NCBI GenBank assembly: GCA_000433915.1
Contig: HF993639.1
Coordinates: 1-59,632 of the forward strand
Direction: 5' to 3'
DNA: 59,632 nt
Origin: Clostridium sp. CAG:793
Lineage (GTDB): Bacteria; Bacillota; Clostridia; TANB77; CAG-508
The position numbers were made by a program, and so were the translations under genes. The notes beneath the pieces are model-generated. The model saw nothing but the letters and a program-made list of their open reading frames with translations. It did not search any database and was not told the DNA's origin. Shown here in pieces: positions 1-59,632 of the stretch. The first letter of the stretch is position 1. The number at the start of each line of letters is the position of its first letter.

Positions 1-14
1 TGAGCTAAGCGACC
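1..14 (-). tRNA. 5' end of a tRNA gene, truncated by the window edge
   Basis: The reverse complement of 1-14 reads GGTCGCTTAGCTCA. That is a 7-nt acceptor arm, U8, then the GCTC D-stem and A14. The rest of the gene lies outside the window, so its identity is unknown. Confidence 0.35.
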
Positions 15-162
15 ATATGTTTAACTGACTTACTTAGTATACTAAATAATTTTGAGATTGTCAACACTATTTTAAAATTTTTTTGATTTTTTTTATTTTA
101 TTTATGAAATGTCTTATTTTTCAATGTTATTTATACATATAACAAATAAATAAATTAAATTT

Positions 163-197
163 AATAGACCAGGAGACTGAAAATCCCTTGGTCTATT
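163..197. terminator. Hairpin downstream of the ctp gene (terminator-like)
   Basis: AATAGACCAGG (163-173) pairs with CCT(T)GGTCTATT (186-197). The flanks are AT-rich on both sides and there is no clean U-tract. Confidence 0.35.
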
Positions 198-280
198 GTT
201 ATATTTCACTTAATTTTTTATAAAATAAATACTAATAATATACATGTTTGCCAAGTATCCATGTTGCAAAATGATTTATT

Positions 281-1480
281 CTAATTTTCTGTTAAAGTTT
301 CTATAGCTTTTTGTAATTGAGTATCATTTTTTAAATCTATTTTTCCATTATATTCGTAATCTGATACTTTGACATCTGGATCAATTCCTTTTCCATCAAT
401 TTCTCTATGGTTTGGTGTATAGTATTCTCTTGATGTTATCTTTAGGCCGCTTCCATCTGGCAACTGATATAATATTTGTATTACTCCTTTTCCAAATGTT
501 GTTGTTCCTACTAATGTTGCATTATCTACCTTATCTTTGAAAATTCCAGCTAGTATTTCTGATGCACTTGCGGATTTTTGATTTACTAGTAATACTGTTT
601 TCATATTTATTGTTTTATCTTTTTTTGCTTTAGTCACATCTTCGTTTCCGTCTTTATTTTTTTCAATAAGAAGCGTTGTATCTTTTTCTGTAAATAAGTC
701 TGCTATTTCAAGAGCTTCATCTACAATTCCGCCACCATTGTTACGTACGTCAACAATTAGAGTGGTTGCTCCTTGGTCTTTTAAACTATTATATTCTTTT
801 TCGAATTGTTCATTTAGTTTTGTTCCATCAAAGCTTGAAATGTATATATATCCGATTCCCTTGTCTAGCATTTGTGAAGAAACATTAATTATTTCAACTT
901 TTTTTCTGGTTATCTCGAATTCTTTTTCTTCTTCTCCTCTTTGTACTTTAAGTTTTACTTTTGTTCCTTCTTTTCCTTTTATTTTTGTTGTAATGTCTGA
1001 ATAATTATCTCCATTCACTTCTTTTCCATCAACTTCAATTAATATATCATTTGTTTGAAGTCCGGCTTTTTCTGCTGGTGAATCTTTTATTGTACCATAT
1101 ATAACTATTTGATTTGTTTCAGTATTTTTAGTTATATACACTCCTATTCCTAAATATTCTCCCAAAGTATCTGCTGAGTATTCTGCCATTTCGTCTGCAG
1201 TAAAGTACTCGCTATATATATCGTTTAATCCTGCTACATATCCTTTAACTGCCCATTCAGTTAATTCATTTTCATCGTAGTCTCTTAAATATTCTTTTTC
1301 GATCTTACTCTTTATTGTATTTATTTTCGTTGTTAATTTGTCTGATTGTAATATTCCTGATATTACTGACGCATTTTTTATATTATTGTTTCCATATAAC
1401 CATAAAGATGTTATAGAAAATGTAATGACAGCTGTTAATGTAATTGTCATTATTGTTCTAAGAATCTGATTTTTTTTCAT
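281..1480 (-). CDS. Carboxy-terminal processing (tail-specific) protease, S41 family, with PDZ domain and N-terminal membrane anchor
   Basis: The layout is typical of CtpA/CtpB: a TM helix, a PDZ segment (GLQTNDILIEVDGKEV) and an S41 core (NNGGGIVDEA, SASASEILAG, TFGKGV). The ATG at 1480 sits 9-11 nt after GGAGA. The ORF-track start at 1489 is TTG, too close to the RBS. Confidence 0.9.
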   Translation of the reverse strand: MKKNQILRTIMTITLTAVITFSITSLWLYGNNNIKNASVISGILQSDKLTTKINTIKSKIEKEYLRDYDENELTEWAVKGYVAGLNDIYSEYFTADEMAEYSADTLGEYLGIGVYITKNTETNQIVIYGTIKDSPAEKAGLQTNDILIEVDGKEVNGDNYSDITTKIKGKEGTKVKLKVQRGEEEKEFEITRKKVEIINVSSQMLDKGIGYIYISSFDGTKLNEQFEKEYNSLKDQGATTLIVDVRNNGGGIVDEALEIADLFTEKDTTLLIEKNKDGNEDVTKAKKDKTINMKTVLLVNQKSASASEILAGIFKDKVDNATLVGTTTFGKGVIQILYQLPDGSGLKITSREYYTPNHREIDGKGIDPDVKVSDYEYNGKIDLKNDTQLQKAIETLTEN

Positions 1481-1524
1481 TTTATGCAAATTCTCCTTCC
1501 TTTTTCTTTGTATTATTGTATATC

Positions 1525-2751
1525 TTAATCTTGATTTGATGATAAATATTTTTTAGGGTCAACTGCTACTCCATTTTCTCTTACTTCAAAATGTACATGT
1601 GGCCCTGTTGAATTTCCTGTAGATCCCATTTCCATTATTAGTTCCCCTTGTTTTACACTTTCTCCAACATTTCTTAAGAGTTTGTTTCCATGTCCATATA
1701 ATGTTACTATTTTGACTCCTTCAGAATTTGTTCCATGATCTATCATTACCAAGTTTCCATATCCGCCGGTATTATATTGTGAGTAAATTATCACTCCATC
1801 AGCTGCTGCATAAACAGGATTTCCTGTTGAACCTCCTATATCAATTCCTGCGTGATTTTTTATTATTCCTTGTATTGGATGTAATCTTGAGCCATATTGA
1901 GACGTTATATATGATGTTGTAAGTGTTGGCCACACCATTATTCCACCCGAATATCTTAACTCATACGTCGAACTTCTGATTGCATATTGAATAAGGTTTT
2001 CTAATTCTTCTTGTTGTTTTTTATATATGTCAATTTGAGATTTTAATGATTGCTCACTTTCAGTTAAGCTAGATATTTGGTTTTCTAATATTGTTTTTGT
2101 ATTTGTTAATACTACTGTTTGTTGCTCTGCGTCTGCTTTTGTGAGTTTCATATTAGCTTTTGATTCCTTAAGTTCATTTGTTACTTTTTCAATTTCTTGT
2201 TTTTGCTTTTCTATTTCTTCCATTGATTTTGCATCATATTCGGTCATTTTTTTTATTAAATAATATCTTGATACAAAGTCTATTATATTATTTGAGTCCA
2301 TTAATACATCTAAGAAATTTATGCTACCACTTTTATAAAATGCTACTAATCTCTGTTTTAATGCTTCATTTTTTCTGTTATAGCTTTCTTGTATTGTGTC
2401 TAATTTTTTTTGATGTTCTTCTACTTGATTTTGCAATTTTTGATATTTTTCATTTACTTCATCAAGTTTTGCTTGATATTGGTCTATTCTATCTTGTAGC
2501 TTTTGTACTTGAATTAAAGAACTTGTTAATTCATTTTCAACATATTGAAGCTGTATATTCGCATTATTTAAATTTTCTTTTACTTGATTTTGCTGTTCTT
2601 GTAATGTTAAGGTTCTATTTTCAGTTGAGTTTTCATTTAGCTTATTTTCATTTGTTATATTTTCATCAGCTAATACTGAATAGTATACATTTAGAATGAT
2701 AAATATTATAATTATTGAGCTTATTATTCTGTTCTTATTCTTTTTCATCAT
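1525..2751 (-). CDS. Coiled-coil M23 (LytM-type) peptidoglycan metalloendopeptidase, copy 2
   Basis: It has an N-terminal anchor, about 230 aa of Q/E/K-rich coiled coil, and a C-terminal M23 domain. Zinc ligands are intact: HAGIDIGG (HxxxD) and HVHFEV (HxH). Confidence 0.88.
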   Translation of the reverse strand: MMKKNKNRIISSIIIIFIILNVYYSVLADENITNENKLNENSTENRTLTLQEQQNQVKENLNNANIQLQYVENELTSSLIQVQKLQDRIDQYQAKLDEVNEKYQKLQNQVEEHQKKLDTIQESYNRKNEALKQRLVAFYKSGSINFLDVLMDSNNIIDFVSRYYLIKKMTEYDAKSMEEIEKQKQEIEKVTNELKESKANMKLTKADAEQQTVVLTNTKTILENQISSLTESEQSLKSQIDIYKKQQEELENLIQYAIRSSTYELRYSGGIMVWPTLTTSYITSQYGSRLHPIQGIIKNHAGIDIGGSTGNPVYAAADGVIIYSQYNTGGYGNLVMIDHGTNSEGVKIVTLYGHGNKLLRNVGESVKQGELIMEMGSTGNSTGPHVHFEVRENGVAVDPKKYLSSNQD

Positions 2752-2779
2752 TCCTCCTTATGTATGTTCTTATAAATTT

Positions 2780-2802
2780 GAGGCACAAGTATTTTGTGCC
2801 TC
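2780..2802 (-). terminator. Inter-cistronic hairpin between the two M23 genes (weak or partial terminator, or a stabiliser)
   Basis: GAGGCACAA (2780-2788) pairs with TTGTGCCTC (2794-2802), a 9-bp stem. There is no U-tract on the minus strand. Confidence 0.3.
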
Positions 2803-2856
2803 TTACTTTATGTATTCTCTTATATTATAATCTTTACTTTTCTTTTTATTCTAATT

Positions 2857-4062
2857 TTATGATTCTGTTGTAGCACCTGAAGCTAGCTTATATCCTCCTG
2901 GTAGATAGTCTAGTGGATTTAATGGTGATTTACTAAAGAATTGTGATATTGATGTTGCTTGTCTTATTTCAAAATGTAAATGTGCACCAGTGCTACCTCC
3001 TGAGTTACCTGATGTTGCAATTACTTGTCCTTGTTTTACTAATTGTCCATCTGATACATGACTCTTTGATAAATGTCCATATAATGTTACATATCCACTT
3101 CCGTGGAATACCATAATATATACTCCATATCCATTTCTATCATATGCATTATATGCATATCCTGTTGCTGATGCATATACTGATTCATACGATGCACCAA
3201 TATCTATTCCTTTATGTAATCTTCCCCATCTTTTCTTTACTGTTGATGTTACAGTTTTGTTATTACATGGCCATATAAAGCTTCCATCAAATTTAAGTCC
3301 GTCTGAGCCATTGTTTTTATTATTTTTTATTTGTTCGTGTGCTTTTCTGAATGCTTCCTCTAACTTTTTATTTACATCATCCATTGCTTTATTGTATTTA
3401 TCTATTTCATCTTGTTTTTCTTTTTCTTCTTGTGTTAGAGTTGCTATCTTTAATTTCTTTTGAGCTTGCTTTTCTGATAGTTCCGTATTTTTCGCTTCTT
3501 TTTGTGATTTTACACTATCAACTTCTGCTTTCTGAACTTCTAGCTCTTTTTTAGCGTTTTCTAATTCTTCTTTTTCACTAGATACTTTGTTTATAAGTTC
3601 TGTGTCTGCATCCGCTATTCTTGATAAAGCGTCATACGAGCTTAGCATTTCTATATAATCACTTGCTCCAAGTAAAACATCTAGATAACTAATTCCACCT
3701 TTTTTGTATAGTGTTACTAGTCTTTTCTTCAATAGCTCTTGTTTTTCTTCTAAGTCTTTTTGTTTTGCGTCTATTTCTTTTTGTTTCTTTTCTATTGATT
3801 CATTTAATTCATTTATTTTACTTTGTAATTCCGAAATTTCGTTTTGTATATTTATAAGCTCATAATTGATTGTGTCTAATTCACTTTGCTCATTTGCTTT
3901 TTGATTTTTTATCTGATCTTTTTCTTGTGCTGTTTGCTGCATTTGGCTATTTAACGCATTTTTTTCCTTATTTAAATCATCTATTGTAGATGCAAAGCTT
4001 GTTAGTCCTATTGTCATAACTAAAGATGTAACTATTGTCAGGGATAATATTCTTCCTTTCAT
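2857..4062 (-). CDS. Coiled-coil M23 (LytM-type) peptidoglycan metalloendopeptidase, copy 1
   Basis: It has a signal/anchor, a long coiled coil, and an M23 domain with HKGIDIGA and HLHFEI motifs. An AGGAGG RBS precedes the ATG at 4062. Confidence 0.88.
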   Translation of the reverse strand: MKGRILSLTIVTSLVMTIGLTSFASTIDDLNKEKNALNSQMQQTAQEKDQIKNQKANEQSELDTINYELINIQNEISELQSKINELNESIEKKQKEIDAKQKDLEEKQELLKKRLVTLYKKGGISYLDVLLGASDYIEMLSSYDALSRIADADTELINKVSSEKEELENAKKELEVQKAEVDSVKSQKEAKNTELSEKQAQKKLKIATLTQEEKEKQDEIDKYNKAMDDVNKKLEEAFRKAHEQIKNNKNNGSDGLKFDGSFIWPCNNKTVTSTVKKRWGRLHKGIDIGASYESVYASATGYAYNAYDRNGYGVYIMVFHGSGYVTLYGHLSKSHVSDGQLVKQGQVIATSGNSGGSTGAHLHFEIRQATSISQFFSKSPLNPLDYLPGGYKLASGATTES

Positions 4063-4071
4063 TAGTACCTC

Positions 4072-4992
4072 CTATACTTTTAAATATTTTCTCATTGAGA
4101 TTGCACTTCCCACTACGCCTATTCCTATTCCTAGTAATAAATATACTGATAATAATTTTGTAAATACTCCTGAGAAGCTATATAGAGCTATTCCCATTCT
4201 TTGAATTACTGATGATGCTAATATTTGGTTTATTAAAATATCATATACAGGTCCTACAATAGCTAATATTATTACTGCTGATATTATTCCTATTATTACA
4301 CCTTCTACAATAAATGGACCTCTTATAAATCCGTTTGTCGCTCCAACATATTTCATTATAGAAATCTCTCTTCTTCGTGCATATACTGTAAGTTTTATTG
4401 TATATGCAATTATAAATACTGATATTACTATTAATATTAATAATAATACTAATGTTGCTATCTGGATTCCTTTTGCTACACTTGCTAAGCTTGATATTGT
4501 GTCATCACTGCTTGTTATTTCATCTACTCCATCTAGCTTTAGTATCTGTTCTTGGACTTGTTTATTTAATGTCAAATCAGTTAATGTTACAAAATATGAT
4601 GCTGGAAATGGATTATCTTCTGCATATGTATCTAGTAAGTCTTGATGTGTTCCAAGTACAGTTTTCATTGATGCAAGTGCATCTTCTTTTGATTGAAATG
4701 TTACTTTATTAACTCCTGTTATTTGTTGTATTCTTGTTTTTAAGTTATCTATTTCATCTTCTGTTGCATCATCTTTTATTACAACTCTCATTCCTTGTTG
4801 GCTTTCGACTTGTTTCATTATGTAATTTACATTTTCTCCTATTAAGAAGAATGCTCCGAAAATAAACATTGTTGCACACATTATAATTATTGATGCACTT
4901 GTCATTTTCTTTTGCTTTACAATGCTTCTAAATCCTTCACTTATTAAATATCCTATACTACTATATCTCACCGTCATACCCACCTTTTTCAT
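4072..4992 (-). CDS. ftsX: Cell-division ABC transporter permease FtsX
   Basis: The topology is FtsX-like: TM1, a large extracellular loop, then 3 C-terminal TMs. It lies immediately downstream of ftsE and overlaps it. The start is ambiguous (4992 or 4977). Confidence 0.88.
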   Translation of the reverse strand: MKKVGMTVRYSSIGYLISEGFRSIVKQKKMTSASIIIMCATMFIFGAFFLIGENVNYIMKQVESQQGMRVVIKDDATEDEIDNLKTRIQQITGVNKVTFQSKEDALASMKTVLGTHQDLLDTYAEDNPFPASYFVTLTDLTLNKQVQEQILKLDGVDEITSSDDTISSLASVAKGIQIATLVLLLILIVISVFIIAYTIKLTVYARRREISIMKYVGATNGFIRGPFIVEGVIIGIISAVIILAIVGPVYDILINQILASSVIQRMGIALYSFSGVFTKLLSVYLLLGIGIGVVGSAISMRKYLKV

Positions 4993-5644
4993 CTCTTACA
5001 ATATTTCCATGGTCTATACGAATAACTCTTTTATTCATTTTGTCTACTATATCTTTTGCGTGTGTTGCAACAACTACAGTTGTTCCTCTTAAATTTATGT
5101 CATTTAATAGTTCCATTATATCCCATGCTGTGTTTGGGTCTAAGTTTCCTGTAGGCTCATCTGCTATTAGCATTGATGGATTATTTACTATTGCTCTTGC
5201 TAAGGCTACTCTTTGTTGCTCTCCTCCAGATAGTTCGTTTGGATATACCTTTGCCTTATTACTTAGTCCTACTAGTGATAATACCATTGGTACTTGTCTT
5301 CTTATATGTTTTGGAGTAGCCTTTACAACATACATTGCAAATGCTACATTTTCATATACTGTTTTATCTGGTAAAAGTCTAAAGTCTTGGAATACTATTC
5401 CCATGCTTCTTCTTAAGTATGGAACTCTACTTGGTTTTAAGAATGTAGTATCTTTTCCGTTTATAATTATGTTACCTGATGATGGTTCTTCTTCTTTTAG
5501 TATCATTTTTATTAATGTTGATTTTCCTGATCCAGAACTACCAACTAAAAAGCAAAATTCTCCTTTGTCAATCTTGAAGTTTGCATTGTGTATGGCTTCT
5601 GTTCCAGTGTCATAAGTTTTACTTACATTTCTAAATTCTATCAT
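4961..5644 (-). CDS. ftsE: Cell-division ABC transporter ATPase FtsE
   Basis: Motifs present: Walker A GSSGSGKST, signature LSGGEQQRV and Walker B LIADEPTGNLD. The start MIEFRNV at 5644 follows AAAGGAAG. The ORF-track extension to 5710 runs into the promoter. Confidence 0.93.
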   Translation of the reverse strand: MIEFRNVSKTYDTGTEAIHNANFKIDKGEFCFLVGSSGSGKSTLIKMILKEEEPSSGNIIINGKDTTFLKPSRVPYLRRSMGIVFQDFRLLPDKTVYENVAFAMYVVKATPKHIRRQVPMVLSLVGLSNKAKVYPNELSGGEQQRVALARAIVNNPSMLIADEPTGNLDPNTAWDIMELLNDINLRGTTVVVATHAKDIVDKMNKRVIRIDHGNIVRDEKGGYDGEI

Positions 5645-5681
5645 TATTGTTCTTCCTTTACGACCTATAATAATCTTATTT

Positions 5682-5710
5682 ATCATATCAATAATTTTTA
5701 CTTTTTTCAA
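5682..5710 (-). promoter_or_regulatory. Sigma-A type promoter of ftsEX
   Basis: On the minus strand: TTGAAA (5705-5710), a 17-nt spacer, then TATGAT (5682-5687). Confidence 0.5.
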
Positions 5711-5838
5711 GATATATATGAAATTTTTTCGGGAAATTTAGCCCAATTTTGACTAAATATTACTTTTATTTTTTTCTTTAATTTCGTATCCTCTTTGGTT
5801 ATAATTAATTATATTATTTTTAAAGGAGCAAAAGAAAA

Positions 5839-6756
5839 ATGAAAAAAAATGAAATTAAGAAAATACGTTTTGATAAGGTTTGTGATGATTGGTTGGCTTA
5901 TAAAAAGCCTATTATAAAGGAATCTACTTATTTGAATTATGCTTTTACTATTAAGAAACGTTTTGAAAAGGATTTTGAAAATAAGACTATTGATTATTTC
6001 TTTCATTATGATTTAAATCATTATATTGAATTATTACAAGAAAAACTATCTAATAAAACTATTAGAGAACATATTACAATTTTTAAGTCTATACTTAAGT
6101 ATGCGGAAAGGAAATATGATTTTGATTTTAAGCTTGATCTGGTTTCTCTTCCTAAAGCAGATTCCAAACAACTTGAAATTTTTAGTGACAATGAAGTTAA
6201 GAAAATTGAAAATTATATTATAAATTCCAAAGATTTTAAAAATCTTGGTGTTCTTATTAGTTTATATGCTGGTCTTCGTATAGGTGAAGTTTGCGCTTTA
6301 AGGTGGTGTGATATTGATTTTGATAAAAAGCTTTTAAATGTTACTCATACTTTGCAAAGAGTTTATGCTGGCTATAATAATACAAAAGTGGTTTATACTC
6401 TTCCTAAAACAAAACACTCTATACGAAAAATTCCTATTTCTAAATCTTTATATACAATTTTAAGAAATTATAAAAAATATTTTAAATCTGATTCATATAT
6501 TTTAACTGGTAAAACAGAGCATTGTCTTGAGCCTATTGCTTATAGATATACATATAAAAAGATTTTGCACGATTGTTTAATTAATTATAAAAATTTTCAT
6601 TGTTTACGTCATACTTTTGCTACAAGATGTATTCGTGTTGGTATGGATGTTAAGTCCTTAAGTGAAATTCTCGGACATTCTAATGTGAGTATTACTCTTG
6701 AAATATATGTTCATTCTTCTTTTGAGATAAAGAAAAAGTTCATTGATAAATTATAA
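5839..6756 (+). CDS. Tyrosine recombinase / site-specific integrase (phage-integrase family), orphan
   Basis: Catalytic residues are readable: R in GLRIGEV, HxxR in HCLRHTFATR, and H...Y in LGHSNVSITLEIYVH. There is an N-terminal SAM-like core-binding domain and an AAAGGAG RBS. It is the only plus-strand gene in the first 20 kb. Confidence 0.9.
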   Translation: MKKNEIKKIRFDKVCDDWLAYKKPIIKESTYLNYAFTIKKRFEKDFENKTIDYFFHYDLNHYIELLQEKLSNKTIREHITIFKSILKYAERKYDFDFKLDLVSLPKADSKQLEIFSDNEVKKIENYIINSKDFKNLGVLISLYAGLRIGEVCALRWCDIDFDKKLLNVTHTLQRVYAGYNNTKVVYTLPKTKHSIRKIPISKSLYTILRNYKKYFKSDSYILTGKTEHCLEPIAYRYTYKKILHDCLINYKNFHCLRHTFATRCIRVGMDVKSLSEILGHSNVSITLEIYVHSSFEIKKKFIDKL

Positions 6757-6763
6757 AAAACAA

Positions 6764-6788
6764 GGGACATTCACTGAATTAATGTCCC
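6764..6788 (+). terminator. Hairpin after the integrase gene
   Basis: GGGACATT (6764-6771) pairs with AATGTCCC (6781-6788). The following T-tract is weak. Confidence 0.4.
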
Positions 6789-6796
6789 GCATTTGA

Positions 6797-6830
6797 ATTG
6801 ATATTATATCTTCTGTTCTCTAATATCAAT
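6797..6830. repeat. Perfect 10-bp inverted repeat with a 14-bp spacer (candidate recombinase or regulator site)
   Basis: ATTGATATTA (6797-6806) and TAATATCAAT (6821-6830) are exact reverse complements, 40 bp downstream of the integrase stop. Confidence 0.6.
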
Positions 6831-6948
6831 TATTATTTCAAATAATATATTTACATAAATCGATATTTGAATTTATGTTCGATTTTCATAATAACTATAT
6901 CTTTTTTGTGATGTGTATAACTCCTATCTTCTAATTCAGTTATAATAG

Positions 6949-6978
6949 TTATCCACAGAGTTATCCACATTATCCACA
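6949..6978 (+). promoter_or_regulatory. Cluster of three perfect DnaA boxes
   Basis: TTATCCACA occurs at 6949-6957, 6961-6969 and 6970-6978. All three are in the same orientation and match the 9-mer consensus exactly. Confidence 0.85.
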
Positions 6979-6989
6979 GTTTTATTTTT

Positions 6990-7006
6990 TGTCGATTTAT
7001 GTCGAA
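6990..7006 (+). promoter_or_regulatory. Tandem Spo0A (0A) boxes
   Basis: TGTCGAT (6990-6996) and TGTCGAA (7000-7006) are spaced 10 bp apart. The 0A-box consensus is TGTCGAA. The tandem arrangement resembles the B. subtilis abrB operator. Confidence 0.55.
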
Positions 7007-7082
7007 TTGTACTAAACATAATATTGTTTGAATTTTATTTTTCGTAAACTTATTATTTTTATTGTATTAATTTTTAGCAAAA

Positions 7083-7112
7083 GAAAAAGAGACCTAGTCA
7101 TATCTAGGTCTC
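7083..7112 (-). terminator. Rho-independent terminator of the sRNA / recN transcript
   Basis: GAGACCTAG (7089-7097) pairs with CTAGGTCTC (7104-7112), a 9-bp stem. On the minus strand it is followed by UUUUUCUUUU. Confidence 0.8.
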
Positions 7113-7294
7113 CTAAAAGCCACAGTTGTTAGGTATGTATTCCGTTTATGGTTTGCAAACATGACGGTCAGGTTAGAGCAAGCAATTCTTGCACAACTGT
7201 ATAGGCTTTTATAATGCCGAGATTTTAGAAATTTTGCTTGTTTTGGGGATTAAGTTTAAAATTTCTAATCTTTGTGAAGTACTATTCACACGGC
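7083..7294 (-). ncRNA. Candidate small RNA (about 210 nt) downstream of recN, class unknown
   Basis: It has its own TTGACA-17-TAAAAT promoter and a strong intrinsic terminator. No RBS-led ORF is present. Predicted stems include TGCCG/CGGCA, GTGAA/TTCAC, GATTAGAAATTTT/AAAATTTCTAAAATC (apical loop contains AUCCCCAAA) and a 97-nt hairpin closed by AAAAGCC/GGCTTTT. Confidence 0.5.
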
Positions 7295-7300
7295 AATTAT

Positions 7301-7329
7301 ATTTTACCATTATTTTATAATTATGTCAA
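7301..7329 (-). promoter_or_regulatory. Sigma-A type promoter of the candidate sRNA
   Basis: On the minus strand: TTGACA (7324-7329), a 17-nt spacer, then TAAAAT (7301-7306). It starts 4 nt after the recN stop codon. Confidence 0.5.
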
Positions 7330-7333
7330 TACT

Positions 7334-8953
7334 TTATGCTGATTTTCTTAGCTCTATTGCGTGCTTTCGTGCTATATCTGTTACGTCTCCATTAGATATT
7401 CGTGCTATTTCATCGATTATTTCATTTTCTGTAAGTTTTTTTATAACTGTATGTGTTCTATCATTTTCTGTAACTTTACTTATGAAATAGTTTTCATCAC
7501 CTTTTGCTGCTATACTTGGTTGGTGAGTTATACATATTACTTGATGTTTGTTTCCTATTAGTTTTAATTTCTGCCCAACTGCTTTTGCAGCTTTTCCACT
7601 TATCCCAGTATCTATTTCATCGAATATTAATACTGGTGTACTGTCTGTATTAGCAAGCACAGTTTTTATAGCTAACATTATTCTTGACATTTCTCCTCCT
7701 GATGCAATCTTTGCTAGTTCTTTGGCCTCTTCTCCAATATTTGTTGATATGTAAAATTCCACTTCATCCATGCCTCTTTTATTAAATGTTTGTGTTTTAT
7801 TTATATTTACTTTAAATCTTGCATTTGGCATTTCTAAGTCTTTTAATTCTTTATTTATTTTTTCACTAAGTTCTTGTGCTACTTTTTGTCTTATTTGATT
7901 TATTTTCGTCGAATACTCTTCCATTTCTTTTGTTAGTTTGTTTATTTGATTTTTTAATTGTTTATTTATTTCTTCTGAATTGTTTATATAATTTATCTCT
8001 TTTTCTATATTATCTTTATATTCTAAAATTTCTTTTACACTATTTCCATATTTACGTTTTAATGAGTAAATCATATCAAGTCTTTCTTCAACTTCATTTC
8101 TTTCTTCTTCATTGAAATCTATATCTAAGTTCATATCTGATATATCTCTTGATATTTCTTCTATCTCATAATATGCTCCTTTTAATTCTGTTAACATTTC
8201 TGAATATTTTTTATCTAATGATTCTATTTTATCCAATGATTTAATAGCTCCATTTATACACTCTACTGCATTATCTATTTCTTGGCTTGATTCATTAAGA
8301 CTTTTTCCTATCTTTTCTGCATTTTGAAATATTACTCTTCTTTCATTTAGAGTTTCTTCTTCTCCCAGTTTTAAATCTGCCTTATCTATTTCATCAAATT
8401 CATATTGTAATAAGTCTAGTCTTCTCTTTTTCTCTTTATCATCTCCATAATTGTTTTTTAATTCTGCTTTTAGTTTGTTATATTGATTATATAATTCTTG
8501 ATATTTACTTAGTTCTGCGGCTAAATCTGCTCCACAGAAATCATCTAAATATTTTATATGATATTTAGAACTTAATATTTTCTGATTATCATTTTGACCA
8601 TGGATATCTATTACATTGTTCATAAATTCTTTTAGTTCTGTAACTGTTACTAATCTTCCATTTATCTTGCACGAATTTCTACCATTTATATGAATTTCTC
8701 TACTTACTATTACATTTCCATCTATTGCTCTTTCATTATCAGGTAAATATAAATTTAATTCTACAAAAGAGTATTCTTCTCCTCTTCTGATCATTTCTTT
8801 TGAAAATCTTCCTCCAGATATTATATTGATTGCATCAATAATAAGCGTTTTCCCAGCACCTGTCTCTCCTGTAAAAACATTAAATCCATTATTTAATTCA
8901 ACACTTAAATCATCTATAATTCCAATATTTTTTATATGCAAAGTTGTAATCAT
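7334..8953 (-). CDS. recN: DNA repair protein RecN
   Basis: This is an SMC-like ATPase with Walker A GETGAGKT, a long coiled coil, the signature SGGEMSRIMLA and Walker B LIFDEIDTG. The start MITTLHIKN at 8953 follows GGAGG. Confidence 0.94.
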   Translation of the reverse strand: MITTLHIKNIGIIDDLSVELNNGFNVFTGETGAGKTLIIDAINIISGGRFSKEMIRRGEEYSFVELNLYLPDNERAIDGNVIVSREIHINGRNSCKINGRLVTVTELKEFMNNVIDIHGQNDNQKILSSKYHIKYLDDFCGADLAAELSKYQELYNQYNKLKAELKNNYGDDKEKKRRLDLLQYEFDEIDKADLKLGEEETLNERRVIFQNAEKIGKSLNESSQEIDNAVECINGAIKSLDKIESLDKKYSEMLTELKGAYYEIEEISRDISDMNLDIDFNEEERNEVEERLDMIYSLKRKYGNSVKEILEYKDNIEKEINYINNSEEINKQLKNQINKLTKEMEEYSTKINQIRQKVAQELSEKINKELKDLEMPNARFKVNINKTQTFNKRGMDEVEFYISTNIGEEAKELAKIASGGEMSRIMLAIKTVLANTDSTPVLIFDEIDTGISGKAAKAVGQKLKLIGNKHQVICITHQPSIAAKGDENYFISKVTENDRTHTVIKKLTENEIIDEIARISNGDVTDIARKHAIELRKSA

Positions 8954-8971
8954 ATTTGCCTCCAAAATTAT

Positions 8972-9018
8972 CGAACTTTTGTTTGTTATATTATACAAAT
9001 ATTTGTTTGGGTTGTCAA
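8972..9018 (-). promoter_or_regulatory. recN promoter with a LexA (Cheo-box-like) operator
   Basis: On the minus strand: TTGACA (9013-9018), 17 nt, then TATAAT (8990-8995). CGAACTTTTGTTTG (8972-8985) matches CGAAC-N4-GTTCG with one mismatch and lies just downstream of the -10. Confidence 0.55.
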
Positions 9019-9041
9019 TATATTTTTTATAAAATTTGCAA

Positions 9042-9078
9042 AAACTGCAAATAATAGATTTCTCTATATTTGCAGTTT
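9042..9078 (-). terminator. Terminator after the cyclophilin gene
   Basis: AAACTGCAAATA (9042-9053) pairs with TATTTGCAGTTT (9067-9078), a 12-bp stem. A U-rich tail follows on the minus strand. Confidence 0.65.
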
Positions 9079-9082
9079 TATT

Positions 9083-9931
9083 TTAGTTTGTTGATGAACT
9101 ACTTGATGATCCATAGTATTGTCTCATCATGTATGAATAATAATCAAATGGCTCTACTGTTTTTGGCTTACCATAATCTACTCCATAAGTTTCTACTGTT
9201 ATTGATGTTATTACTGGTGGATTTATTGGTTTATTTGCTTTTTTGGTAGTATCTTTACTGTCTGTATCTCTTGTTTCTACTTCTAAGTTAGATATTTGGT
9301 CTACAATGTCCATTCCTGATGTTACTTTTCCGAATGCAGCATATTGTCCGTCAAGACTTGTATTATCAGCTGTCATTATAAAGAATTGGCATGATGCTGA
9401 ATTATATCCTTTTTTAGTTAGGCTAGGGGTTGAACTATAATCTGATCTTGCCATTGATAATACTCCTCTTTCATGTTTTAGAGTATTCTTGTTATATCTA
9501 TTCATTATAAATTCACCTTCTATTGCATACGCATCTGTAGAATCTTCTCCTAAATTAGATAATTTTGCACTTCCTGTTCCATCTCCATTAGGATCCCCTC
9601 CTTGGATCATGAAACCTGGAATTGTTCTATGGAATGTTAATCCATTATAAAAACCTTTTTGTGCAAGTGCAATAAAGTTTGCTACTGTATTTGGTGCATA
9701 TTGTGGGTATAGTTCTGCTTCAATTACTCCCATATTTTCTATTGTTATTGTAACTGTAGGATTTTTAGCTACATAATTTTTCTTTTGAATTATAGTATTT
9801 AAAACATATGCTATTGCACCTAATACTATTAATATTGCTAAAGTAGTTGCTACTATTGCTATTTTCTTTGAATAATATCCCTTAGCTTTTGGCTCTTTTA
9901 CTTTTTTTACTTCTTCTTCCTTTTCTTTCAT
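9083..9931 (-). CDS. Membrane-anchored cyclophilin-type peptidyl-prolyl cis-trans isomerase
   Basis: It has an N-terminal K/E-rich tail plus a TM helix, a cyclophilin core (FHRTIPGFMIQGGDPNGDGTG, SMARS, QFFI) and a C-terminal poly-Ser tail. Confidence 0.9.
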   Translation of the reverse strand: MKEKEEEVKKVKEPKAKGYYSKKIAIVATTLAILIVLGAIAYVLNTIIQKKNYVAKNPTVTITIENMGVIEAELYPQYAPNTVANFIALAQKGFYNGLTFHRTIPGFMIQGGDPNGDGTGSAKLSNLGEDSTDAYAIEGEFIMNRYNKNTLKHERGVLSMARSDYSSTPSLTKKGYNSASCQFFIMTADNTSLDGQYAAFGKVTSGMDIVDQISNLEVETRDTDSKDTTKKANKPINPPVITSITVETYGVDYGKPKTVEPFDYYSYMMRQYYGSSSSSSTN

Positions 9932-10003
9932 TATTCTTGTCCTTTTTCATTATGTATTTAGGCTTATGGTTTGCCTATGACCTAATATGTGTATACAATA
10001 CTA

Positions 10004-11068
10004 CTAAATCATCATATTGTCAAATGCTAATTGTTCTTGCATTCTTTTTAATGATTGAATTATTGTTCTTGCTCTAACTTCTCCGATTCCGTCAACTGTG
10101 TCTAATTCTTTTATGTCAGCTGATAATAAATGCTGAAATGATTTGAATTTTTTTACCAAATTATCAACTATATTAGCTGGCATTCTTGGTATCTTGCTTA
10201 ATACTCTATATCCTCTTGCATATATTGTTACTTCATCAAAATTGTCTGTTTCTTTCATTCCTAATATTCCTGCTATTATTGGTGTTTTAAATAGCTCTTC
10301 GTAGCTTAGCTTTTTGATTTCATTATATGCGTCTATTGGATCCTTTTTTACAACATAGTCTTTAAATAGCAGTTTTTCTTCTTTTTCTACTCCATCTATT
10401 AATTCATCAAGTTGCATTGATATTAATCTTCCTTCAGTACCTAATTCGTATACTGCTTTTCTAACTTCATCTGCTATCTTCATAAGCATTTCACATCTTT
10501 GTATTGTTTCGATTAATAGTTCTAAAGTTGCTATATCATTAAATTCGTATTCGTTTAATCTGTTTATCTTGTTGTCAAATACTTTCCTATATTTTTCAAC
10601 AGTTTGCAAAGCTTGGTTGGCTTTTGCTGCAACTCTTGATGTATCTTCTAAAACATATCTTTCATTTGAATTATATATAGTTATTATTCCTCTTCTTTGA
10701 GATATACTTATTACTATGTTTCCTGTTTTTTTAGATACACGCTCTGCTGTTCTATGTCTAGTTCCCGTTTCAGTTGTTGGAATACTTGCATCTGGCATTA
10801 GTTGTGCATTTGCAAATAATATTCTTTTTAAATCTTCACTTAAAATAATTGCACCATCCATTTTAGCTAATTCATATAATCTTGCTGGAGTATAGTCAAC
10901 ATTTATATTAAATCCACCGTCAACTATTTCCATTACTTCCTTACTATCACCAATTACTATTAATGCTCCAGTTTTTGCTTTTAATATATTGTCTAACCCT
11001 TCTCTTATTTGCGTTCCTGGCGCTATCATTTTCAAAATTTCAACTAGTTCCAAATTAAGCCCCCACAA
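10004..11068 (-). CDS. disA: DNA integrity scanning protein DisA (diadenylate cyclase)
   Basis: DAC domain motifs are present (DGAIIL, GTRHRTAER) along with a C-terminal HhH (GIGEVRARTI). The order radA-disA is conserved. The ORF-track start is TTG and the exact start is uncertain. Confidence 0.92.
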   Translation of the reverse strand: MWGLNLELVEILKMIAPGTQIREGLDNILKAKTGALIVIGDSKEVMEIVDGGFNINVDYTPARLYELAKMDGAIILSEDLKRILFANAQLMPDASIPTTETGTRHRTAERVSKKTGNIVISISQRRGIITIYNSNERYVLEDTSRVAAKANQALQTVEKYRKVFDNKINRLNEYEFNDIATLELLIETIQRCEMLMKIADEVRKAVYELGTEGRLISMQLDELIDGVEKEEKLLFKDYVVKKDPIDAYNEIKKLSYEELFKTPIIAGILGMKETDNFDEVTIYARGYRVLSKIPRMPANIVDNLVKKFKSFQHLLSADIKELDTVDGIGEVRARTIIQSLKRMQEQLAFDNMMI

Positions 11069-11123
11069 TCTTTATATTAATATTTTGTCTTCTTTGGTCT
11101 GTTATTATTTTTTTCTTTTGAGC

Positions 11124-12501
11124 TTAATTATTGAATATCCCAATTACTCTTAGTGCTTCGTTTATATTTTTCACTCCTATTATATCCAATTTATAGGAAT
11201 TTTTCAAGAGTTTCTTATTATTTTCAGGAATTATACACTTTTTTATTCCTAGTCTTTCTGATTCTTTTAATCTTTTGTCTATCATGTTTACAGATCTTAT
11301 TTCTCCTGTTAGGCCTACTTCTCCAATTATTGCAGTGTCTTTTGGAATGTAAACATTTTTATAACTTGATGCTATAACTAATGCTATTCCCAAATCAACT
11401 GCTGGTTCTGTTATCTTCATTCCACTTACTACATTTACATAAACATCTTGATTTCCTAAGCTTAAATGCGCTCTTTTTTCAAGAACAGCTAGTAGCAATG
11501 CTATCTTGTTAAAATCTATCCCATTTCCTGTTCTTTTTGGTATTCCATAAAAGCTCTGAGTTGTAAGTGCTTGTAGCTCTACTAATAGTGGTCTTGTTCC
11601 TTCTAAGCTACATACTATTCCTGCTCCTGGAACATTTTCTTGATCTTCTGATATTAAAATCGATGACGGATTTGTTACTTCGCACATTCCTTCATTTAGC
11701 ATTTCAAACATTCCAATTTCGTTTGTTGAGCCAAATCTGTTCTTTACACCTCTTAATATTCTATAAGAAAAATATCTTTCACCTTCTAAATATAAAACAG
11801 TGTCTACCATGTGTTCTAAGACTCTTGGTCCTGCAATGTTTCCGTCTTTTGTAACATGTCCAATTATTATTGTTGTTATTTGATTTTGTTTGCAGCATTT
11901 CATGATTCTTGCTGTTATTTCTCTTACTTGACTTACTGTTCCTGGTGCGGATGAAATTTCGTTTGAATACATTGTTTGTATAGAGTCTATTACTACTAGT
12001 TTTGGCTTTATTTCTATGATCTCCGCTTCTATTGCATCAATATCTGTTTCTCCAAGGAACAATATATGGTCATTATGTATTTGTAATCTGTCAGCTCTTA
12101 ATTTTACTTGTTCTGCCGATTCTTCTCCTGATACGTATAATACTTTTTCATCTTCACCTTTTGCAATTTTATCACATAGCTGTAGTATTAGAGTGGATTT
12201 TCCTATACCCGGTTCTCCTCCAATTAGCACTAGTGACCCTTTTACAATTCCTCCACCTAATACTCTATCAAGTTCTTCATAGCCTGTTGATGTTCGTATT
12301 GCTTCTTTTCCTTCAACTTTGTTAAGGTTCATAGGTTTTGTTTTTTCTTTAAGATTAATACTCGCTCCGACTTGATGTTACAGCTTGTACTTTTTCTTCG
12401 TAAAAAGTATTCCATGCATTGCATGCAGGACATTTTCCTAGCCATTTAGGAGATTCATATCCACAGTCACTGCATACAAATATTGATTTTGCTTTTGCCA
12501 T
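11124..12501 (-). pseudogene. radA: radA/sms interrupted by a frameshift (zinc-finger N-terminus in one frame, ATPase-Lon body in another)
   Basis: Positions 12501-12355 encode MAKAKSIFVCSDCGYESPKWLGKCPACNAWNTFYEEKVQAVTSSRSEY-stop, the C4 zinc finger. The body (Walker A GGEPGIGKST, KNRFG, Lon-like C-terminus) is open in the +1 frame from 12377 and listed from the ATG at 12332. The shift must lie within 12355-12380. Confidence 0.75.
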
Positions 12502-12522
12502 TATTATTCCTTTCTTTGAGTC

Positions 12523-14478
12523 TTATACTAGCATATCTATAAACATTGCATGTGACCATCCTAGTCCTATTACCCATTTCTCATTTAGATCACTATTTGC
12601 TTGTTCAGCTAATAATCCTGTTTCAGTTGCACTGTTTACAATGAATCTCATACATTCATTTGCTGATTTCTGGTTTCCTATTTTTTTATAGTATAATCCC
12701 ATCCATGCAGTTGCAACTATCCAAGGGTTAGTTCCTCCCATATAGTTATCTCCTTGGAATCTTAGATATCCTCCTAGATATGTTCTTAATGTCATGTTTA
12801 TTTGTTCTACTGTATTAGTTATAATTTTTTCTTTAGGATCAAATACTTCAAATGGTATTACTGCTCCTAATATACTTATGTCTGTTAATCTGTCATTTGT
12901 ATTTCTTACTAACACTTTTCTTTGTTTATCATACAAGTTATTCATTATATATTGCTTGATTTCTCTCATTAAGCCTTCGTATCTTGCTTTTGCTAGTATT
13001 ATGTCATCTTGTTTTAGTCTATTGTTTGTGTAAAATTCTGATATTTCATCATATATTTCTATCATTGAATGGAATGCTCCATATATTGCGCAAATTGAGT
13101 ATAAATGTACTCCTTCGTTCATTTCCCATAAGTCATAACTATTGTGTTTATATATTTCGTCTCTTTCTTTATAATTGTAGTCTTTTTCTAATTGCATTCT
13201 TACTACATCTATTTTCTCTTCTTTACCCATTATATGATTAATATATTTTTCCATGAAGTCTGTTGCTTTTTCCATCATTCTTAAATTGTCTTTTAAGAAT
13301 TTCTTGTCTTTTTTTCCTGTACGTTTTTCCATTGTTTTATAATGTTGTAAGGCTCCCCATACAACTATTGCTGTTTCGTCTATCTGATATCCCCAGCAAG
13401 GTGCAAGTCTTCCATCTGAATAAAATCTTTGTTCCCACATTCCATTTTTTGATTGCGTTTTTTTCAAGAAGATTTCATACATTTTTTTAGTCATATCTTC
13501 AAATCCAATATGATCTAATGCTTCATACATCATTACGGCATCTCTTGGCCAGCAATAGGCATATTTTCCGCACTTATCTTGCTCTTCATCTATTTCTAAT
13601 GATGCACTGATTCCACCTGTTTTTTCATTCATCAATAATGGCATAAATAATATTGTTCTTTTATATATTTGTATTAATTTATTTGTATATTCTGTTCCAT
13701 CATTTTTTAATTTTAGAGCGTCATGAGCATCTACGTACTTTTGCCAGTATTTATTTACTTTTTCAATTTCTTTATCAAAGTTTAGTTTTCTTAATTTATC
13801 AATTTGTTCTGCTGTATCTTTTATGTCTTCATCATCATATTTTAGATACATTAATAATACAAATTCTTTTTCCTCACCTGGTTTTATTGTCCCTATGTCA
13901 TAGCTTATTGCTGCATTTGCAGACATTCCTATATAGTCTTTGTCATAGATTGTTCCTGACAATATATTTCTTTCTACATTATTTAACTGATGACTTAATA
14001 GTTTTTCAGTAGAAAATATAGCTGATGTAAAGTTATGACTATATTGAATTAAGGCATTATTTTCTATCATTGCTCCTGCCATGTTGTTGTATGATGATAC
14101 TGCTCCTGAATGTACTAAGAAGTTTACATTTAATTCTATTGTATTGTTATTCTTGAATATATATTTTTTAAGTAATACATCTTGATTTATCATTACACAA
14201 TCTATTTGATGTATTTTTAAATTAAAATATGTGTTTTCTATTTCTGTATTTAGTACATTTGAATTTTCTGTATAATATTGCTTATATTTGTTATTGATAT
14301 CTTTATGCAAATAAATTATGTTTGAATCGTTTATTTTGATTCCTGTATGAAAAAAATCAGAATACTGTCTATAATCTGGTAATGGATAGTATAGTCTTAA
14401 TAGTTCTCCATATTTACTGAAACTGACTGTTATATCTTTGTTTCCAATAAATGCGTCATTGTAATATTTCTTTTTCAT
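12523..14478 (-). CDS. Glycoside hydrolase family 15 protein (glucoamylase / glucodextranase-like)
   Basis: It has an N-terminal beta-sandwich plus an (alpha/alpha)6 catalytic domain. Motifs include YCWPRDA and SYDLWEMNEG. Confidence 0.85.
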   Translation of the reverse strand: MKKKYYNDAFIGNKDITVSFSKYGELLRLYYPLPDYRQYSDFFHTGIKINDSNIIYLHKDINNKYKQYYTENSNVLNTEIENTYFNLKIHQIDCVMINQDVLLKKYIFKNNNTIELNVNFLVHSGAVSSYNNMAGAMIENNALIQYSHNFTSAIFSTEKLLSHQLNNVERNILSGTIYDKDYIGMSANAAISYDIGTIKPGEEKEFVLLMYLKYDDEDIKDTAEQIDKLRKLNFDKEIEKVNKYWQKYVDAHDALKLKNDGTEYTNKLIQIYKRTILFMPLLMNEKTGGISASLEIDEEQDKCGKYAYCWPRDAVMMYEALDHIGFEDMTKKMYEIFLKKTQSKNGMWEQRFYSDGRLAPCWGYQIDETAIVVWGALQHYKTMEKRTGKKDKKFLKDNLRMMEKATDFMEKYINHIMGKEEKIDVVRMQLEKDYNYKERDEIYKHNSYDLWEMNEGVHLYSICAIYGAFHSMIEIYDEISEFYTNNRLKQDDIILAKARYEGLMREIKQYIMNNLYDKQRKVLVRNTNDRLTDISILGAVIPFEVFDPKEKIITNTVEQINMTLRTYLGGYLRFQGDNYMGGTNPWIVATAWMGLYYKKIGNQKSANECMRFIVNSATETGLLAEQANSDLNEKWVIGLGWSHAMFIDMLV

Positions 14479-16151
14479 TTGTTTTCGTCTCCCTTATTCA
14501 TTATTTGAACAATTTGTTTTCTTAAATCATTTACTCTATTATTAAGTTTAGCCATATCTTCATCTGCTGTAGATTGCATTCTAATGTCTTCTTTTAATGC
14601 GTGTTTCATTTCTTCTAGTTCATTTTCTAATGCTTGCATTTTGTCTATAAGCTCTAATTTACTAAATTGCTTCTTTACAGGATCTTTGTATTTTTCAATT
14701 ACTTCACATTCATTTCCTAAAGTGTATTCTTGGCCATACTCTGGAATTGATATTCCTATTTTTGAATCTGTCTGTTCTAATATTTTATCTCTTAATACTT
14801 CTTGTGAATCATATTCTCCATGTACTAGGAATATATGTTTTGGCATTATCTCATTAAATGATGCTACATAATTAAGTAAACCTTGTTGGTCTGCATGACC
14901 AGAATATCCTTCAATATATTCAACTCTTGCTTTTACTGCAAATTCTTCTCCTAGTATTTTTACTTTTTTATCACCATCAACGATTCTTCTACCTAATGTT
15001 CCTGGTGCTTGATATCCAACAAATAGTATTGTACTTTGTGGGTTCCAGATATTATGTTTTAAATGATGTTTTATTCTTCCGACATCACACATTCCACTTG
15101 CAGATATTATTATACATGGTTCATTTGATTCATTTAACGCTTTTGATTCGTCTACTGATTGTGTGAAATGTAGTCCTGGAAATTCTAGTGGATTATCTCC
15201 TCTTAGCATAAATTCTTTTATTTCATCTGAAAATAAATCCATGTTTTTCTTAAATACTTCTGTTGCTGATACAGCTAATGGACTATCTACATATACTGGA
15301 ACTTTCATTAATGTTTCATATTCCCTTTGAAATTCTTTATCATTTTTATGCTGATCTTTTATTTTGTTTATTTCATATAATATTTCCTGCGTTCTTCCTA
15401 CTGCAAATGAAGGAATTACAACAGTTCCACCATTATCTATAGTTTCTGATACTATTTTTAAGAATAACGAAGCTTTCTGATCATTTCTCATATGAAGTCT
15501 ACTTCCATATGTTGATTCCATTATTAGATAATCTGCACTTGATATCATTGTTGGACTTGCTAATAATGGTATATCATTGTTTCCTATATCTCCTGAAAAT
15601 ACTATCTTTTCTTGCTTTTCATTTTCAGTAACCCATACTTCTATCATGCTTGACCCTAGCATGTGTCCTGCATCATTAAATCTTACAGATATATCTGGTG
15701 TTATTTCTATTATTTCATCATATTTTACAGGCTTAAATACTTCTAAACAATCTAATGCGTCTTGTGCTGTATATAATGGTTCTAGCAAGTCTCTTTTTCC
15801 TGCTCTTTTCCTTTTCTTGTTTTTATTTTCTGTTTCAGTTTCTTGTATATGTCCACTGTCTGGTAGCATTATATTGCATAAATCACATGTTGCTTTTGTT
15901 GCATATATTGGATTTCTGTATCCATCTTTATATAGTTTAGGGATTCTTCCTGAATGGTCTATATGTGCATGTGTTAATAGCATAAAATCAATATCTGATA
16001 CATCATATTCAAATGGTCTATCATTTAATATTTCTTCCTCCATTCTTCCTTGATGTAATCCGCAGTCAACAAGAAATTTCTTTCCAGCTCCTTCTATTAA
16101 AAAGTTTGAACCTGTTACAGTTCTTGTTGCGCCTAAAAAAGTTATTTTCAT
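14475..16151 (-). CDS. Metallo-beta-lactamase / beta-CASP family nuclease (CPSF73 / RNase J-like) with a C-terminal coiled coil
   Basis: Motifs: HAHIDHSG, beta-CASP segments, and GYSGHAD near the C-terminus. The start MKITFLGA at 16151 follows AAGGAAAG. Its stop overlaps the GH15 start (ATGA). Confidence 0.85.
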   Translation of the reverse strand: MKITFLGATRTVTGSNFLIEGAGKKFLVDCGLHQGRMEEEILNDRPFEYDVSDIDFMLLTHAHIDHSGRIPKLYKDGYRNPIYATKATCDLCNIMLPDSGHIQETETENKNKKRKRAGKRDLLEPLYTAQDALDCLEVFKPVKYDEIIEITPDISVRFNDAGHMLGSSMIEVWVTENEKQEKIVFSGDIGNNDIPLLASPTMISSADYLIMESTYGSRLHMRNDQKASLFLKIVSETIDNGGTVVIPSFAVGRTQEILYEINKIKDQHKNDKEFQREYETLMKVPVYVDSPLAVSATEVFKKNMDLFSDEIKEFMLRGDNPLEFPGLHFTQSVDESKALNESNEPCIIISASGMCDVGRIKHHLKHNIWNPQSTILFVGYQAPGTLGRRIVDGDKKVKILGEEFAVKARVEYIEGYSGHADQQGLLNYVASFNEIMPKHIFLVHGEYDSQEVLRDKILEQTDSKIGISIPEYGQEYTLGNECEVIEKYKDPVKKQFSKLELIDKMQALENELEEMKHALKEDIRMQSTADEDMAKLNNRVNDLRKQIVQIMNKGDENK

Positions 16152-16202
16152 TTGTTCTTTCCTTTTCTTGAAATTTGTAATCATTTAGCAGATTACATGC
16201 TT

Positions 16203-17573
16203 TTATTCAAATATTTTTGTTTTCTTTTTTCTCTTTATTTCAACATTGCTTCCATCTGGTAACTGGACATTATACTCTTTTTCTAATGTATCTCCATCAT
16301 ATATTTGAACCCATATTCCATCTTCTGAGTTAGATAATTTTATATATAATCCTTCTAAGTTTACTGCTTGTGATTCAAATATTCCTGATAATAATCGTAT
16401 ATCCAAATCGTCATTATTTGATATTGGATTTAATACTCTTCCTTCTATTGCTTTTGGTATTATTTTTCTTTGTAGATCTATTAGTCTCATTTTGCAATTT
16501 GGTATATAGTTTAAATATCGTATTTCATATATTATGTCTAATATTTCTTTTCTATCTTCCGCTTTTTCTATTTTCTTTTCATAGCATCTCAAAAATTCTG
16601 TCTGTAATTTTGATATATCTGTTTTGCATTCATATAATTTTATTTGATACATTAGTTCATCTCGTGCTTTTATGAATTCATTTGGATTCTGCATTTTATT
16701 ATATTCATCTATTTTTGATAATATACTATTTCTTTCTTTTTCTAGTAAATCTGCATAATGGCTAACGCTAAATATTTTCTGTTCATTTGGTAATTTGCTA
16801 TTATAATTTAGATATTGCTGTTTTAAAATTACAGGATTATTCATTATTTCGTCAATGTTTCTTATTTGTTCTAATAATCTTTTCTTTTCTTCTCCTATTT
16901 CAATAACATATTTAGCTTGGTCTTTCATTTTTGATAATTTTGTTTTATATTCGGCTAATTTTTTTAGTATATGTTCGTTTTGATTTTTGTCATAAGACAT
17001 ATAGAATTGTATTGCAACTTTTGCAAGTTCGTTCCATAGTCCTTCTGTCATATTCTTTTTTAGTATTGCAATATTGTTGCTATTTATTTCATTTATAAAA
17101 TCTTTTCCGTATAAATACACTAATAAATTGTATATTATGTTACATTCTGTGCTTTCTATTTCATTTGGTAGTATTGACCATGACCATCCATTAAAGTCTC
17201 GTATTACTTCTGACACTGATATACATTTGCCTATTTCTATACATGTGATTATTGCTTTTTCTTCAGTTGGTAGATCTTCTTTTACGTCGTCTATGCTAGC
17301 TTTCATTATTCCATATAAAAGCGTTTTTTCATTTGGAAATGATATTACCCTTTTTTGTTTTGTTTTGCAATTTATTTTTAAATTGTCGTCTACTATTTTG
17401 CATTTTGTTTCATTTAATATCTTAGCTAATTCTGTATTTGGCTCTGCTATTTCTATAGTGTCACAATAGTTGTAAACATTGTCTACAATCATTTTTAAAA
17501 AAGTGTCTCTTTCTGGTACTTCTCTTTTTACGTTTTTATAATTTGAAAAACTATCTTCTGTTTTATAAAGCAT
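16203..17573 (-). CDS. Hypothetical protein (about 456 aa, predicted mostly helical, no motif recognised)
   Basis: This is a long intact ORF in an operon position upstream of the beta-CASP gene. The first ATG is at 17573; the ORF-track start at 17582 is TTG. It has no RBS of its own. Confidence 0.6.
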   Translation of the reverse strand: MLYKTEDSFSNYKNVKREVPERDTFLKMIVDNVYNYCDTIEIAEPNTELAKILNETKCKIVDDNLKINCKTKQKRVISFPNEKTLLYGIMKASIDDVKEDLPTEEKAIITCIEIGKCISVSEVIRDFNGWSWSILPNEIESTECNIIYNLLVYLYGKDFINEINSNNIAILKKNMTEGLWNELAKVAIQFYMSYDKNQNEHILKKLAEYKTKLSKMKDQAKYVIEIGEEKKRLLEQIRNIDEIMNNPVILKQQYLNYNSKLPNEQKIFSVSHYADLLEKERNSILSKIDEYNKMQNPNEFIKARDELMYQIKLYECKTDISKLQTEFLRCYEKKIEKAEDRKEILDIIYEIRYLNYIPNCKMRLIDLQRKIIPKAIEGRVLNPISNNDDLDIRLLSGIFESQAVNLEGLYIKLSNSEDGIWVQIYDGDTLEKEYNVQLPDGSNVEIKRKKKTKIFE

Positions 17574-17574
17574 A

Positions 17575-17673
17575 CTAAGCAAAAGGTTTCCAGCATCCTG
17601 TCCGGAATCCTTTTGCTTCTGCGATGTTGGCTAATTCTTCTTTATAATCTTTTACTAGAAATTTGCCTTTCAA
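17575..17673 (-). CDS. 32-codon upstream ORF, either coupled to the 459-aa gene or its frameshifted 5' end
   Basis: AAAGGAGAG, 5 nt, then a TTG start at 17673. It encodes MKGKFLVKDYKEELANIAEAKGFRTGCWKPFA. Its TAG stop (17577-17575) is 1 nt from the ATG at 17573. Confidence 0.35.
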   Translation of the reverse strand: MKGKFLVKDYKEELANIAEAKGFRTGCWKPFA

Positions 17674-17697
17674 TTCTGCTCTCCTTTGTTATATACT

Positions 17698-20175
17698 TTA
17701 TTGTTGTTCTGCTCCTTCTTGGTTTTCTACTTGTTGTACATTTTTGTTTTGCATATTTGATGCTGGAGCCATTTTTAATTCTTGCCATCTTTCTTTTGAC
17801 ATTAATACTTCTCTTGGCTTGCTTCCTTGGTATCCTGATATTATGCCTCTTTCTTCCATTTGATCTATTATTCTTCCGGCTCTTGCATATCCTACTTTGA
17901 ATCTTCTTTGAATGTATGATGTTGAGGCCTGTCCTGATTCTACACACATTTCTATTGCTTCATCTAATAATGGATCTGTTTCATCATCTTCGTCGTCATT
18001 CTTATCTACTCTGTCTGGTTCGTCTGCTTTTTCTATTGTTTCCATTATGTGTTCATCATATTGACTTTCGCCATCACGTTTTATGAATTTTACTATATTT
18101 TCTACTTCTTTGTCTGATATAAATGCTCCTTGAATTCTTACTGGCTTTGGTGCTCCTGATGGATAGAATAACATGTCACCTTTTCCTAATAGTTTCTCAG
18201 CTCCTGCTCCATCTAGTATTGTTCTTGAGTCAACTTGTGATGATACTGCAAATGCTATTCTTGATGGAATATTTGCTTTTATTATTCCTGTGATTACGTC
18301 AACAGATGGTCTTTGAGTCGCTATTACTAAGTGCATTCCTGCTGCTCTTGCCATTTGTGCAAGACGGCATATTGCATCTTCTACTTCTTTAGCAGCAACC
18401 ATCATTAAGTCTGCTAACTCGTCTATTATTATTACGATTTGTGGCAAACGTGGTTCTCCTGCTTTTTCTGCCGCTTCATTATATCCTTTTATGTCTCTTA
18501 CATTTTTGTTAGCAAATAAACTGTATCTATTTACCATTTCTTGTACAGCCCATGCAAGTGCTCCCGCGGCTTTCTTAGGATCTGTTACAACTGGAATTAA
18601 TAAATGTGGTATTCCATTATATACAGATAGTTCTACAACTTTTGGGTCAACCATTAGTAATTTTACTTCACTTGGTTTTGCTTTGTATAAAATGCTTGTT
18701 ATTAATGTATTTATACAAACTGATTTTCCTGAACCAGTACTTCCCGCAATTAGTAAGTGAGGCATTTTTGCTATATCTGTTACAACTGCATCACCACCAA
18801 CGTCTTTTCCTAATGCAAATGTTAATTTTGATTTTCCATCAGTAAATTTATCAGAATCAATTATATCTCTTAAGGCTACTATTGATTTTGATTTATTAGG
18901 AACTTCTATTCCTACTGTATGTTTTCCAGGTATTGGAGCTTCTATTCTTATTGTTTCTGCTTCTAGGCTTAGTGCAATATCATCTGATAAGTTAGCAATC
19001 TTGCTTACTCTTACACCTTCTGCTGGTGCTAATTCATATCTTGTTATTGCTGGTCCTACTGATACATTTTCTACTTTAGCAGACACACCAAAGCTATATA
19101 ATGTTCTTCTTAATTTCTCAGCTGTTGCTAATAATGCTTTTCTGCTTCCAACATCATCATCTCCATTTCCTTGGGCAAGTAATTCAACTGGCGGAAATTC
19201 ATAGTTTTCATCTTCTACTGTTAATGCATGTTGTAGTTGTAATACTTCTTTTGTTTTTGCTTCTTTTTCGACTTCCTGTTTTTCAAATAGATTTGCATTA
19301 TTTTGTTCCGGACTCTTTCCAGGTGTCATTGATGCAGCAACTTGAATTGCTGATTTTGCTCCTTTATTTGTTTTTCCAACATTAAAGTTTGGAACATCTA
19401 GTCCATCATTTGTGTGATCATATTTTTTAGGTTCTTTCAAATTTATTGTTATTTGTTCATCTAATGGCGCATTTTCAAGTTTCTTAGCAGCTTCTCTTTC
19501 TTGCTTTTCTCTTATTCTTCTTTCTCTAGCTGTTTCTCTTGGCACTTCTTGTACGATTTCTTTATTAGTGGTTTTTTCGTCTTCTCCTCTTGCTCTTATT
19601 CTTTCTTCTCTATTTTTTGACATCTTATCTAATGAATTTGCTATTGCATCTGCTGGATGTAATCCAAATATAAATACTGCAAATATTAAGCTTACTCCAA
19701 TTGCAGCAATAGGTGTTGCTATAGGGCCTATTAGATTTATACATGGAAATGCAATTAGTGTTCCTATCACACCTCCACCTATATCTTTTGTTCCTAAATC
19801 ATACGCTCTTGATAATGCTGAATCTATTGTTGTATTCATTGAAATGTTGCCTTTTGATATTTGATAACATGCTAAAATTACATCTATTAATATTAATATT
19901 CCTATAAACATTAATAGCTTTGATGAATAATATTTGGTATCTCTCTCATGTGCAATATATAGTCCCATTCCAAGTAATCCTATTGGTACTAAATATTTTA
20001 TATATCCAAATACTCCTCCTAATGCAGGACTTAGTGTTTTTCCTAAATATCCTGATTTTGTATATATTAATACGGCTAAAACAATTGCAACTAGTATTAC
20101 TACCATTACAGTTATATTTAGCTTACGTTGTTCTTGTTTCTTTTTTGTAGCTTTGCTTACTTTCTTCTTAGGCAT
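17698..20175 (-). CDS. ftsK: DNA translocase FtsK/SpoIIIE
   Basis: It has N-terminal TM helices, a linker, a motor domain (Walker A GSTGSGKS, Walker B IIIDELADL) and a C-terminal winged-helix gamma domain. A GGAGG RBS is present. Confidence 0.95.
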   Translation of the reverse strand: MPKKKVSKATKKKQEQRKLNITVMVVILVAIVLAVLIYTKSGYLGKTLSPALGGVFGYIKYLVPIGLLGMGLYIAHERDTKYYSSKLLMFIGILILIDVILACYQISKGNISMNTTIDSALSRAYDLGTKDIGGGVIGTLIAFPCINLIGPIATPIAAIGVSLIFAVFIFGLHPADAIANSLDKMSKNREERIRARGEDEKTTNKEIVQEVPRETARERRIREKQEREAAKKLENAPLDEQITINLKEPKKYDHTNDGLDVPNFNVGKTNKGAKSAIQVAASMTPGKSPEQNNANLFEKQEVEKEAKTKEVLQLQHALTVEDENYEFPPVELLAQGNGDDDVGSRKALLATAEKLRRTLYSFGVSAKVENVSVGPAITRYELAPAEGVRVSKIANLSDDIALSLEAETIRIEAPIPGKHTVGIEVPNKSKSIVALRDIIDSDKFTDGKSKLTFALGKDVGGDAVVTDIAKMPHLLIAGSTGSGKSVCINTLITSILYKAKPSEVKLLMVDPKVVELSVYNGIPHLLIPVVTDPKKAAGALAWAVQEMVNRYSLFANKNVRDIKGYNEAAEKAGEPRLPQIVIIIDELADLMMVAAKEVEDAICRLAQMARAAGMHLVIATQRPSVDVITGIIKANIPSRIAFAVSSQVDSRTILDGAGAEKLLGKGDMLFYPSGAPKPVRIQGAFISDKEVENIVKFIKRDGESQYDEHIMETIEKADEPDRVDKNDDEDDETDPLLDEAIEMCVESGQASTSYIQRRFKVGYARAGRIIDQMEERGIISGYQGSKPREVLMSKERWQELKMAPASNMQNKNVQQVENQEGAEQQ

Positions 20176-20325
20176 TATATTCCTCCACTTTTATTATTCT
20201 ATTAATTATCCGTTTATTACATTGTAAATTATATCTTATTTAATTTATAAAATCAATAGCAGAAAAGTTTTTAATGAATAATATATGTATAACAGTAAAT
20301 ACTAACTTCTATAAGTGGAGGATTT

Positions 20326-21165
20326 ATGATTTCTATATGCATTAAGGAGAACAATACTGATTTACTTGACTATATTATGCAAGAACTTAAAGCATCTCAT
20401 TTTGAAAGTATTTCTTTCTCAAGACACTGTTTTAAAATTTATGAAAATGTTATTGTCCATTATAAAGGCTCTGATTTTGAACGTTTTTTTAGTTTGATTT
20501 CAAAATTATTGACACAAGCCTTTTTTATATATTATGAACCATATATTTTAAGAAGATTAATTAATTTTGATTATTTTTATTTTGATGATACTGATAAGAA
20601 AATTATCATTGATGAATATAAAATTATTGTTCAGAATCAATCTTTAGTTGATGAGAATGAAAGGTTTTCTGCTGTCTTTAAACCTGTATTGTCTTATGTT
20701 TCTACAAATAAATGTATATTCTTTAACGGTTTTGTTTCATTTAGATTAAGTGATTACATGATTATTATGGAAGATTTATTGCAAGAAGCTGTTAACCAGT
20801 TTGTTCTTGATAAAGAATATATTGAATTTGTCAATTTGCTTAAAGGATATGTTGATTCTAAAGTTCCTAATAATAAGGTGGTCAATTTAGTTTATGTAAA
20901 TTCAGAAGCTATATTGCTTTCTAGTGATGGCAATCTTATTGAGCTTGATTTATTTGATTCAAAGTACCTTTCTGATATTACTTTTTGTAATAATGATTAT
21001 GTTTTAAATACTTTAGTCGGGATTTTGCCTAGCAAAATTATCTTACATCTTGTTTCTGCTAAAGATGTATTCATTAAAACAGTTGAATTGATATTTGGAG
21101 ATAAGGTTTCAGTTTGCCCTGGTTGTGAATTATGTACCGCATATAAAATGCTTAATTTAAAATAA
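20326..21165 (+). CDS. ytxC: YtxC-like sporulation protein
   Basis: At 279 aa it matches the size and pattern of the YtxC family, including GFVSFRLSDY...LDKEYIEFVNLLKGYV and a C-terminal Cys pair. A GGAGG RBS is present. Confidence 0.6.
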   Translation: MISICIKENNTDLLDYIMQELKASHFESISFSRHCFKIYENVIVHYKGSDFERFFSLISKLLTQAFFIYYEPYILRRLINFDYFYFDDTDKKIIIDEYKIIVQNQSLVDENERFSAVFKPVLSYVSTNKCIFFNGFVSFRLSDYMIIMEDLLQEAVNQFVLDKEYIEFVNLLKGYVDSKVPNNKVVNLVYVNSEAILLSSDGNLIELDLFDSKYLSDITFCNNDYVLNTLVGILPSKIILHLVSAKDVFIKTVELIFGDKVSVCPGCELCTAYKMLNLK

Positions 21166-21198
21166 AAACATTCCGCACAATAATATGCGGAATGTTTT
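21165..21198. terminator. Bidirectional terminator between convergent ytxC and the SDR gene
   Basis: AAAACATTCCGCA pairs with TGCGGAATGTTTT, with A/T runs on both sides. It overlaps both stop codons. Confidence 0.7.
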
Positions 21199-21958
21199 AT
21201 TTTATTTTTCTTTTTTGCATAAAATAGCATATAAATGCCATAAATTGATCTGGCATAATTTTTGCTCCTATTCTTGCTAGCCAGATTTTTACTCCTGGGA
21301 ATATTAATATTTTATTCTTAAACATTTTGCTTACAGCATATCTTGCTACCCATTGTGAATTTGCTTCTTTTAAACTAAATTGTACATCTGCTACTTTGCC
21401 AAAATTTGTTTTTACTGGTCCTGGGCATAATGCACTTATTTTTACATGTGATTTCATCATAACTAATTCTTGTCTTATGCTTTGTGTTAATCTTACTACA
21501 TATGCTTTGCTGGAATAGTATGTTGCCATAAGTGGTCCAGGCATGAATCCTGCTATTGACGCTACATTCATGATATATCCTTTATCTTCTTTTACCATGT
21601 CTATTAGAAATAATTTGGTTAACATGTGTAATGCTGTTATATTGGTATCTATCATTTTTATTTCTTTATTTAAATCAGTGTCTACGAATTTTCCACAAGT
21701 TCCAAATCCTGCATTATTTACAACTACATCTACAAATCCATATTTTTTTATCATTTCGTCATGTAATTGTATGCATCCTTCTCTATTTGTAACGTCTAAT
21801 ACCTGTATATCAACTTTTACATTATCAATTTCTTTTTTTAAATTTTCTAATGCTTCTTTATTTCGTGCAACTGCGATTATATCATATCCTTTTTTTGCTA
21901 ATTCTTTTGCTATATCTCTTCCTATTCCAGAAGAGGCTCCTGTTACTAGTGCTATCAT
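21197..21958 (-). CDS. Short-chain dehydrogenase/reductase (SDR) family oxidoreductase
   Basis: Motifs: TGASSGIGRDIA (TGxxxGxG), NNAG and YxxxK (YYSSKAY). Confidence 0.9.
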   Translation of the reverse strand: MIALVTGASSGIGRDIAKELAKKGYDIIAVARNKEALENLKKEIDNVKVDIQVLDVTNREGCIQLHDEMIKKYGFVDVVVNNAGFGTCGKFVDTDLNKEIKMIDTNITALHMLTKLFLIDMVKEDKGYIMNVASIAGFMPGPLMATYYSSKAYVVRLTQSIRQELVMMKSHVKISALCPGPVKTNFGKVADVQFSLKEANSQWVARYAVSKMFKNKILIFPGVKIWLARIGAKIMPDQFMAFICYFMQKRKIK

Positions 21959-22011
21959 AATTTACCTCCATGTATATAATCGCATATTTTATCCATTTTT
22001 TCAATCTTTAT

Positions 22012-23181
22012 TTAGAATTTTATAATATTCTCCCATGGTAAATCGTTTTTTCCAAAGTGTCCATAGTTAGTTGTTTTTCTATATATCGGTCTTTGTAAAT
22101 CAAGATAATTTATTATTCCTCTTGGTGTTAAATCAAATGTTGTTTTTATTTTTTTTACAATTTCTTCTCTTGGAATATTTTCTGTTCCAAATGTTTCTAC
22201 ATATATTGAAATTGGCTCTGCAACTCCTATTGCATAAGATAACTGAATCTCACACTTATGTGCATATCCATTTGCTACAACATTTTTTGATAGGAATCTT
22301 GCCATATATGATGCTGATCTATCTACTTTTGTTGGATCTTTTCCTGAGAAAGCTCCTCCACCATGTCTACTATATCCACCATAAGTATCAACTATTATTT
22401 TTCTTCCAGTTAATCCACTATCTCCTAAAGGTCCTCCTATTACAAACCTTCCAGTTGGATTTATGTAGTATTTAGTCTTACTATCTAATAATGTTTCAGG
22501 AATTGTAGGCATTATTACTTTTTCTTTTATTTCTTTTCTAAGTGTTTCTATATCTTTGTCAGCTTCGTGTTGTGTTGATACAACAATTGCATCTATTCTT
22601 ATAGGTGTATTTTCTTCATATTCTACTGTTACTTGTACTTTTCCATCTGGTCTTAGTCCTCTTATTTCATTATTTTTTCGTACACTTGTAAGCTTTTTTG
22701 ACAAAGCATGTGCAAGATATATTGGTAGTGGCATATAATTTTCTGTTTCATCACATGCAAATCCGAACATTAATCCTTGGTCTCCTGCACCCTCTGATTT
22801 TATAGCATCACTATCTTCTTTATTATTTTTGTCTTCTGACATTTTTGCTTCATAGCTTTTATCAACTCCTAATGCTATATCTGGTGATTGTTTTGACATA
22901 TTTATTGTTATTTTGCATGTTCTATAATCTATATCTGTTTTGCTATTATCATATCCTATTTCTTTAATTGCATTTCTAACTATTGATTCTATATCTATAT
23001 CAGCTGCTGTTGTTATTTCTCCTGTTACATATATCTCCCCTTTTCCTGCAACTGTTTCTGCTGCTACTCTTGAATTTTTGTCTTGTTTTAAGCATTCATC
23101 TAATATACTATCTGATATATAATCACATAGCTTATCTGGATGTCCTTCTGTTACACTTTCTGATGTAAAGTAATGTTTCAT
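22012..23181 (-). CDS. metK: S-adenosylmethionine synthetase
   Basis: Motifs: [17 protein letters not shown] and GGGAFSGKD. The length is full at 389 aa. Confidence 0.96.
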
Positions 23182-23221
23182 TATAATTCCTTCTTTCTTA
23201 TTTCATTTATCATTTATCGTT

Positions 23222-23368
23222 AAAAAAAGAGTTACATATAGTGTAACTCTTTTTAGATAATATATCTATCATCACTCAAAGTTATACACTTTGACGGTAT
23301 TAGCACCTTGCTTTTGCAGGTTGCTGTGGAGTCTATAAGCCGTTTCTCTCGTCCACTCTTGATAATAA
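23222..23368 (-). promoter_or_regulatory. SAM-I (S-box) riboswitch with terminator, metK leader
   Basis: The minus strand reads TTATCAAGAGTGGACGAGAGAAACGGC...CCACAGCAACC...AGGTGCTAATACC...GATGATAG. The expression-platform hairpin AGAGTTACA/TGTAACTCT (23228-23250) plus a U7 run follows. Confidence 0.85.
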
Positions 23369-23411
23369 TATTAATTTTATACGAATCTAATATAATTAAA
23401 TATTCATTATA

Positions 23412-23933
23412 TTAAACTAATTTTAATATAACTGTTTCAGCAGCGTCTCCTCTACGTTGACCTTTTTTAATTATTTGTGTATATCCACCAACTCTTGTTG
23501 CATATCTTGGTGCTATTGTATTAAATAATTTATCTGTTAGGTCAATGTTGTTTCCTTCGCTGTCCTTAACTTTATTTAATTTTGTCATCATTTTTCTTCT
23601 AGCATTTAATCTTGAAGGCATATCTTTTTGTCTTTTCTCTGTTTTTTCTTCTTTTACTACCTTTAAGTATTCTTTGCCATTTTTGCTCTTTACTAATTCT
23701 GTTTCTTTGTTTCCCTTAGCATCAAGTTTTGCTTTGACAACTTTAGCATCTACTTCTTCGAAGTTATCCTTTTCTTTTACTGCTAATGCAATTAAACTAT
23801 CAGCGATAGCTTTTACTTCTTTTGCTCTAGCTTCAGTGGTTTCGATTTGTTCATGCCAAATTAAATCAGTTGTTAAGTTTTTAAGCATAGATAAACGAAT
23901 ATCTGTTGTTTTTCCTAATTTTCTGTTTGCCAC
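23412..23933 (-). CDS. rplQ: 50S ribosomal protein L17, with an internal insertion of about 55 aa
   Basis: The conserved ends are NRKLGKTTDIRLSMLKNL...ETT and GGYTQIIKKGQRRGDAAE. The likely GTG start at 23933 sits 6 nt after AGGAAGGTGA; the ORF-track GTG is at 23942. Confidence 0.93.
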   Translation of the reverse strand: MANRKLGKTTDIRLSMLKNLTTDLIWHEQIETTEARAKEVKAIADSLIALAVKEKDNFEEVDAKVVKAKLDAKGNKETELVKSKNGKEYLKVVKEEKTEKRQKDMPSRLNARRKMMTKLNKVKDSEGNNIDLTDKLFNTIAPRYATRVGGYTQIIKKGQRRGDAAETVILKLV

Positions 23934-24013
23934 TTTTTTCACCTTCCTTTTTTAATTCACAATTAAAAATATATATTTCTCTTTTACTATAATAAAATTC
24001 ACTTTTATTAAAA

Positions 24014-24961
24014 TTATTCTTCTTCTTTTCTTAGGTCTAGTCCTAAATCACGAAGCTTTGCAATAACTTCATCTAATGATTTCTTTCCTAAATTCTTAAC
24101 TTTCATCATATCATTCTCTGATTTATTTGTTAAGTCTTCAACTGTTGATATTCCAGATCTCTTTAAACAGTTGAATGATCTAACTGATAATTCAAGTTCT
24201 TCAATAGGCATTTCAAGAATCTTCTCTTTCTTGTTTTCTTCTTTTTCTACCATTATTTGAGTATTTTTTGCAGTTTCTGATAAGTCTACAAATAATTTTA
24301 AATGTTCTGTTAATACTTTAGCAGCTAAGCTTAGTGCTTCATAAGGTTCTAAGCTTCCATCTGTCCAAAGTTCAATAGTAAGTTTATCATAATCAACCAT
24401 TTGCCCAACTCTAGTATTCTCTACTGAGTAATTTACTTTTTTTACAGGTGAATATATTGAGTCTATTGCGATTACTCCAATTGGTTGATTAGGAACTTTA
24501 TTCTTATCGGCAGTATTGTATCCTCTTCCCATATCTGCAACTAATTCCATTCTTAGGTTTCCACCTTTTGAAACTGTAGCAATATGTAGATCAGGATTTA
24601 AGATTTCTACTGTTCCGTCTGTAATGATATCTCCAGCCTTAACTTCACCTTCGCCTTTGAAGTCTATTCTTAGTGTTTTTTCTTCGTTTTGATCTAATTT
24701 AATTCTTACCATTTTAAGATTTAAAATTATCTCAGGAACATCTTCTACTACATTTGGTATTGTAGTAAATTCATGTTGAGCACCTTCAATTTTAACACTC
24801 TTTATAGCGCTTCCTGGTAGTGAAGATAGTAGTATTCTTCTTAAAGAATTTCCTATTGTAATTCCGTATCCTCTTTCTAATGGTTCACATACGAATTTAC
24901 CATAGTTCTTTACTTTATCAATTTCTACACACTTAATATTTGGCTTTTCAAATTCTATCAT
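24014..24961 (-). CDS. rpoA: DNA-directed RNA polymerase alpha subunit
   Basis: It starts MIEFEKP, contains [11 protein letters not shown], and has a C-terminal domain with [13 protein letters not shown]. Confidence 0.97.
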
Positions 24962-25006
24962 TTTTACCTCCTAATAATTTAACATCAATTAAAATCAAAA
25001 AAATTA

Positions 25007-25633
25007 TTATTTTGAATAAAGCTCTACTATTAAATGCTCTTCGATTGGTAAGTCAATATCTTCTCTTGCAGCAAGTCTTACAACCTTACCACTTAATTTT
25101 TCTGAATCTTTTTCAAGCCATGTTGGAACTGGTCTAGCTGAATTTGATTCTAATGCAGCTTTTATTGTTCCATTGTCTTTTTTGATTTCTCTAACAGAAA
25201 TAACATCTCCAGCTTTGATTAAGTAAGATGGAATATTAACTTTTCTTCCATTTACGTCAAAAGCTCCATGTGTTACAAGCATTCTAGCTTGTGATCTAGA
25301 ACTTGCAAATCCTAGTCTATATACAACATTATCTAATCTACTCTCTAATAGAGTTAATAATGTTTCACCTGTTTTTCCTTTTGAGTTTGCAGCCATTTCA
25401 AAATATCTGCTGAATTGTTTTTCTCCAACACCATAGAATGACTTTGTTTTTTGTTTTTCTCTTAATTGTGTACCGTATTCAGAAAGTTTTGATTTCTTTT
25501 GACCATTTTGACCTGGAGCATAATTTCTTCTGTTTATGCTGCATTTGTCAGAATAGCATCTTTCGCCTTTTAGGAATAACTTTTGTCCTTCTCTACGGCA
25601 GATACGGCACTGTTCGTCCTTATATCTTGACAT
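25007..25633 (-). CDS. rpsD: 30S ribosomal protein S4
   Basis: Motifs: [18 protein letters not shown] and an S4 RNA-binding domain. Confidence 0.97.
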
Positions 25634-25654
25634 TTAAATTTTCCTCCCTTTGAA

Positions 25655-26056
25655 TTATACTCTTCTTCTTTTTGGTGGTCTGCATCCGTTATGTGGGATT
25701 GGTGTTACATCCTTTATTGATGTAATTTCTAGACCTGCTGTTTGTAAAGATCTTATTGCAGATTCACGTCCTGCTCCTGGTCCTTTTACAAATACTTCTA
25801 CTGTTTTTAATCCATGTTCCATTGCTGCTTTTGCTGCTGTTTCTGCAACTTCTCCAGCTGCGAATGGTGTGCTCTTTCTTGAACCTTTGAATCCTAGTCC
25901 ACCAGCACTAGCCCAAGAAATAACATTTCCTTGAACATCAGATATTGTAACTATTGTGTTGTTAAAGCTTGAATGAATATGAGCTTTACCACTTTCTATA
26001 TTTTTGCTAACTTTTCTTCTTGATGTAGCTTTTTTTGTTACATTTTTTGTAGCCAT
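25655..26056 (-). CDS. rpsK: 30S ribosomal protein S11
   Basis: Motifs: [15 protein letters not shown] and [16 protein letters not shown]. Confidence 0.97.
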
Positions 26057-26080
26057 TATATTTCTCCTTCCTTAAAAATC

Positions 26081-26452
26081 TTATTTGTCAGACTTACTCT
26101 TGCTAACTAATTTTCTAGGTCCTTTTCTAGTACGAGCATTAGTTTTTGTTCTTTGTCCTCTTACTGGAAGTCCTTTTCTGTGTCTTGTTCCTCTATAGCA
26201 ACCCATTTCAACTAGTTGTTTAATGTTTAGAGCAACTTCTCTTCTTAGATCACCTTCAACAGTATAATCAGCCATTGCTTTTCTTATAGCTTGTTCTTGA
26301 TCAGCTGTTAAATCTTTTACTCTTATATCTGGATTTACACCAGCATCTTTAAGTATTTTTTGAGATCTTTTTAAACCTATACCATAAATGTATGTTAGTC
26401 CTATTTCTACCCTTTTTTCTTTAGGTAGGTCAACTCCTGCTAAACGAGCCAT
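26081..26452 (-). CDS. rpsM: 30S ribosomal protein S13
   Basis: Motifs: [10 protein letters not shown] and [18 protein letters not shown]. Confidence 0.97.
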
Positions 26453-26699
26453 TTTTGCACCTCTTTCTTAGAATTTGTTTTTTAAGTTTTTATTTATCAT
26501 AACTAAAGGTTTATGATTTTGATTTTTTCTACAAGTTTTTAAAGGTGAAATGCATTAGCTTTATTTCATAAGTTTAATTTTAGAAAGGTTTTCATTAAAC
26601 GTAATCTATATTGCTAATCTTTAAAAAATTGTTGAGAAATATATATAAACACAAATCTAAATCAGCCGCTTGCTAGACTTGTGTTAATATCTAAAATAA

Positions 26700-26813
26700 T
26701 TATCCTTGTCTTTGTTTATGCTTTGGATTTTCGCATATAACTCTGATGACACCTTTTCTTTTGATTACTTTGCACTTATCGCACATTTTCTTTACAGATG
26801 GTCTTACCTTCAT
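26700..26813 (-). CDS. rpmJ: 50S ribosomal protein L36 (below the ORF-track size cutoff)
   Basis: The reverse complement encodes [37 protein letters not shown] (37 aa, zinc ribbon). An AGGAGG RBS is present. Confidence 0.93.
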
Positions 26814-26958
26814 TCTGATACACCTCCTATTTTAAAATTGCTTCTAATGTTTGATATGTGAAGTCAAATGTACTTTTTAATACACCTCACTTCACACCTC
26901 AACATTAGGCTGATTTTCGTTTGGTTTGATTTTGTTTAGCTTGTGGCATTTGCAAAAT

Positions 26959-27177
26959 CTATTTTGCTCTCCAAGTGATTCTTCCTTTAGTTAAATCATA
27001 AGGAGATAGCTCTATCTTAACCTTATCACCTGGTAAAATCTTAATATAATTCATTCTCAATTTTCCAGAGATATGTGCTAAAATTTCATGTCCATTTTCT
27101 AATTTTACTTTAAATAAAGTATTAGGTAATGCTTCTGAAACAATGCCTTCAACTTCAATTACATCTTCCTTAGACAT
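26959..27177 (-). CDS. infA: Translation initiation factor IF-1
   Basis: 72 aa with an S1-like fold. The sequence includes [11 protein letters not shown]...[16 protein letters not shown]. Confidence 0.97.
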
Positions 27178-27259
27178 ATATATTTCTTTCCCTCCGTTTA
27201 CGGTTTAAGACTATCACGGAGATAAAACACCGTCATAGCTATTATATTATATAATAATT

Positions 27260-28030
27260 TTATAACAATGTCAATATCTCTGGCTCTTTTTCTGTAATTA
27301 AAATTGTATTTTCGTAGTGTGCTGATAGACTTTCATCAACTGTCCATATTGACCATCCATCATCACCTTGGCATATATCTGGTGATCCTGCTGTTACCAT
27401 TGGTTCAATTGCTAGAGTCATTCCTGGTTCAAGTCTAATTCCTCTTCCTGGTTTTCCATAGTTAGGAATTCCTGGATCTTCATGCATTTCTCTTCCAATT
27501 CCATGTCCTTCAAATTCTTTTATTACTGAGAATCCATTACTTTCAACATAGCTTCCTATTGCATGACATATATCGCCTAGACGATATCCTTTTCTTGCAA
27601 ATTTAATTCCTTCGAAGAATGCTTGTTTTGTAACTTCCATTAGTCTTTTTGCTTCATCTGATATATTTCCAACTGCATATGTTCTGCAACAGTCTCCATT
27701 AAATCCATCTTTATATGCAACTAAGTCTACACTTATGATATCTCCTTCATGTAAGATTGTATGTTTTGATGGTATTCCATGAATTATGTTGTCATTTACA
27801 GAAGCACAAATTGAACCTGGAAAATCTGGTACTCCTCTCATTCCACTTGGATATCCTTTTTCTGCTGGTATTGCACCATTTTGTCTCATTGTTTCTTCTG
27901 CAATTCTATCTAATTCGTATGTAGATACTCCTGGTCTTATTGCTCTTTCTATTGCTTTTTGAGCAAGATTTGCAACTCTTCCAGCTTCTCTCATTTTTTC
28001 AATTTCATATTTTGATTTGATTGTTACCAT
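27260..28030 (-). CDS. map: Type I methionine aminopeptidase
   Basis: Metal-ligand contexts are present: DIISVDL, NGDCCRT, GHGIGREMHE and LAIEPM. Confidence 0.95.
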   Translation of the reverse strand: MVTIKSKYEIEKMREAGRVANLAQKAIERAIRPGVSTYELDRIAEETMRQNGAIPAEKGYPSGMRGVPDFPGSICASVNDNIIHGIPSKHTILHEGDIISVDLVAYKDGFNGDCCRTYAVGNISDEAKRLMEVTKQAFFEGIKFARKGYRLGDICHAIGSYVESNGFSVIKEFEGHGIGREMHEDPGIPNYGKPGRGIRLEPGMTLAIEPMVTAGSPDICQGDDGWSIWTVDESLSAHYENTILITEKEPEILTLL

Positions 28031-28123
28031 TATAAATCATTTCCTTTTTATATCCATTTAGGTTTTTAGAAAGTAAGCTATTATGCTTACTTTCTTTGGA
28101 ATATTTACCTATAAACCTTAAAA

Positions 28124-28786
28124 TTATTTAATACGATTTTCAATCTTTTCAATAGCTGATTTTGTTGTATCTTCTTTTGTTGTTGGTGAATATATATCAA
28201 TATCTATTGTTTCAAGTTTATTTTCTTCTTTATAGAAGTTAATTAGTGGTTCTGTGTTCTTGTGATATACATCAAGTCTTTCTTTAATAGTTTCTGGATT
28301 ATCATCTTTGCGTTTTGTAAGAGCTGATCCACATCTATCACATATTCCTTCAACCTTTGGTGGCATGAATACAGTGTTGTATGATGCTCCACACTCTTTA
28401 TTTGAGCATATTACTCTGCTTGAAGTTCTCTTTATTATATCTTGATCTGGAACTTCTAAGTCTATAACAGCTGTAATCTCTTTTCCTTTTTCTTTTAGAT
28501 ATTCTTCAAGAGCTTTTGCTTGATCAATTGTTCTTGGAAATCCATCTAATAACACATTTTCTAATTTATCTAATTTTGATTTTACCATTCCTACTGTTAC
28601 TTCATCTGGTACTAATTTTCCTTGGCTAATATATTCTTCTGCTTTTTTTCCAAGCTCTGTTTGATTTTTCATTTCTTCTCTAAAAATATCTCCAGTTGCT
28701 ACATGTACTAGATTAAATTCATCACATATTTCGGTTCCTATTGTTCCTTTGCCACTTCCTGGTGCACCTAACATTATTATATACAT
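28124..28786 (-). CDS. adk: Adenylate kinase (zinc-lid type)
   Basis: The start MYIIMLGAPGSGKGT gives canonical P-loop spacing. The lid carries CSNKEC...CDRCG. The ORF-track start at 28798 abuts the RBS. Confidence 0.94.
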   Translation of the reverse strand: MYIIMLGAPGSGKGTIGTEICDEFNLVHVATGDIFREEMKNQTELGKKAEEYISQGKLVPDEVTVGMVKSKLDKLENVLLDGFPRTIDQAKALEEYLKEKGKEITAVIDLEVPDQDIIKRTSSRVICSNKECGASYNTVFMPPKVEGICDRCGSALTKRKDDNPETIKERLDVYHKNTEPLINFYKEENKLETIDIDIYSPTTKEDTTKSAIEKIENRIK

Positions 28787-28900
28787 CTTAATTATCATTC
28801 CTTTCTGATTAATGTACTTTTTACCATAATACTATATAACTTTTTTTGTTTTTTTTCAAGATATTTTAGTAATTTTAAGCATTTTATGTTATTTTCCTAT

Positions 28901-28940
28901 AAAAATAAAAAGAACTAAACACATTTCTGCTTTTAGTTCT
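28901..28940 (-). terminator. Terminator after secY
   Basis: AGAACTAAA pairs with TTTAGTTCT (28911-28919 with 28932-28940). On the minus strand it is followed by UUUUAUUUUU. Confidence 0.6.
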
Positions 28941-28957
28941 CTTTAACCAGTAGCGGT

Positions 28958-30283
28958 TTATTTATCTAGAAATCCTTTGTAATGTCTCATTACAAGTTGA
29001 GATTTTAGTTGATCTCCTAATTCTATTGCAACACCAACTACTATTAGTATTGATGTTCCACCAAATGCTGTGTTTAATCCTGTTCCTCTTGCTAGCATTG
29101 GTAGTATTGCTATTGCTGCTAGGAAGATTCCTCCGAATAATACTATTTTAGAAAGTACAGAAGATAAGTAATCTGCTGTTGGCTTTCCAGCTCTTATTCC
29201 TGGGATGAAACCACCATTTTGCTTGATAGTGTTGGCTACTTCTGCTGGATTGAATGTTGCATATGTATAAAAATATGTAAATCCAATGATTAGTAGTAAG
29301 TAAATAATCGCATTGATTATTGTATATTGCCATCCAACATTTGATGATGATGTTGCTATTGATAAATTATATAATGCTCTTACAAATCCAGTTTTTGTTT
29401 CAATATCATTTACAAATAACTGAATTACCATTGCAGGGAATGTCATGAATGATGATGCAAAGATTATTGGCATAACACTTGCCATTGCTGGCTTAATTGG
29501 TATATGTGTATTCTGTGCTCCCACCATTCTTCTTCCTACAACTTTTTTAGAGTATTGAACCGGAATTCTTCTTTCAGCTTGTTGTACAAATACAACTCCA
29601 ACAACTAAAAGTAATATTCCTAATATCATTAAAATTACTGTTATTAATCCTTTTGTACTAAATGCTCCATCAACAATAATTAAATTACCTATTGATACTA
29701 TAGCAGATGGTACACTTGATACTATACCTGCAAATATTAACATTGAGATTCCGTTTCCAATTCCTTTTGATGTAATTTTATCTCCTAACCACATTAACAA
29801 AGATGTTCCTGCAATTAGTGATAAAACTACTACAAATCCTGCTAATACTCCATCTTGTACGAATATTCCAGATGATCTATATGAGAAGAAGATTCCTAGT
29901 CCTTCTACAAGAGCTAGCACTAATGATATTAATTTTGTATATCTATCGATTTTCTTTCTTCCTTCTTCTCCACCTTCTTTAGTTAGTCTTTCTAGTGCTG
30001 GTATTACCATTGCTAGTAATTGAATAACTATAGAGGCTGTAATGTATGGTGTTATTGACATTGCAAATATTGAAAGTCTTGAAAATGCTCCACCAGAAAT
30101 CATGTTAATCATTCCTGTAACACTGTTTGTGTATTGGCTCATTGTACTTTGTAATTTTACCATGTCTACCATAGGTATGGTGATATAACAACCTAGTCTA
30201 AATAATACTAAAAGTAAAAATGTGTACATTATCTTTTTTCTTATTTCAGGTGTTTTTAACGCATTTTTAATGGTTGTAAACAA
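28958..30283 (-). CDS. secY: Preprotein translocase subunit SecY
   Basis: A 10-TM protein at the conserved spc operon position, directly after rplO. Confidence 0.96.
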   Translation of the reverse strand: MFTTIKNALKTPEIRKKIMYTFLLLVLFRLGCYITIPMVDMVKLQSTMSQYTNSVTGMINMISGGAFSRLSIFAMSITPYITASIVIQLLAMVIPALERLTKEGGEEGRKKIDRYTKLISLVLALVEGLGIFFSYRSSGIFVQDGVLAGFVVVLSLIAGTSLLMWLGDKITSKGIGNGISMLIFAGIVSSVPSAIVSIGNLIIVDGAFSTKGLITVILMILGILLLVVGVVFVQQAERRIPVQYSKKVVGRRMVGAQNTHIPIKPAMASVMPIIFASSFMTFPAMVIQLFVNDIETKTGFVRALYNLSIATSSSNVGWQYTIINAIIYLLLIIGFTYFYTYATFNPAEVANTIKQNGGFIPGIRAGKPTADYLSSVLSKIVLFGGIFLAAIAILPMLARGTGLNTAFGGTSILIVVGVAIELGDQLKSQLVMRHYKGFLDK

Positions 30284-30718
30284 TTATATCACCTCTGTCT
30301 TTCCACCTAAAGACTCGATTTGTTCTTTAGCAGCTTTTGTGAATCTTACAGCTTTTACAGTTAATTTTTTCTCTAATTTTCCTGTAGCTATAATTACGAT
30401 TCCGTCGTTAGCTTTAGATATTATACCATCTTTAATTAGGCTTTCACTATCAACAACATCTGTTGTAGCTTTGTTTAACATTGTTAATGTTACTTCTGTG
30501 TAGTTTTTAGCAAATTTATTATTGAAGCCTCTCTTTGGTAATCTTCTATATAATGGTGTTTGACCACCTTCAAATCCACGTCTAACTCCGCCGCCTGATC
30601 TTGCTTTTTGTCCTTTATGACCTCTTCCAGAAGTCTTTCCAAGTCCAGAACCAACTCCACGACCAACTCTTAACTTTGCTGCCTTTTTTTGTGCTGGTTT
30701 TAATTCATCTAGTTTCAT
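30284..30718 (-). CDS. rplO: 50S ribosomal protein L15
   Basis: Motifs: [25 protein letters not shown]. Confidence 0.97.
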
Positions 30719-30765
30719 TATGGATTACACCTCCTTGTTCATTACTTATTATATCTGAAAAGAAA

Positions 30766-31263
30766 TTATCTAATATCTTCTACTTTCTTTCCTCTTTTTT
30801 TAGCAACTTCCTCGATTGTTTCCATGCTCTTTAATCCTTCGATTGTAGCATATACAACGTTTCTTGGGTTATTTGTTCCTAATATTTTTGTTCTTACATC
30901 TTTGTATCCTGCAAGCTCTAATACAGCTCTTACGCTACCACCAGTGATAAGTCCAGTACCTTCTGATGCTGGTTTTATCATAACACTTGCACTACCAAAT
31001 TTACCGATGTATTCATGTGGTACAGTTGTTCCTACGATTGGAACTTCTACTAAGTTCTTTTTAGCATCTTCTATAGCCTTCTTGATAGCATCTGGAACTT
31101 CTGCTGCTTTACCATTTCCAACACCTACATGTCCTTTACCATCTCCTACAACTACAACTGCGCTAAATCTGAATGTTCTACCACCTTTAACAACTTTTGC
31201 AACTCTGTTAAGAGCTACTACTTTCTCATTTAATTCAGATTCGTTCTCTTGTCTTTCTTGCAC
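30766..31263 (-). CDS. rpsE: 30S ribosomal protein S5
   Basis: Motifs: [18 protein letters not shown] and [13 protein letters not shown]. Confidence 0.97.
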
Positions 31264-31281
31264 TTGTTTTTCCTCCTTTTC

Positions 31282-31641
31282 CTAAAAATTTAATCCGCCT
31301 TCTCTTGCTGCGTCTGCTAAATCTTTTACAACTCCATGGTATACATATCCACTTCTATCGAAAACAACATCAACTATTTTGTTTTCTTTAGCTCTTTTTG
31401 CTATTAAAGCTCCAACTTCTTTAGCTGCTTCTGAATTAGCTTTCTTTGTTTTTACTTCTTTGTCTAATGTTGAAGCACTTACTAATGTTGTTCCTTTAAC
31501 ATCATCAATGATTTGAGCATAGATTCCTTTATTACTTCTGAACATGCATAGTCTTGGGCATTCAGCTGTTCCACTAATCTTAGTGCGAACTCTTTTATGT
31601 CTTCTAGCTCTTTCAAGTTTTCTATTTGTTTTTGAAACCAT
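31282..31641 (-). CDS. rplR: 50S ribosomal protein L18
   Basis: Motifs: [13 protein letters not shown] and [10 protein letters not shown]. Confidence 0.97.
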
Positions 31642-31696
31642 TTTTTTCTCCTTTCCTAATTTCAGGATCTAGATAAGAATAAATTTATTTTAAATT

Positions 31697-32230
31697 TTAT
31701 TTCTTACCTGTTTTTCCTTCCTTACGTCTAATATGCTCTTCTGCATATTTAATTCCTTTTCCTTTATAAACCTCAGGTGGTCTCTTTGATCTAACAACTG
31801 CTGCTGTTTGACCAACTACTTCTTTATTAATTCCTCTTACTATAATTGTGTTAGCATCTGGTACATCAAATGTAATTCCTTCTGGTGCTTCCATAATTAC
31901 TTGGTGAGAGTATCCTAAATTCATAACTAAATTTGTTCCTTGTTTTTGTGCTCTGTATCCAACACCGTTTATTTGAAGTGTTCTTGTAAATTCTTTTTCA
32001 ACACCTTCAACCATATTATGAATTAAAGTTCTTGTTAATCCATGGATGTTTCCATATTGTTCATCTGCAACTTCAACATTAATTGTCTTGTCTTCGATTT
32101 TTACAGTTACATGTGGATTTAGTTCTCTTGTTATAGTTCCCTTAGGTCCTTTTACAGTTATAACATTTCCATTTAAAGTTACTTCAACTCCGTCAGGTAT
32201 TGTGATAGGCATTTTTCCTATTCTTGACAT
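31697..32230 (-). CDS. rplF: 50S ribosomal protein L6
   Basis: Motifs: MSRIGKMPI and GVGYRA. Confidence 0.97.
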   Translation of the reverse strand: MSRIGKMPITIPDGVEVTLNGNVITVKGPKGTITRELNPHVTVKIEDKTINVEVADEQYGNIHGLTRTLIHNMVEGVEKEFTRTLQINGVGYRAQKQGTNLVMNLGYSHQVIMEAPEGITFDVPDANTIIVRGINKEVVGQTAAVVRSKRPPEVYKGKGIKYAEEHIRRKEGKTGKK

Positions 32231-32282
32231 TTTGGTTTTTCCTCCTTCTTTGAATTTTTTTGAAAGTTATCTATTTATATTA

Positions 32283-32681
32283 TTACCAAACATATGCTAG
32301 AACTTCTCCGCCAAGGCCTGCTATACGTGCCTCTTTGTCTGTTTTAATTCCTTTAGATGTTGAAATTAAAGCTATTCCAAGTCCATTAAGTACTTGTGGA
32401 AGTTCATCTTTTGATACATATATTCTTAATCCTGGCTTACTGATTCTCTTTAAACCAGATATAACTCTCTTACCATTTTCGTCATATTTTAATGTAACTC
32501 TAATGATTCCTTGTTTTTCATCTTTGATTTCTTCAAAAGATTTGATATATCCTTCATCAAATAATATTTGAGCTATTGCTCTTTTCATATTTGATGCTGG
32601 AATGTCAACTGTTGTGTGCTTTGCACTGTTGGCATTTCTAATTCTTGTTAGCATATCTGCTATTGGATCTGTTGTATTCAA
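32283..32681 (-). CDS. rpsH: 30S ribosomal protein S8
   Basis: Motifs: [13 protein letters not shown] and GGEVLAYVW. Confidence 0.97.
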
Positions 32682-32761
32682 CTTTGTTACCTCCTTCTTT
32701 TTGTTTTTTATATTTAAAGATTGCTAGTAAATATGTTTCTCTTATATTTACCAGTTTGTGA

Positions 32762-32947
32762 TTACCAGCTTGCTTTTTTTACTCCTGGAAGTTCACCTTT
32801 GTGTGCTAATTCTCTGAAGCATACACGGCAAATTCCAAATTTTCTAATATAAGCATGTGGTCTTCCACAAATTTTGCATCTATTATATTCTCTTGTCTGA
32901 TATTTTTGTGGTTTTTGTTGTTTTACTTTTAATGATTTCTTAGCCAT
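32762..32947 (-). CDS. rpsN: 30S ribosomal protein S14, zinc-binding type Z (61 aa)
   Basis: Two Cys pairs: [20 protein letters not shown]. Confidence 0.96.
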
Positions 32948-32973
32948 TTGCTCTTATTTTCCTCCTTTTTTTA

Positions 32974-33513
32974 TTATTTTTTGAAAGGCATTCCAAGAAG
33001 AGTTAATAGCTCTTTTGCCTCTTCATCAGATTTAGCTGTAGTAACAAAGATTATATCCATTCCTCTTACTTTGTCTACTTTATCATATTCGATTTCTGGG
33101 AAGATTAATTGTTCCTTAATACCCATTGAGTAGTTTCCTCTTCCATCAAATGAATCTCCTGATACTCCTCTAAAATCTCTAACTCTTGGTAAAGCTACAT
33201 TGAATAGTTTGTATGCAAAATCATACATTTTTCCTTTTCTTAATGTTACTTTTGCTCCAATATCAACTCCTGCTCTAATTTTGAAGGCTGCTATAGCTTT
33301 CTTAGCTTTTGTAACTACTGGCTTTTGTCCTGTAATTATTGTTAAGTCTTTTACAGCTCCTTCTAATGACTTAGGGTTTTCTTTTAAATCACCTAAACCA
33401 ATATTTATAACTATTTTGTCTAGTCTTGGTACTTCCATAACTGATTTGTAGTTAAATTTTTTCATCATTGCTGGAACTATCTCTTTTTCATATTGTTCTC
33501 TTAATATTTCCAT
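32974..33513 (-). CDS. rplE: 50S ribosomal protein L5
   Basis: The call rests on the conserved L5 sequence and the spc operon order. Confidence 0.97.
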
Positions 33514-33541
33514 AAGTCTAAATAGACCTCCTTTCCTTCAA

Positions 33542-33853
33542 TTATTTTTTTAATTCAGCTTTACAATTCTTGCAAATACGTACTTTAGAATCTCCTTCTA
33601 CCTTGTAACCAATTCTTGCTGGTTTTCCGCATTTAGGGCATACTATTGCAACATTGCTTGCATCTATTGCATGTTCACTTGAAATGATTCCGCCTTCTTC
33701 TCCGGCTTTTCTAGGTTTTGTTGCTCTCTTCTTGATATTTACATCTTTAACAATAACCTTGTTCTTTTTAGGCATTACTTCAAGAATTTCTCCTGATTTT
33801 CCTTTATCATTTCCAGATAATACTTTTACAGTATCTCCTTTTTTTAATTTCAT
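33542..33853 (-). CDS. rplX: 50S ribosomal protein L24
   Basis: It starts MKLKKGDTVKVLSGNDKGK. The ATG at 33853 lies 5 nt after AAGAGGTGA; the ORF-track GTG at 33862 is inside the RBS. Confidence 0.95.
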   Translation of the reverse strand: MKLKKGDTVKVLSGNDKGKSGEILEVMPKKNKVIVKDVNIKKRATKPRKAGEEGGIISSEHAIDASNVAIVCPKCGKPARIGYKVEGDSKVRICKNCKAELKK

Positions 33854-33871
33854 GTATTTCACCTCTTTCTA

Positions 33872-34240
33872 TTATAAAACTTCTGGTGCTAAAGATAAGA
33901 TCTTCATGTAATCATTATCTCTTAATTCTCTTGCAACTGGCCCAAATATACGAGTTCCAGTTGGTGTTTTGTCATCTTTTATGATAACTGCTGCATTTTC
34001 GTCAAATCTTACAACTGTTCCATCAGCTCTTGTAATAGGATATTTTGTTCTAACAACTACTGCTTTAACAACTTGACCTTTCTTTACAACGCCACCTGGT
34101 GTTGCTGTTTTAACAGAAGCAACTATTACATCTCCTACATGAGCATATTTTCTATAAGAACCACCTAGGCATCTAATAACCATAAGTTCTTTTGCTCCAG
34201 TATTATCAGCTACTTTTAGTATAGTTTGTTGCTGTACCAT
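33872..34240 (-). CDS. rplN: 50S ribosomal protein L14
   Basis: The sequence starts [17 protein letters not shown]. Confidence 0.97.
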
Positions 34241-34266
34241 AGTAAACTTCCTCCTTTTTCATATAA

Positions 34267-34530
34267 TTATTTTATTATTGCCTTTTCTGTTATTTCTACT
34301 ACTCTCCATCTCTTGTCTTTTGATAGAGGTCTTGTTTCCATAACTTTAACTGTATCTCCAACTTGGCATTTGTTTTCTTCATCATGAGCTTTTAACTTGT
34401 AAGTTGTTTTCTTAATTTTTCCATAAGTTTTATCCATCTTACTTGTTTCTACTGCTACAACTACTGTTTTATCCATTTTGTCAGATACAACTTTTCCAAT
34501 CATAGTTTTACGAAGATTTCTTTCTACCAT
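34267..34530 (-). CDS. rpsQ: 30S ribosomal protein S17
   Basis: The call rests on the conserved S17 OB-fold sequence and operon order. Confidence 0.96.
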
Positions 34531-34559
34531 TATGGTATCTCCTTTCTCTAATAATTCAA

Positions 34560-34760
34560 TTATTTATTGTCAGCTAACTTTCTTTGAGTTAAAACTGTAT
34601 TTATTCTTGCAATGTCTTTCTTTACTTCTTTGATCTTCATAGGATTGTCTAATCCGTTTGTAGCTAAGCTAAATCTTAACTTAAATAATTCAGATTTTAA
34701 TTCTCCTAATTCTTTCTCTAATTCTGGTGAAGACATTTCATTTATCTTATTTATCTTCAT
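34560..34760 (-). CDS. rpmC: 50S ribosomal protein L29
   Basis: 66 aa, including [11 protein letters not shown], at the expected operon position. Confidence 0.95.
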
Positions 34761-35190
34761 CTACATCACCACCTATTTCAGTTTCTTTTTTTACGAACTT
34801 TGTTTTAACAGATAGTTTGTTTCCTGCAAGTCTTAAAGCTTCTCTTGCAACTTCCTCTGTAACTCCACCCATTTCGAACATTATTCTACCTGGTTTTACA
34901 GGAGCAACCCAGAATTCAACATTTCCTTTTCCTTTACCCATACGAGTACCGATAGGTTTTGATGTTACTGGCTTATCTGGGAATATTTTAATCCAAACTT
35001 TTCCGCCTCTTTTTATATAACGAGTCATAGCAACACGGGCTGCTTCAATTTGATTAGATGTAATTAATCCAATCTCTTGAGCTTGTAATCCAAATTCTCC
35101 ATCTGTTACTTTATTTCCTCTTGTAGCTTTTCCTCTTACTCTACCTTTTTGTTGTTTTCTAAACTTAGTCTTTTTTGGCATCAATGGCAT
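34747..35190 (-). CDS. rplP: 50S ribosomal protein L16
   Basis: Motifs: [13 protein letters not shown] and [10 protein letters not shown]. Confidence 0.97.
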
Positions 35191-35842
35191 GTTTATCTCC
35201 TCCTTCCTTTTTTGCTGGAAGAACTTCTCCTTTATAAATCCAAACTTTTACACCAACTTTTCCGTATGTTGTATTTGCTTCAGCAAATCCATAGTCTATA
35301 TCAGCTCTTAAAGTTTGAAGAGGTACTGTACCTTCTTTATAAAATTCTGTTCTAGCCATGTCTGCTCCACCTAATCTTCCAGAAACTGCAGTCTTAATAC
35401 CTAAAGCTCCTGATTTCATAGCTTTTTGCATACATTGTTTCATTGCACGTCTGAAAGAAATTCTTCTTTCTAGTTGTCCTGCTATATTTTCAGCAACTAA
35501 TTGTGCATTTGTATCAACATCTTTAACTTCTACGATGTTTAGGTTAACTTGTTTGTTAATCATTTTCTCTAATTCATTTTTTAAACTTTCAGCTAAGTTT
35601 CCACCTTTACCTATTACTAATCCTGGCTTTGCTGTGTAAACATTAACTTTAACGAATTTAGGTGTTCTTTCAATCTCTATTTTTGAAATACCACTAACAT
35701 ATAACTTTTTCTTAACATATTCACGGATTTTATGGTCTTCTACAACATAATCACCAAAATGTTTCTTGTCTGCATACCATTTTGAATTCCAGTCGTTGAT
35801 AACACCAACTCTAAATCCACGTGGATCTACTTTTTGTCCCAT
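35165..35842 (-). CDS. rpsC: 30S ribosomal protein S3
   Basis: It starts [13 protein letters not shown] and has a KH domain. Confidence 0.97.
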
Positions 35843-35872
35843 AATTGTTAAGGCCTCCTTCTTTTAATTTTA

Positions 35873-36418
35873 TTAAGCACGTTCTTTTAATACTATTGTA
35901 GTATTGCTTGTTCTTTTTCTAATTCTTACAGCTGAACCTTTAGCAGCTGGTCTAATTCTCTTTAATGTTGGTCCTTGGTTTGAATAAATCTCAGCTATAT
36001 ATAATTTGCTATGATCCATTCCTTTTGTATTTTCAGCATTAGCTATTGCGGATTTTAGAAGTTTTGTTAATACTTCTGTTCCTGCTTTTGGTGTGAATTG
36101 TAATATAGCCATTGCTTCGTCAACATTTTTTCCTCTAATTAAATTTGCTACTATAGCTACTTTTCTGCTTGATATTCTTACATATTTTGCTGTAGCTTCT
36201 GCAACTAATTCTTCAGAAACATTCTCTTTTTCAACAGCTTTTACAGCCTTTTCATCTTTAACTTCAGCTTTTGCTGGAGCTTTTTCAGCTTTTACAGTTT
36301 TTGTTGATGTTTTTGTTTCTTTAGCTACTTTTTTTGCAGTTGTTTTAGACTCTGTTTTTGTAGTCTTTTTAGCAGCTGTTTTTGTTTCAGTAACTTTCTT
36401 TTCTTTTTCGTCTGCCAC
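35873..36418 (-). CDS. rplV: 50S ribosomal protein L22 with an N-terminal extension of about 70 aa rich in K/T/A/E
   Basis: The core is AKYVRISSRKVAIVANLIRGKNVDEAMAILQFTPK. The GTG start at 36418 lies 7 nt after AAGGAGGG. No in-frame internal start exists before the core. Confidence 0.93.
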   Translation of the reverse strand: MADEKEKKVTETKTAAKKTTKTESKTTAKKVAKETKTSTKTVKAEKAPAKAEVKDEKAVKAVEKENVSEELVAEATAKYVRISSRKVAIVANLIRGKNVDEAMAILQFTPKAGTEVLTKLLKSAIANAENTKGMDHSKLYIAEIYSNQGPTLKRIRPAAKGSAVRIRKRTSNTTIVLKERA

Positions 36419-36476
36419 TGTGATTCCCTCCTTTATTAAATTTCATCTCTTTATTTACAGTTGTTTATTTTATAAA

Positions 36477-36761
36477 CTATTTTGCAGATGTTGTATTAGC
36501 TTTAGCTCCTGCGTGTCCTTTGAATGTTCTTGTAGGAGCAAATTCGCCTAATTTATGTCCAATCATTTCCTCTGTGATATAAACTGGAACATGTTTTCTT
36601 CCATCATGAACAGCTATTGTATGTCCAACCATTTGTGGGTATATTGTAGAAGCTCTTGACCATGTCTTTAATACTTCTTTTTTTCCAGATTCATTCATTG
36701 CTTCAACTCTTTTTAGTAATTCTGGAGCAACGAAAGGCATTTTCTTGCTTGATCTTGACAT
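36477..36761 (-). CDS. rpsS: 30S ribosomal protein S19
   Basis: Motifs: [28 protein letters not shown]. Confidence 0.97.
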
Positions 36762-36855
36762 AATGTTCTCCTTTCATAATACTGTTAAAATTCATATTCT
36801 AACATATTTAATTTAAATTTATCTATCATCACAATATTCTCAGCAAAGAGGAGAA

Positions 36856-37683
36856 TTATTTTCTTCTCTTTGTGATTAATCTGTTTGAGTTCTTGTGCTT
36901 TGCTCTTGTCTTGTATCCAAGTGCTGGTTTTCCCCAAGGTGTCATTGGTCCTGCGTGTCCTACTGGAGCCTTTCCTTCACCACCACCATGAGGGTGATCT
37001 ACTGGGTTCATTGCAGATCCTCTAACTTCTGGTCTCTTTCCTAAGTTTCTTGTCTTTCCTGCTTTACCTAATTTGATGTTTTCATGATCTTCATTTCCTA
37101 TAACACCAATTGTTGCTTTGCAGTTAGCTAAAACTAGTCTCATTTCTCCTGAAGGTAATCTTAAATGAGCATATCTTCCTTCTTTAGCCATAAGTTGTGC
37201 TGATTGTCCAGCAACTCTAACTAGTTTTGCACCTTGGTTAGGATTAATTTCAATGTTGTGTACTAATGTACCAACTGGAATGTTTTCTAACTTCATGCAG
37301 TTTCCTGGCTTTATATCAGCCTTTTCTGAAGACATTACTTTATCTCCATCTTTTAATCCTTTTGGAGCTAAGATGTAACTTAATGTTCCATCTTCATATT
37401 TGATTAAAGCTATGTTAGCTGATCTGTTTGGATCATATTCGATTCCAACAACTGTAGCTTCCATATCAACTTTGTTTCTCTTAAAATCAATTATTCTGTA
37501 TTTTTGTCTGTTTCCTCCACCTTGATGTCTTACAGTGATTTTTCCTTGAGCATTTCTTCCTGATTTTTGTTTCTTTACAGCTAGTAAAGATTTTTCAGGA
37601 GTCTTTTTTGTTATCTCAGAGAAATCTGATACTGACATATTTCTTAGTGATGGAGTCATTGGTCTAAATTTCTTCATTCCCAT
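36856..37683 (-). CDS. rplB: 50S ribosomal protein L2
   Basis: Motifs: [13 protein letters not shown] and [13 protein letters not shown]. Confidence 0.97.
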
Positions 37684-37782
37684 TTTCTTAAATCTCCTTA
37701 ATATAATTAGTAGATATTTTCCTGCTCTACTTGCAGATATTTTTTATTATCCGAGTTCGTTCTCGATATTATTAGCTTATTA

Positions 37783-38130
37783 CTAAGCTCCCATAAATTC
37801 ATCAATTGAGTCTTTATATTTCTTAGAAATCTTTGTAGTTTTTCCGCCTTTTGCTAAATAGCTTTGGTCTGATGGATTTGTTTCTATTGTAACAATAGCT
37901 TTTTTCCAGTCAGATGTTTTTCCAACACTTCTTCCTACTCTCTTTTCTTTTCCTTTAACAGTCATTGTGTTTACACTTAAAACTTTTACTTCAAAAAGTT
38001 TTTCAACTGCTCTTTTTATATCTACCTTTGTAGCTTTTTTGTTTACTTTAAAGGTATACTTACCCATTTGAATTTCATCATTACTTTTTTCAGTAACTAC
38101 GGGTGCAATTATTACTTCTTCAGCTATCAT
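37783..38130 (-). CDS. rplW: 50S ribosomal protein L23 (C-terminal extension of about 20 aa)
   Basis: Motifs: PVVTEKS, KYTFKV and KKAIVT. The tail SDQSYLAKGGKTTKISKKYKDSIDEFMGA lies beyond the usual end. Confidence 0.93.
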   Translation of the reverse strand: MIAEEVIIAPVVTEKSNDEIQMGKYTFKVNKKATKVDIKRAVEKLFEVKVLSVNTMTVKGKEKRVGRSVGKTSDWKKAIVTIETNPSDQSYLAKGGKTTKISKKYKDSIDEFMGA

Positions 38131-38753
38131 TATGCGTACACCTCCTCTAATTTCTTAACAGTATCCTCTGTTACAACTAATTTGTTGTATTTTAATAAAT
38201 CATAAACATTGATTGTATCAACTGTTAAAGTTTTAACTCCTTCAATGTTTCTTGCTGATTTTTGAACATTAACATCATTAGCTGGTAATAATACTACTGC
38301 TTTTCCTTCTACTTTAAGGTTTGCTAAAGTTTTTACCATTTCAGCTGTTTTTATTTCTTTTAAAGATAATTTATCAACAACTACTAATTCTTGTTCTTGA
38401 ACTTTTGCACTTAGAACTGATCTAACAGCTAAAGCTCTTTCTTTCTTGTTTACTTTGTAAACATATGAACGTGGTCTTGGACCTAATGCTATACCACCTT
38501 TAATCCATTGTGGAGCTCTTATTGAACCTTGTCTAGCACGACCTGTTCCTTTTTGTCTCCATGGTTTTCTTCCACCACCAGATACTTCTGCTCTAGTTTT
38601 TGTGTTTTGTGTTCCTTGTCTTTGATTTGCAAGGTAATTTACTACTACACTGTGAACTACATTTTCATTTGGTTCAATTCCAAATACTGATTCATTTAGT
38701 TCAAGTTCTTTAACTTTCTTTCCGTTTACGTCATATACGTCTATCTTAGGCAT
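38130..38753 (-). CDS. rplD: 50S ribosomal protein L4
   Basis: Motif: GGGRKPWRQKGTGRARQGS. Confidence 0.97.
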   Translation of the reverse strand: MPKIDVYDVNGKKVKELELNESVFGIEPNENVVHSVVVNYLANQRQGTQNTKTRAEVSGGGRKPWRQKGTGRARQGSIRAPQWIKGGIALGPRPRSYVYKVNKKERALAVRSVLSAKVQEQELVVVDKLSLKEIKTAEMVKTLANLKVEGKAVVLLPANDVNVQKSARNIEGVKTLTVDTINVYDLLKYNKLVVTEDTVKKLEEVYA

Positions 38754-38770
38754 CGTCTATTCCTCCTTCC

Positions 38771-39400
38771 TTATGCTTTTATGCTTGATTTAACTTTTAA
38801 TATTGATCCCTTAGCTCCTGGTACACTACCTTTTACTAAGATAACATTTTTATCTAAATCAACCTTAACAACTTCTAGATTTTGTATTGTAACTGTTTCA
38901 ACACCCATGTGTCCTGGAAGTCTCTTTCCTGGGAATACTCTACCTGGTGTTGATGTTGGTCCCATTGAACCTGGTCTTCTATGATACATAGATCCATGTC
39001 CCATTGGTCCTCTTGATTGTCCATGACGTTTGATAACACCTTGGAATCCTTTTCCTTTTGATGTTCCTTGGATGTCAACTTTATCTCCAGCTGCAAATAC
39101 GTCAGCTTTTAATTCGTCTCCGACATTTATTCCTTCTACTGAATCTAATCTAAATTCTCTTAAGTATCTTTTAGGAGCTAGTTTAGATTTTGTAAACTTT
39201 CCTAATTCAGGTTTTGTTAATTTGTTTTCTTTTACATCTTTAAATCCTAATTGGATTGCTTGGTATCCATCTTGTTCTACAGTTTTTATTTGTGTAACTG
39301 TACATGGTCCAACTTCGATTACTGTTACTGGAACAACTTTTCCTTCTTCATCGAAAATTTGTGTCATTCCAACTTTCTTTCCGATTAATGTTTTACTCAT
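38771..39400 (-). CDS. rplC: 50S ribosomal protein L3
   Basis: Motifs: [12 protein letters not shown] and [11 protein letters not shown]. Confidence 0.97.
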
Positions 39401-39564
39401 TTTTCCTCCTATTGGCTAATCTCTTTATATTTAATCCATTGATTATTGATTAGCTTGGCTTTTTAAAATCTATATATAATGTAGATTTTAATTGTTTTCT
39501 TATAAAATTAAATTATAAGATGGCATTACTTAATTTCTTAAGTTTTCTTATTATTTAAATAAGA

Positions 39565-39918
39565 TTATAGTTTGATTTTTATATCAACACCTGCTGGTAG
39601 TTCTATTTTTGTTAAACTATCAACTGTTTTTTGAGTTGGATATAAAATGTCAATAACTCTTTTGTGAGTTCTTAGCTCAAATTGTTCTCTTGAATCTTTG
39701 TGTTTGTGTGGAGAACGTAATATTGTTACAATTTCCTTTTCTGTTGGAAGTGGAATAGGTCCTGAAACTTTTGCTCCTGTCTTTCTAGCAGTATCTACTA
39801 TCTTTTCAGCAGACTGTTCTAGAATTACATGGTCATAAGCCTTTAGTCTTATTCTGATTTTTTCACTTTTTGCAGCTGTTGTTGTAACTGTTTTTCCGCT
39901 ATTCTTCTTTGTTGCCAT
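39565..39918 (-). CDS. rpsJ: 30S ribosomal protein S10 (N-terminal extension of about 13 aa)
   Basis: The core is [11 protein letters not shown]...[15 protein letters not shown]. The sequence [19 protein letters not shown] precedes it. An AAGGAGGG RBS is present. Confidence 0.95.
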
Positions 39919-40156
39919 TTTGTTTTTCCCTCCTTAAAATTTTTAATTTCGGTCGGAAGTTATAAACGCACCCTGGTGTTTCTTTTATTACCATTATAAA
40001 ATCCCAAGTTGCATGAATATCTTGGGGCTAAAGTGCTTTAATATTTATAAAACTTGCCGCCTGGTCTTAGCCATGACATACTCCATAAGAGTTCCCTGCA
40101 TCGCTTGATATTACTAGTGTGCAGCCACATCTTACTTCATTGCTCTTTTTACATGC
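39919..40156 (-). promoter_or_regulatory. Long (about 235 nt) structured 5' leader of the S10 operon, class unknown
   Basis: It lies between a consensus promoter and the rpsJ RBS and is locally more GC-rich than the surroundings. Stems include CTGCA/TGCAG and a hairpin CCCAAG-N12-CTTGGG followed by AUUUUAUAAU (attenuator-like). Confidence 0.45.
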
Positions 40157-40162
40157 TTATTT

Positions 40163-40191
40163 ATTATATAATGTTTTTGCTATAAAGTCAA
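40163..40191 (-). promoter_or_regulatory. Sigma-A promoter of the S10 operon
   Basis: On the minus strand: TTGACT (40186-40191), 17 nt, then TATAAT (40163-40168). Confidence 0.65.
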
Positions 40192-40231
40192 GTATTTTTG
40201 CTAATTTTGTCTGTTCTTTGCTTTAAAAATG

Positions 40232-40264
40232 TAAAAAAGGCATTAACGAATTTGTTAATACCTT
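40232..40264 (-). terminator. Terminator of rplM-rpsI
   Basis: On the minus strand AAGGUAUUAAC pairs with GUUAAUGCCUU (one G-U pair), followed by UUUUUUAC. Confidence 0.7.
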
Positions 40265-40284
40265 TTTTATTATATATTTTTTGA

Positions 40285-40689
40285 TTATCTCTTGCTGAAT
40301 TGTGGAGCTTTACGAGCTTTCTTAAGTCCGTATTTCTTTCTTTCTTTCTCTCTTGGATCTCTTGTTAAGAATCCATTTGATTTTAATACTGCTCTATATT
40401 CTTCTTTGCTTGCTGCATTTAATGCTCTAGCTATACCATGACGAACTGCACCAGCTTGACCTGAGAATCCACCACCTGTTACCTTTGCATCAACATCAAA
40501 TTTTGTTGCTGTTTCTGTAACTGTTAGAGGTTGTCTAACGATAACTCTTAATGTTTCTTCTCCAAAATATTCTTGAATATCTTTTCCGTTAATAGTAATT
40601 TTTCCATTACCTTCTGTAAGTCTAACTCTAGCTATTGAGCTTTTTCTTCTTCCTGTTCCGCAGAATACATCTTTCTTTGACTTAGCCAT
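40285..40689 (-). CDS. rpsI: 30S ribosomal protein S9
   Basis: Motifs: [12 protein letters not shown] and a C-terminal [12 protein letters not shown]. Confidence 0.97.
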
Positions 40690-40704
40690 TTATTGTTCCT
40701 CCTC

Positions 40705-41139
40705 TTAAAATTTCCATACTTCTGGTTTTTGTGCTGCATTTTCATGTTCAGCTCCAGCGTATACTCTTAATTTTGTTAACATTTGTCTTCCTAAGCTATT
40801 GTGTGGAAGCATTCCTTTTATAGCTATCATCATAGCTTTTTCTGGTTTTTGTTCCATCATGTCTTTAGCAAGTGTTTTCTTCATGTTTCCAATATATCCT
40901 GTGAAGTGTGTATATACTTTTTGATTTAATTTCTTTCCTGTTAATATTGCTTTTGAGCAATTTGTAATTATAACATAGTCACCCATATCCATATTAGGTG
41001 TGAATGTAGGTTTATGTTTTCCTCTTAATAATTTAGCTGCCTCAGAAGCAACTCTTCCTAAAGGTTTGTTTTCAGCATCAATTATATACCATTTTCTTTC
41101 AATTTCATTTTTCTTAACACTATATGTAGTATTATTCAT
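40705..41139 (-). CDS. rplM: 50S ribosomal protein L13
   Basis: It starts MNNTTYSVKKNEIERKWYIIDAE. The ATG at 41139 lies downstream of GGAGG. Confidence 0.95.
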   Translation of the reverse strand: MNNTTYSVKKNEIERKWYIIDAENKPLGRVASEAAKLLRGKHKPTFTPNMDMGDYVIITNCSKAILTGKKLNQKVYTHFTGYIGNMKKTLAKDMMEQKPEKAMMIAIKGMLPHNSLGRQMLTKLRVYAGAEHENAAQKPEVWKF

Positions 41140-41273
41140 GGTAAATTTTCCTCCAATCATAAAATAAAAATAAATATATATATGAAACCTTACGAACCAA
41201 CCGGGGAATTGTTCTTAAAGGTCATATCGCTTTAACGCTATATTATTTTATTACACTTTTCAAAAAAAGTCAA
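41140..41273 (-). promoter_or_regulatory. rplM promoter plus a leader of about 100 nt (possible L13 leader)
   Basis: On the minus strand: TTGACT (41268-41273), 17 nt, then TAAAAT (41245-41250). The leader contains a GC-rich segment CCCCGGTTGGTTCGTAAGG. L13-leader identity was not verified. Confidence 0.4.
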
Positions 41274-41291
41274 GGAATTTTGCAAAAAATA

Positions 41292-41513
41292 TTGACAAAG
41301 TAGTGATTTTATAGTATTATAAGTTATGTATTAAAAAGAAGAAGGATTTACTTCTCACCTTAACTGTGCTTGTTTCAAGCTTTTTAGGAAAAGGTATTTA
41401 TAATTATTCTTTAATAATAATTTAGTAATTATAAATTTTGAGAGAGGTAGATTGGCTTTTGACCAATCTTTTTTTCATGTAAATTCTACTTTAAATTTAG
41501 GAGGTGTTTTAAT
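41292..41513 (+). promoter_or_regulatory. infC operon promoter and an L20-type leader with a transcription attenuator
   Basis: TTGACA (41292-41297), 17 nt, then TATTAT (41315-41320). The leader hairpin AGATTGG/CCAATCT (41449-41469) plus a T7 run sits immediately before the infC RBS. This matches the arrangement known for L20 autoregulation in Bacillus. Confidence 0.55.
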
Positions 41514-42023
41514 ATAAAACAAGAATTACCTATTAATGAACAGATTAGAGCAGACAAAGTTCAAGTTATTGATGAGAATAATCAAAAGTTAGGAATACTT
41601 TCTCTTAATGAAGCTTTAGATATTGCTTTTGAGAAAAAGCTTGACTTAGTTTTAGTTGCTCCAAATAACAATCCAAAAGTTTGTAAAATTATGAACTATG
41701 GTAAATACAAGTTTGAGCAATCTAAAAAAGAAAAGGAAGCTAGAAAAAAGCAAAAGACTTTTGAATTAAAGGAAATAAGAATTACACCTAATATTGATAC
41801 TCATGACTTTGAATTTAAAGTAAAAAATGCTCAAAAATTCCTTGAAGATGGTAATAAAGTTAAGATTACTGTTAGATTCAGAGGAAGAGAAATGAATTAT
41901 CTAAAACAAGGTGAATCAGTTTTAAACAACTTTATTACAGCATTGCAAGATATTGCAGTAGCTGAAAAGAAGCCTATTTTAGAAGGTAAAAACATGTTTA
42001 TAATATTAGCTAAGAAGATTTAG
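41514..42023 (+). CDS. infC: Translation initiation factor IF-3 with a non-AUG (ATA) start
   Basis: The frame is open upstream of the ORF-track ATG (41691) and encodes KQELPINEQIRADKVQVIDENNQKLGILSL, the IF-3 N-domain. ATA at 41514 lies 9 nt after AGGAGG (41499-41504). An unusual infC start codon is a conserved feature. Confidence 0.85.
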   Translation: MKQELPINEQIRADKVQVIDENNQKLGILSLNEALDIAFEKKLDLVLVAPNNNPKVCKIMNYGKYKFEQSKKEKEARKKQKTFELKEIRITPNIDTHDFEFKVKNAQKFLEDGNKVKITVRFRGREMNYLKQGESVLNNFITALQDIAVAEKKPILEGKNMFIILAKKI

Positions 42024-42091
42024 GATTTTCCCTATTTCATTAGTTAATTTATTATATATTTATTTAAAAATTACAAGGAGGAATATTTGTT

Positions 42092-42295
42092 ATGCCAAAG
42101 TTAAAAACAAATAAAGCTGCAGCAAAAAGATATAGCTATACAGCAACAGGAAAAGTAAAGAGAACTAAAGCTAATAGAAGACACTTATTAGCTAACAAAA
42201 CAAACAGACAAAAAGCAAGTGGAAGTGTTTTAAATGCTTATGTTGATAAAACATCTGAAAATCATGTAAAGAAATTATTACCTTATGGTAACTAA
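42092..42295 (+). CDS. rpmI: 50S ribosomal protein L35
   Basis: The sequence starts [14 protein letters not shown], at the expected operon position. Confidence 0.96.
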
Positions 42296-42318
42296 GTAGA
42301 AAAGGAAGGTGAATTTAA

Positions 42319-42669
42319 ATGGCAAGAGTAAAAACAGCAATAATTACAAGAAAAAAACATAAAAAAGTTTTAAAAAGAGCTAAGGGTTATTATGGAGCTA
42401 AGCATTATAGATTTAGACAAGCTAAACAAGCTGTTATGAAATCAGGAGCTTATGCTTATGTTGGAAGAAAAGACAGAAAGAGCGATTTCAGAAAATTATG
42501 GATTGCAAGAATTAACGCAGCAGCTAGAATGAATGATATGACATACAGCACTTTAATCGCTGGATTAAAGAAAGCTAATATAACAATCAACAGAAAAATG
42601 CTTGCTGAATTAGCAGTTACAGATGCAAATGCTTTTGCAGAAGTTTGCAAATTAGCTAAAAATGCATAG
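42319..42669 (+). CDS. rplT: 50S ribosomal protein L20
   Basis: Motifs: [26 protein letters not shown]. Confidence 0.97.
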
Positions 42670-42672
42670 TTT

Positions 42673-42710
42673 AAAAATATCGTAAAGTTAAAAACTTTAC
42701 GATATTTTTT
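42673..42710. terminator. Bidirectional terminator (rplT and the convergent 199-aa gene)
   Basis: AAAATATCGTAAAGTT pairs with AACTTTACGATATTTT, a 16-bp stem with A/T runs on both sides. Confidence 0.8.
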
Positions 42711-43308
42711 ATTTTACTATTTTGTATTCTCCATTGCTATATACTAAATTTATTTTCTCATTAGTGTTTTCATTAAGAAGTTCTTCATATAATTGATCAC
42801 TTATTTCAAATTCCTGAAATTCTGTTCCATTTGAGGTGCGAGTTAAGTATACATATTTCTCATCATCGCCTATTTCGTCTACAATATATTTTTCTCCCTC
42901 TACTCTATTTTGATTTAGTCTTTCTTTTTCTTTTAAGATAATATCATTTTTCATTTCTGATATTTTATTATTTATCTCTTGATTTAAGTTAATATCTAAT
43001 TGATATTCATTATTTTCATTTTTTCTATATATTCCATTTTCTAATTCTGTATTTCCTAGATATTCTGGTTCTACATTATTATTAAATTTATATATCTCTC
43101 CATTTCTAATTTGATATATATCTGTATATTGACCTAATATTTTTCTTTCTCCTTCTAGCACTTCTACTCTTGCATCTTCTGAAAGTTTCAAATTTGTTTC
43201 CTGCCCCCAATTCTTTTTATTATCTAAATAATTCTTTAGTTCATTTAGCAGTGTCTCACCTAAGCTTTTGGCTCCTGCTACTAAAAGACTTCCTATTTCA
43301 ATATTCAC
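42709..43308 (-). CDS. Hypothetical protein (199 aa, acidic, N/E-rich)
   Basis: An intact ORF 28 nt downstream of the MBL gene. No motif was recognised. Confidence 0.55.
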   Translation of the reverse strand: MNIEIGSLLVAGAKSLGETLLNELKNYLDNKKNWGQETNLKLSEDARVEVLEGERKILGQYTDIYQIRNGEIYKFNNNVEPEYLGNTELENGIYRKNENNEYQLDINLNQEINNKISEMKNDIILKEKERLNQNRVEGEKYIVDEIGDDEKYVYLTRTSNGTEFQEFEISDQLYEELLNENTNEKINLVYSNGEYKIVK

Positions 43309-43336
43309 ATTGTATCCTTCCTAGATACAAAATAAA

Positions 43337-44320
43337 TTAATTTCCGTCTAGATTTAATTTTAGTTCTTTTACTTCTATATTATTTCCGTCGCTTATCATC
43401 CATATTGATTCTTGCTTTAAGTCTGTTCTTAATATTGTTGCTCCCGAGTTTTCTATTCTTGTAATTGCTTTGCTATTTGGTAAATTGTATTTGTTATCTT
43501 TTCCAACTTCTATTACAGCATAATGTGGCTTTACTTGTTTTAAAAAATTATCTGAGCTACTTGTATTAGATCCATGATGTCCTACTTTTAGTACATCTAC
43601 TTTGGGCCATGTTCTTGTAGATTCAGCCACCTTTTCTGCATCTCCCATAAATAAATATGATGTATTTTCATATTGTAATTTTAACACTATAGAGCTATTA
43701 TTTGATGATATATCTTCTCCTGATAAAGCTAACATTACTTCAAATTCCGCTTCGGTTTTAGAATCATTTGACTTAAATGTAAATTTATCTCCTCTATTAG
43801 GTTTTACCACTTCTATATTTTTCTTATTGGCAGCTTTAATTACATTTTGATAGTTTACTTTTTCAGTTCCATTTTTGGACATAAAAATCTTTCCTATTTC
43901 AAACGAATCTATTATATCATCTAATCCACCAATGTGGTCTTCGTCGCTGTGAGTTCCAACCACATAATCTATTTTATTAATTCCTAGTTCATGTATATAT
44001 TTTGCAATATTTTTACCATCTTCATTATTTCCAGCATCAATTAGCATTGTTTTATCATATGCCATTATTAAGCTTGAATCAGCTTGTCCCACATAGAAAA
44101 ATATTATATTTAGCTTGTCTTTTTGTATATCTGCTTTTGTGACTTCTGCTGAATCTGTATATTTTATTGCATTCTCTACTACATTAGATTCTGCTTTGTT
44201 AACTATTCCTATTGTTTTTGCAAAATCAGGGCTTATATATACAATTACTGCAATTATTAAAACAGCAATTATACTTATTATTTTATTTTGTATCTTTTTA
44301 TTTTTTTGTTTTTTACTCAT
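43337..44320 (-). CDS. Membrane-anchored MBL-fold hydrolase resembling the ComEC/Rec2 C-terminal nuclease domain
   Basis: It has an N-terminal TM helix, VGQADSSLI, the metal motif GTHSDEDHIGG (HxDxDH as in ComEC-type domains), and MGDAE...VGHHGS. Confidence 0.75.
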   Translation of the reverse strand: MSKKQKNKKIQNKIISIIAVLIIAVIVYISPDFAKTIGIVNKAESNVVENAIKYTDSAEVTKADIQKDKLNIIFFYVGQADSSLIMAYDKTMLIDAGNNEDGKNIAKYIHELGINKIDYVVGTHSDEDHIGGLDDIIDSFEIGKIFMSKNGTEKVNYQNVIKAANKKNIEVVKPNRGDKFTFKSNDSKTEAEFEVMLALSGEDISSNNSSIVLKLQYENTSYLFMGDAEKVAESTRTWPKVDVLKVGHHGSNTSSSDNFLKQVKPHYAVIEVGKDNKYNLPNSKAITRIENSGATILRTDLKQESIWMISDGNNIEVKELKLNLDGN

Positions 44321-44435
44321 TTGTGTTCACTCCTACTTTCCTTATTTTATATCATATAGTTCCACTATTTTCAATATTTTAAAGCAAAATGAACTCTATT
44401 ATTAAACTATAATTTAATAATTCGAGTTCATTTTA

Positions 44436-45140
44436 TTATTTTTCTATTAGGTTAACTGCATTTTCTTTTTCTAAACCTTCTAAATTATAATATGTGCTTG
44501 GTATATTTCCCACAATTACTGACTCTGCAAGAAGTATCTGGCTTTCTATGTCTTCTTCTATATCTTTATATGGTGATAAAATTTTTACATGACATATTAC
44601 ATTTATATATATTCTATGAATTGTCTGATTAATTCCAGCTTCTTTAAATTCAGATTGTATATTGGTTTCAATATCTCCTATTGTTTCCATTTGTATATCT
44701 ACTTTAGGACCTTTGCTTATCAAAATTTTATTTCCAGTTAAACTTCCTAAGCTTATACTAAATGATGAATTGGATTTCTCCATTAGTTTATCTTGTAATT
44801 CATTTGTGATACTTGTGCATATCTTATTAGCATTAATTACATTAATTGTTACAATTTTTATTTCTCCTTGATCGTTTTTTGTTATTGTACATAAGTCGTC
44901 ATATTTCATTTCCTTCATTGAGTTCCTTGCTGCTTCATTTGCTAATTTCACTGCACTTCCACGTGCCAGAGTTTTTTCCTGCCTCTCTAGCATTGGGGTA
45001 ATTAATTCTATTATATATATTGCTGTAACGTATGATATGATAATTATAGTAATTAGCATTATCAAGAATATGTTTGAACGTTTTATTTTCTTTGGTCCTA
45101 TTATTCTTGGTAGTCTAAATCTTGAATATATAAAATCCAT
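44436..45140 (-). CDS. yunB: Sporulation protein YunB
   Basis: The size, N-terminal TM helix and YunB-family pattern fit (GSLTGNKILISKGPKVDIQMETIG...INQTIHRIYINV). It lies 1 nt after the upstream coat-morphogenesis-like gene. Confidence 0.75.
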   Translation of the reverse strand: MDFIYSRFRLPRIIGPKKIKRSNIFLIMLITIIIISYVTAIYIIELITPMLERQEKTLARGSAVKLANEAARNSMKEMKYDDLCTITKNDQGEIKIVTINVINANKICTSITNELQDKLMEKSNSSFSISLGSLTGNKILISKGPKVDIQMETIGDIETNIQSEFKEAGINQTIHRIYINVICHVKILSPYKDIEEDIESQILLAESVIVGNIPSTYYNLEGLEKENAVNLIEK

Positions 45141-45141
45141 T

Positions 45142-46665
45142 TTACCCCATGTATTTTTCGATAAATAATTGCATTCCTGGAGTTATTTTTTCATCTTTTA
45201 TGTCATTTGTATCTATTATATTATTTATTGTACTTTTAAATGTTTTTGCTATATCCCACAAGTTATCTCCTTTTCTTGTCGTATAAATTACCATATTATA
45301 ATCTTCTTTTTTATTGCTATTTTCTTCTTCTACGTTATTTATTAAATTTAATGTTACATTATTAGATGAATCTATATAAAAATCTATGTCCAGCTTTATA
45401 TTTACTTCGCCTGGTAACATTGTAAAGTCAGATGTTGTGATGTCTGGTCTTACTTTTACATTTGAATCTTTAGTTATGCTATTACATTGTATTCTATGTT
45501 CAAATGGTATATTTACTTTTTTCATTTGCAAACCATTTATTCCATTAGGAGAATGGATAAAATTTAAGTCTGTATTTCCATTTAATATTACTTCCCCATT
45601 ATTTACTTTTATTTCATCTAAATTTATCCTTGTTTCTACATCTAATACCTTGTCTTCTCCTATATCAAGTGGTTCTTTTTGATTTATACTTAATGTTCCT
45701 TTGCAATTTGATTTATTTTGTATCATTTTTATATCTGATTTATCAAATTTTAAATCTGTACCTGGACTATATAAATCTTCTATAATATTTATTTCTTTAT
45801 TCTCATACGCTATTGCAGATATTCCAACTTCTATTTCAACATAGATTGAATGTTCTGCTGAGCTATTTGGTTTTATTATCATATTCTTTATTTCAAATTC
45901 ATAATCAACTATATTATCTTCTGTTATATCTTGCATATCGATAAATCCCATGATTGGAAATTTAGCATTTACAGTATTTATCCTTCCATCCTCTGTTGAA
46001 TATAATATCTTTAATTTTAAATCTGCTTTTATTAGGATTTTATTATAACTTATTTTTATATTCTTATTGCTTATATGTGCATCAACTTTTAAGATCTCTG
46101 CTAAGTTGTCTGCATTATCTATATTTACTGTTTCTTTTACTGTTGTTTTAGTATTTCCCATTCCTAATACTGAATTTACCTGTTTTGTTTTTTCTAGTTT
46201 TTGCAGATCTTTTAAATCAACATTATTTACAAACTGTACCTCCGAATTAGCTTGAATATTCATTTCAAATTCAAGATTTGCTTTCAAATTTATTTTTCTT
46301 TCATTTATTATCTTGCATTCTATATTGTTGAGTGTTACTTCCCCTTCTTCTATCATACTATTGTTAGCATTATCAATGTTAAATATTTGTGAAAAATCCA
46401 AATTATGATTAATGCTTCTTACTCCTCTTGTATTTCCGTCATCACCTAAATACATTATGTATATATTAACACAGCCATCTATTCGCACTTTTCCATCCAT
46501 TACTTCTCTTTTATATACATTTACAATGCCATTAGTTCCTAATATCTCTAGTATGTCCGGTTTTATATCTGGAACAATGCAATCTCCTGATATTGCTATA
46601 TTTTCTTTTTTCTCTGCTATTATCTGGTTTACTGATAATGTACTTTTTTCTAATTTAATTGCCAT
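45142..46665 (-). CDS. DUF3794/SPOCS-repeat protein with C-terminal LysM (SipL/SpoVID-like spore coat morphogenetic protein)
   Basis: The body is beta-rich and repetitive, and the C-terminal LysM is YTTRKGDNLWDIAKTFKSTINNIIDTNDI...PGMQLFI. The architecture and the veg neighbourhood resemble clostridial SipL. The assignment is by architecture only. Confidence 0.6.
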   Translation of the reverse strand: MAIKLEKSTLSVNQIIAEKKENIAISGDCIVPDIKPDILEILGTNGIVNVYKREVMDGKVRIDGCVNIYIMYLGDDGNTRGVRSINHNLDFSQIFNIDNANNSMIEEGEVTLNNIECKIINERKINLKANLEFEMNIQANSEVQFVNNVDLKDLQKLEKTKQVNSVLGMGNTKTTVKETVNIDNADNLAEILKVDAHISNKNIKISYNKILIKADLKLKILYSTEDGRINTVNAKFPIMGFIDMQDITEDNIVDYEFEIKNMIIKPNSSAEHSIYVEIEVGISAIAYENKEINIIEDLYSPGTDLKFDKSDIKMIQNKSNCKGTLSINQKEPLDIGEDKVLDVETRINLDEIKVNNGEVILNGNTDLNFIHSPNGINGLQMKKVNIPFEHRIQCNSITKDSNVKVRPDITTSDFTMLPGEVNIKLDIDFYIDSSNNVTLNLINNVEEENSNKKEDYNMVIYTTRKGDNLWDIAKTFKSTINNIIDTNDIKDEKITPGMQLFIEKYMG

Positions 46666-46690
46666 AGCATACCTCCTTAAACTTTGTTTA

Positions 46691-46719
46691 AATATATGTA
46701 TTAATGTATATAAATATGC
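46691..46719 (-). promoter_or_regulatory. Sigma-E-like promoter upstream of the SipL-like gene
   Basis: On the minus strand: GCATATT (46713-46719), 14 nt, then CATATATT (46691-46698). The sigma-E consensus is about ATATT - 14 - CATACA-T. Confidence 0.35.
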
Positions 46720-46727
46720 ACAAAAAT

Positions 46728-46758
46728 AGAGTAGATATATATTTTTTATATCTACTCT
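46728..46758 (-). terminator. Terminator after veg
   Basis: AGAGTAGATATA pairs with TATATCTACTCT, a 12-bp stem, followed by AUUUUUG on the minus strand. Confidence 0.7.
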
Positions 46759-46771
46759 TAAATCTTTTATT

Positions 46772-47074
46772 TTATTCTAATGAAGCCTTCATTTTTCTTT
46801 GTACTTTAATAATTGGTGGAACAAGTGGGCTATAACTTTCTCCATCAAACACATCGACTTCAACAGTTCTTGTCAATACATCTTTATATTGATAAGATAC
46901 GCTTCTTTTGTTTTCCTCATATTTGACTACAAATATATTAGGATACGCTTTTTCTATTGTAGCCTCTTTTTCAAACGATCTACTTCTCCCTAAAGATCCT
47001 TTTACAATAATTTTCTGACCAATTTTTTCTTTTATGTCTGTTTTTAAATTACTAATGTCTTCTTGGTAAATCAT
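46772..47074 (-). CDS. veg: Veg protein (DUF1021)
   Basis: The sequence resembles B. subtilis Veg, for example LGRSRSFEKEATIEKAYPNIFVV...SVSYQYKDVLTRTVEV. Confidence 0.85.
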   Translation of the reverse strand: MIYQEDISNLKTDIKEKIGQKIIVKGSLGRSRSFEKEATIEKAYPNIFVVKYEENKRSVSYQYKDVLTRTVEVDVFDGESYSPLVPPIIKVQRKMKASLE

Positions 47075-47104
47075 TTAATCACCTACTTTTCATAAGATGA
47101 CTTT

Positions 47105-47133
47105 ATATTATCACTTCTATAAAGAAAAGTCAA
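47105..47133 (-). promoter_or_regulatory. Sigma-A promoter of veg
   Basis: On the minus strand: TTGACT (47128-47133), 17 nt, then TAATAT (47105-47110). Confidence 0.55.
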
Positions 47134-47219
47134 AAAATTTTGCGACTATATTTATTCATCTTTCTTAGAGTTTCAAGTCTTTCAGCTTTATATTACAATT
47201 TCATTACATTTGTATTTTT

Positions 47220-47246
47220 TGTCAATATTTATCGAATTTTGTCGTT
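47220..47246 (+). promoter_or_regulatory. Three helically phased 0A-box-like heptamers
   Basis: TGTCAAT (47220), TATCGAA (47230) and TGTCGTT (47240) are spaced exactly 10 bp apart. Each has 1-2 mismatches to TGTCGAA. Confidence 0.3.
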
Positions 47247-47295
47247 TTTTGTTTTATGTTTACAGTTATCGTAAACCTTCGTTTCGTGTATGGTT

Positions 47296-48123
47296 TTATT
47301 TAATATATATATCTGGATTGACATATTCATTATCTTTTAATATTTCAAAATGTAGATGGCTACCATCTAATGTCTCAAATACAGCTGAATTTCCAACAGT
47401 TCCAATTGACTGGCCTTGTTTTACACTATCTCCTTCTTTTACAAACTCTGTACTTAATAAACTAGAATATACTGTTGAAAATCCATCAGAATGCTCTATT
47501 ATTATGCTTAATCCATATCGTGGATCTTCTTTTATTGCTTTTATTTTTCCATCTGCTGCTGCCTTTACAACTGTTGTTTTCTCTGCTTTAATATCTATTC
47601 CTCTATGTGTTATCCATTCTTGCAATGTATTCGAATAGATTAGTCCATCCATAGAAAATTTAGTTGTTATTTCTCCTTCAACTGGTTTTATAAATTGTTC
47701 TTTTACTTTTGTTTCTTCTTTAGTTTCATTTTTCACATGATTTTCTTCTGATTTCGTATCTAAATTATTATCAGATTTATTATTGTTCTTTGAATCTATT
47801 TGATTTACTGTAATATTATTTTCTTGATTAACTGATGTATTATTTGATATATTGTTTTGAGCGACTTTACTTACAGAATTTTGATTTTTTACTTCATTTA
47901 TGTTTTTACTTAAGTCCGTACTTGCTTGCTCTAATGCTAATATGTTTGCTGTTTGATTATATTGTACAGTGTTTTTCTTAGCTTCTCTTGTTGCTTTTTC
48001 ATCATTCATAGATAGTATTATTGCTATTGATAGTAAAGTAATTGATATTAAAAATCCAATTATGCTCATTACTTTTTTATTATCTTTGTTCTCTTTATTC
48101 TCATTTCTCTTTTCTCTTCTCAT
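47296..48123 (-). CDS. spoIIQ: Stage II sporulation protein Q-like (TM anchor plus M23/LytM domain with intact zinc ligands)
   Basis: It has an N-terminal TM helix, an N/S/K-rich linker, and a LytM domain with HRGIDI and HLHFEI. It is adjacent to spoIID, as in Clostridioides difficile, and has a sigma-F-like promoter upstream. Confidence 0.7.
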   Translation of the reverse strand: MRREKRNENKENKDNKKVMSIIGFLISITLLSIAIILSMNDEKATREAKKNTVQYNQTANILALEQASTDLSKNINEVKNQNSVSKVAQNNISNNTSVNQENNITVNQIDSKNNNKSDNNLDTKSEENHVKNETKEETKVKEQFIKPVEGEITTKFSMDGLIYSNTLQEWITHRGIDIKAEKTTVVKAAADGKIKAIKEDPRYGLSIIIEHSDGFSTVYSSLLSTEFVKEGDSVKQGQSIGTVGNSAVFETLDGSHLHFEILKDNEYVNPDIYIK

Positions 48124-48154
48124 ATATATCCTCCTAAAAAATGTATTCTAAGTT

Positions 48155-48183
48155 CATTATTTCCATTTTTTAGGTGTATATAC
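48155..48183 (-). promoter_or_regulatory. Sigma-F-like promoter upstream of spoIIQ
   Basis: On the minus strand: GTATA (48179-48183), 14 nt, then GGAAATAATG (48155-48164). The sigma-F consensus is GYATA - 14/15 - GGnrAnAnTw. Confidence 0.45.
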
Positions 48184-48193
48184 ATTATGTACT

Positions 48194-49216
48194 TTAAAAT
48201 TCTGTTATTTCTACTCCTGTATAAAAGTGTTTTATAATTTCTTCATAATTACTTCCCTGTTTTGCCATACTATCTGCTCCAGTCTGACTCATGCCAACTC
48301 CATGACCATATCCTGTTACTATAAACGTAACTTTTCCATTATTTATTTCAATTTTAAAGTTTGTTGATTTTAATCCTAATAAACTTCTTACTTCTACTCC
48401 TGATAATTTTAAATTTCCAATCTGTATATTCTTTACTCTTCCCGCTTCTGTGTATTCTAATATTTTTACTGAGTCTTGTTGACTAATATCTATATTAAAA
48501 TCTGAATGTTTGGCTCGAATTTTATTTATTAGTTCTTCTTGAGTTAAAGTTACTTCTGAACTGTACTGTGAATATCCTTCCTCTCCAGATGTTTGTACTG
48601 ATTGAAGATATGGGAAATTGGTTCCTCCCCATACATTTACTGGAATCTCTGTAATTCCTCCACTGTTTGAATGAAAAAATGCATCTATTACATCTCCATT
48701 GTATGTAATTACTTTTCCTTTCGTTGTATTTACTGCTTTTACAATCTTATTCCAGTATTCTTCTCTTACATCTTCATTCCATCTAGCTAGTCTATCTTCT
48801 TTTGAAATCCACGCTTGGCAACAAGTTGAGCTATCACATATATCAGCTCCTTCATGTTTATTCTTATTTCTTTTTATTGAATATATTGTATATGTTCTTG
48901 CTACTAATGCTTGTGCATTTAAAGCTTCTTGCTCAAAATTTGCTGGCATTTCAGCCGATACTACTCCTAGTAAATATTCATCTAATGGTATTTCTTCTAT
49001 TTTCTTATCTTTTTTATGTAATAGTTTAATTTTGTTATATTCTTTGTAATTATACTGTTCTACATTTTCATCTTTTTTTTCAATTATATTATTACTTACT
49101 TCTATTTCATTTTTTACATCGTTGTTATATGCAATTGTATATGACTTGGTTAGCAATGCTGGCATTATAAACATAAAAAATATTAATCCTATTATAGAGA
49201 AAACTATTTTTGTCAT
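48194..49216 (-). CDS. spoIID: Stage II sporulation protein D (lytic transglycosylase)
   Basis: The SpoIID/LytB domain is present: ALNAQALVARTY, FHSNSGGITE and GYGHGVGMSQ. An N-terminal TM helix is also present. Confidence 0.9.
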   Translation of the reverse strand: MTKIVFSIIGLIFFMFIMPALLTKSYTIAYNNDVKNEIEVSNNIIEKKDENVEQYNYKEYNKIKLLHKKDKKIEEIPLDEYLLGVVSAEMPANFEQEALNAQALVARTYTIYSIKRNKNKHEGADICDSSTCCQAWISKEDRLARWNEDVREEYWNKIVKAVNTTKGKVITYNGDVIDAFFHSNSGGITEIPVNVWGGTNFPYLQSVQTSGEEGYSQYSSEVTLTQEELINKIRAKHSDFNIDISQQDSVKILEYTEAGRVKNIQIGNLKLSGVEVRSLLGLKSTNFKIEINNGKVTFIVTGYGHGVGMSQTGADSMAKQGSNYEEIIKHFYTGVEITEF

Positions 49217-49217
49217 A

Positions 49218-49928
49218 TTATGCTTCTTTTAGTTCCTTTCCTAGATTTTCAAGTATCTTTTTTTCGATTCTAGATACCTGAACTTGACTTATTCCTATTA
49301 TATCTGCTACTTTCTTTTGTGTTTGATTTTTGTAATATCTTAAGTATATTATTTTCTTTTCTCTATTAGTTAGATTGTCTAAACATTGTTTTAATGCTAA
49401 AGAATTTACTACTCTATCTTCTACTCCATCTTTATTACTGATTCTATCCATTAATGATAAATCATCTGAGTCATCTCCTGATATCTTTTCTTCTAATGAT
49501 TTTATACAATTTGATGATTCCATTGCTAATGCAATCTCTTCTTTATCTATTTTTAGTTTTCTTGCAAGTTCTTCTACTGTTATTTCAGGATTTATCTTTT
49601 TTTCTGCTTCAATTTTTGTTGCTAATGCTTTTATACTTCTTGATATTTTTATTGGTCCATTGTCCCTTAGAAATCTTTTTATTTCTCCAATTATATAACT
49701 TACAGCAAATGTAGATAACATTACATTATATGAGAAATCAAATTTTTGTACTGCTTTTATAAATCCTATTGCTCCTATTTGATATATGTCATCAAATTCT
49801 AGTCCTCTGTTTTCAAATCTTTTTGAGATATTTATTATAAGACCTCTGTTCTCTATGACTAATTCGTTTAGCACCTCTTTATTTCCCTGTTGTGCTTCAA
49901 TAATTCTTTTCTTTAGATTTTCATCCAT
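49218..49928 (-). CDS. sigF: Sporulation sigma factor SigF (SpoIIAC)
   Basis: Sigma-70 regions 2-4 are present. It lies directly after spoIIAA-spoIIAB. Confidence 0.92.
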   Translation of the reverse strand: MDENLKKRIIEAQQGNKEVLNELVIENRGLIINISKRFENRGLEFDDIYQIGAIGFIKAVQKFDFSYNVMLSTFAVSYIIGEIKRFLRDNGPIKISRSIKALATKIEAEKKINPEITVEELARKLKIDKEEIALAMESSNCIKSLEEKISGDDSDDLSLMDRISNKDGVEDRVVNSLALKQCLDNLTNREKKIIYLRYYKNQTQKKVADIIGISQVQVSRIEKKILENLGKELKEA

Positions 49929-49946
49929 GAGCTTCTCCTATAATAT

Positions 49947-50453
49947 TCATTCATTTATTATCTTTTTATTTGAAGCTTCAATTTTATTTTCTAATTTATA
50001 TGTATCATTTTCATCATATTCTTTTGATTCTATCTTTTTCTTCATTATAACTTTTGTTCCAAAACCTATCGCAGATTCTACCTTTACTTCGTCCATGAAG
50101 CTTTCCATTATTGTAAATCCCATTCCGGATCTCTCTAAGTCAGGTTTAGATGTATATAATGGTCTCATTGCCATTTCTACATTTTCTATTCCTTTTCCTC
50201 TATCTGAAATCACAATTTCTATATTATTTGCAAATATCTTTGCTTCTATTTTTACGATCCCATCTTCATCATCATATCCATGGATTATGCTATTGGTTAC
50301 TGCTTCTGACACTGCTGTTTTTATGTCTGATAACTCATCTATTGTTGGGTCTAATTGTGCAGCAAAGGCAGCTACTGTTATCCTAGCAAATGCTTCATTG
50401 CTAGTTTTACTTGTAAATTCTAATTTCATCTCATTGTCATATAATCCCTTCAT
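49947..50453 (-). CDS. spoIIAB: Anti-sigma F factor SpoIIAB (serine kinase)
   Basis: It is GHKL-type: [17 protein letters not shown] and [10 protein letters not shown]. The ATG at 50453 lies 6 nt after GAGGAGG, and the ORF-track ATG at 50468 sits within that RBS. There is a C-terminal extension of about 25 aa. Confidence 0.92.
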
Positions 50454-50775
50454 TATTTTCCTCCTCATCCATTTGTATTGGTATTATCCTTGATACTCCA
50501 CTCATATCAAATATTCTTTTTAATCTCTTTTTTACATTTATTATTTCAAATTGTCCTCCTAATAATTTTACTAATTTATATCTTCCTAATACCATTCCTA
50601 TTCCTGAGCTATCCATAAATAAAATGTCACTAAAATCAAATATAACTTTTCTTGGACTAAATCTTTCAATGTCACCGTCTACCTTTCTTCTAATTTTGTC
50701 AGCTGTATGCTGATCAATTTCTTCTGTTAATTTAAAAGTTAATACTTTTCCCTCTTTTGAATATGTTGAAATCAC
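50437..50775 (-). CDS. spoIIAA: Anti-sigma F factor antagonist SpoIIAA (STAS domain)
   Basis: The phosphorylatable-Ser context is [14 protein letters not shown]. It uses a GTG start with an AAGGAGGG RBS. Confidence 0.92.
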
Positions 50776-50864
50776 ATTTTCCCTCCTTTACATCTTTTTA
50801 TGCAATAAAAAAAGAAACTATATATATTATAGTTCCTTTTTCCATATATATCCATAGGATATTT

Positions 50865-50890
50865 TGTCGAATCTTGACAAGTTTTCGACA
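50865..50890. promoter_or_regulatory. Inverted pair of perfect Spo0A boxes upstream of the spoIIA operon
   Basis: TGTCGAA (50865-50871) and TTCGACA (50884-50890) lie about 90-115 nt upstream of the spoIIAA start. Spo0A activation of spoIIA is well established. Confidence 0.6.
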
Positions 50891-50892
50891 TT

Positions 50893-52101
50893 TTATTTCT
50901 TTAATACTTCACTTACTACATTTCCTATTGAAGAATTTGTATTTTCTTCTATTTTATTTGATTCCGTTGTATCATTAGTTTCATTTACAACTTCTGTTAC
51001 TTTATCATTATTACTTTCCCCAGCATTATTTGTAATAGTATTTGTTGTTTCATTTGTGATTTCATTTTTCTCTGTCTTCTCTTCATCTTCTGTTACTGTT
51101 TCTGTTACTTCTGTTGATATAGCAATTTTTAAAGTTATATATTTTGCATATAATGAAGCATTATCAAATACTAATTTTGAGTTTTGTATTACCCAATGTG
51201 ATTTATTTTCAAGTAAGAAATTTAATAAGTCTATTGTTTTTGTATATGTGTTTTCTACTGATTTTTTGGTTGCTGATATTTCTTCTTTTTCTTTTGCTAT
51301 CATTTCTGACAATTTGCTATTTCCAAAGAAGTAGTTTCTATATAATTCTATATATTCACTATTTACATTTTCAGTGCTTATTCTTGCCATTATATTGTCT
51401 TTTTCAAGTAACGCTTGTACTTTAGCAGCATCTTTACTAAATTGTTCTTTAGCTTCTGTAACTTCTGATACTGTTTCCTCAAATATTTTACCATCAGTTC
51501 CATAGCTACTTACATTTAATACGTCTTCTAGTAGTTCTTGTTCTCTAGTTATATCTTCCATAAGCTTTTTGTAGCTATCTGAATATTCTTTAAAATATTG
51601 TTTTATTGTTCTTTCTACTGCGGCATAACTTCCTGATGTTTTTATTTCTATTGAGTCAAAAGAATCTGTTGCTACATTTTTATTTGTTAATTTTTCAACT
51701 TCTTCATTAAGTAAGTGTGCTTGCTTATCTCCAGATAATTTTAAACCTAGCATTCCTAAAGCTACAATACATATAACTACACAAACTACTGAAAACCATT
51801 TTCCGTTTTTGCCTTTTTTTGCTGCCTTTCCATTATTAGTTTCTTCTATTTTTTTCATTACGTTTTCGTCAACTGTAACTTTTCCAGCAACTTTAAATTC
51901 TTTATCTGCTGGTACTTTTTTATTTTCTGTGGCTGCCTTATCTGTCTTTTCTACTTTAGTCTGTTTTTTTGCTTTTTCTTGTTTCTCTGCTTTTGGCTTT
52001 TCTTTCTTTTCTACTTTTGGTTCTGCTTTCTTATTTGTATTTTTTACTTCTGCACCTTTCTTTTCTTTTACTTCTTCATTCTTTTTTGATTCATCAGCCA
52101 T
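50893..52101 (-). CDS. Hypothetical single-pass membrane protein with a K/E-rich N-terminus and an acidic T/N/E-rich C-terminal tail
   Basis: The start MADESKK at 52101 lies 8 nt after AAGGAG. The TM helix is WFSVVCVVICIVALGMLGL. No known domain was recognised. Confidence 0.6.
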   Translation of the reverse strand: MADESKKNEEVKEKKGAEVKNTNKKAEPKVEKKEKPKAEKQEKAKKQTKVEKTDKAATENKKVPADKEFKVAGKVTVDENVMKKIEETNNGKAAKKGKNGKWFSVVCVVICIVALGMLGLKLSGDKQAHLLNEEVEKLTNKNVATDSFDSIEIKTSGSYAAVERTIKQYFKEYSDSYKKLMEDITREQELLEDVLNVSSYGTDGKIFEETVSEVTEAKEQFSKDAAKVQALLEKDNIMARISTENVNSEYIELYRNYFFGNSKLSEMIAKEKEEISATKKSVENTYTKTIDLLNFLLENKSHWVIQNSKLVFDNASLYAKYITLKIAISTEVTETVTEDEEKTEKNEITNETTNTITNNAGESNNDKVTEVVNETNDTTESNKIEENTNSSIGNVVSEVLKK

Positions 52102-52117
52102 TTTATATACTCCTTTC

Positions 52118-54793
52118 CTATTGCATACTTGCAATTCTTGCTTTTATATCTTCAAGCATTTTGGTGTATTTTATTAATTTGTCTTTTTCATCATTTATTT
52201 TACTTTCTGGTGCTTTTTCTAGGAAACCTTTGTTAGAAAGTATTCCTTTGCTTCTTTGTACTTCTTTTTCTAATTTTTCTTTTTCTTTCTCGAGTCTTGC
52301 TATCTCTTCTTTAATATTTACCAAATCTTCAAATGGCATATATAATTCGATTCCTTCTGTTATAACACTTATACTATTATCTGATATTCCTGTTTTATCA
52401 GATTGGATTTTTATTTCTGATCCCATTCCTAATTTTTGTAGGAAATTTCTTGACTCGTCAATTTCTTTCGCATATTTTGTTGTAACAAATATTAATTCTG
52501 CTTTTTTGCTTGGATGTATATCCATATTAGCTCTAATGTTTCTTATTCCAACTATTATTTCTTTGAATTTTCCTATTGTGTCTTTATTTGTATCGTATTC
52601 AACTTTTTTACTGCCATCTGGCCATTTTGTAAGCATTAAAGGAACTTCTTTGCAACTTGCAAGGCTCGCATATATTTCTGATGTAACAAATGGCATAAAT
52701 GGATGTAATAGTTGCATTGCTTGTTTAAATACATAATTTAATACATAACTTACTTGTACTTTCTCAGCTTGGTCTTCACTATATAATCTTGATTTAGCCA
52801 TCTCTATATACCAATCGCAAAATTCATCCCATATGAATGTATATATATTATCAAGTGCTATTCCTAGATCATAATCATTGATATTCTTAGTTACTTTATT
52901 TACAAGTGTTTCAAGTTCATTTATTATCCACTCATCTTCTATTTTTAGTGAACCTTGCTTGAATTTTCCTGTTCGTGCATCTGTATTATCTTTGCAGAAT
53001 GCTATTATTTCCTCTTTTGATGAAATGTTATTACTAATAAATTTAGCTGCATTCCAAATTTTATTTGCAAAGTTTGATGCTTGTTCTAATTTTTCAGGCA
53101 TATATTTTATGTCATTTCCCATTGTTGTTCCTGAAATTAGAGAGAATCTTAAGCTATCTGCACCATATTTATCTATGATTTCTAATGGATCAATTCCATT
53201 TCCTAAGCTCTTAGACATTTTTCTTCCTTGGCTATCACGTACTAATCCATGTATTACTACATCTTTAAATGGTTGCTCTTTTGTTGCATAATATGATGAA
53301 AATACCATTCTAATTACCCAGAATAATATTATGTCATATCCTGTAACTAATGTGTTAGTTGGAAAGAATGTTTTGAAATCCTCACTTTCAGTGTCTGGCC
53401 ATCCCATTGTTGAGAAAGGCCATAATGCTGAGCTAAACCATGTATCAAGTGTATCTGGATCTTGATGTAATTCAGTACTTCCACATGATTTGCATTTGCT
53501 TGGAGTTTCTTTTGCAACTGTTATGTGTCCACATTTATCACAATAATATGCTGGTATTCTATGTCCCCACCATAATTGTCTTGATATACACCAATCCTGA
53601 ATATTTTCTAGCCAGTTAAAATATGTTTTTTCGTATTTTTTAGGAACGAATTTTACTTCTCCATTTTTTACTGCTTCTATTGCTGGTTTTGCAAGTTCTT
53701 TCATTGCTACGAACCATTGCTCTGATATACGAGGCTCAACAATTCCGTGGCATCTGTAACATGTTCCTACATTATGTGTATAGTCTTCTATTCTTACTAG
53801 ATTTCCTAATTCTTTTAATTTATCAACGATTATTGGACGTGCATCTATTGATTTCGTTCCTTTTAATTCTGGAACTAAATCATTCATTACCGAATGGTCA
53901 TCAAATACTTCTATTATTTCAAGATTGTGTTTTAATCCTGCTTGATAATCATTTGGATCATGAGCTGGTGTAACTTTAACACATCCTGTTCCAAATTCTT
54001 TGTCTACAAATTCATCAGCTATAATAGGTATCTCTCTATTAACTATTGGTACTATACATTTCTTTCCTACAAGATTTTTATATCTTTCATCTGTTGGATT
54101 AACTGCTACTGCTGTATCTCCTAACATCGTTTCTGGTCTTGTAGTTGCAACTTCTACGAAATTATCTTCTCCAACAATCTTGTATTTTAAATGCCATAAA
54201 TGTGAAGGTTGTTCAACATATTCAACCTCAGCGTCTGATAATGATGTATGGCAATTAGGACACCAGTTTATCATTCTCTTGCCTTTATATATCTTGCCAT
54301 CATTATATAGGTTAACAAATTCCTCAAGAACTGCATCTGATAAGCCTTTATCTAGGGTAAATCTTGCTCTATTCCAATCACATGAACAGCCTAATTTTCT
54401 TTGTTGTTCTTGTATTGTTCCTCCATAAAGTCTAGTCCATTCCCATGCTTTTTCAAGAAATTTTTCTCTTCCTATATCTTGTTTTGATATTCCTTCTGAT
54501 TTTAATTTTTCTGTAACTTTTACTTCTGTTGCTATTGATGCATGGTCTGTTCCTGGTAACCATAGAGTGTTATATCCTTGCATTCTCTTAGTTCTAATTA
54601 AAATATCTTGTATTGTTCCATCTAAAGCATGTCCCATGTGTAGCTTTCCTGTTACATTTGGTGGAGGCATAACTATTGAGTATGAAGGATGAGACTTGTC
54701 CATACTAGGCTTAAAATATCCTTTTTCTTCCCACTCACTATATAATTTATCTTCAAAATCCTTTGGATTGTATTTATCTGCTAATTTCTTCAT
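52118..54793 (-). CDS. valS: Valyl-tRNA synthetase
   Basis: It is class I, with HMGH (HIGH-type) and KMSKS motifs, an editing domain and a C-terminal coiled coil (891 aa). Confidence 0.96.
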   Translation of the reverse strand: MKKLADKYNPKDFEDKLYSEWEEKGYFKPSMDKSHPSYSIVMPPPNVTGKLHMGHALDGTIQDILIRTKRMQGYNTLWLPGTDHASIATEVKVTEKLKSEGISKQDIGREKFLEKAWEWTRLYGGTIQEQQRKLGCSCDWNRARFTLDKGLSDAVLEEFVNLYNDGKIYKGKRMINWCPNCHTSLSDAEVEYVEQPSHLWHLKYKIVGEDNFVEVATTRPETMLGDTAVAVNPTDERYKNLVGKKCIVPIVNREIPIIADEFVDKEFGTGCVKVTPAHDPNDYQAGLKHNLEIIEVFDDHSVMNDLVPELKGTKSIDARPIIVDKLKELGNLVRIEDYTHNVGTCYRCHGIVEPRISEQWFVAMKELAKPAIEAVKNGEVKFVPKKYEKTYFNWLENIQDWCISRQLWWGHRIPAYYCDKCGHITVAKETPSKCKSCGSTELHQDPDTLDTWFSSALWPFSTMGWPDTESEDFKTFFPTNTLVTGYDIILFWVIRMVFSSYYATKEQPFKDVVIHGLVRDSQGRKMSKSLGNGIDPLEIIDKYGADSLRFSLISGTTMGNDIKYMPEKLEQASNFANKIWNAAKFISNNISSKEEIIAFCKDNTDARTGKFKQGSLKIEDEWIINELETLVNKVTKNINDYDLGIALDNIYTFIWDEFCDWYIEMAKSRLYSEDQAEKVQVSYVLNYVFKQAMQLLHPFMPFVTSEIYASLASCKEVPLMLTKWPDGSKKVEYDTNKDTIGKFKEIIVGIRNIRANMDIHPSKKAELIFVTTKYAKEIDESRNFLQKLGMGSEIKIQSDKTGISDNSISVITEGIELYMPFEDLVNIKEEIARLEKEKEKLEKEVQRSKGILSNKGFLEKAPESKINDEKDKLIKYTKMLEDIKARIASMQ

Positions 54794-54819
54794 ATCTTTA
54801 CATTCCTTATTTTATATTT

Positions 54820-54996
54820 TTATTTAATCATGCAATATATGACTCCACATATTACACACATTACTATTCCTATTAATTTTAATATTGTACACATTTTATT
54901 GCTGTCTTCACTGCTGAAAAACTTTTGACTAATTTTTCTTGCATCATAAATGCATGTAACTCCGATTGCAATAATAATTAATAAAATTATCTTCAT
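54820..54996 (-). CDS. 58-aa two-TM micro-protein (below the ORF-track cutoff)
   Basis: It encodes MKIILLIIIAIGVTCIYDARKISQKFFSSEDSNKMCTILKLIGIVMCVICGVIYCMIK. An AAAGGA RBS lies 9 nt upstream. The stop is 26 nt before valS. Confidence 0.45.
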   Translation of the reverse strand: MKIILLIIIAIGVTCIYDARKISQKFFSSEDSNKMCTILKLIGIVMCVICGVIYCMIK

Positions 54997-55066
54997 AGTT
55001 ATACATCCTTTAATTTAGTGTTTATATAGATAATTTGTATTATAAATTATCATATTTATGCTTTCT

Positions 55067-55939
55067 TTAGTTAAAAAATTCAACACTGAATTTATTTTCA
55101 AATTCTTCACCTGGTGTTAATGTTATCATATCAGGCTTTTTTGCAAATACATTTGTGCTATTGATTCTGTCTGCTGTTGACATCCATGGCTCTAAGCATA
55201 TAAATGGTGCACCTGGTTTTGACCAAATTCCAAGATATGGCCATCCATTGAAATCCATTGTTAATACTGTTTTTCTTGTTCTACTATTCTTTAAGCTAAT
55301 TTTTTTATTTTGGATTCCTTTTACTATAATTGCATCATTGTCAAATGTATGTTCATTTAATGAAATTCTTCTATTTCCTTCTAGTATGTTTTTGGCATAC
55401 TCTGTTCCAACTAAGCCATCAATTAAATACAAGAAATGTGCTCTTGTTTCTTCTTCAGCAAATTCTAAATAATAATTACCTCTTTTTAAATCGTCTTGAT
55501 CTATTTTGAATGCTGGATGTGAGCCTAATCCTATTGGCATATTAGAATTTCCTGTATTTATTACTTTATATATAAATATTAATTTGTTTTCTTCCTGTCT
55601 GTATGTATTATAAAGTTCAAAGTCAAATGGATATCTAGCCATTGTATATTTGTTGCTTTTTAAAACATATGAATGAAAATTATCAAGCTTTGTTACAGGC
55701 TCAAATTCCATGTCTCTTGCAAATCCATGTTGTAAGATTTCATACGTTCTTCCATTTATAATTGTTTGATTTCTCTTTAGCTTTCCGACTATTGGAAATA
55801 GAACTGGTGCATGTCTCTTCCAGTATACTTTTCCATTATCATCTCTTGCTTCTTCTCCTTGGTGTATTTTTTCAATTCCCTCTAGTTTAAAACTTAATAG
55901 TTCTCCACCAGCGCTCGTCGTTGTCATAAGAGCTCCCAT
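55067..55939 (-). CDS. Aldose 1-epimerase family protein (LacX/YihR-like)
   Basis: Motifs: HAPVLFPIVGKLK, QHGFARD and GSHPAF. The N-terminus is shorter than is typical for the family. Confidence 0.8.
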   Translation of the reverse strand: MGALMTTTSAGGELLSFKLEGIEKIHQGEEARDDNGKVYWKRHAPVLFPIVGKLKRNQTIINGRTYEILQHGFARDMEFEPVTKLDNFHSYVLKSNKYTMARYPFDFELYNTYRQEENKLIFIYKVINTGNSNMPIGLGSHPAFKIDQDDLKRGNYYLEFAEEETRAHFLYLIDGLVGTEYAKNILEGNRRISLNEHTFDNDAIIVKGIQNKKISLKNSRTRKTVLTMDFNGWPYLGIWSKPGAPFICLEPWMSTADRINSTNVFAKKPDMITLTPGEEFENKFSVEFFN

Positions 55940-56052
55940 GGCTAATTTCCTTTCTAAAGTAAAGTCTATTTTTTATGTTATTATTATATTATTTTATTGC
56001 CAAAAGGTCAATAATTTCAAGGAAATTACACCTAAAAAGTAATATTTAAAAC

Positions 56053-56092
56053 ACAAAAAATAACAAGTATCATTTAGCGTGTACTTGTTATT
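56053..56092 (-). terminator. Terminator after greA
   Basis: AATAACAAGTA pairs with TACTTGTTATT, an 11-bp stem, followed by a U-run on the minus strand. Confidence 0.7.
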
Positions 56093-56101
56093 TTTCATTT
56101 T

Positions 56102-56578
56102 TTATTTCTTTATAGATAATACTTTAAATTGTGCAACCCCTGCTGGTACATTTGCTGTTACCACTTCACCTTTTTTAGCACCTAATAAAGCTGAACCAAT
56201 TGGAGATTCATTTGATATTTTGTTTTGTGCTAAATCAACTTCTGTAGATCCAACTATTGTATATGTAACATCTTCGTCAAAGTCCATGTCGTGAACTTCT
56301 ACTGTGTTTCCTACTTGTACAGTCTTTGTATCTATTTCAGATTCATCGATAATCTTTGCATGTCTTAATTTATTTTCTAATTCAATTATTTTATTTTCAT
56401 TAGCCTCTTGAGCAGATTTTGCTTCATCATATTCAGAGTTTTCAGATAAATCTCCATATCCTAATGCTATCTTGATTCTTCCTGCGATCTCTGTTCTTTC
56501 TGTTGTCTTTAAATACTCTAATTGTTGTTCCAACTTGTCAAATCCTTCTTGAGTTAAGATTACCTCTTCGTTGTCCAT
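56102..56578 (-). CDS. greA: Transcription elongation factor GreA
   Basis: It starts MDNEEVILTQEGFDKLEQQLEYLK at 56578, after AGGAGGG. It has the coiled-coil and FKBP-like C-terminal domains. The ORF-track extension is upstream of the RBS. Confidence 0.93.
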   Translation of the reverse strand: MDNEEVILTQEGFDKLEQQLEYLKTTERTEIAGRIKIALGYGDLSENSEYDEAKSAQEANENKIIELENKLRHAKIIDESEIDTKTVQVGNTVEVHDMDFDEDVTYTIVGSTEVDLAQNKISNESPIGSALLGAKKGEVVTANVPAGVAQFKVLSIKK

Positions 56579-56623
56579 GAGTATCCCTCCTTTGCATACA
56601 GTATTTTGAAATTCAATTTTTAT

Positions 56624-56652
56624 ATAATAATGCAAATTATCATTTTTGTCAA
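56624..56652 (-). promoter_or_regulatory. Sigma-A promoter of greA
   Basis: On the minus strand: TTGACA (56647-56652), 17 nt, then TATTAT (56624-56629). Confidence 0.55.
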
Positions 56653-56669
56653 TACTATTTTCAAAGATT

Positions 56670-56843
56670 TTACAATTTGGTCACTTTATTTGCTTTCTCG
56701 ATTCTTTTGAAATCTTCTTGGCTGATTTCTCTGGTTCCTTTAACGCTTATAATGCTTAATTTTGCTAGGTTTATATAATCTCTTGCTTTATTGTATTCTT
56801 TTAATTTTAATATTTCCGCTTCTATCAAACTTGATTTATCCAT
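56670..56843 (-). CDS. Possible 57-aa helical micro-protein
   Basis: It encodes MDKSSLIEAEILKLKEYNKARDYINLAKLSIISVKGTREISQEDFKRIEKANKVTKL. The RBS is weak. It fills the gap between the 206-aa ORF and the greA promoter. Confidence 0.25.
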   Translation of the reverse strand: MDKSSLIEAEILKLKEYNKARDYINLAKLSIISVKGTREISQEDFKRIEKANKVTKL

Positions 56844-56874
56844 GTTCTCATATTCGCTAAATATTCTCTTTACT

Positions 56875-57495
56875 TTATCTGTTCCGTACTTTTACTGATT
56901 TTATGTATATTCCTTCAAATCCTTTAGATAATTTTAAATTTCCTGTAAGATCAATTATTGTCATTGTTCGATTGTAATTGTAATTTGCTATGTTTTTGAA
57001 GTCCATATTTATAACTAATATTGCTCTTTTTAAAGATTTTCTAGGATTGTTATTCACAGTTATATATATGCCTTCTTTTTCTAGTTCGTTTTCTAATTTC
57101 GTATAGTTTTTGTTATTAGATATTATGTTTACAGTTTTTACTTTGTTTACTAGTTCTTTGATTATTGATATATTTTCATTAGAATATATTTGTGTGCAAA
57201 TGTTTATTTCCTGTGACATTGGATTGATTTGTCTCATAATATAGTCTACTAATTCTGGTAACATATATTTTATTAGATATTGCCCCTCTAATTGCGGGTA
57301 ATTTATTGATATTTCTTTTTCTGGAATAATATAATCTACTTTGTCTTTTCTAAGCATTCTTATTAGTTTATCTATTGTCTTTTTTTCTTTATCTAAGATG
57401 TAATAGTTTTCATCTTTAGCTTTAAATGCTTTTACAAACCACTTTTTTAATTTATATTTAATTAAATTAATCCATCCTTTTTGTGGCTGGTCCAT
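56875..57495 (-). CDS. Hypothetical protein (about 206 aa)
   Basis: The ORF is intact. The ORF-track GTG start at 57525 lies inside the upstream terminator hairpin, so the ATG at 57495 (MDQPQKGW) is more likely. No motif was recognised. Confidence 0.5.
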   Translation of the reverse strand: MDQPQKGWINLIKYKLKKWFVKAFKAKDENYYILDKEKKTIDKLIRMLRKDKVDYIIPEKEISINYPQLEGQYLIKYMLPELVDYIMRQINPMSQEINICTQIYSNENISIIKELVNKVKTVNIISNNKNYTKLENELEKEGIYITVNNNPRKSLKRAILVINMDFKNIANYNYNRTMTIIDLTGNLKLSKGFEGIYIKSVKVRNR

Positions 57496-57520
57496 TTTTA
57501 TATATGCAATATTCAAAATA

Positions 57521-57550
57521 ATCACCTGATATACATTATATTCAGGTGAT
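57521..57550. terminator. Terminator after the GH18 gene
   Basis: ATCACCTGA (57521-57529) pairs with TCAGGTGAT (57542-57550). T-rich runs flank it on both strands. Confidence 0.65.
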
Positions 57551-57565
57551 TATTTTTTTATTACT

Positions 57566-59248
57566 TTATATGTCTAATTTTTCTTTTATAACATTCCAAA
57601 TGTCACTATTTCCTCTATTTATGTCCCAGAATCCAGCTCCTGCTAGCGTATATGTGTTTACTAAATCTATCTTCGCTTTTATTGATTCTTCATCTTCAAT
57701 CCACATTTTATAGGTTATTCCGTCTTGTGAATATTCTATATAATATTGTTTTAGTTTATCATTCCACTGTTTTTCAACACCTTCTGGTATTTGTACGTCT
57801 TTAAGATTAACTATTTCACTTGATAATTTGCCATTTTCTTCTTTCCATAACCTTGTATATAGTGGCATTTCTACTATGATCTTGTCTTTGTCTATTTCCT
57901 CTTGTCCTAATAATTTCTTGATATTTAGTTCTATCCAGTTTGCTCCTGATACTGTTCCTGCTGTAGTTGATGATATAGTATGTTGATCTAGTCCTAAGAA
58001 TACAATATAATCTGCTGATTTACTTATTGTATGTCTATCATAGCATAGTGACCAGTTATCAGCTCCATCTGGTGCAGTTACAACTACTGATAGTTTCATT
58101 CCTATTTCTTTAAGTCTTGGTGCTAATTCTATTATAAATCTTGAGTAATTGTCTTTATCTGCTTTGTACATATTTTCAAAGTCAACATTTATACCATTTA
58201 CTTCTTCTGAAATCATTTTATCTATTATGCTATCTATTAATTTTGCTCTTGTTTCATATTTGCTAAGTATTTGTGATACGATATCTAAGTTATTTACTTC
58301 TGAATTTGTTAGTGTTGGCCATATCTGATATCTATTTTCCTTTGCCCATTTTATATATTTTTTATCAAAGTTTGCTGATATTGTTCCATCAGATTTTAAT
58401 GCATAAAATGATGGTGAAATTACATTTATTCCATCTATTTTTTCTGTTCGAGTTGGAGTTTTTACATCTGATGTGTAGTAATCCCATGCTATACTAATTT
58501 TTTCATCACTTTTTGTTTGTTCTAATTTTTCTCTTATTGTTTTTTCATTTATTATATCCGAACTTTTTATGTATCCTAATTTTCCGTTTGTTGCTCTTAC
58601 TCTTGTCCAGCCATTTCTCTCTATTGTTGTAGATGTTTCATTATCTTGTACTAAATATATAGTTTCTCCTCTTTGTAAGCTTTCTATATTTTTTGACCAT
58701 GTTGTTGGTTTGTATTTCATATCTGTATTATTTGATACTACTGCTTGTACAGCTTTTCTGTTAAGTGAATCTATTGTAATAATTTTGCTATTTTCATTGT
58801 ATTTCAAATCATAATTGTATATCTCACCCATATCGGTTATTGGCAAATAATATTTGCCGTCTTTGCTAAATATTTTATGCTCTAAATTTGATTTTGAACT
58901 GTTTACTAATATTTGAGTATTATCTATATATAAAGCCACTGTTTTTGTATTTGAAGTGGTGATTATTTTATTATCTTCAACTGTTATTGTTTCATCAAAA
59001 AAGTTTCTTATATCATCTATTGAAGCATAAATTGTTGTTCCATCTATTATTAAATCTGATTTTAGTGATCTAGTCGCATCATTATTATTAATTATTAGTT
59101 TTGTTGCATCTGCTAAATCATCTTTTACATAGTTTGGTGCATATTTTATTATTGTTATTATTGCTATTAATATTACAGCTACTATTATAATTCTTCTTAT
59201 TCCATGTTTTATATTTATTTCTTTATTTTTCACTTTTTTTCGACCCAT
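57566..59248 (-). CDS. Glycoside hydrolase family 18 protein (YaaH/SleL/YdhD-like spore peptidoglycan hydrolase) with TM anchor, stalk-like and SH3b-like domains
   Basis: It has an N-terminal TM helix, a copper-amine-oxidase-N-like stalk region, an SH3b-like segment (GWTRVRATNGKLGYIKSSDI) and a GH18 TIM barrel with GINVDFENM (DxE catalytic motif). Confidence 0.75.
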   Translation of the reverse strand: MGRKKVKNKEINIKHGIRRIIIVAVILIAIITIIKYAPNYVKDDLADATKLIINNNDATRSLKSDLIIDGTTIYASIDDIRNFFDETITVEDNKIITTSNTKTVALYIDNTQILVNSSKSNLEHKIFSKDGKYYLPITDMGEIYNYDLKYNENSKIITIDSLNRKAVQAVVSNNTDMKYKPTTWSKNIESLQRGETIYLVQDNETSTTIERNGWTRVRATNGKLGYIKSSDIINEKTIREKLEQTKSDEKISIAWDYYTSDVKTPTRTEKIDGINVISPSFYALKSDGTISANFDKKYIKWAKENRYQIWPTLTNSEVNNLDIVSQILSKYETRAKLIDSIIDKMISEEVNGINVDFENMYKADKDNYSRFIIELAPRLKEIGMKLSVVVTAPDGADNWSLCYDRHTISKSADYIVFLGLDQHTISSTTAGTVSGANWIELNIKKLLGQEEIDKDKIIVEMPLYTRLWKEENGKLSSEIVNLKDVQIPEGVEKQWNDKLKQYYIEYSQDGITYKMWIEDEESIKAKIDLVNTYTLAGAGFWDINRGNSDIWNVIKEKLDI

Positions 59249-59370
59249 TTGTGTATATTCCTCCTTCTCAACTATAACACAATTATTAAATTATTGGAAT
59301 AGTTTTTTTGTATTTCATTAGTGTAACTTAATTTTTGTTATTTCATATAATGATACAAAGGAGGTAATAT

Positions 59371-59526
59371 ATGTGTAGAATACTAAAGAAATTACTGGCT
59401 ACTTGTCTTATAGGATTTGGGCTTGGAGTTTTACTTGTTCTATTACTTCCAGTATCAGGTTGGCTCTTTATAATTGGTTGTACAATTATAATTGCAGGTT
59501 TTGCATTTCTATGTCAGAAACAATAA
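59371..59526 (+). CDS. 51-aa two-TM micro-protein
   Basis: It encodes MCRILKKLLATCLIGFGLGVLLVLLLPVSGWLFIIGCTIIIAGFAFLCQKQ. An AAAGGAGG RBS lies 7 nt upstream. Confidence 0.5.
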   Translation: MCRILKKLLATCLIGFGLGVLLVLLLPVSGWLFIIGCTIIIAGFAFLCQKQ

Positions 59527-59550
59527 TTTATTAATTAAGGAGGTTATTAT

Positions 59551-59631
59551 ATGACTATTGTTGTAAAAAAAGTTCCAAAATGGTTACGTGGTTTTGTTAA
59601 ATTAATTTTCGGTGTTAAAGAGTCAAAATAA
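59551..59631 (+). CDS. spoVM: Stage V sporulation protein M (26-aa amphipathic peptide)
   Basis: It encodes MTIVVKKVPKWLRGFVKLIFGVKESK, the same length as B. subtilis SpoVM (MKFYTIKLPKFLGGIVRAMLGSFRKD). Residues M1, K7, P9, K10, L12, G14, V16 and G21 are shared. An AAGGAGG RBS lies 7 nt upstream. Confidence 0.7.
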   Translation: MTIVVKKVPKWLRGFVKLIFGVKESK

Positions 59632-59632
59632 T

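What the first reader, a model, noticed from the sequence alone, without database searches (positions are those of the whole stretch)
6850..7080. Three perfect DnaA boxes fused to tandem Spo0A boxes in a convergent, gene-less intergenic region
TTATCCACA occurs three times in the same orientation within 30 bp (6949-6957, 6961-6969, 6970-6978). Twelve bp further on sit TGTCGAT (6990-6996) and TGTCGAA (7000-7006), spaced 10 bp apart, the arrangement of tandem 0A boxes at B. subtilis abrB. An 11-bp inverted repeat, ACATAAATCGA (6853-6863) and TCGATTTATGT (6992-7002), brackets the DnaA boxes. About 80 bp of nearly pure A+T follows.

The module lies between the 3' end of the integrase gene and the 3' end of the recN/sRNA transcript. 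I found no RBS-led ORF on either strand that it could control.

It is unlikely to be oriC: there is no dnaA or dnaN here, and gene orientation does not switch across it.

Possible interpretations:
- a DnaA-box cluster of the kind that titrates DnaA in B. subtilis, here additionally wired to Spo0A;
- a DnaA/Spo0A-gated promoter for an unannotated short transcript (functionally sda-like);
- a relic replication or maintenance module of a decayed element that brought the integrase.

Three consensus 9-mers arising by chance in 30 bp of a 70% AT genome is effectively impossible.
Basis: partly seen in the sequence, partly recalled or inferred. Interest (0 to 1): 0.7.

Follow-up and report, generated by a model that had tools for sequence, protein, structure and literature searches.

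The report
Non-origin DnaA-box cluster with Spo0A boxes
A short gene-free stretch in an uncultured, spore-forming gut Clostridium carries four consensus binding sites for the replication initiator DnaA next to two sites for the sporulation regulator Spo0A; it is real and not the replication origin, but it looks like a small lineage-specific version of the known "DnaA-box clusters", and its function is unproven.

Summary
The window holds only three perfect TTATCCACA boxes, all within 6949-6978. A fourth, inverted box (TTATACACA, 6912-6920) fits the TTATNCACA consensus. TGTCGAT and TGTCGAA follow at 6990 and 7000.

The window's only other perfect TGTCGAA motifs form an inverted pair upstream of spoIIAA-spoIIAB-sigF. 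That pair makes the Spo0A reading credible.

It is not oriC. GC skew stays negative throughout, no dnaA gene was seen in the window or 10 kb beyond its right end, and there is no DnaA-trio run.

All 25 conspecific contigs show ftsE-integrase-boxes-sRNA-recN in one orientation. The box/0A segment is invariant (p about 0.01-0.03). None of 51 related genomes has a DnaA-box cluster or this gene order around recN, and more distant homologues of the integrase have no boxes nearby.

The 11-bp inverted repeat is polymorphic and near chance level. The A+T tract is 85% AT, not pure. No RBS-led ORF or convincing promoter exists.

Best reading: a DNA-level DnaA binding module, probably also bound by Spo0A-P, of the B. 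subtilis DnaA-box-cluster type. Rivals are a control region for a non-coding transcript and an inert phage or plasmid relic. Triple arrays are common on viral contigs. Interest is moderate.

The parts
6912..6920 (-). Fourth DnaA box, TTATACACA. It is inverted relative to the array and lies 28 bp from box 1.
   Evidence: It matches TTATNCACA. It shares the flanks GAG..AT with box 2 at 12 of 13 positions (I7). It is invariant in 25 conspecific contigs.
6949..6957 (+). DnaA box 1, a perfect TTATCCACA
6961..6969 (+). DnaA box 2, perfect, with a 3-bp spacer (GAG) after box 1
6970..6978 (+). DnaA box 3, perfect, directly abutting box 2
   Evidence: A 21-nt direct repeat (6938-6958 / 6959-6979, D3) suggests the array grew by duplication of a unit of two 9-mers plus 3 bp.
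6990..6996 (+). Near-consensus Spo0A box, TGTCGAT. It keeps G2, C4 and G5.
   Evidence: The critical positions are taken from PMC3485338.
7000..7006 (+). Perfect Spo0A box, TGTCGAA, 10 bp after the first
   Evidence: The other two perfect copies in the window sit in the spoIIA promoter region.
6926..7029 (.). A 104-bp block with no polymorphism in 25 conspecific contigs (15 haplotypes). It covers the three direct boxes and the 0A pair.
   Evidence: One search gives the variable positions. One search gives the maximum-gap simulation, p = 0.005-0.04 within the intergenic region. The block is not exceptional against the whole 1.7 kb.
7007..7085 (.). A+T-rich tract (85% AT) between the 0A pair and the sRNA terminator
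   Evidence: It has no DnaA-trio run. A candidate -35 at 7028-7033 is polymorphic.
6764..6788 (.). Hairpin GGGACATT-N9-AATGTCCC just after the integrase stop codon, with the better T-run on the - strand. It forms the left boundary of the interval.
   Evidence: Sequence. The stem is invariant and the loop variable among strains. The terminator scan missed it because the loop is 9 nt.
7087..7114 (-). Intrinsic terminator of the neighbouring RNA gene. It forms the right boundary of the interval.
   Evidence: 11-bp stem followed by a T-run

Best explanation
The interval is a chromosomal DnaA-box cluster outside the replication origin. Four consensus boxes lie within 67 bp: three head-to-tail and one inverted. 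A tandem pair of Spo0A boxes sits 12 bp away.

It most likely works at the DNA level, with no product of its own. DnaA occupies the high-affinity boxes. The locus would then act as a small DnaA sink or regulatory binding site, like the B. subtilis DnaA-box clusters. Spo0A-P binding next to the array at the onset of sporulation would modify that occupancy, as Spo0A does at the B. subtilis origin.

Shown here: the motifs, their non-chance clustering, the non-origin location, the absence of a gene, and conservation within the species. Inferred: binding by DnaA and by Spo0A-P. Speculative: any effect on replication control.

The module is specific to this species-level lineage. It sits at a synteny breakpoint next to a solitary phage-type integrase, so it was probably acquired or created there rather than inherited.
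For: - Clustering. Three perfect boxes lie in 30 bp, against 0.48 expected in the whole window. A fourth TTATNCACA box is inverted 28 bp upstream.
- Background rate. Pairs of boxes within 40 bp occur nowhere in the chromosomal part (roughly 0.8 Mb, about 60 loci) of the 0.94 Mb of non-conspecific loci. The only such pairs in the 0.94 Mb are in the six phage loci fetched by the box array itself. No cluster exists in 51 recN loci of relatives.
- 0A pair. Its spacing matches tandem 0A boxes. The only other perfect TGTCGAA motifs in the window are an inverted pair about 90-115 bp upstream of spoIIAA-spoIIAB-sigF. spoIID, a spoIIQ-like gene and yunB are also present, so the organism has the sporulation programme.
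- Spo0A specificity. Clostridial Spo0A recognises TGTCGAA with G2, C4 and G5 critical (PMC3485338).
- Conservation. All 25 conspecific contigs keep the module. Of 22 variable intergenic positions, none falls in 6926-7029. For the a priori segment 6949-7006 this gives p of about 0.01-0.03 (my calculation). The maximum-gap simulation gives 0.005-0.04.
- No gene or product. There is no RBS-led ORF, no promoter above background, no Rfam match, and no significant RNA structure on the - strand (z = -1.3).
- Precedents. Six non-origin clusters in B. subtilis bind DnaA and affect initiation (PMC3245932). Spo0A boxes lie beside or overlap DnaA boxes at the B. subtilis oriC (PMC5295017).
- A comparable non-origin cluster with the same box-GAG-box-box layout lies between sigH and hisD in Monoglobus pectinilyticus.
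Against: - Only four boxes are present, at the low end for the DnaA-binding clusters cited here: datA has five high-affinity boxes, and the major B. subtilis DnaA-binding regions are those with the most boxes.
- Boxes 2 and 3 abut with no spacer. Simultaneous occupancy is uncertain, and this spacing is rare among viral triple arrays (5 of 130).
- The locus lies between two 3' ends, not in a promoter region. In B. subtilis, DnaA regulates genes next to at least three of the six non-origin clusters (sda, ywlC, yydA).
- The module is confined to one species-level lineage, so there is no deep conservation. The within-species evidence of constraint is modest, and not significant against the whole 1.7-kb region.
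- A spo0A gene and the distance to oriC could not be checked.
- Total TGTCGAA counts in the window are at chance level.
Confidence: 0.42

Rival explanations
1. The boxes are operators of a promoter for an unannotated non-coding transcript. DnaA and Spo0A-P would gate one of two candidates. The first is a short - strand RNA that ends at the 6764-6788 hairpin. The second is a + strand RNA that runs antisense into the neighbouring sRNA and recN.
For: - The interval is bounded by two - strand terminators (7087-7114; the 6764-6788 hairpin with T-run TTGTTTTTT on the - strand). That layout is what a small - strand transcription unit would look like.
- Candidate -35/-10 pairs exist. On the - strand: 7080-7052, and 6917-6888, which overlaps box 4. 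On the + strand: 7028-7056. A perfect TATAAT lies at 6941-6946 on the + strand, just before box 1.
- DnaA regulates sda, ywlC, yydA and dnaA from such clusters in B. subtilis (PMC3245932).
- Tandem 0A boxes downstream of a start site repress abrB (general knowledge).
Against: - All candidate promoters score 9 of 12 or less, which is background for this AT-rich DNA: 21 were found against 14.3 expected.
- The TATAAT has no -35 element and no TG extension.
- The -35 of the + strand candidate is polymorphic among strains (7030 G to A in 7 of 25).
- The putative - strand RNA has no significant fold (z = -1.3). Its AT hairpin shows non-compensated changes (6800 and 6830).
- There is no coding potential.
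Confidence: 0.22
2. The interval is an inert remnant of a mobile element that brought the integrase. It would be the origin-like or att-arm region of a decayed prophage or plasmid. It would still be able to bind DnaA but would have no present role.
For: - The neighbouring gene is a phage-type tyrosine integrase (phrog_1, E = 6e-55) and falls below the XerC/XerD cut-offs.
- The gene points toward the RNA gene's 3' end, as in an attL-int arrangement.
- The whole sRNA-boxes-integrase block sits at a synteny breakpoint. It is absent from 51 relatives, where recN is followed directly by lysS, thyA or other genes.
They include the same 3+0 spacing and a small faecal phage.
- A 13-nt direct repeat, AGCAAAAGAAAAA, flanks the integrase plus the interval (5827-5839 and 7076-7088).
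Against: - No rep, excisionase or other element gene remains.
- No empty site was seen in 25 conspecific contigs.
- Integrase homologues in other species are solitary and lack boxes.
- None of 124 viral loci with arrays has a similar integrase nearby.
- The 13-nt repeat is about what chance gives (roughly 0.3 expected) and would cut through the integrase's own ribosome-binding site.
- The box/0A block shows fewer polymorphisms than its flanks.
Confidence: 0.25
3. The interval is an invertible (phase-variable) DNA switch. The integrase would flip it between the 11-bp inverted repeats at 6853-6863 and 6992-7002.
For: A perfect 11-bp inverted repeat brackets the boxes (I9). A tyrosine recombinase gene is adjacent.
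Against: - All 25 assembled conspecific contigs have the same orientation.
- The inverted-junction pattern had no hit. This is a weak test, because the species is almost absent from that collection.
- The left arm is polymorphic (6861 C to T in 4 of 25; 6862 G to T in 1 of 25) while the right arm is fixed.
- Three perfect 11-nt inverted repeats occur in 641 bp of this DNA.
- No gene lies on either side for a switch to drive.
Confidence: 0.03
4. The interval is a second or displaced chromosomal replication origin, or a copied fragment of oriC.
For: Three head-to-tail DnaA boxes followed by A+T-rich DNA resemble the oriC2 core of Firmicutes, where three boxes lie upstream of the DnaA-trios in C. 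difficile and B. subtilis (PMC7561715).
Against: - There is no run of three or more DnaA-trio triplets on either strand within 6881-7090.
- GC skew stays negative across the locus and the whole window.
- No dnaA or dnaN gene was seen among the window's ORFs (inspection and partial family scans) or among the genes called 10 kb beyond its right end.
- The A+T tract is unremarkable for this genome.
Confidence: 0.03

Closest known systems
[quoted passage not shown]
   Same: Both are intergenic clusters of consensus DnaA boxes outside oriC in a Firmicute. Both are predicted to bind DnaA stably. The possible roles are the same: DnaA titration and/or local transcription control.
   Different: This cluster has only four boxes, three of them perfect and tightly packed (spacers of 3 and 0 bp). 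It lies between two 3' ends with no gene to regulate. It carries adjacent Spo0A boxes. It is confined to one uncultured lineage. Binding and any effect are untested.
Spo0A boxes within the B. subtilis oriC (Boonstra et al. 2013, as summarised in PMC5295017 and PMC7561715)
   Same: TGTCGAA-type boxes lie next to or overlap DnaA boxes. This arrangement lets Spo0A-P interfere with DnaA action at the onset of sporulation.
   Different: The site here is not an origin, and the 0A boxes are separate from the DnaA boxes (an 11-bp gap) rather than overlapping them. No unwinding element or DnaA-trios are present.
E. coli datA (DnaA-titrating and DnaA-inactivating locus)
   Same: Both are non-coding chromosomal clusters of a few high-affinity DnaA boxes that act in cis as a protein-binding site.
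   Different: datA needs IHF and promotes hydrolysis of DnaA-ATP. No such partner site can be recognised here. The phylum and regulatory logic differ.
Tandem DnaA-box arrays on phage and plasmid genomes (IMG/VR contigs, faecal phage MT839632)
   Same: The head-to-tail arrays of perfect TTATCCACA are the same. Some have the identical box-NNN-box-box layout followed by T-rich DNA.
   Different: Viral arrays mostly use 2-3 bp spacers. None has an adjacent 0A box or a similar integrase. Their function is not established either.
Monoglobus pectinilyticus sigH-hisD intergenic cluster (NZ_OY725736.1, near 366100)
   Same: It is a non-origin cluster in another gut Clostridium with the layout AGTTATCAACA-GAG-TTATTCACA-TTATCCACC-GTTTT, plus further boxes within 120 bp.
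   Different: Its boxes are mostly one mismatch from consensus. No TGTCGAA lies nearby. It sits upstream of a gene (hisD). The resemblance may only reflect DnaA's flank preferences.

Membership tests
Non-origin DnaA-box cluster (B. subtilis DBC type) | Several DnaA boxes (TTATNCACA or close) clustered in an intergenic region | tested here: met
   Four consensus boxes lie in 67 bp, three of them perfect. Comparable clustering is absent from the chromosomal part (roughly 0.8 Mb) of the 0.94 Mb of other loci scanned.
Non-origin DnaA-box cluster (B. subtilis DBC type) | Located outside oriC | tested here: met
   There is no skew switch. No dnaA or dnaN gene was seen among the window's ORFs or in the 10 kb beyond its right end. 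No DnaA-trios are present.
Non-origin DnaA-box cluster (B. subtilis DBC type) | Stable DnaA binding in vivo or in vitro | not testable with these tools
   This needs EMSA, footprinting or ChIP.
Non-origin DnaA-box cluster (B. subtilis DBC type) | Effect on initiation timing or on a neighbouring gene | not testable with these tools
   The organism is uncultured. No neighbouring promoter could be identified.
Chromosomal origin / basal unwinding system | DnaA-trio repeat directly next to the proximal DnaA boxes | tested here: not met
   No run of three or more triplets of any trio-like form occurs on either strand in 6881-7090.
Chromosomal origin / basal unwinding system | GC-skew switch and dnaA/dnaN neighbourhood | tested here: not met
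   Skew is negative in every 2-kb bin. The neighbours are ftsEX, an integrase, recN, disA and radA.
Chromosomal origin / basal unwinding system | A+T-rich unwinding element | tested here: inconclusive
   The tract is 85% AT and in the top 2% or so of the window for instability, but it is matched by coding stretches.
Spo0A-regulated site (0A boxes) | TGTCGAA core with G2, C4 and G5, often in tandem at about 10 bp | tested here: met
   TGTCGAT and TGTCGAA lie at 6990 and 7000. The critical bases are taken from PMC3485338.
Spo0A-regulated site (0A boxes) | The organism encodes Spo0A and uses this motif | tested here: inconclusive
   No spo0A gene was found in the DNA available. However, sigF, spoIIAB, spoIIAA, spoIID and yunB are present, and a perfect inverted 0A pair lies upstream of spoIIAA.
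Spo0A-regulated site (0A boxes) | A promoter or gene under its control | tested here: not met
   No ORF with an RBS exists. No promoter scores above background.
sda-like DnaA-activated checkpoint gene | A small ORF with an RBS downstream of the boxes | tested here: not met
   Only ORFs without a Shine-Dalgarno sequence are present (27, 29, 34 and 39 aa). The single AGGAG is followed by no start codon, and an indel polymorphism lies there.
Invertible promoter switch (inverton) | Conserved inverted repeats and both orientations present in populations | tested here: not met
   25 of 25 contigs show one orientation and the left arm is polymorphic. The inverted junction was not found (a weak test).
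Theta-type plasmid or phage origin | Initiator (rep) gene with iterons next to the DnaA boxes | tested here: not met
   There is no rep gene. Only a 2-copy 10-bp repeat (the 0A pair) is present.

The most novel reading that the evidence does not exclude
The module could be a sporulation-gated DnaA sink. In a clostridial lineage assumed to lack the Bacillus checkpoint proteins Sda and SirA (an assumption from their known taxonomic range, not tested here), Spo0A-P binding beside a high-affinity DnaA array would switch DnaA sequestration on or off. This would couple replication initiation to entry into sporulation through a cis-acting DNA element rather than a protein.
Probability: 0.1. Interest if true: 0.7.

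Novelty: new member of a known kind. Interest (0 to 1): 0.35.

Why it matters
Control of replication initiation outside Bacillus and E. coli is poorly known. No non-origin DnaA-box cluster has, to my knowledge, been described in Clostridia.

If bound, a compact array of perfect DnaA boxes next to Spo0A boxes would give a simple, testable cis-element linking the replication initiator and the master sporulation regulator. The host is a prevalent but uncultured human-gut spore-former.

The claim is limited. The element is confined to one lineage and binding is only inferred. Similar DnaA-box arrays are widespread on phage contigs, so the locus may be no more than acquired DNA.

Tried and rejected
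- Comparative genomics via recN. Fifty-one related loci were fetched. None has a box cluster, the same gene order or detectable similarity to the interval or the sRNA. Conservation beyond the species could therefore not be assessed.
- Integrase homologues. The only close one (94% identity) is a sister lineage with the same locus. The next (64% or less) are solitary genes in other contexts without boxes.
- Inverton test. The inverted-junction pattern gave no hits in metagenome contigs. An sRNA anchor showed the species is nearly absent from that collection (1 contig), so this negative result is weak.
- DnaA-plus-0A composite pattern. No hits in viral contigs, and none among the arrays fetched.
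- Phage and plasmid BLAST of the interval. Only the box array itself matches.
- att-like 13-nt direct repeat flanking the integrase plus the interval. Rejected as evidence: about 0.3 are expected by chance, it is A-rich, and it would split the integrase's ribosome-binding site.
- dif-like or core-site reading of ACATAAAT-N10-ATTTATGT (6853-6878). It is near chance level, the locus is not at a skew switch, and no motif is shared with other integrase loci.
- Small ORFs, including a hydrophobic 34-aa + strand ORF (7028-7132). It has no RBS, a TTG start and T-rich codons, and it runs through the terminator hairpin.
- Sigma-H-type and sigma-A-type promoter reading around the boxes, by eye. The spacings do not fit.
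It was found only in the Bacillaceae loci.
- Locating this species' own oriC. This was not possible with the look-ups allowed.

Full report
**What is in the sequence**

The three TTATCCACA boxes sit at the stated coordinates on the + strand: 6949-6957, 6961-6969 and 6970-6978. They are the only perfect matches in the 59,632-base window. Dinucleotide-preserving shuffles give 0.48 per window, and none of 100 shuffles reaches three.

A fourth box, TTATACACA at 6912-6920 on the - strand, fits the B. subtilis TTATNCACA consensus. It shares the flanks GAG..AT with box 2 at 12 of 13 positions (I7). The cluster is therefore four boxes in 67 bp: one inverted, a 28-bp gap, then three head-to-tail with spacers of 3 and 0 bp.

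A 21-nt direct repeat (6938-6958 / 6959-6979, D3) suggests the array grew by duplication of a unit of two 9-mers plus 3 bp.

TGTCGAT (6990) and TGTCGAA (7000) follow, 10 bp apart. The 11-bp inverted repeat is present as described (I9).

**Surroundings**

The left neighbours are ctpB, two M23/PcsB-type peptidase genes, ftsX and ftsE, all on the - strand. A 305-aa tyrosine integrase gene on the + strand (5839-6756) follows them. The right neighbours are recN, a cyclophilin gene, disA and radA, all on the - strand.

Immediately after recN there is a near-consensus promoter: TTGACA-17-TAAAAT with a TG extension, at 7329-7301 on the - strand. A strong terminator lies at 7114-7087. Together they bracket an RNA of about 205 nt that folds far better than shuffles (-59.2 kcal/mol, z = -5.85). 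It matches no Rfam family.

A second hairpin (6764-6788) sits just after the integrase stop codon and has its better T-run on the - strand. The DnaA/0A module thus lies in a 329-bp interval (6757-7085) between the integrase stop codon, which the first hairpin directly follows, and the sRNA terminator.

No ORF of 20 aa or more has a Shine-Dalgarno sequence. The single AGGAG (6925-6921, - strand) is followed by no start codon.

**Not an origin**

- GC skew is negative in every 2-kb bin of the window.
- Apart from the integrase gene and a few short ORFs elsewhere in the window, the ORFs of 70 aa or more are all on the - strand on both sides.
- No dnaA or dnaN gene was seen among the window's ORFs (inspection and partial family scans) or among the genes called in the 10 kb beyond its right end.
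- There is no run of three or more DnaA-trio-like triplets on either strand next to the boxes. That run is a defining part of the Firmicute unwinding module, in which three boxes sit upstream of the trios in B. subtilis and C. difficile (PMC7561715; PMC6669920).
- The tract after the boxes is 85% A+T. It is in the top 2% or so of the window for duplex instability, but coding stretches match or exceed it. "Nearly pure A+T" overstates it.

**The Spo0A reading**

The organism is an uncultured gut Clostridium. Its best recN relatives are MAGs at 72% identity or less. The window encodes SigF, SpoIIAB, SpoIIAA, SpoIID, a SpoIIQ-like protein and YunB, so the organism has the sporulation programme.

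Perfect TGTCGAA occurs three times in the window on both strands. That count is at chance level overall (2.2 expected). However, the two copies outside the finding form an inverted pair, TGTCGAA-N13-TTCGACA, about 90-115 bp upstream of spoIIAA. This is where Spo0A is expected to act.

Clostridial Spo0A recognises the same core, with G2, C4 and G5 critical (PMC3485338). Both boxes here keep those bases.

By my estimate, a perfect box within 50 bp of the DnaA array has a chance probability of about 0.004. A second 6-of-7 box in 10-bp register lowers this further, although a local duplication could have produced the pair.

I could not find spo0A itself in the DNA available.

**Population and comparative evidence**

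The integrase protein occurs with identical sequence in 1363 blocks of the assembly collection. I read 25 conspecific contigs, giving 15 haplotypes. They include a sister lineage with 94% integrase identity. All show ftsE-integrase-boxes-sRNA-recN in the same orientation, and none is an empty site.

Of the 22 variable positions in 6757-7085, none lies in 6926-7029.

- For the segment defined in advance by the finding (6949-7006), the chance of escaping all 22 is about 0.014. If clustered changes are counted as 18 events, it is 0.03.
- A maximum-gap simulation gives 0.005-0.04.
- Against the whole 1.7-kb region, a 104-bp gap is not exceptional, so the evidence for constraint is modest.

The left arm of the 11-bp inverted repeat is polymorphic (6861 and 6862), while the right arm, which overlaps the 0A pair, is fixed. 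The -35 of the only + strand promoter candidate is polymorphic as well (7030). The stem of the 6764-6788 hairpin is fixed and its loop varies.

Beyond the species the locus disappears.

- None of 51 recN loci from related genomes has a box cluster, the same gene order, or similarity to the interval or the sRNA.
- In those relatives recN is followed directly by lysS, thyA or other genes.
- Integrase homologues of 64% identity or less are solitary genes in unrelated contexts without boxes.
- In the 0.94 Mb of non-conspecific loci, two boxes within 40 bp occur only in six phage loci that had been fetched by the array itself. The chromosomal loci (roughly 0.8 Mb) have none, and none of the six arrays has a 0A box within 100 bp.

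**Mobile-element angle**

The integrase is of the phage type (phrog_1, E = 6e-55) and falls below the XerC/XerD cut-offs.

Most have 2-3 bp spacers. The 3+0 layout seen here is rare, at 5 of 130, but it recurs in several places:

- five viral contigs;
- a faecal phage fragment;
- the Monoglobus pectinilyticus chromosome, in degenerate form, between sigH and hisD.

None of the 124 viral loci with arrays carries a similar integrase. The composite DnaA-plus-0A pattern has no viral hit.

A 13-nt direct repeat flanks the integrase plus the interval. It is about what chance gives, and it would cut the integrase's ribosome-binding site.

**Interpretation**

It is robust that this is a real, non-origin cluster of high-affinity DnaA sites with a credible Spo0A site beside it, and that it encodes nothing recognisable. 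The closest known kind is the B. subtilis DnaA-box cluster (PMC3245932). The DnaA/Spo0A juxtaposition is known from the B. subtilis oriC (PMC5295017).

My confidence in each reading:

| Reading | Confidence |
|---|---|
| DNA-level DnaA binding module, probably also bound by Spo0A-P | 0.42 |
| Inert relic of a mobile element | 0.25 |
| Operator region of an unannotated non-coding transcript | 0.22 |
| Inverton | 0.03 |
| Second origin | 0.03 |

The relic reading draws on the integrase, the synteny breakpoint and the abundance of viral arrays. The transcript reading draws on the two - strand terminators that bracket the interval, but no promoter stands out. Inverton and second-origin readings fail their defining tests.

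Binding, transcription and inversion can all be tested with EMSA and with existing gut metatranscriptomes and metagenomes.

**Verdict**

This is a new member of a known kind, of moderate interest (0.35). The most novel surviving reading, a sporulation-gated DnaA sink, has a probability of about 0.1.

Noticed in passing
window 7086-7296 (- strand); promoter 7329-7301; terminator 7114-7087: A candidate structured RNA of about 205 nt lies directly after recN. It has a near-consensus promoter (11 of 12, with a TG extension) and a strong terminator. Its fold is -59.2 kcal/mol with z = -5.85. It has no Rfam match, and among all fetched loci it was found only in this species.
   Followed up: partly
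window 50865-50871 (+) and 50884-50890 (-): A perfect inverted pair of Spo0A boxes (TGTCGAA-N13-TTCGACA) lies about 90-115 bp upstream of spoIIAA (50437-50775, - strand), the first gene of spoIIAA-spoIIAB-sigF. These are the only other perfect 0A boxes in the window.
   Followed up: partly
L078 3970-4090 (Monoglobus pectinilyticus NZ_OY725736.1, about 366070-366190): A non-origin DnaA-box cluster of five boxes (one perfect, four with one mismatch) lies in the 528-bp spacer between sigH and hisD. It has the same box-GAG-box-box-GTTTT layout. The record is labelled a 518-kb 'plasmid' but carries housekeeping genes.
   Followed up: partly
Their role in phages was not examined.
   Followed up: partly
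L054 1-3900: One strain carries an inovirus-like insertion (Zot-like protein, Phage_CRI replication protein, and a second integrase of 298 aa) next to ctpB. In the other strains the dprA-cmk-rpoZ-remA block lies there.
   Followed up: no
L077 1-9100 (beyond the right end of the window): Just past the window's right end, one strain has a block with a large serine recombinase, a Mob_Pre relaxase fragment, a PIN-domain protein and many unknown small genes, next to rpmB. It is probably an integrated mobilisable element.
   Followed up: no
window 5827-5839 and 7076-7088: A perfect 13-nt direct repeat, AGCAAAAGAAAAA, flanks the integrase gene plus the box interval (spacing 1249 bp). The right copy is the T-run of the sRNA terminator. 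About 0.3 such repeats are expected by chance.
   Followed up: partly
L069 versus L070/L071, around 3000-5600: Next to an integrase homologue (P0053, 56% identity), strains differ by the presence of a 252-aa gene and a 169-aa gene. This suggests recombinase-associated variable content between bacA and pyrG.
   Followed up: no
L064 4850-4945: In one viral contig the DnaA-box array is preceded by a CIRCE-like inverted repeat (TTAGCACTC-N10-GAGTGCTAA) and by repeated GGGTGACAA motifs.
   Followed up: no
window 23266-23368 (-) and 40054-40148 (-): Rfam finds a SAM riboswitch upstream of metK, and the S10-Clostridia ribosomal-protein leader exactly at its gathering score.
   Followed up: no
L086 123-1331: In one strain radA is split into two ORFs (146 and 228 aa). 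This is either a frameshift or an assembly error.
   Followed up: no
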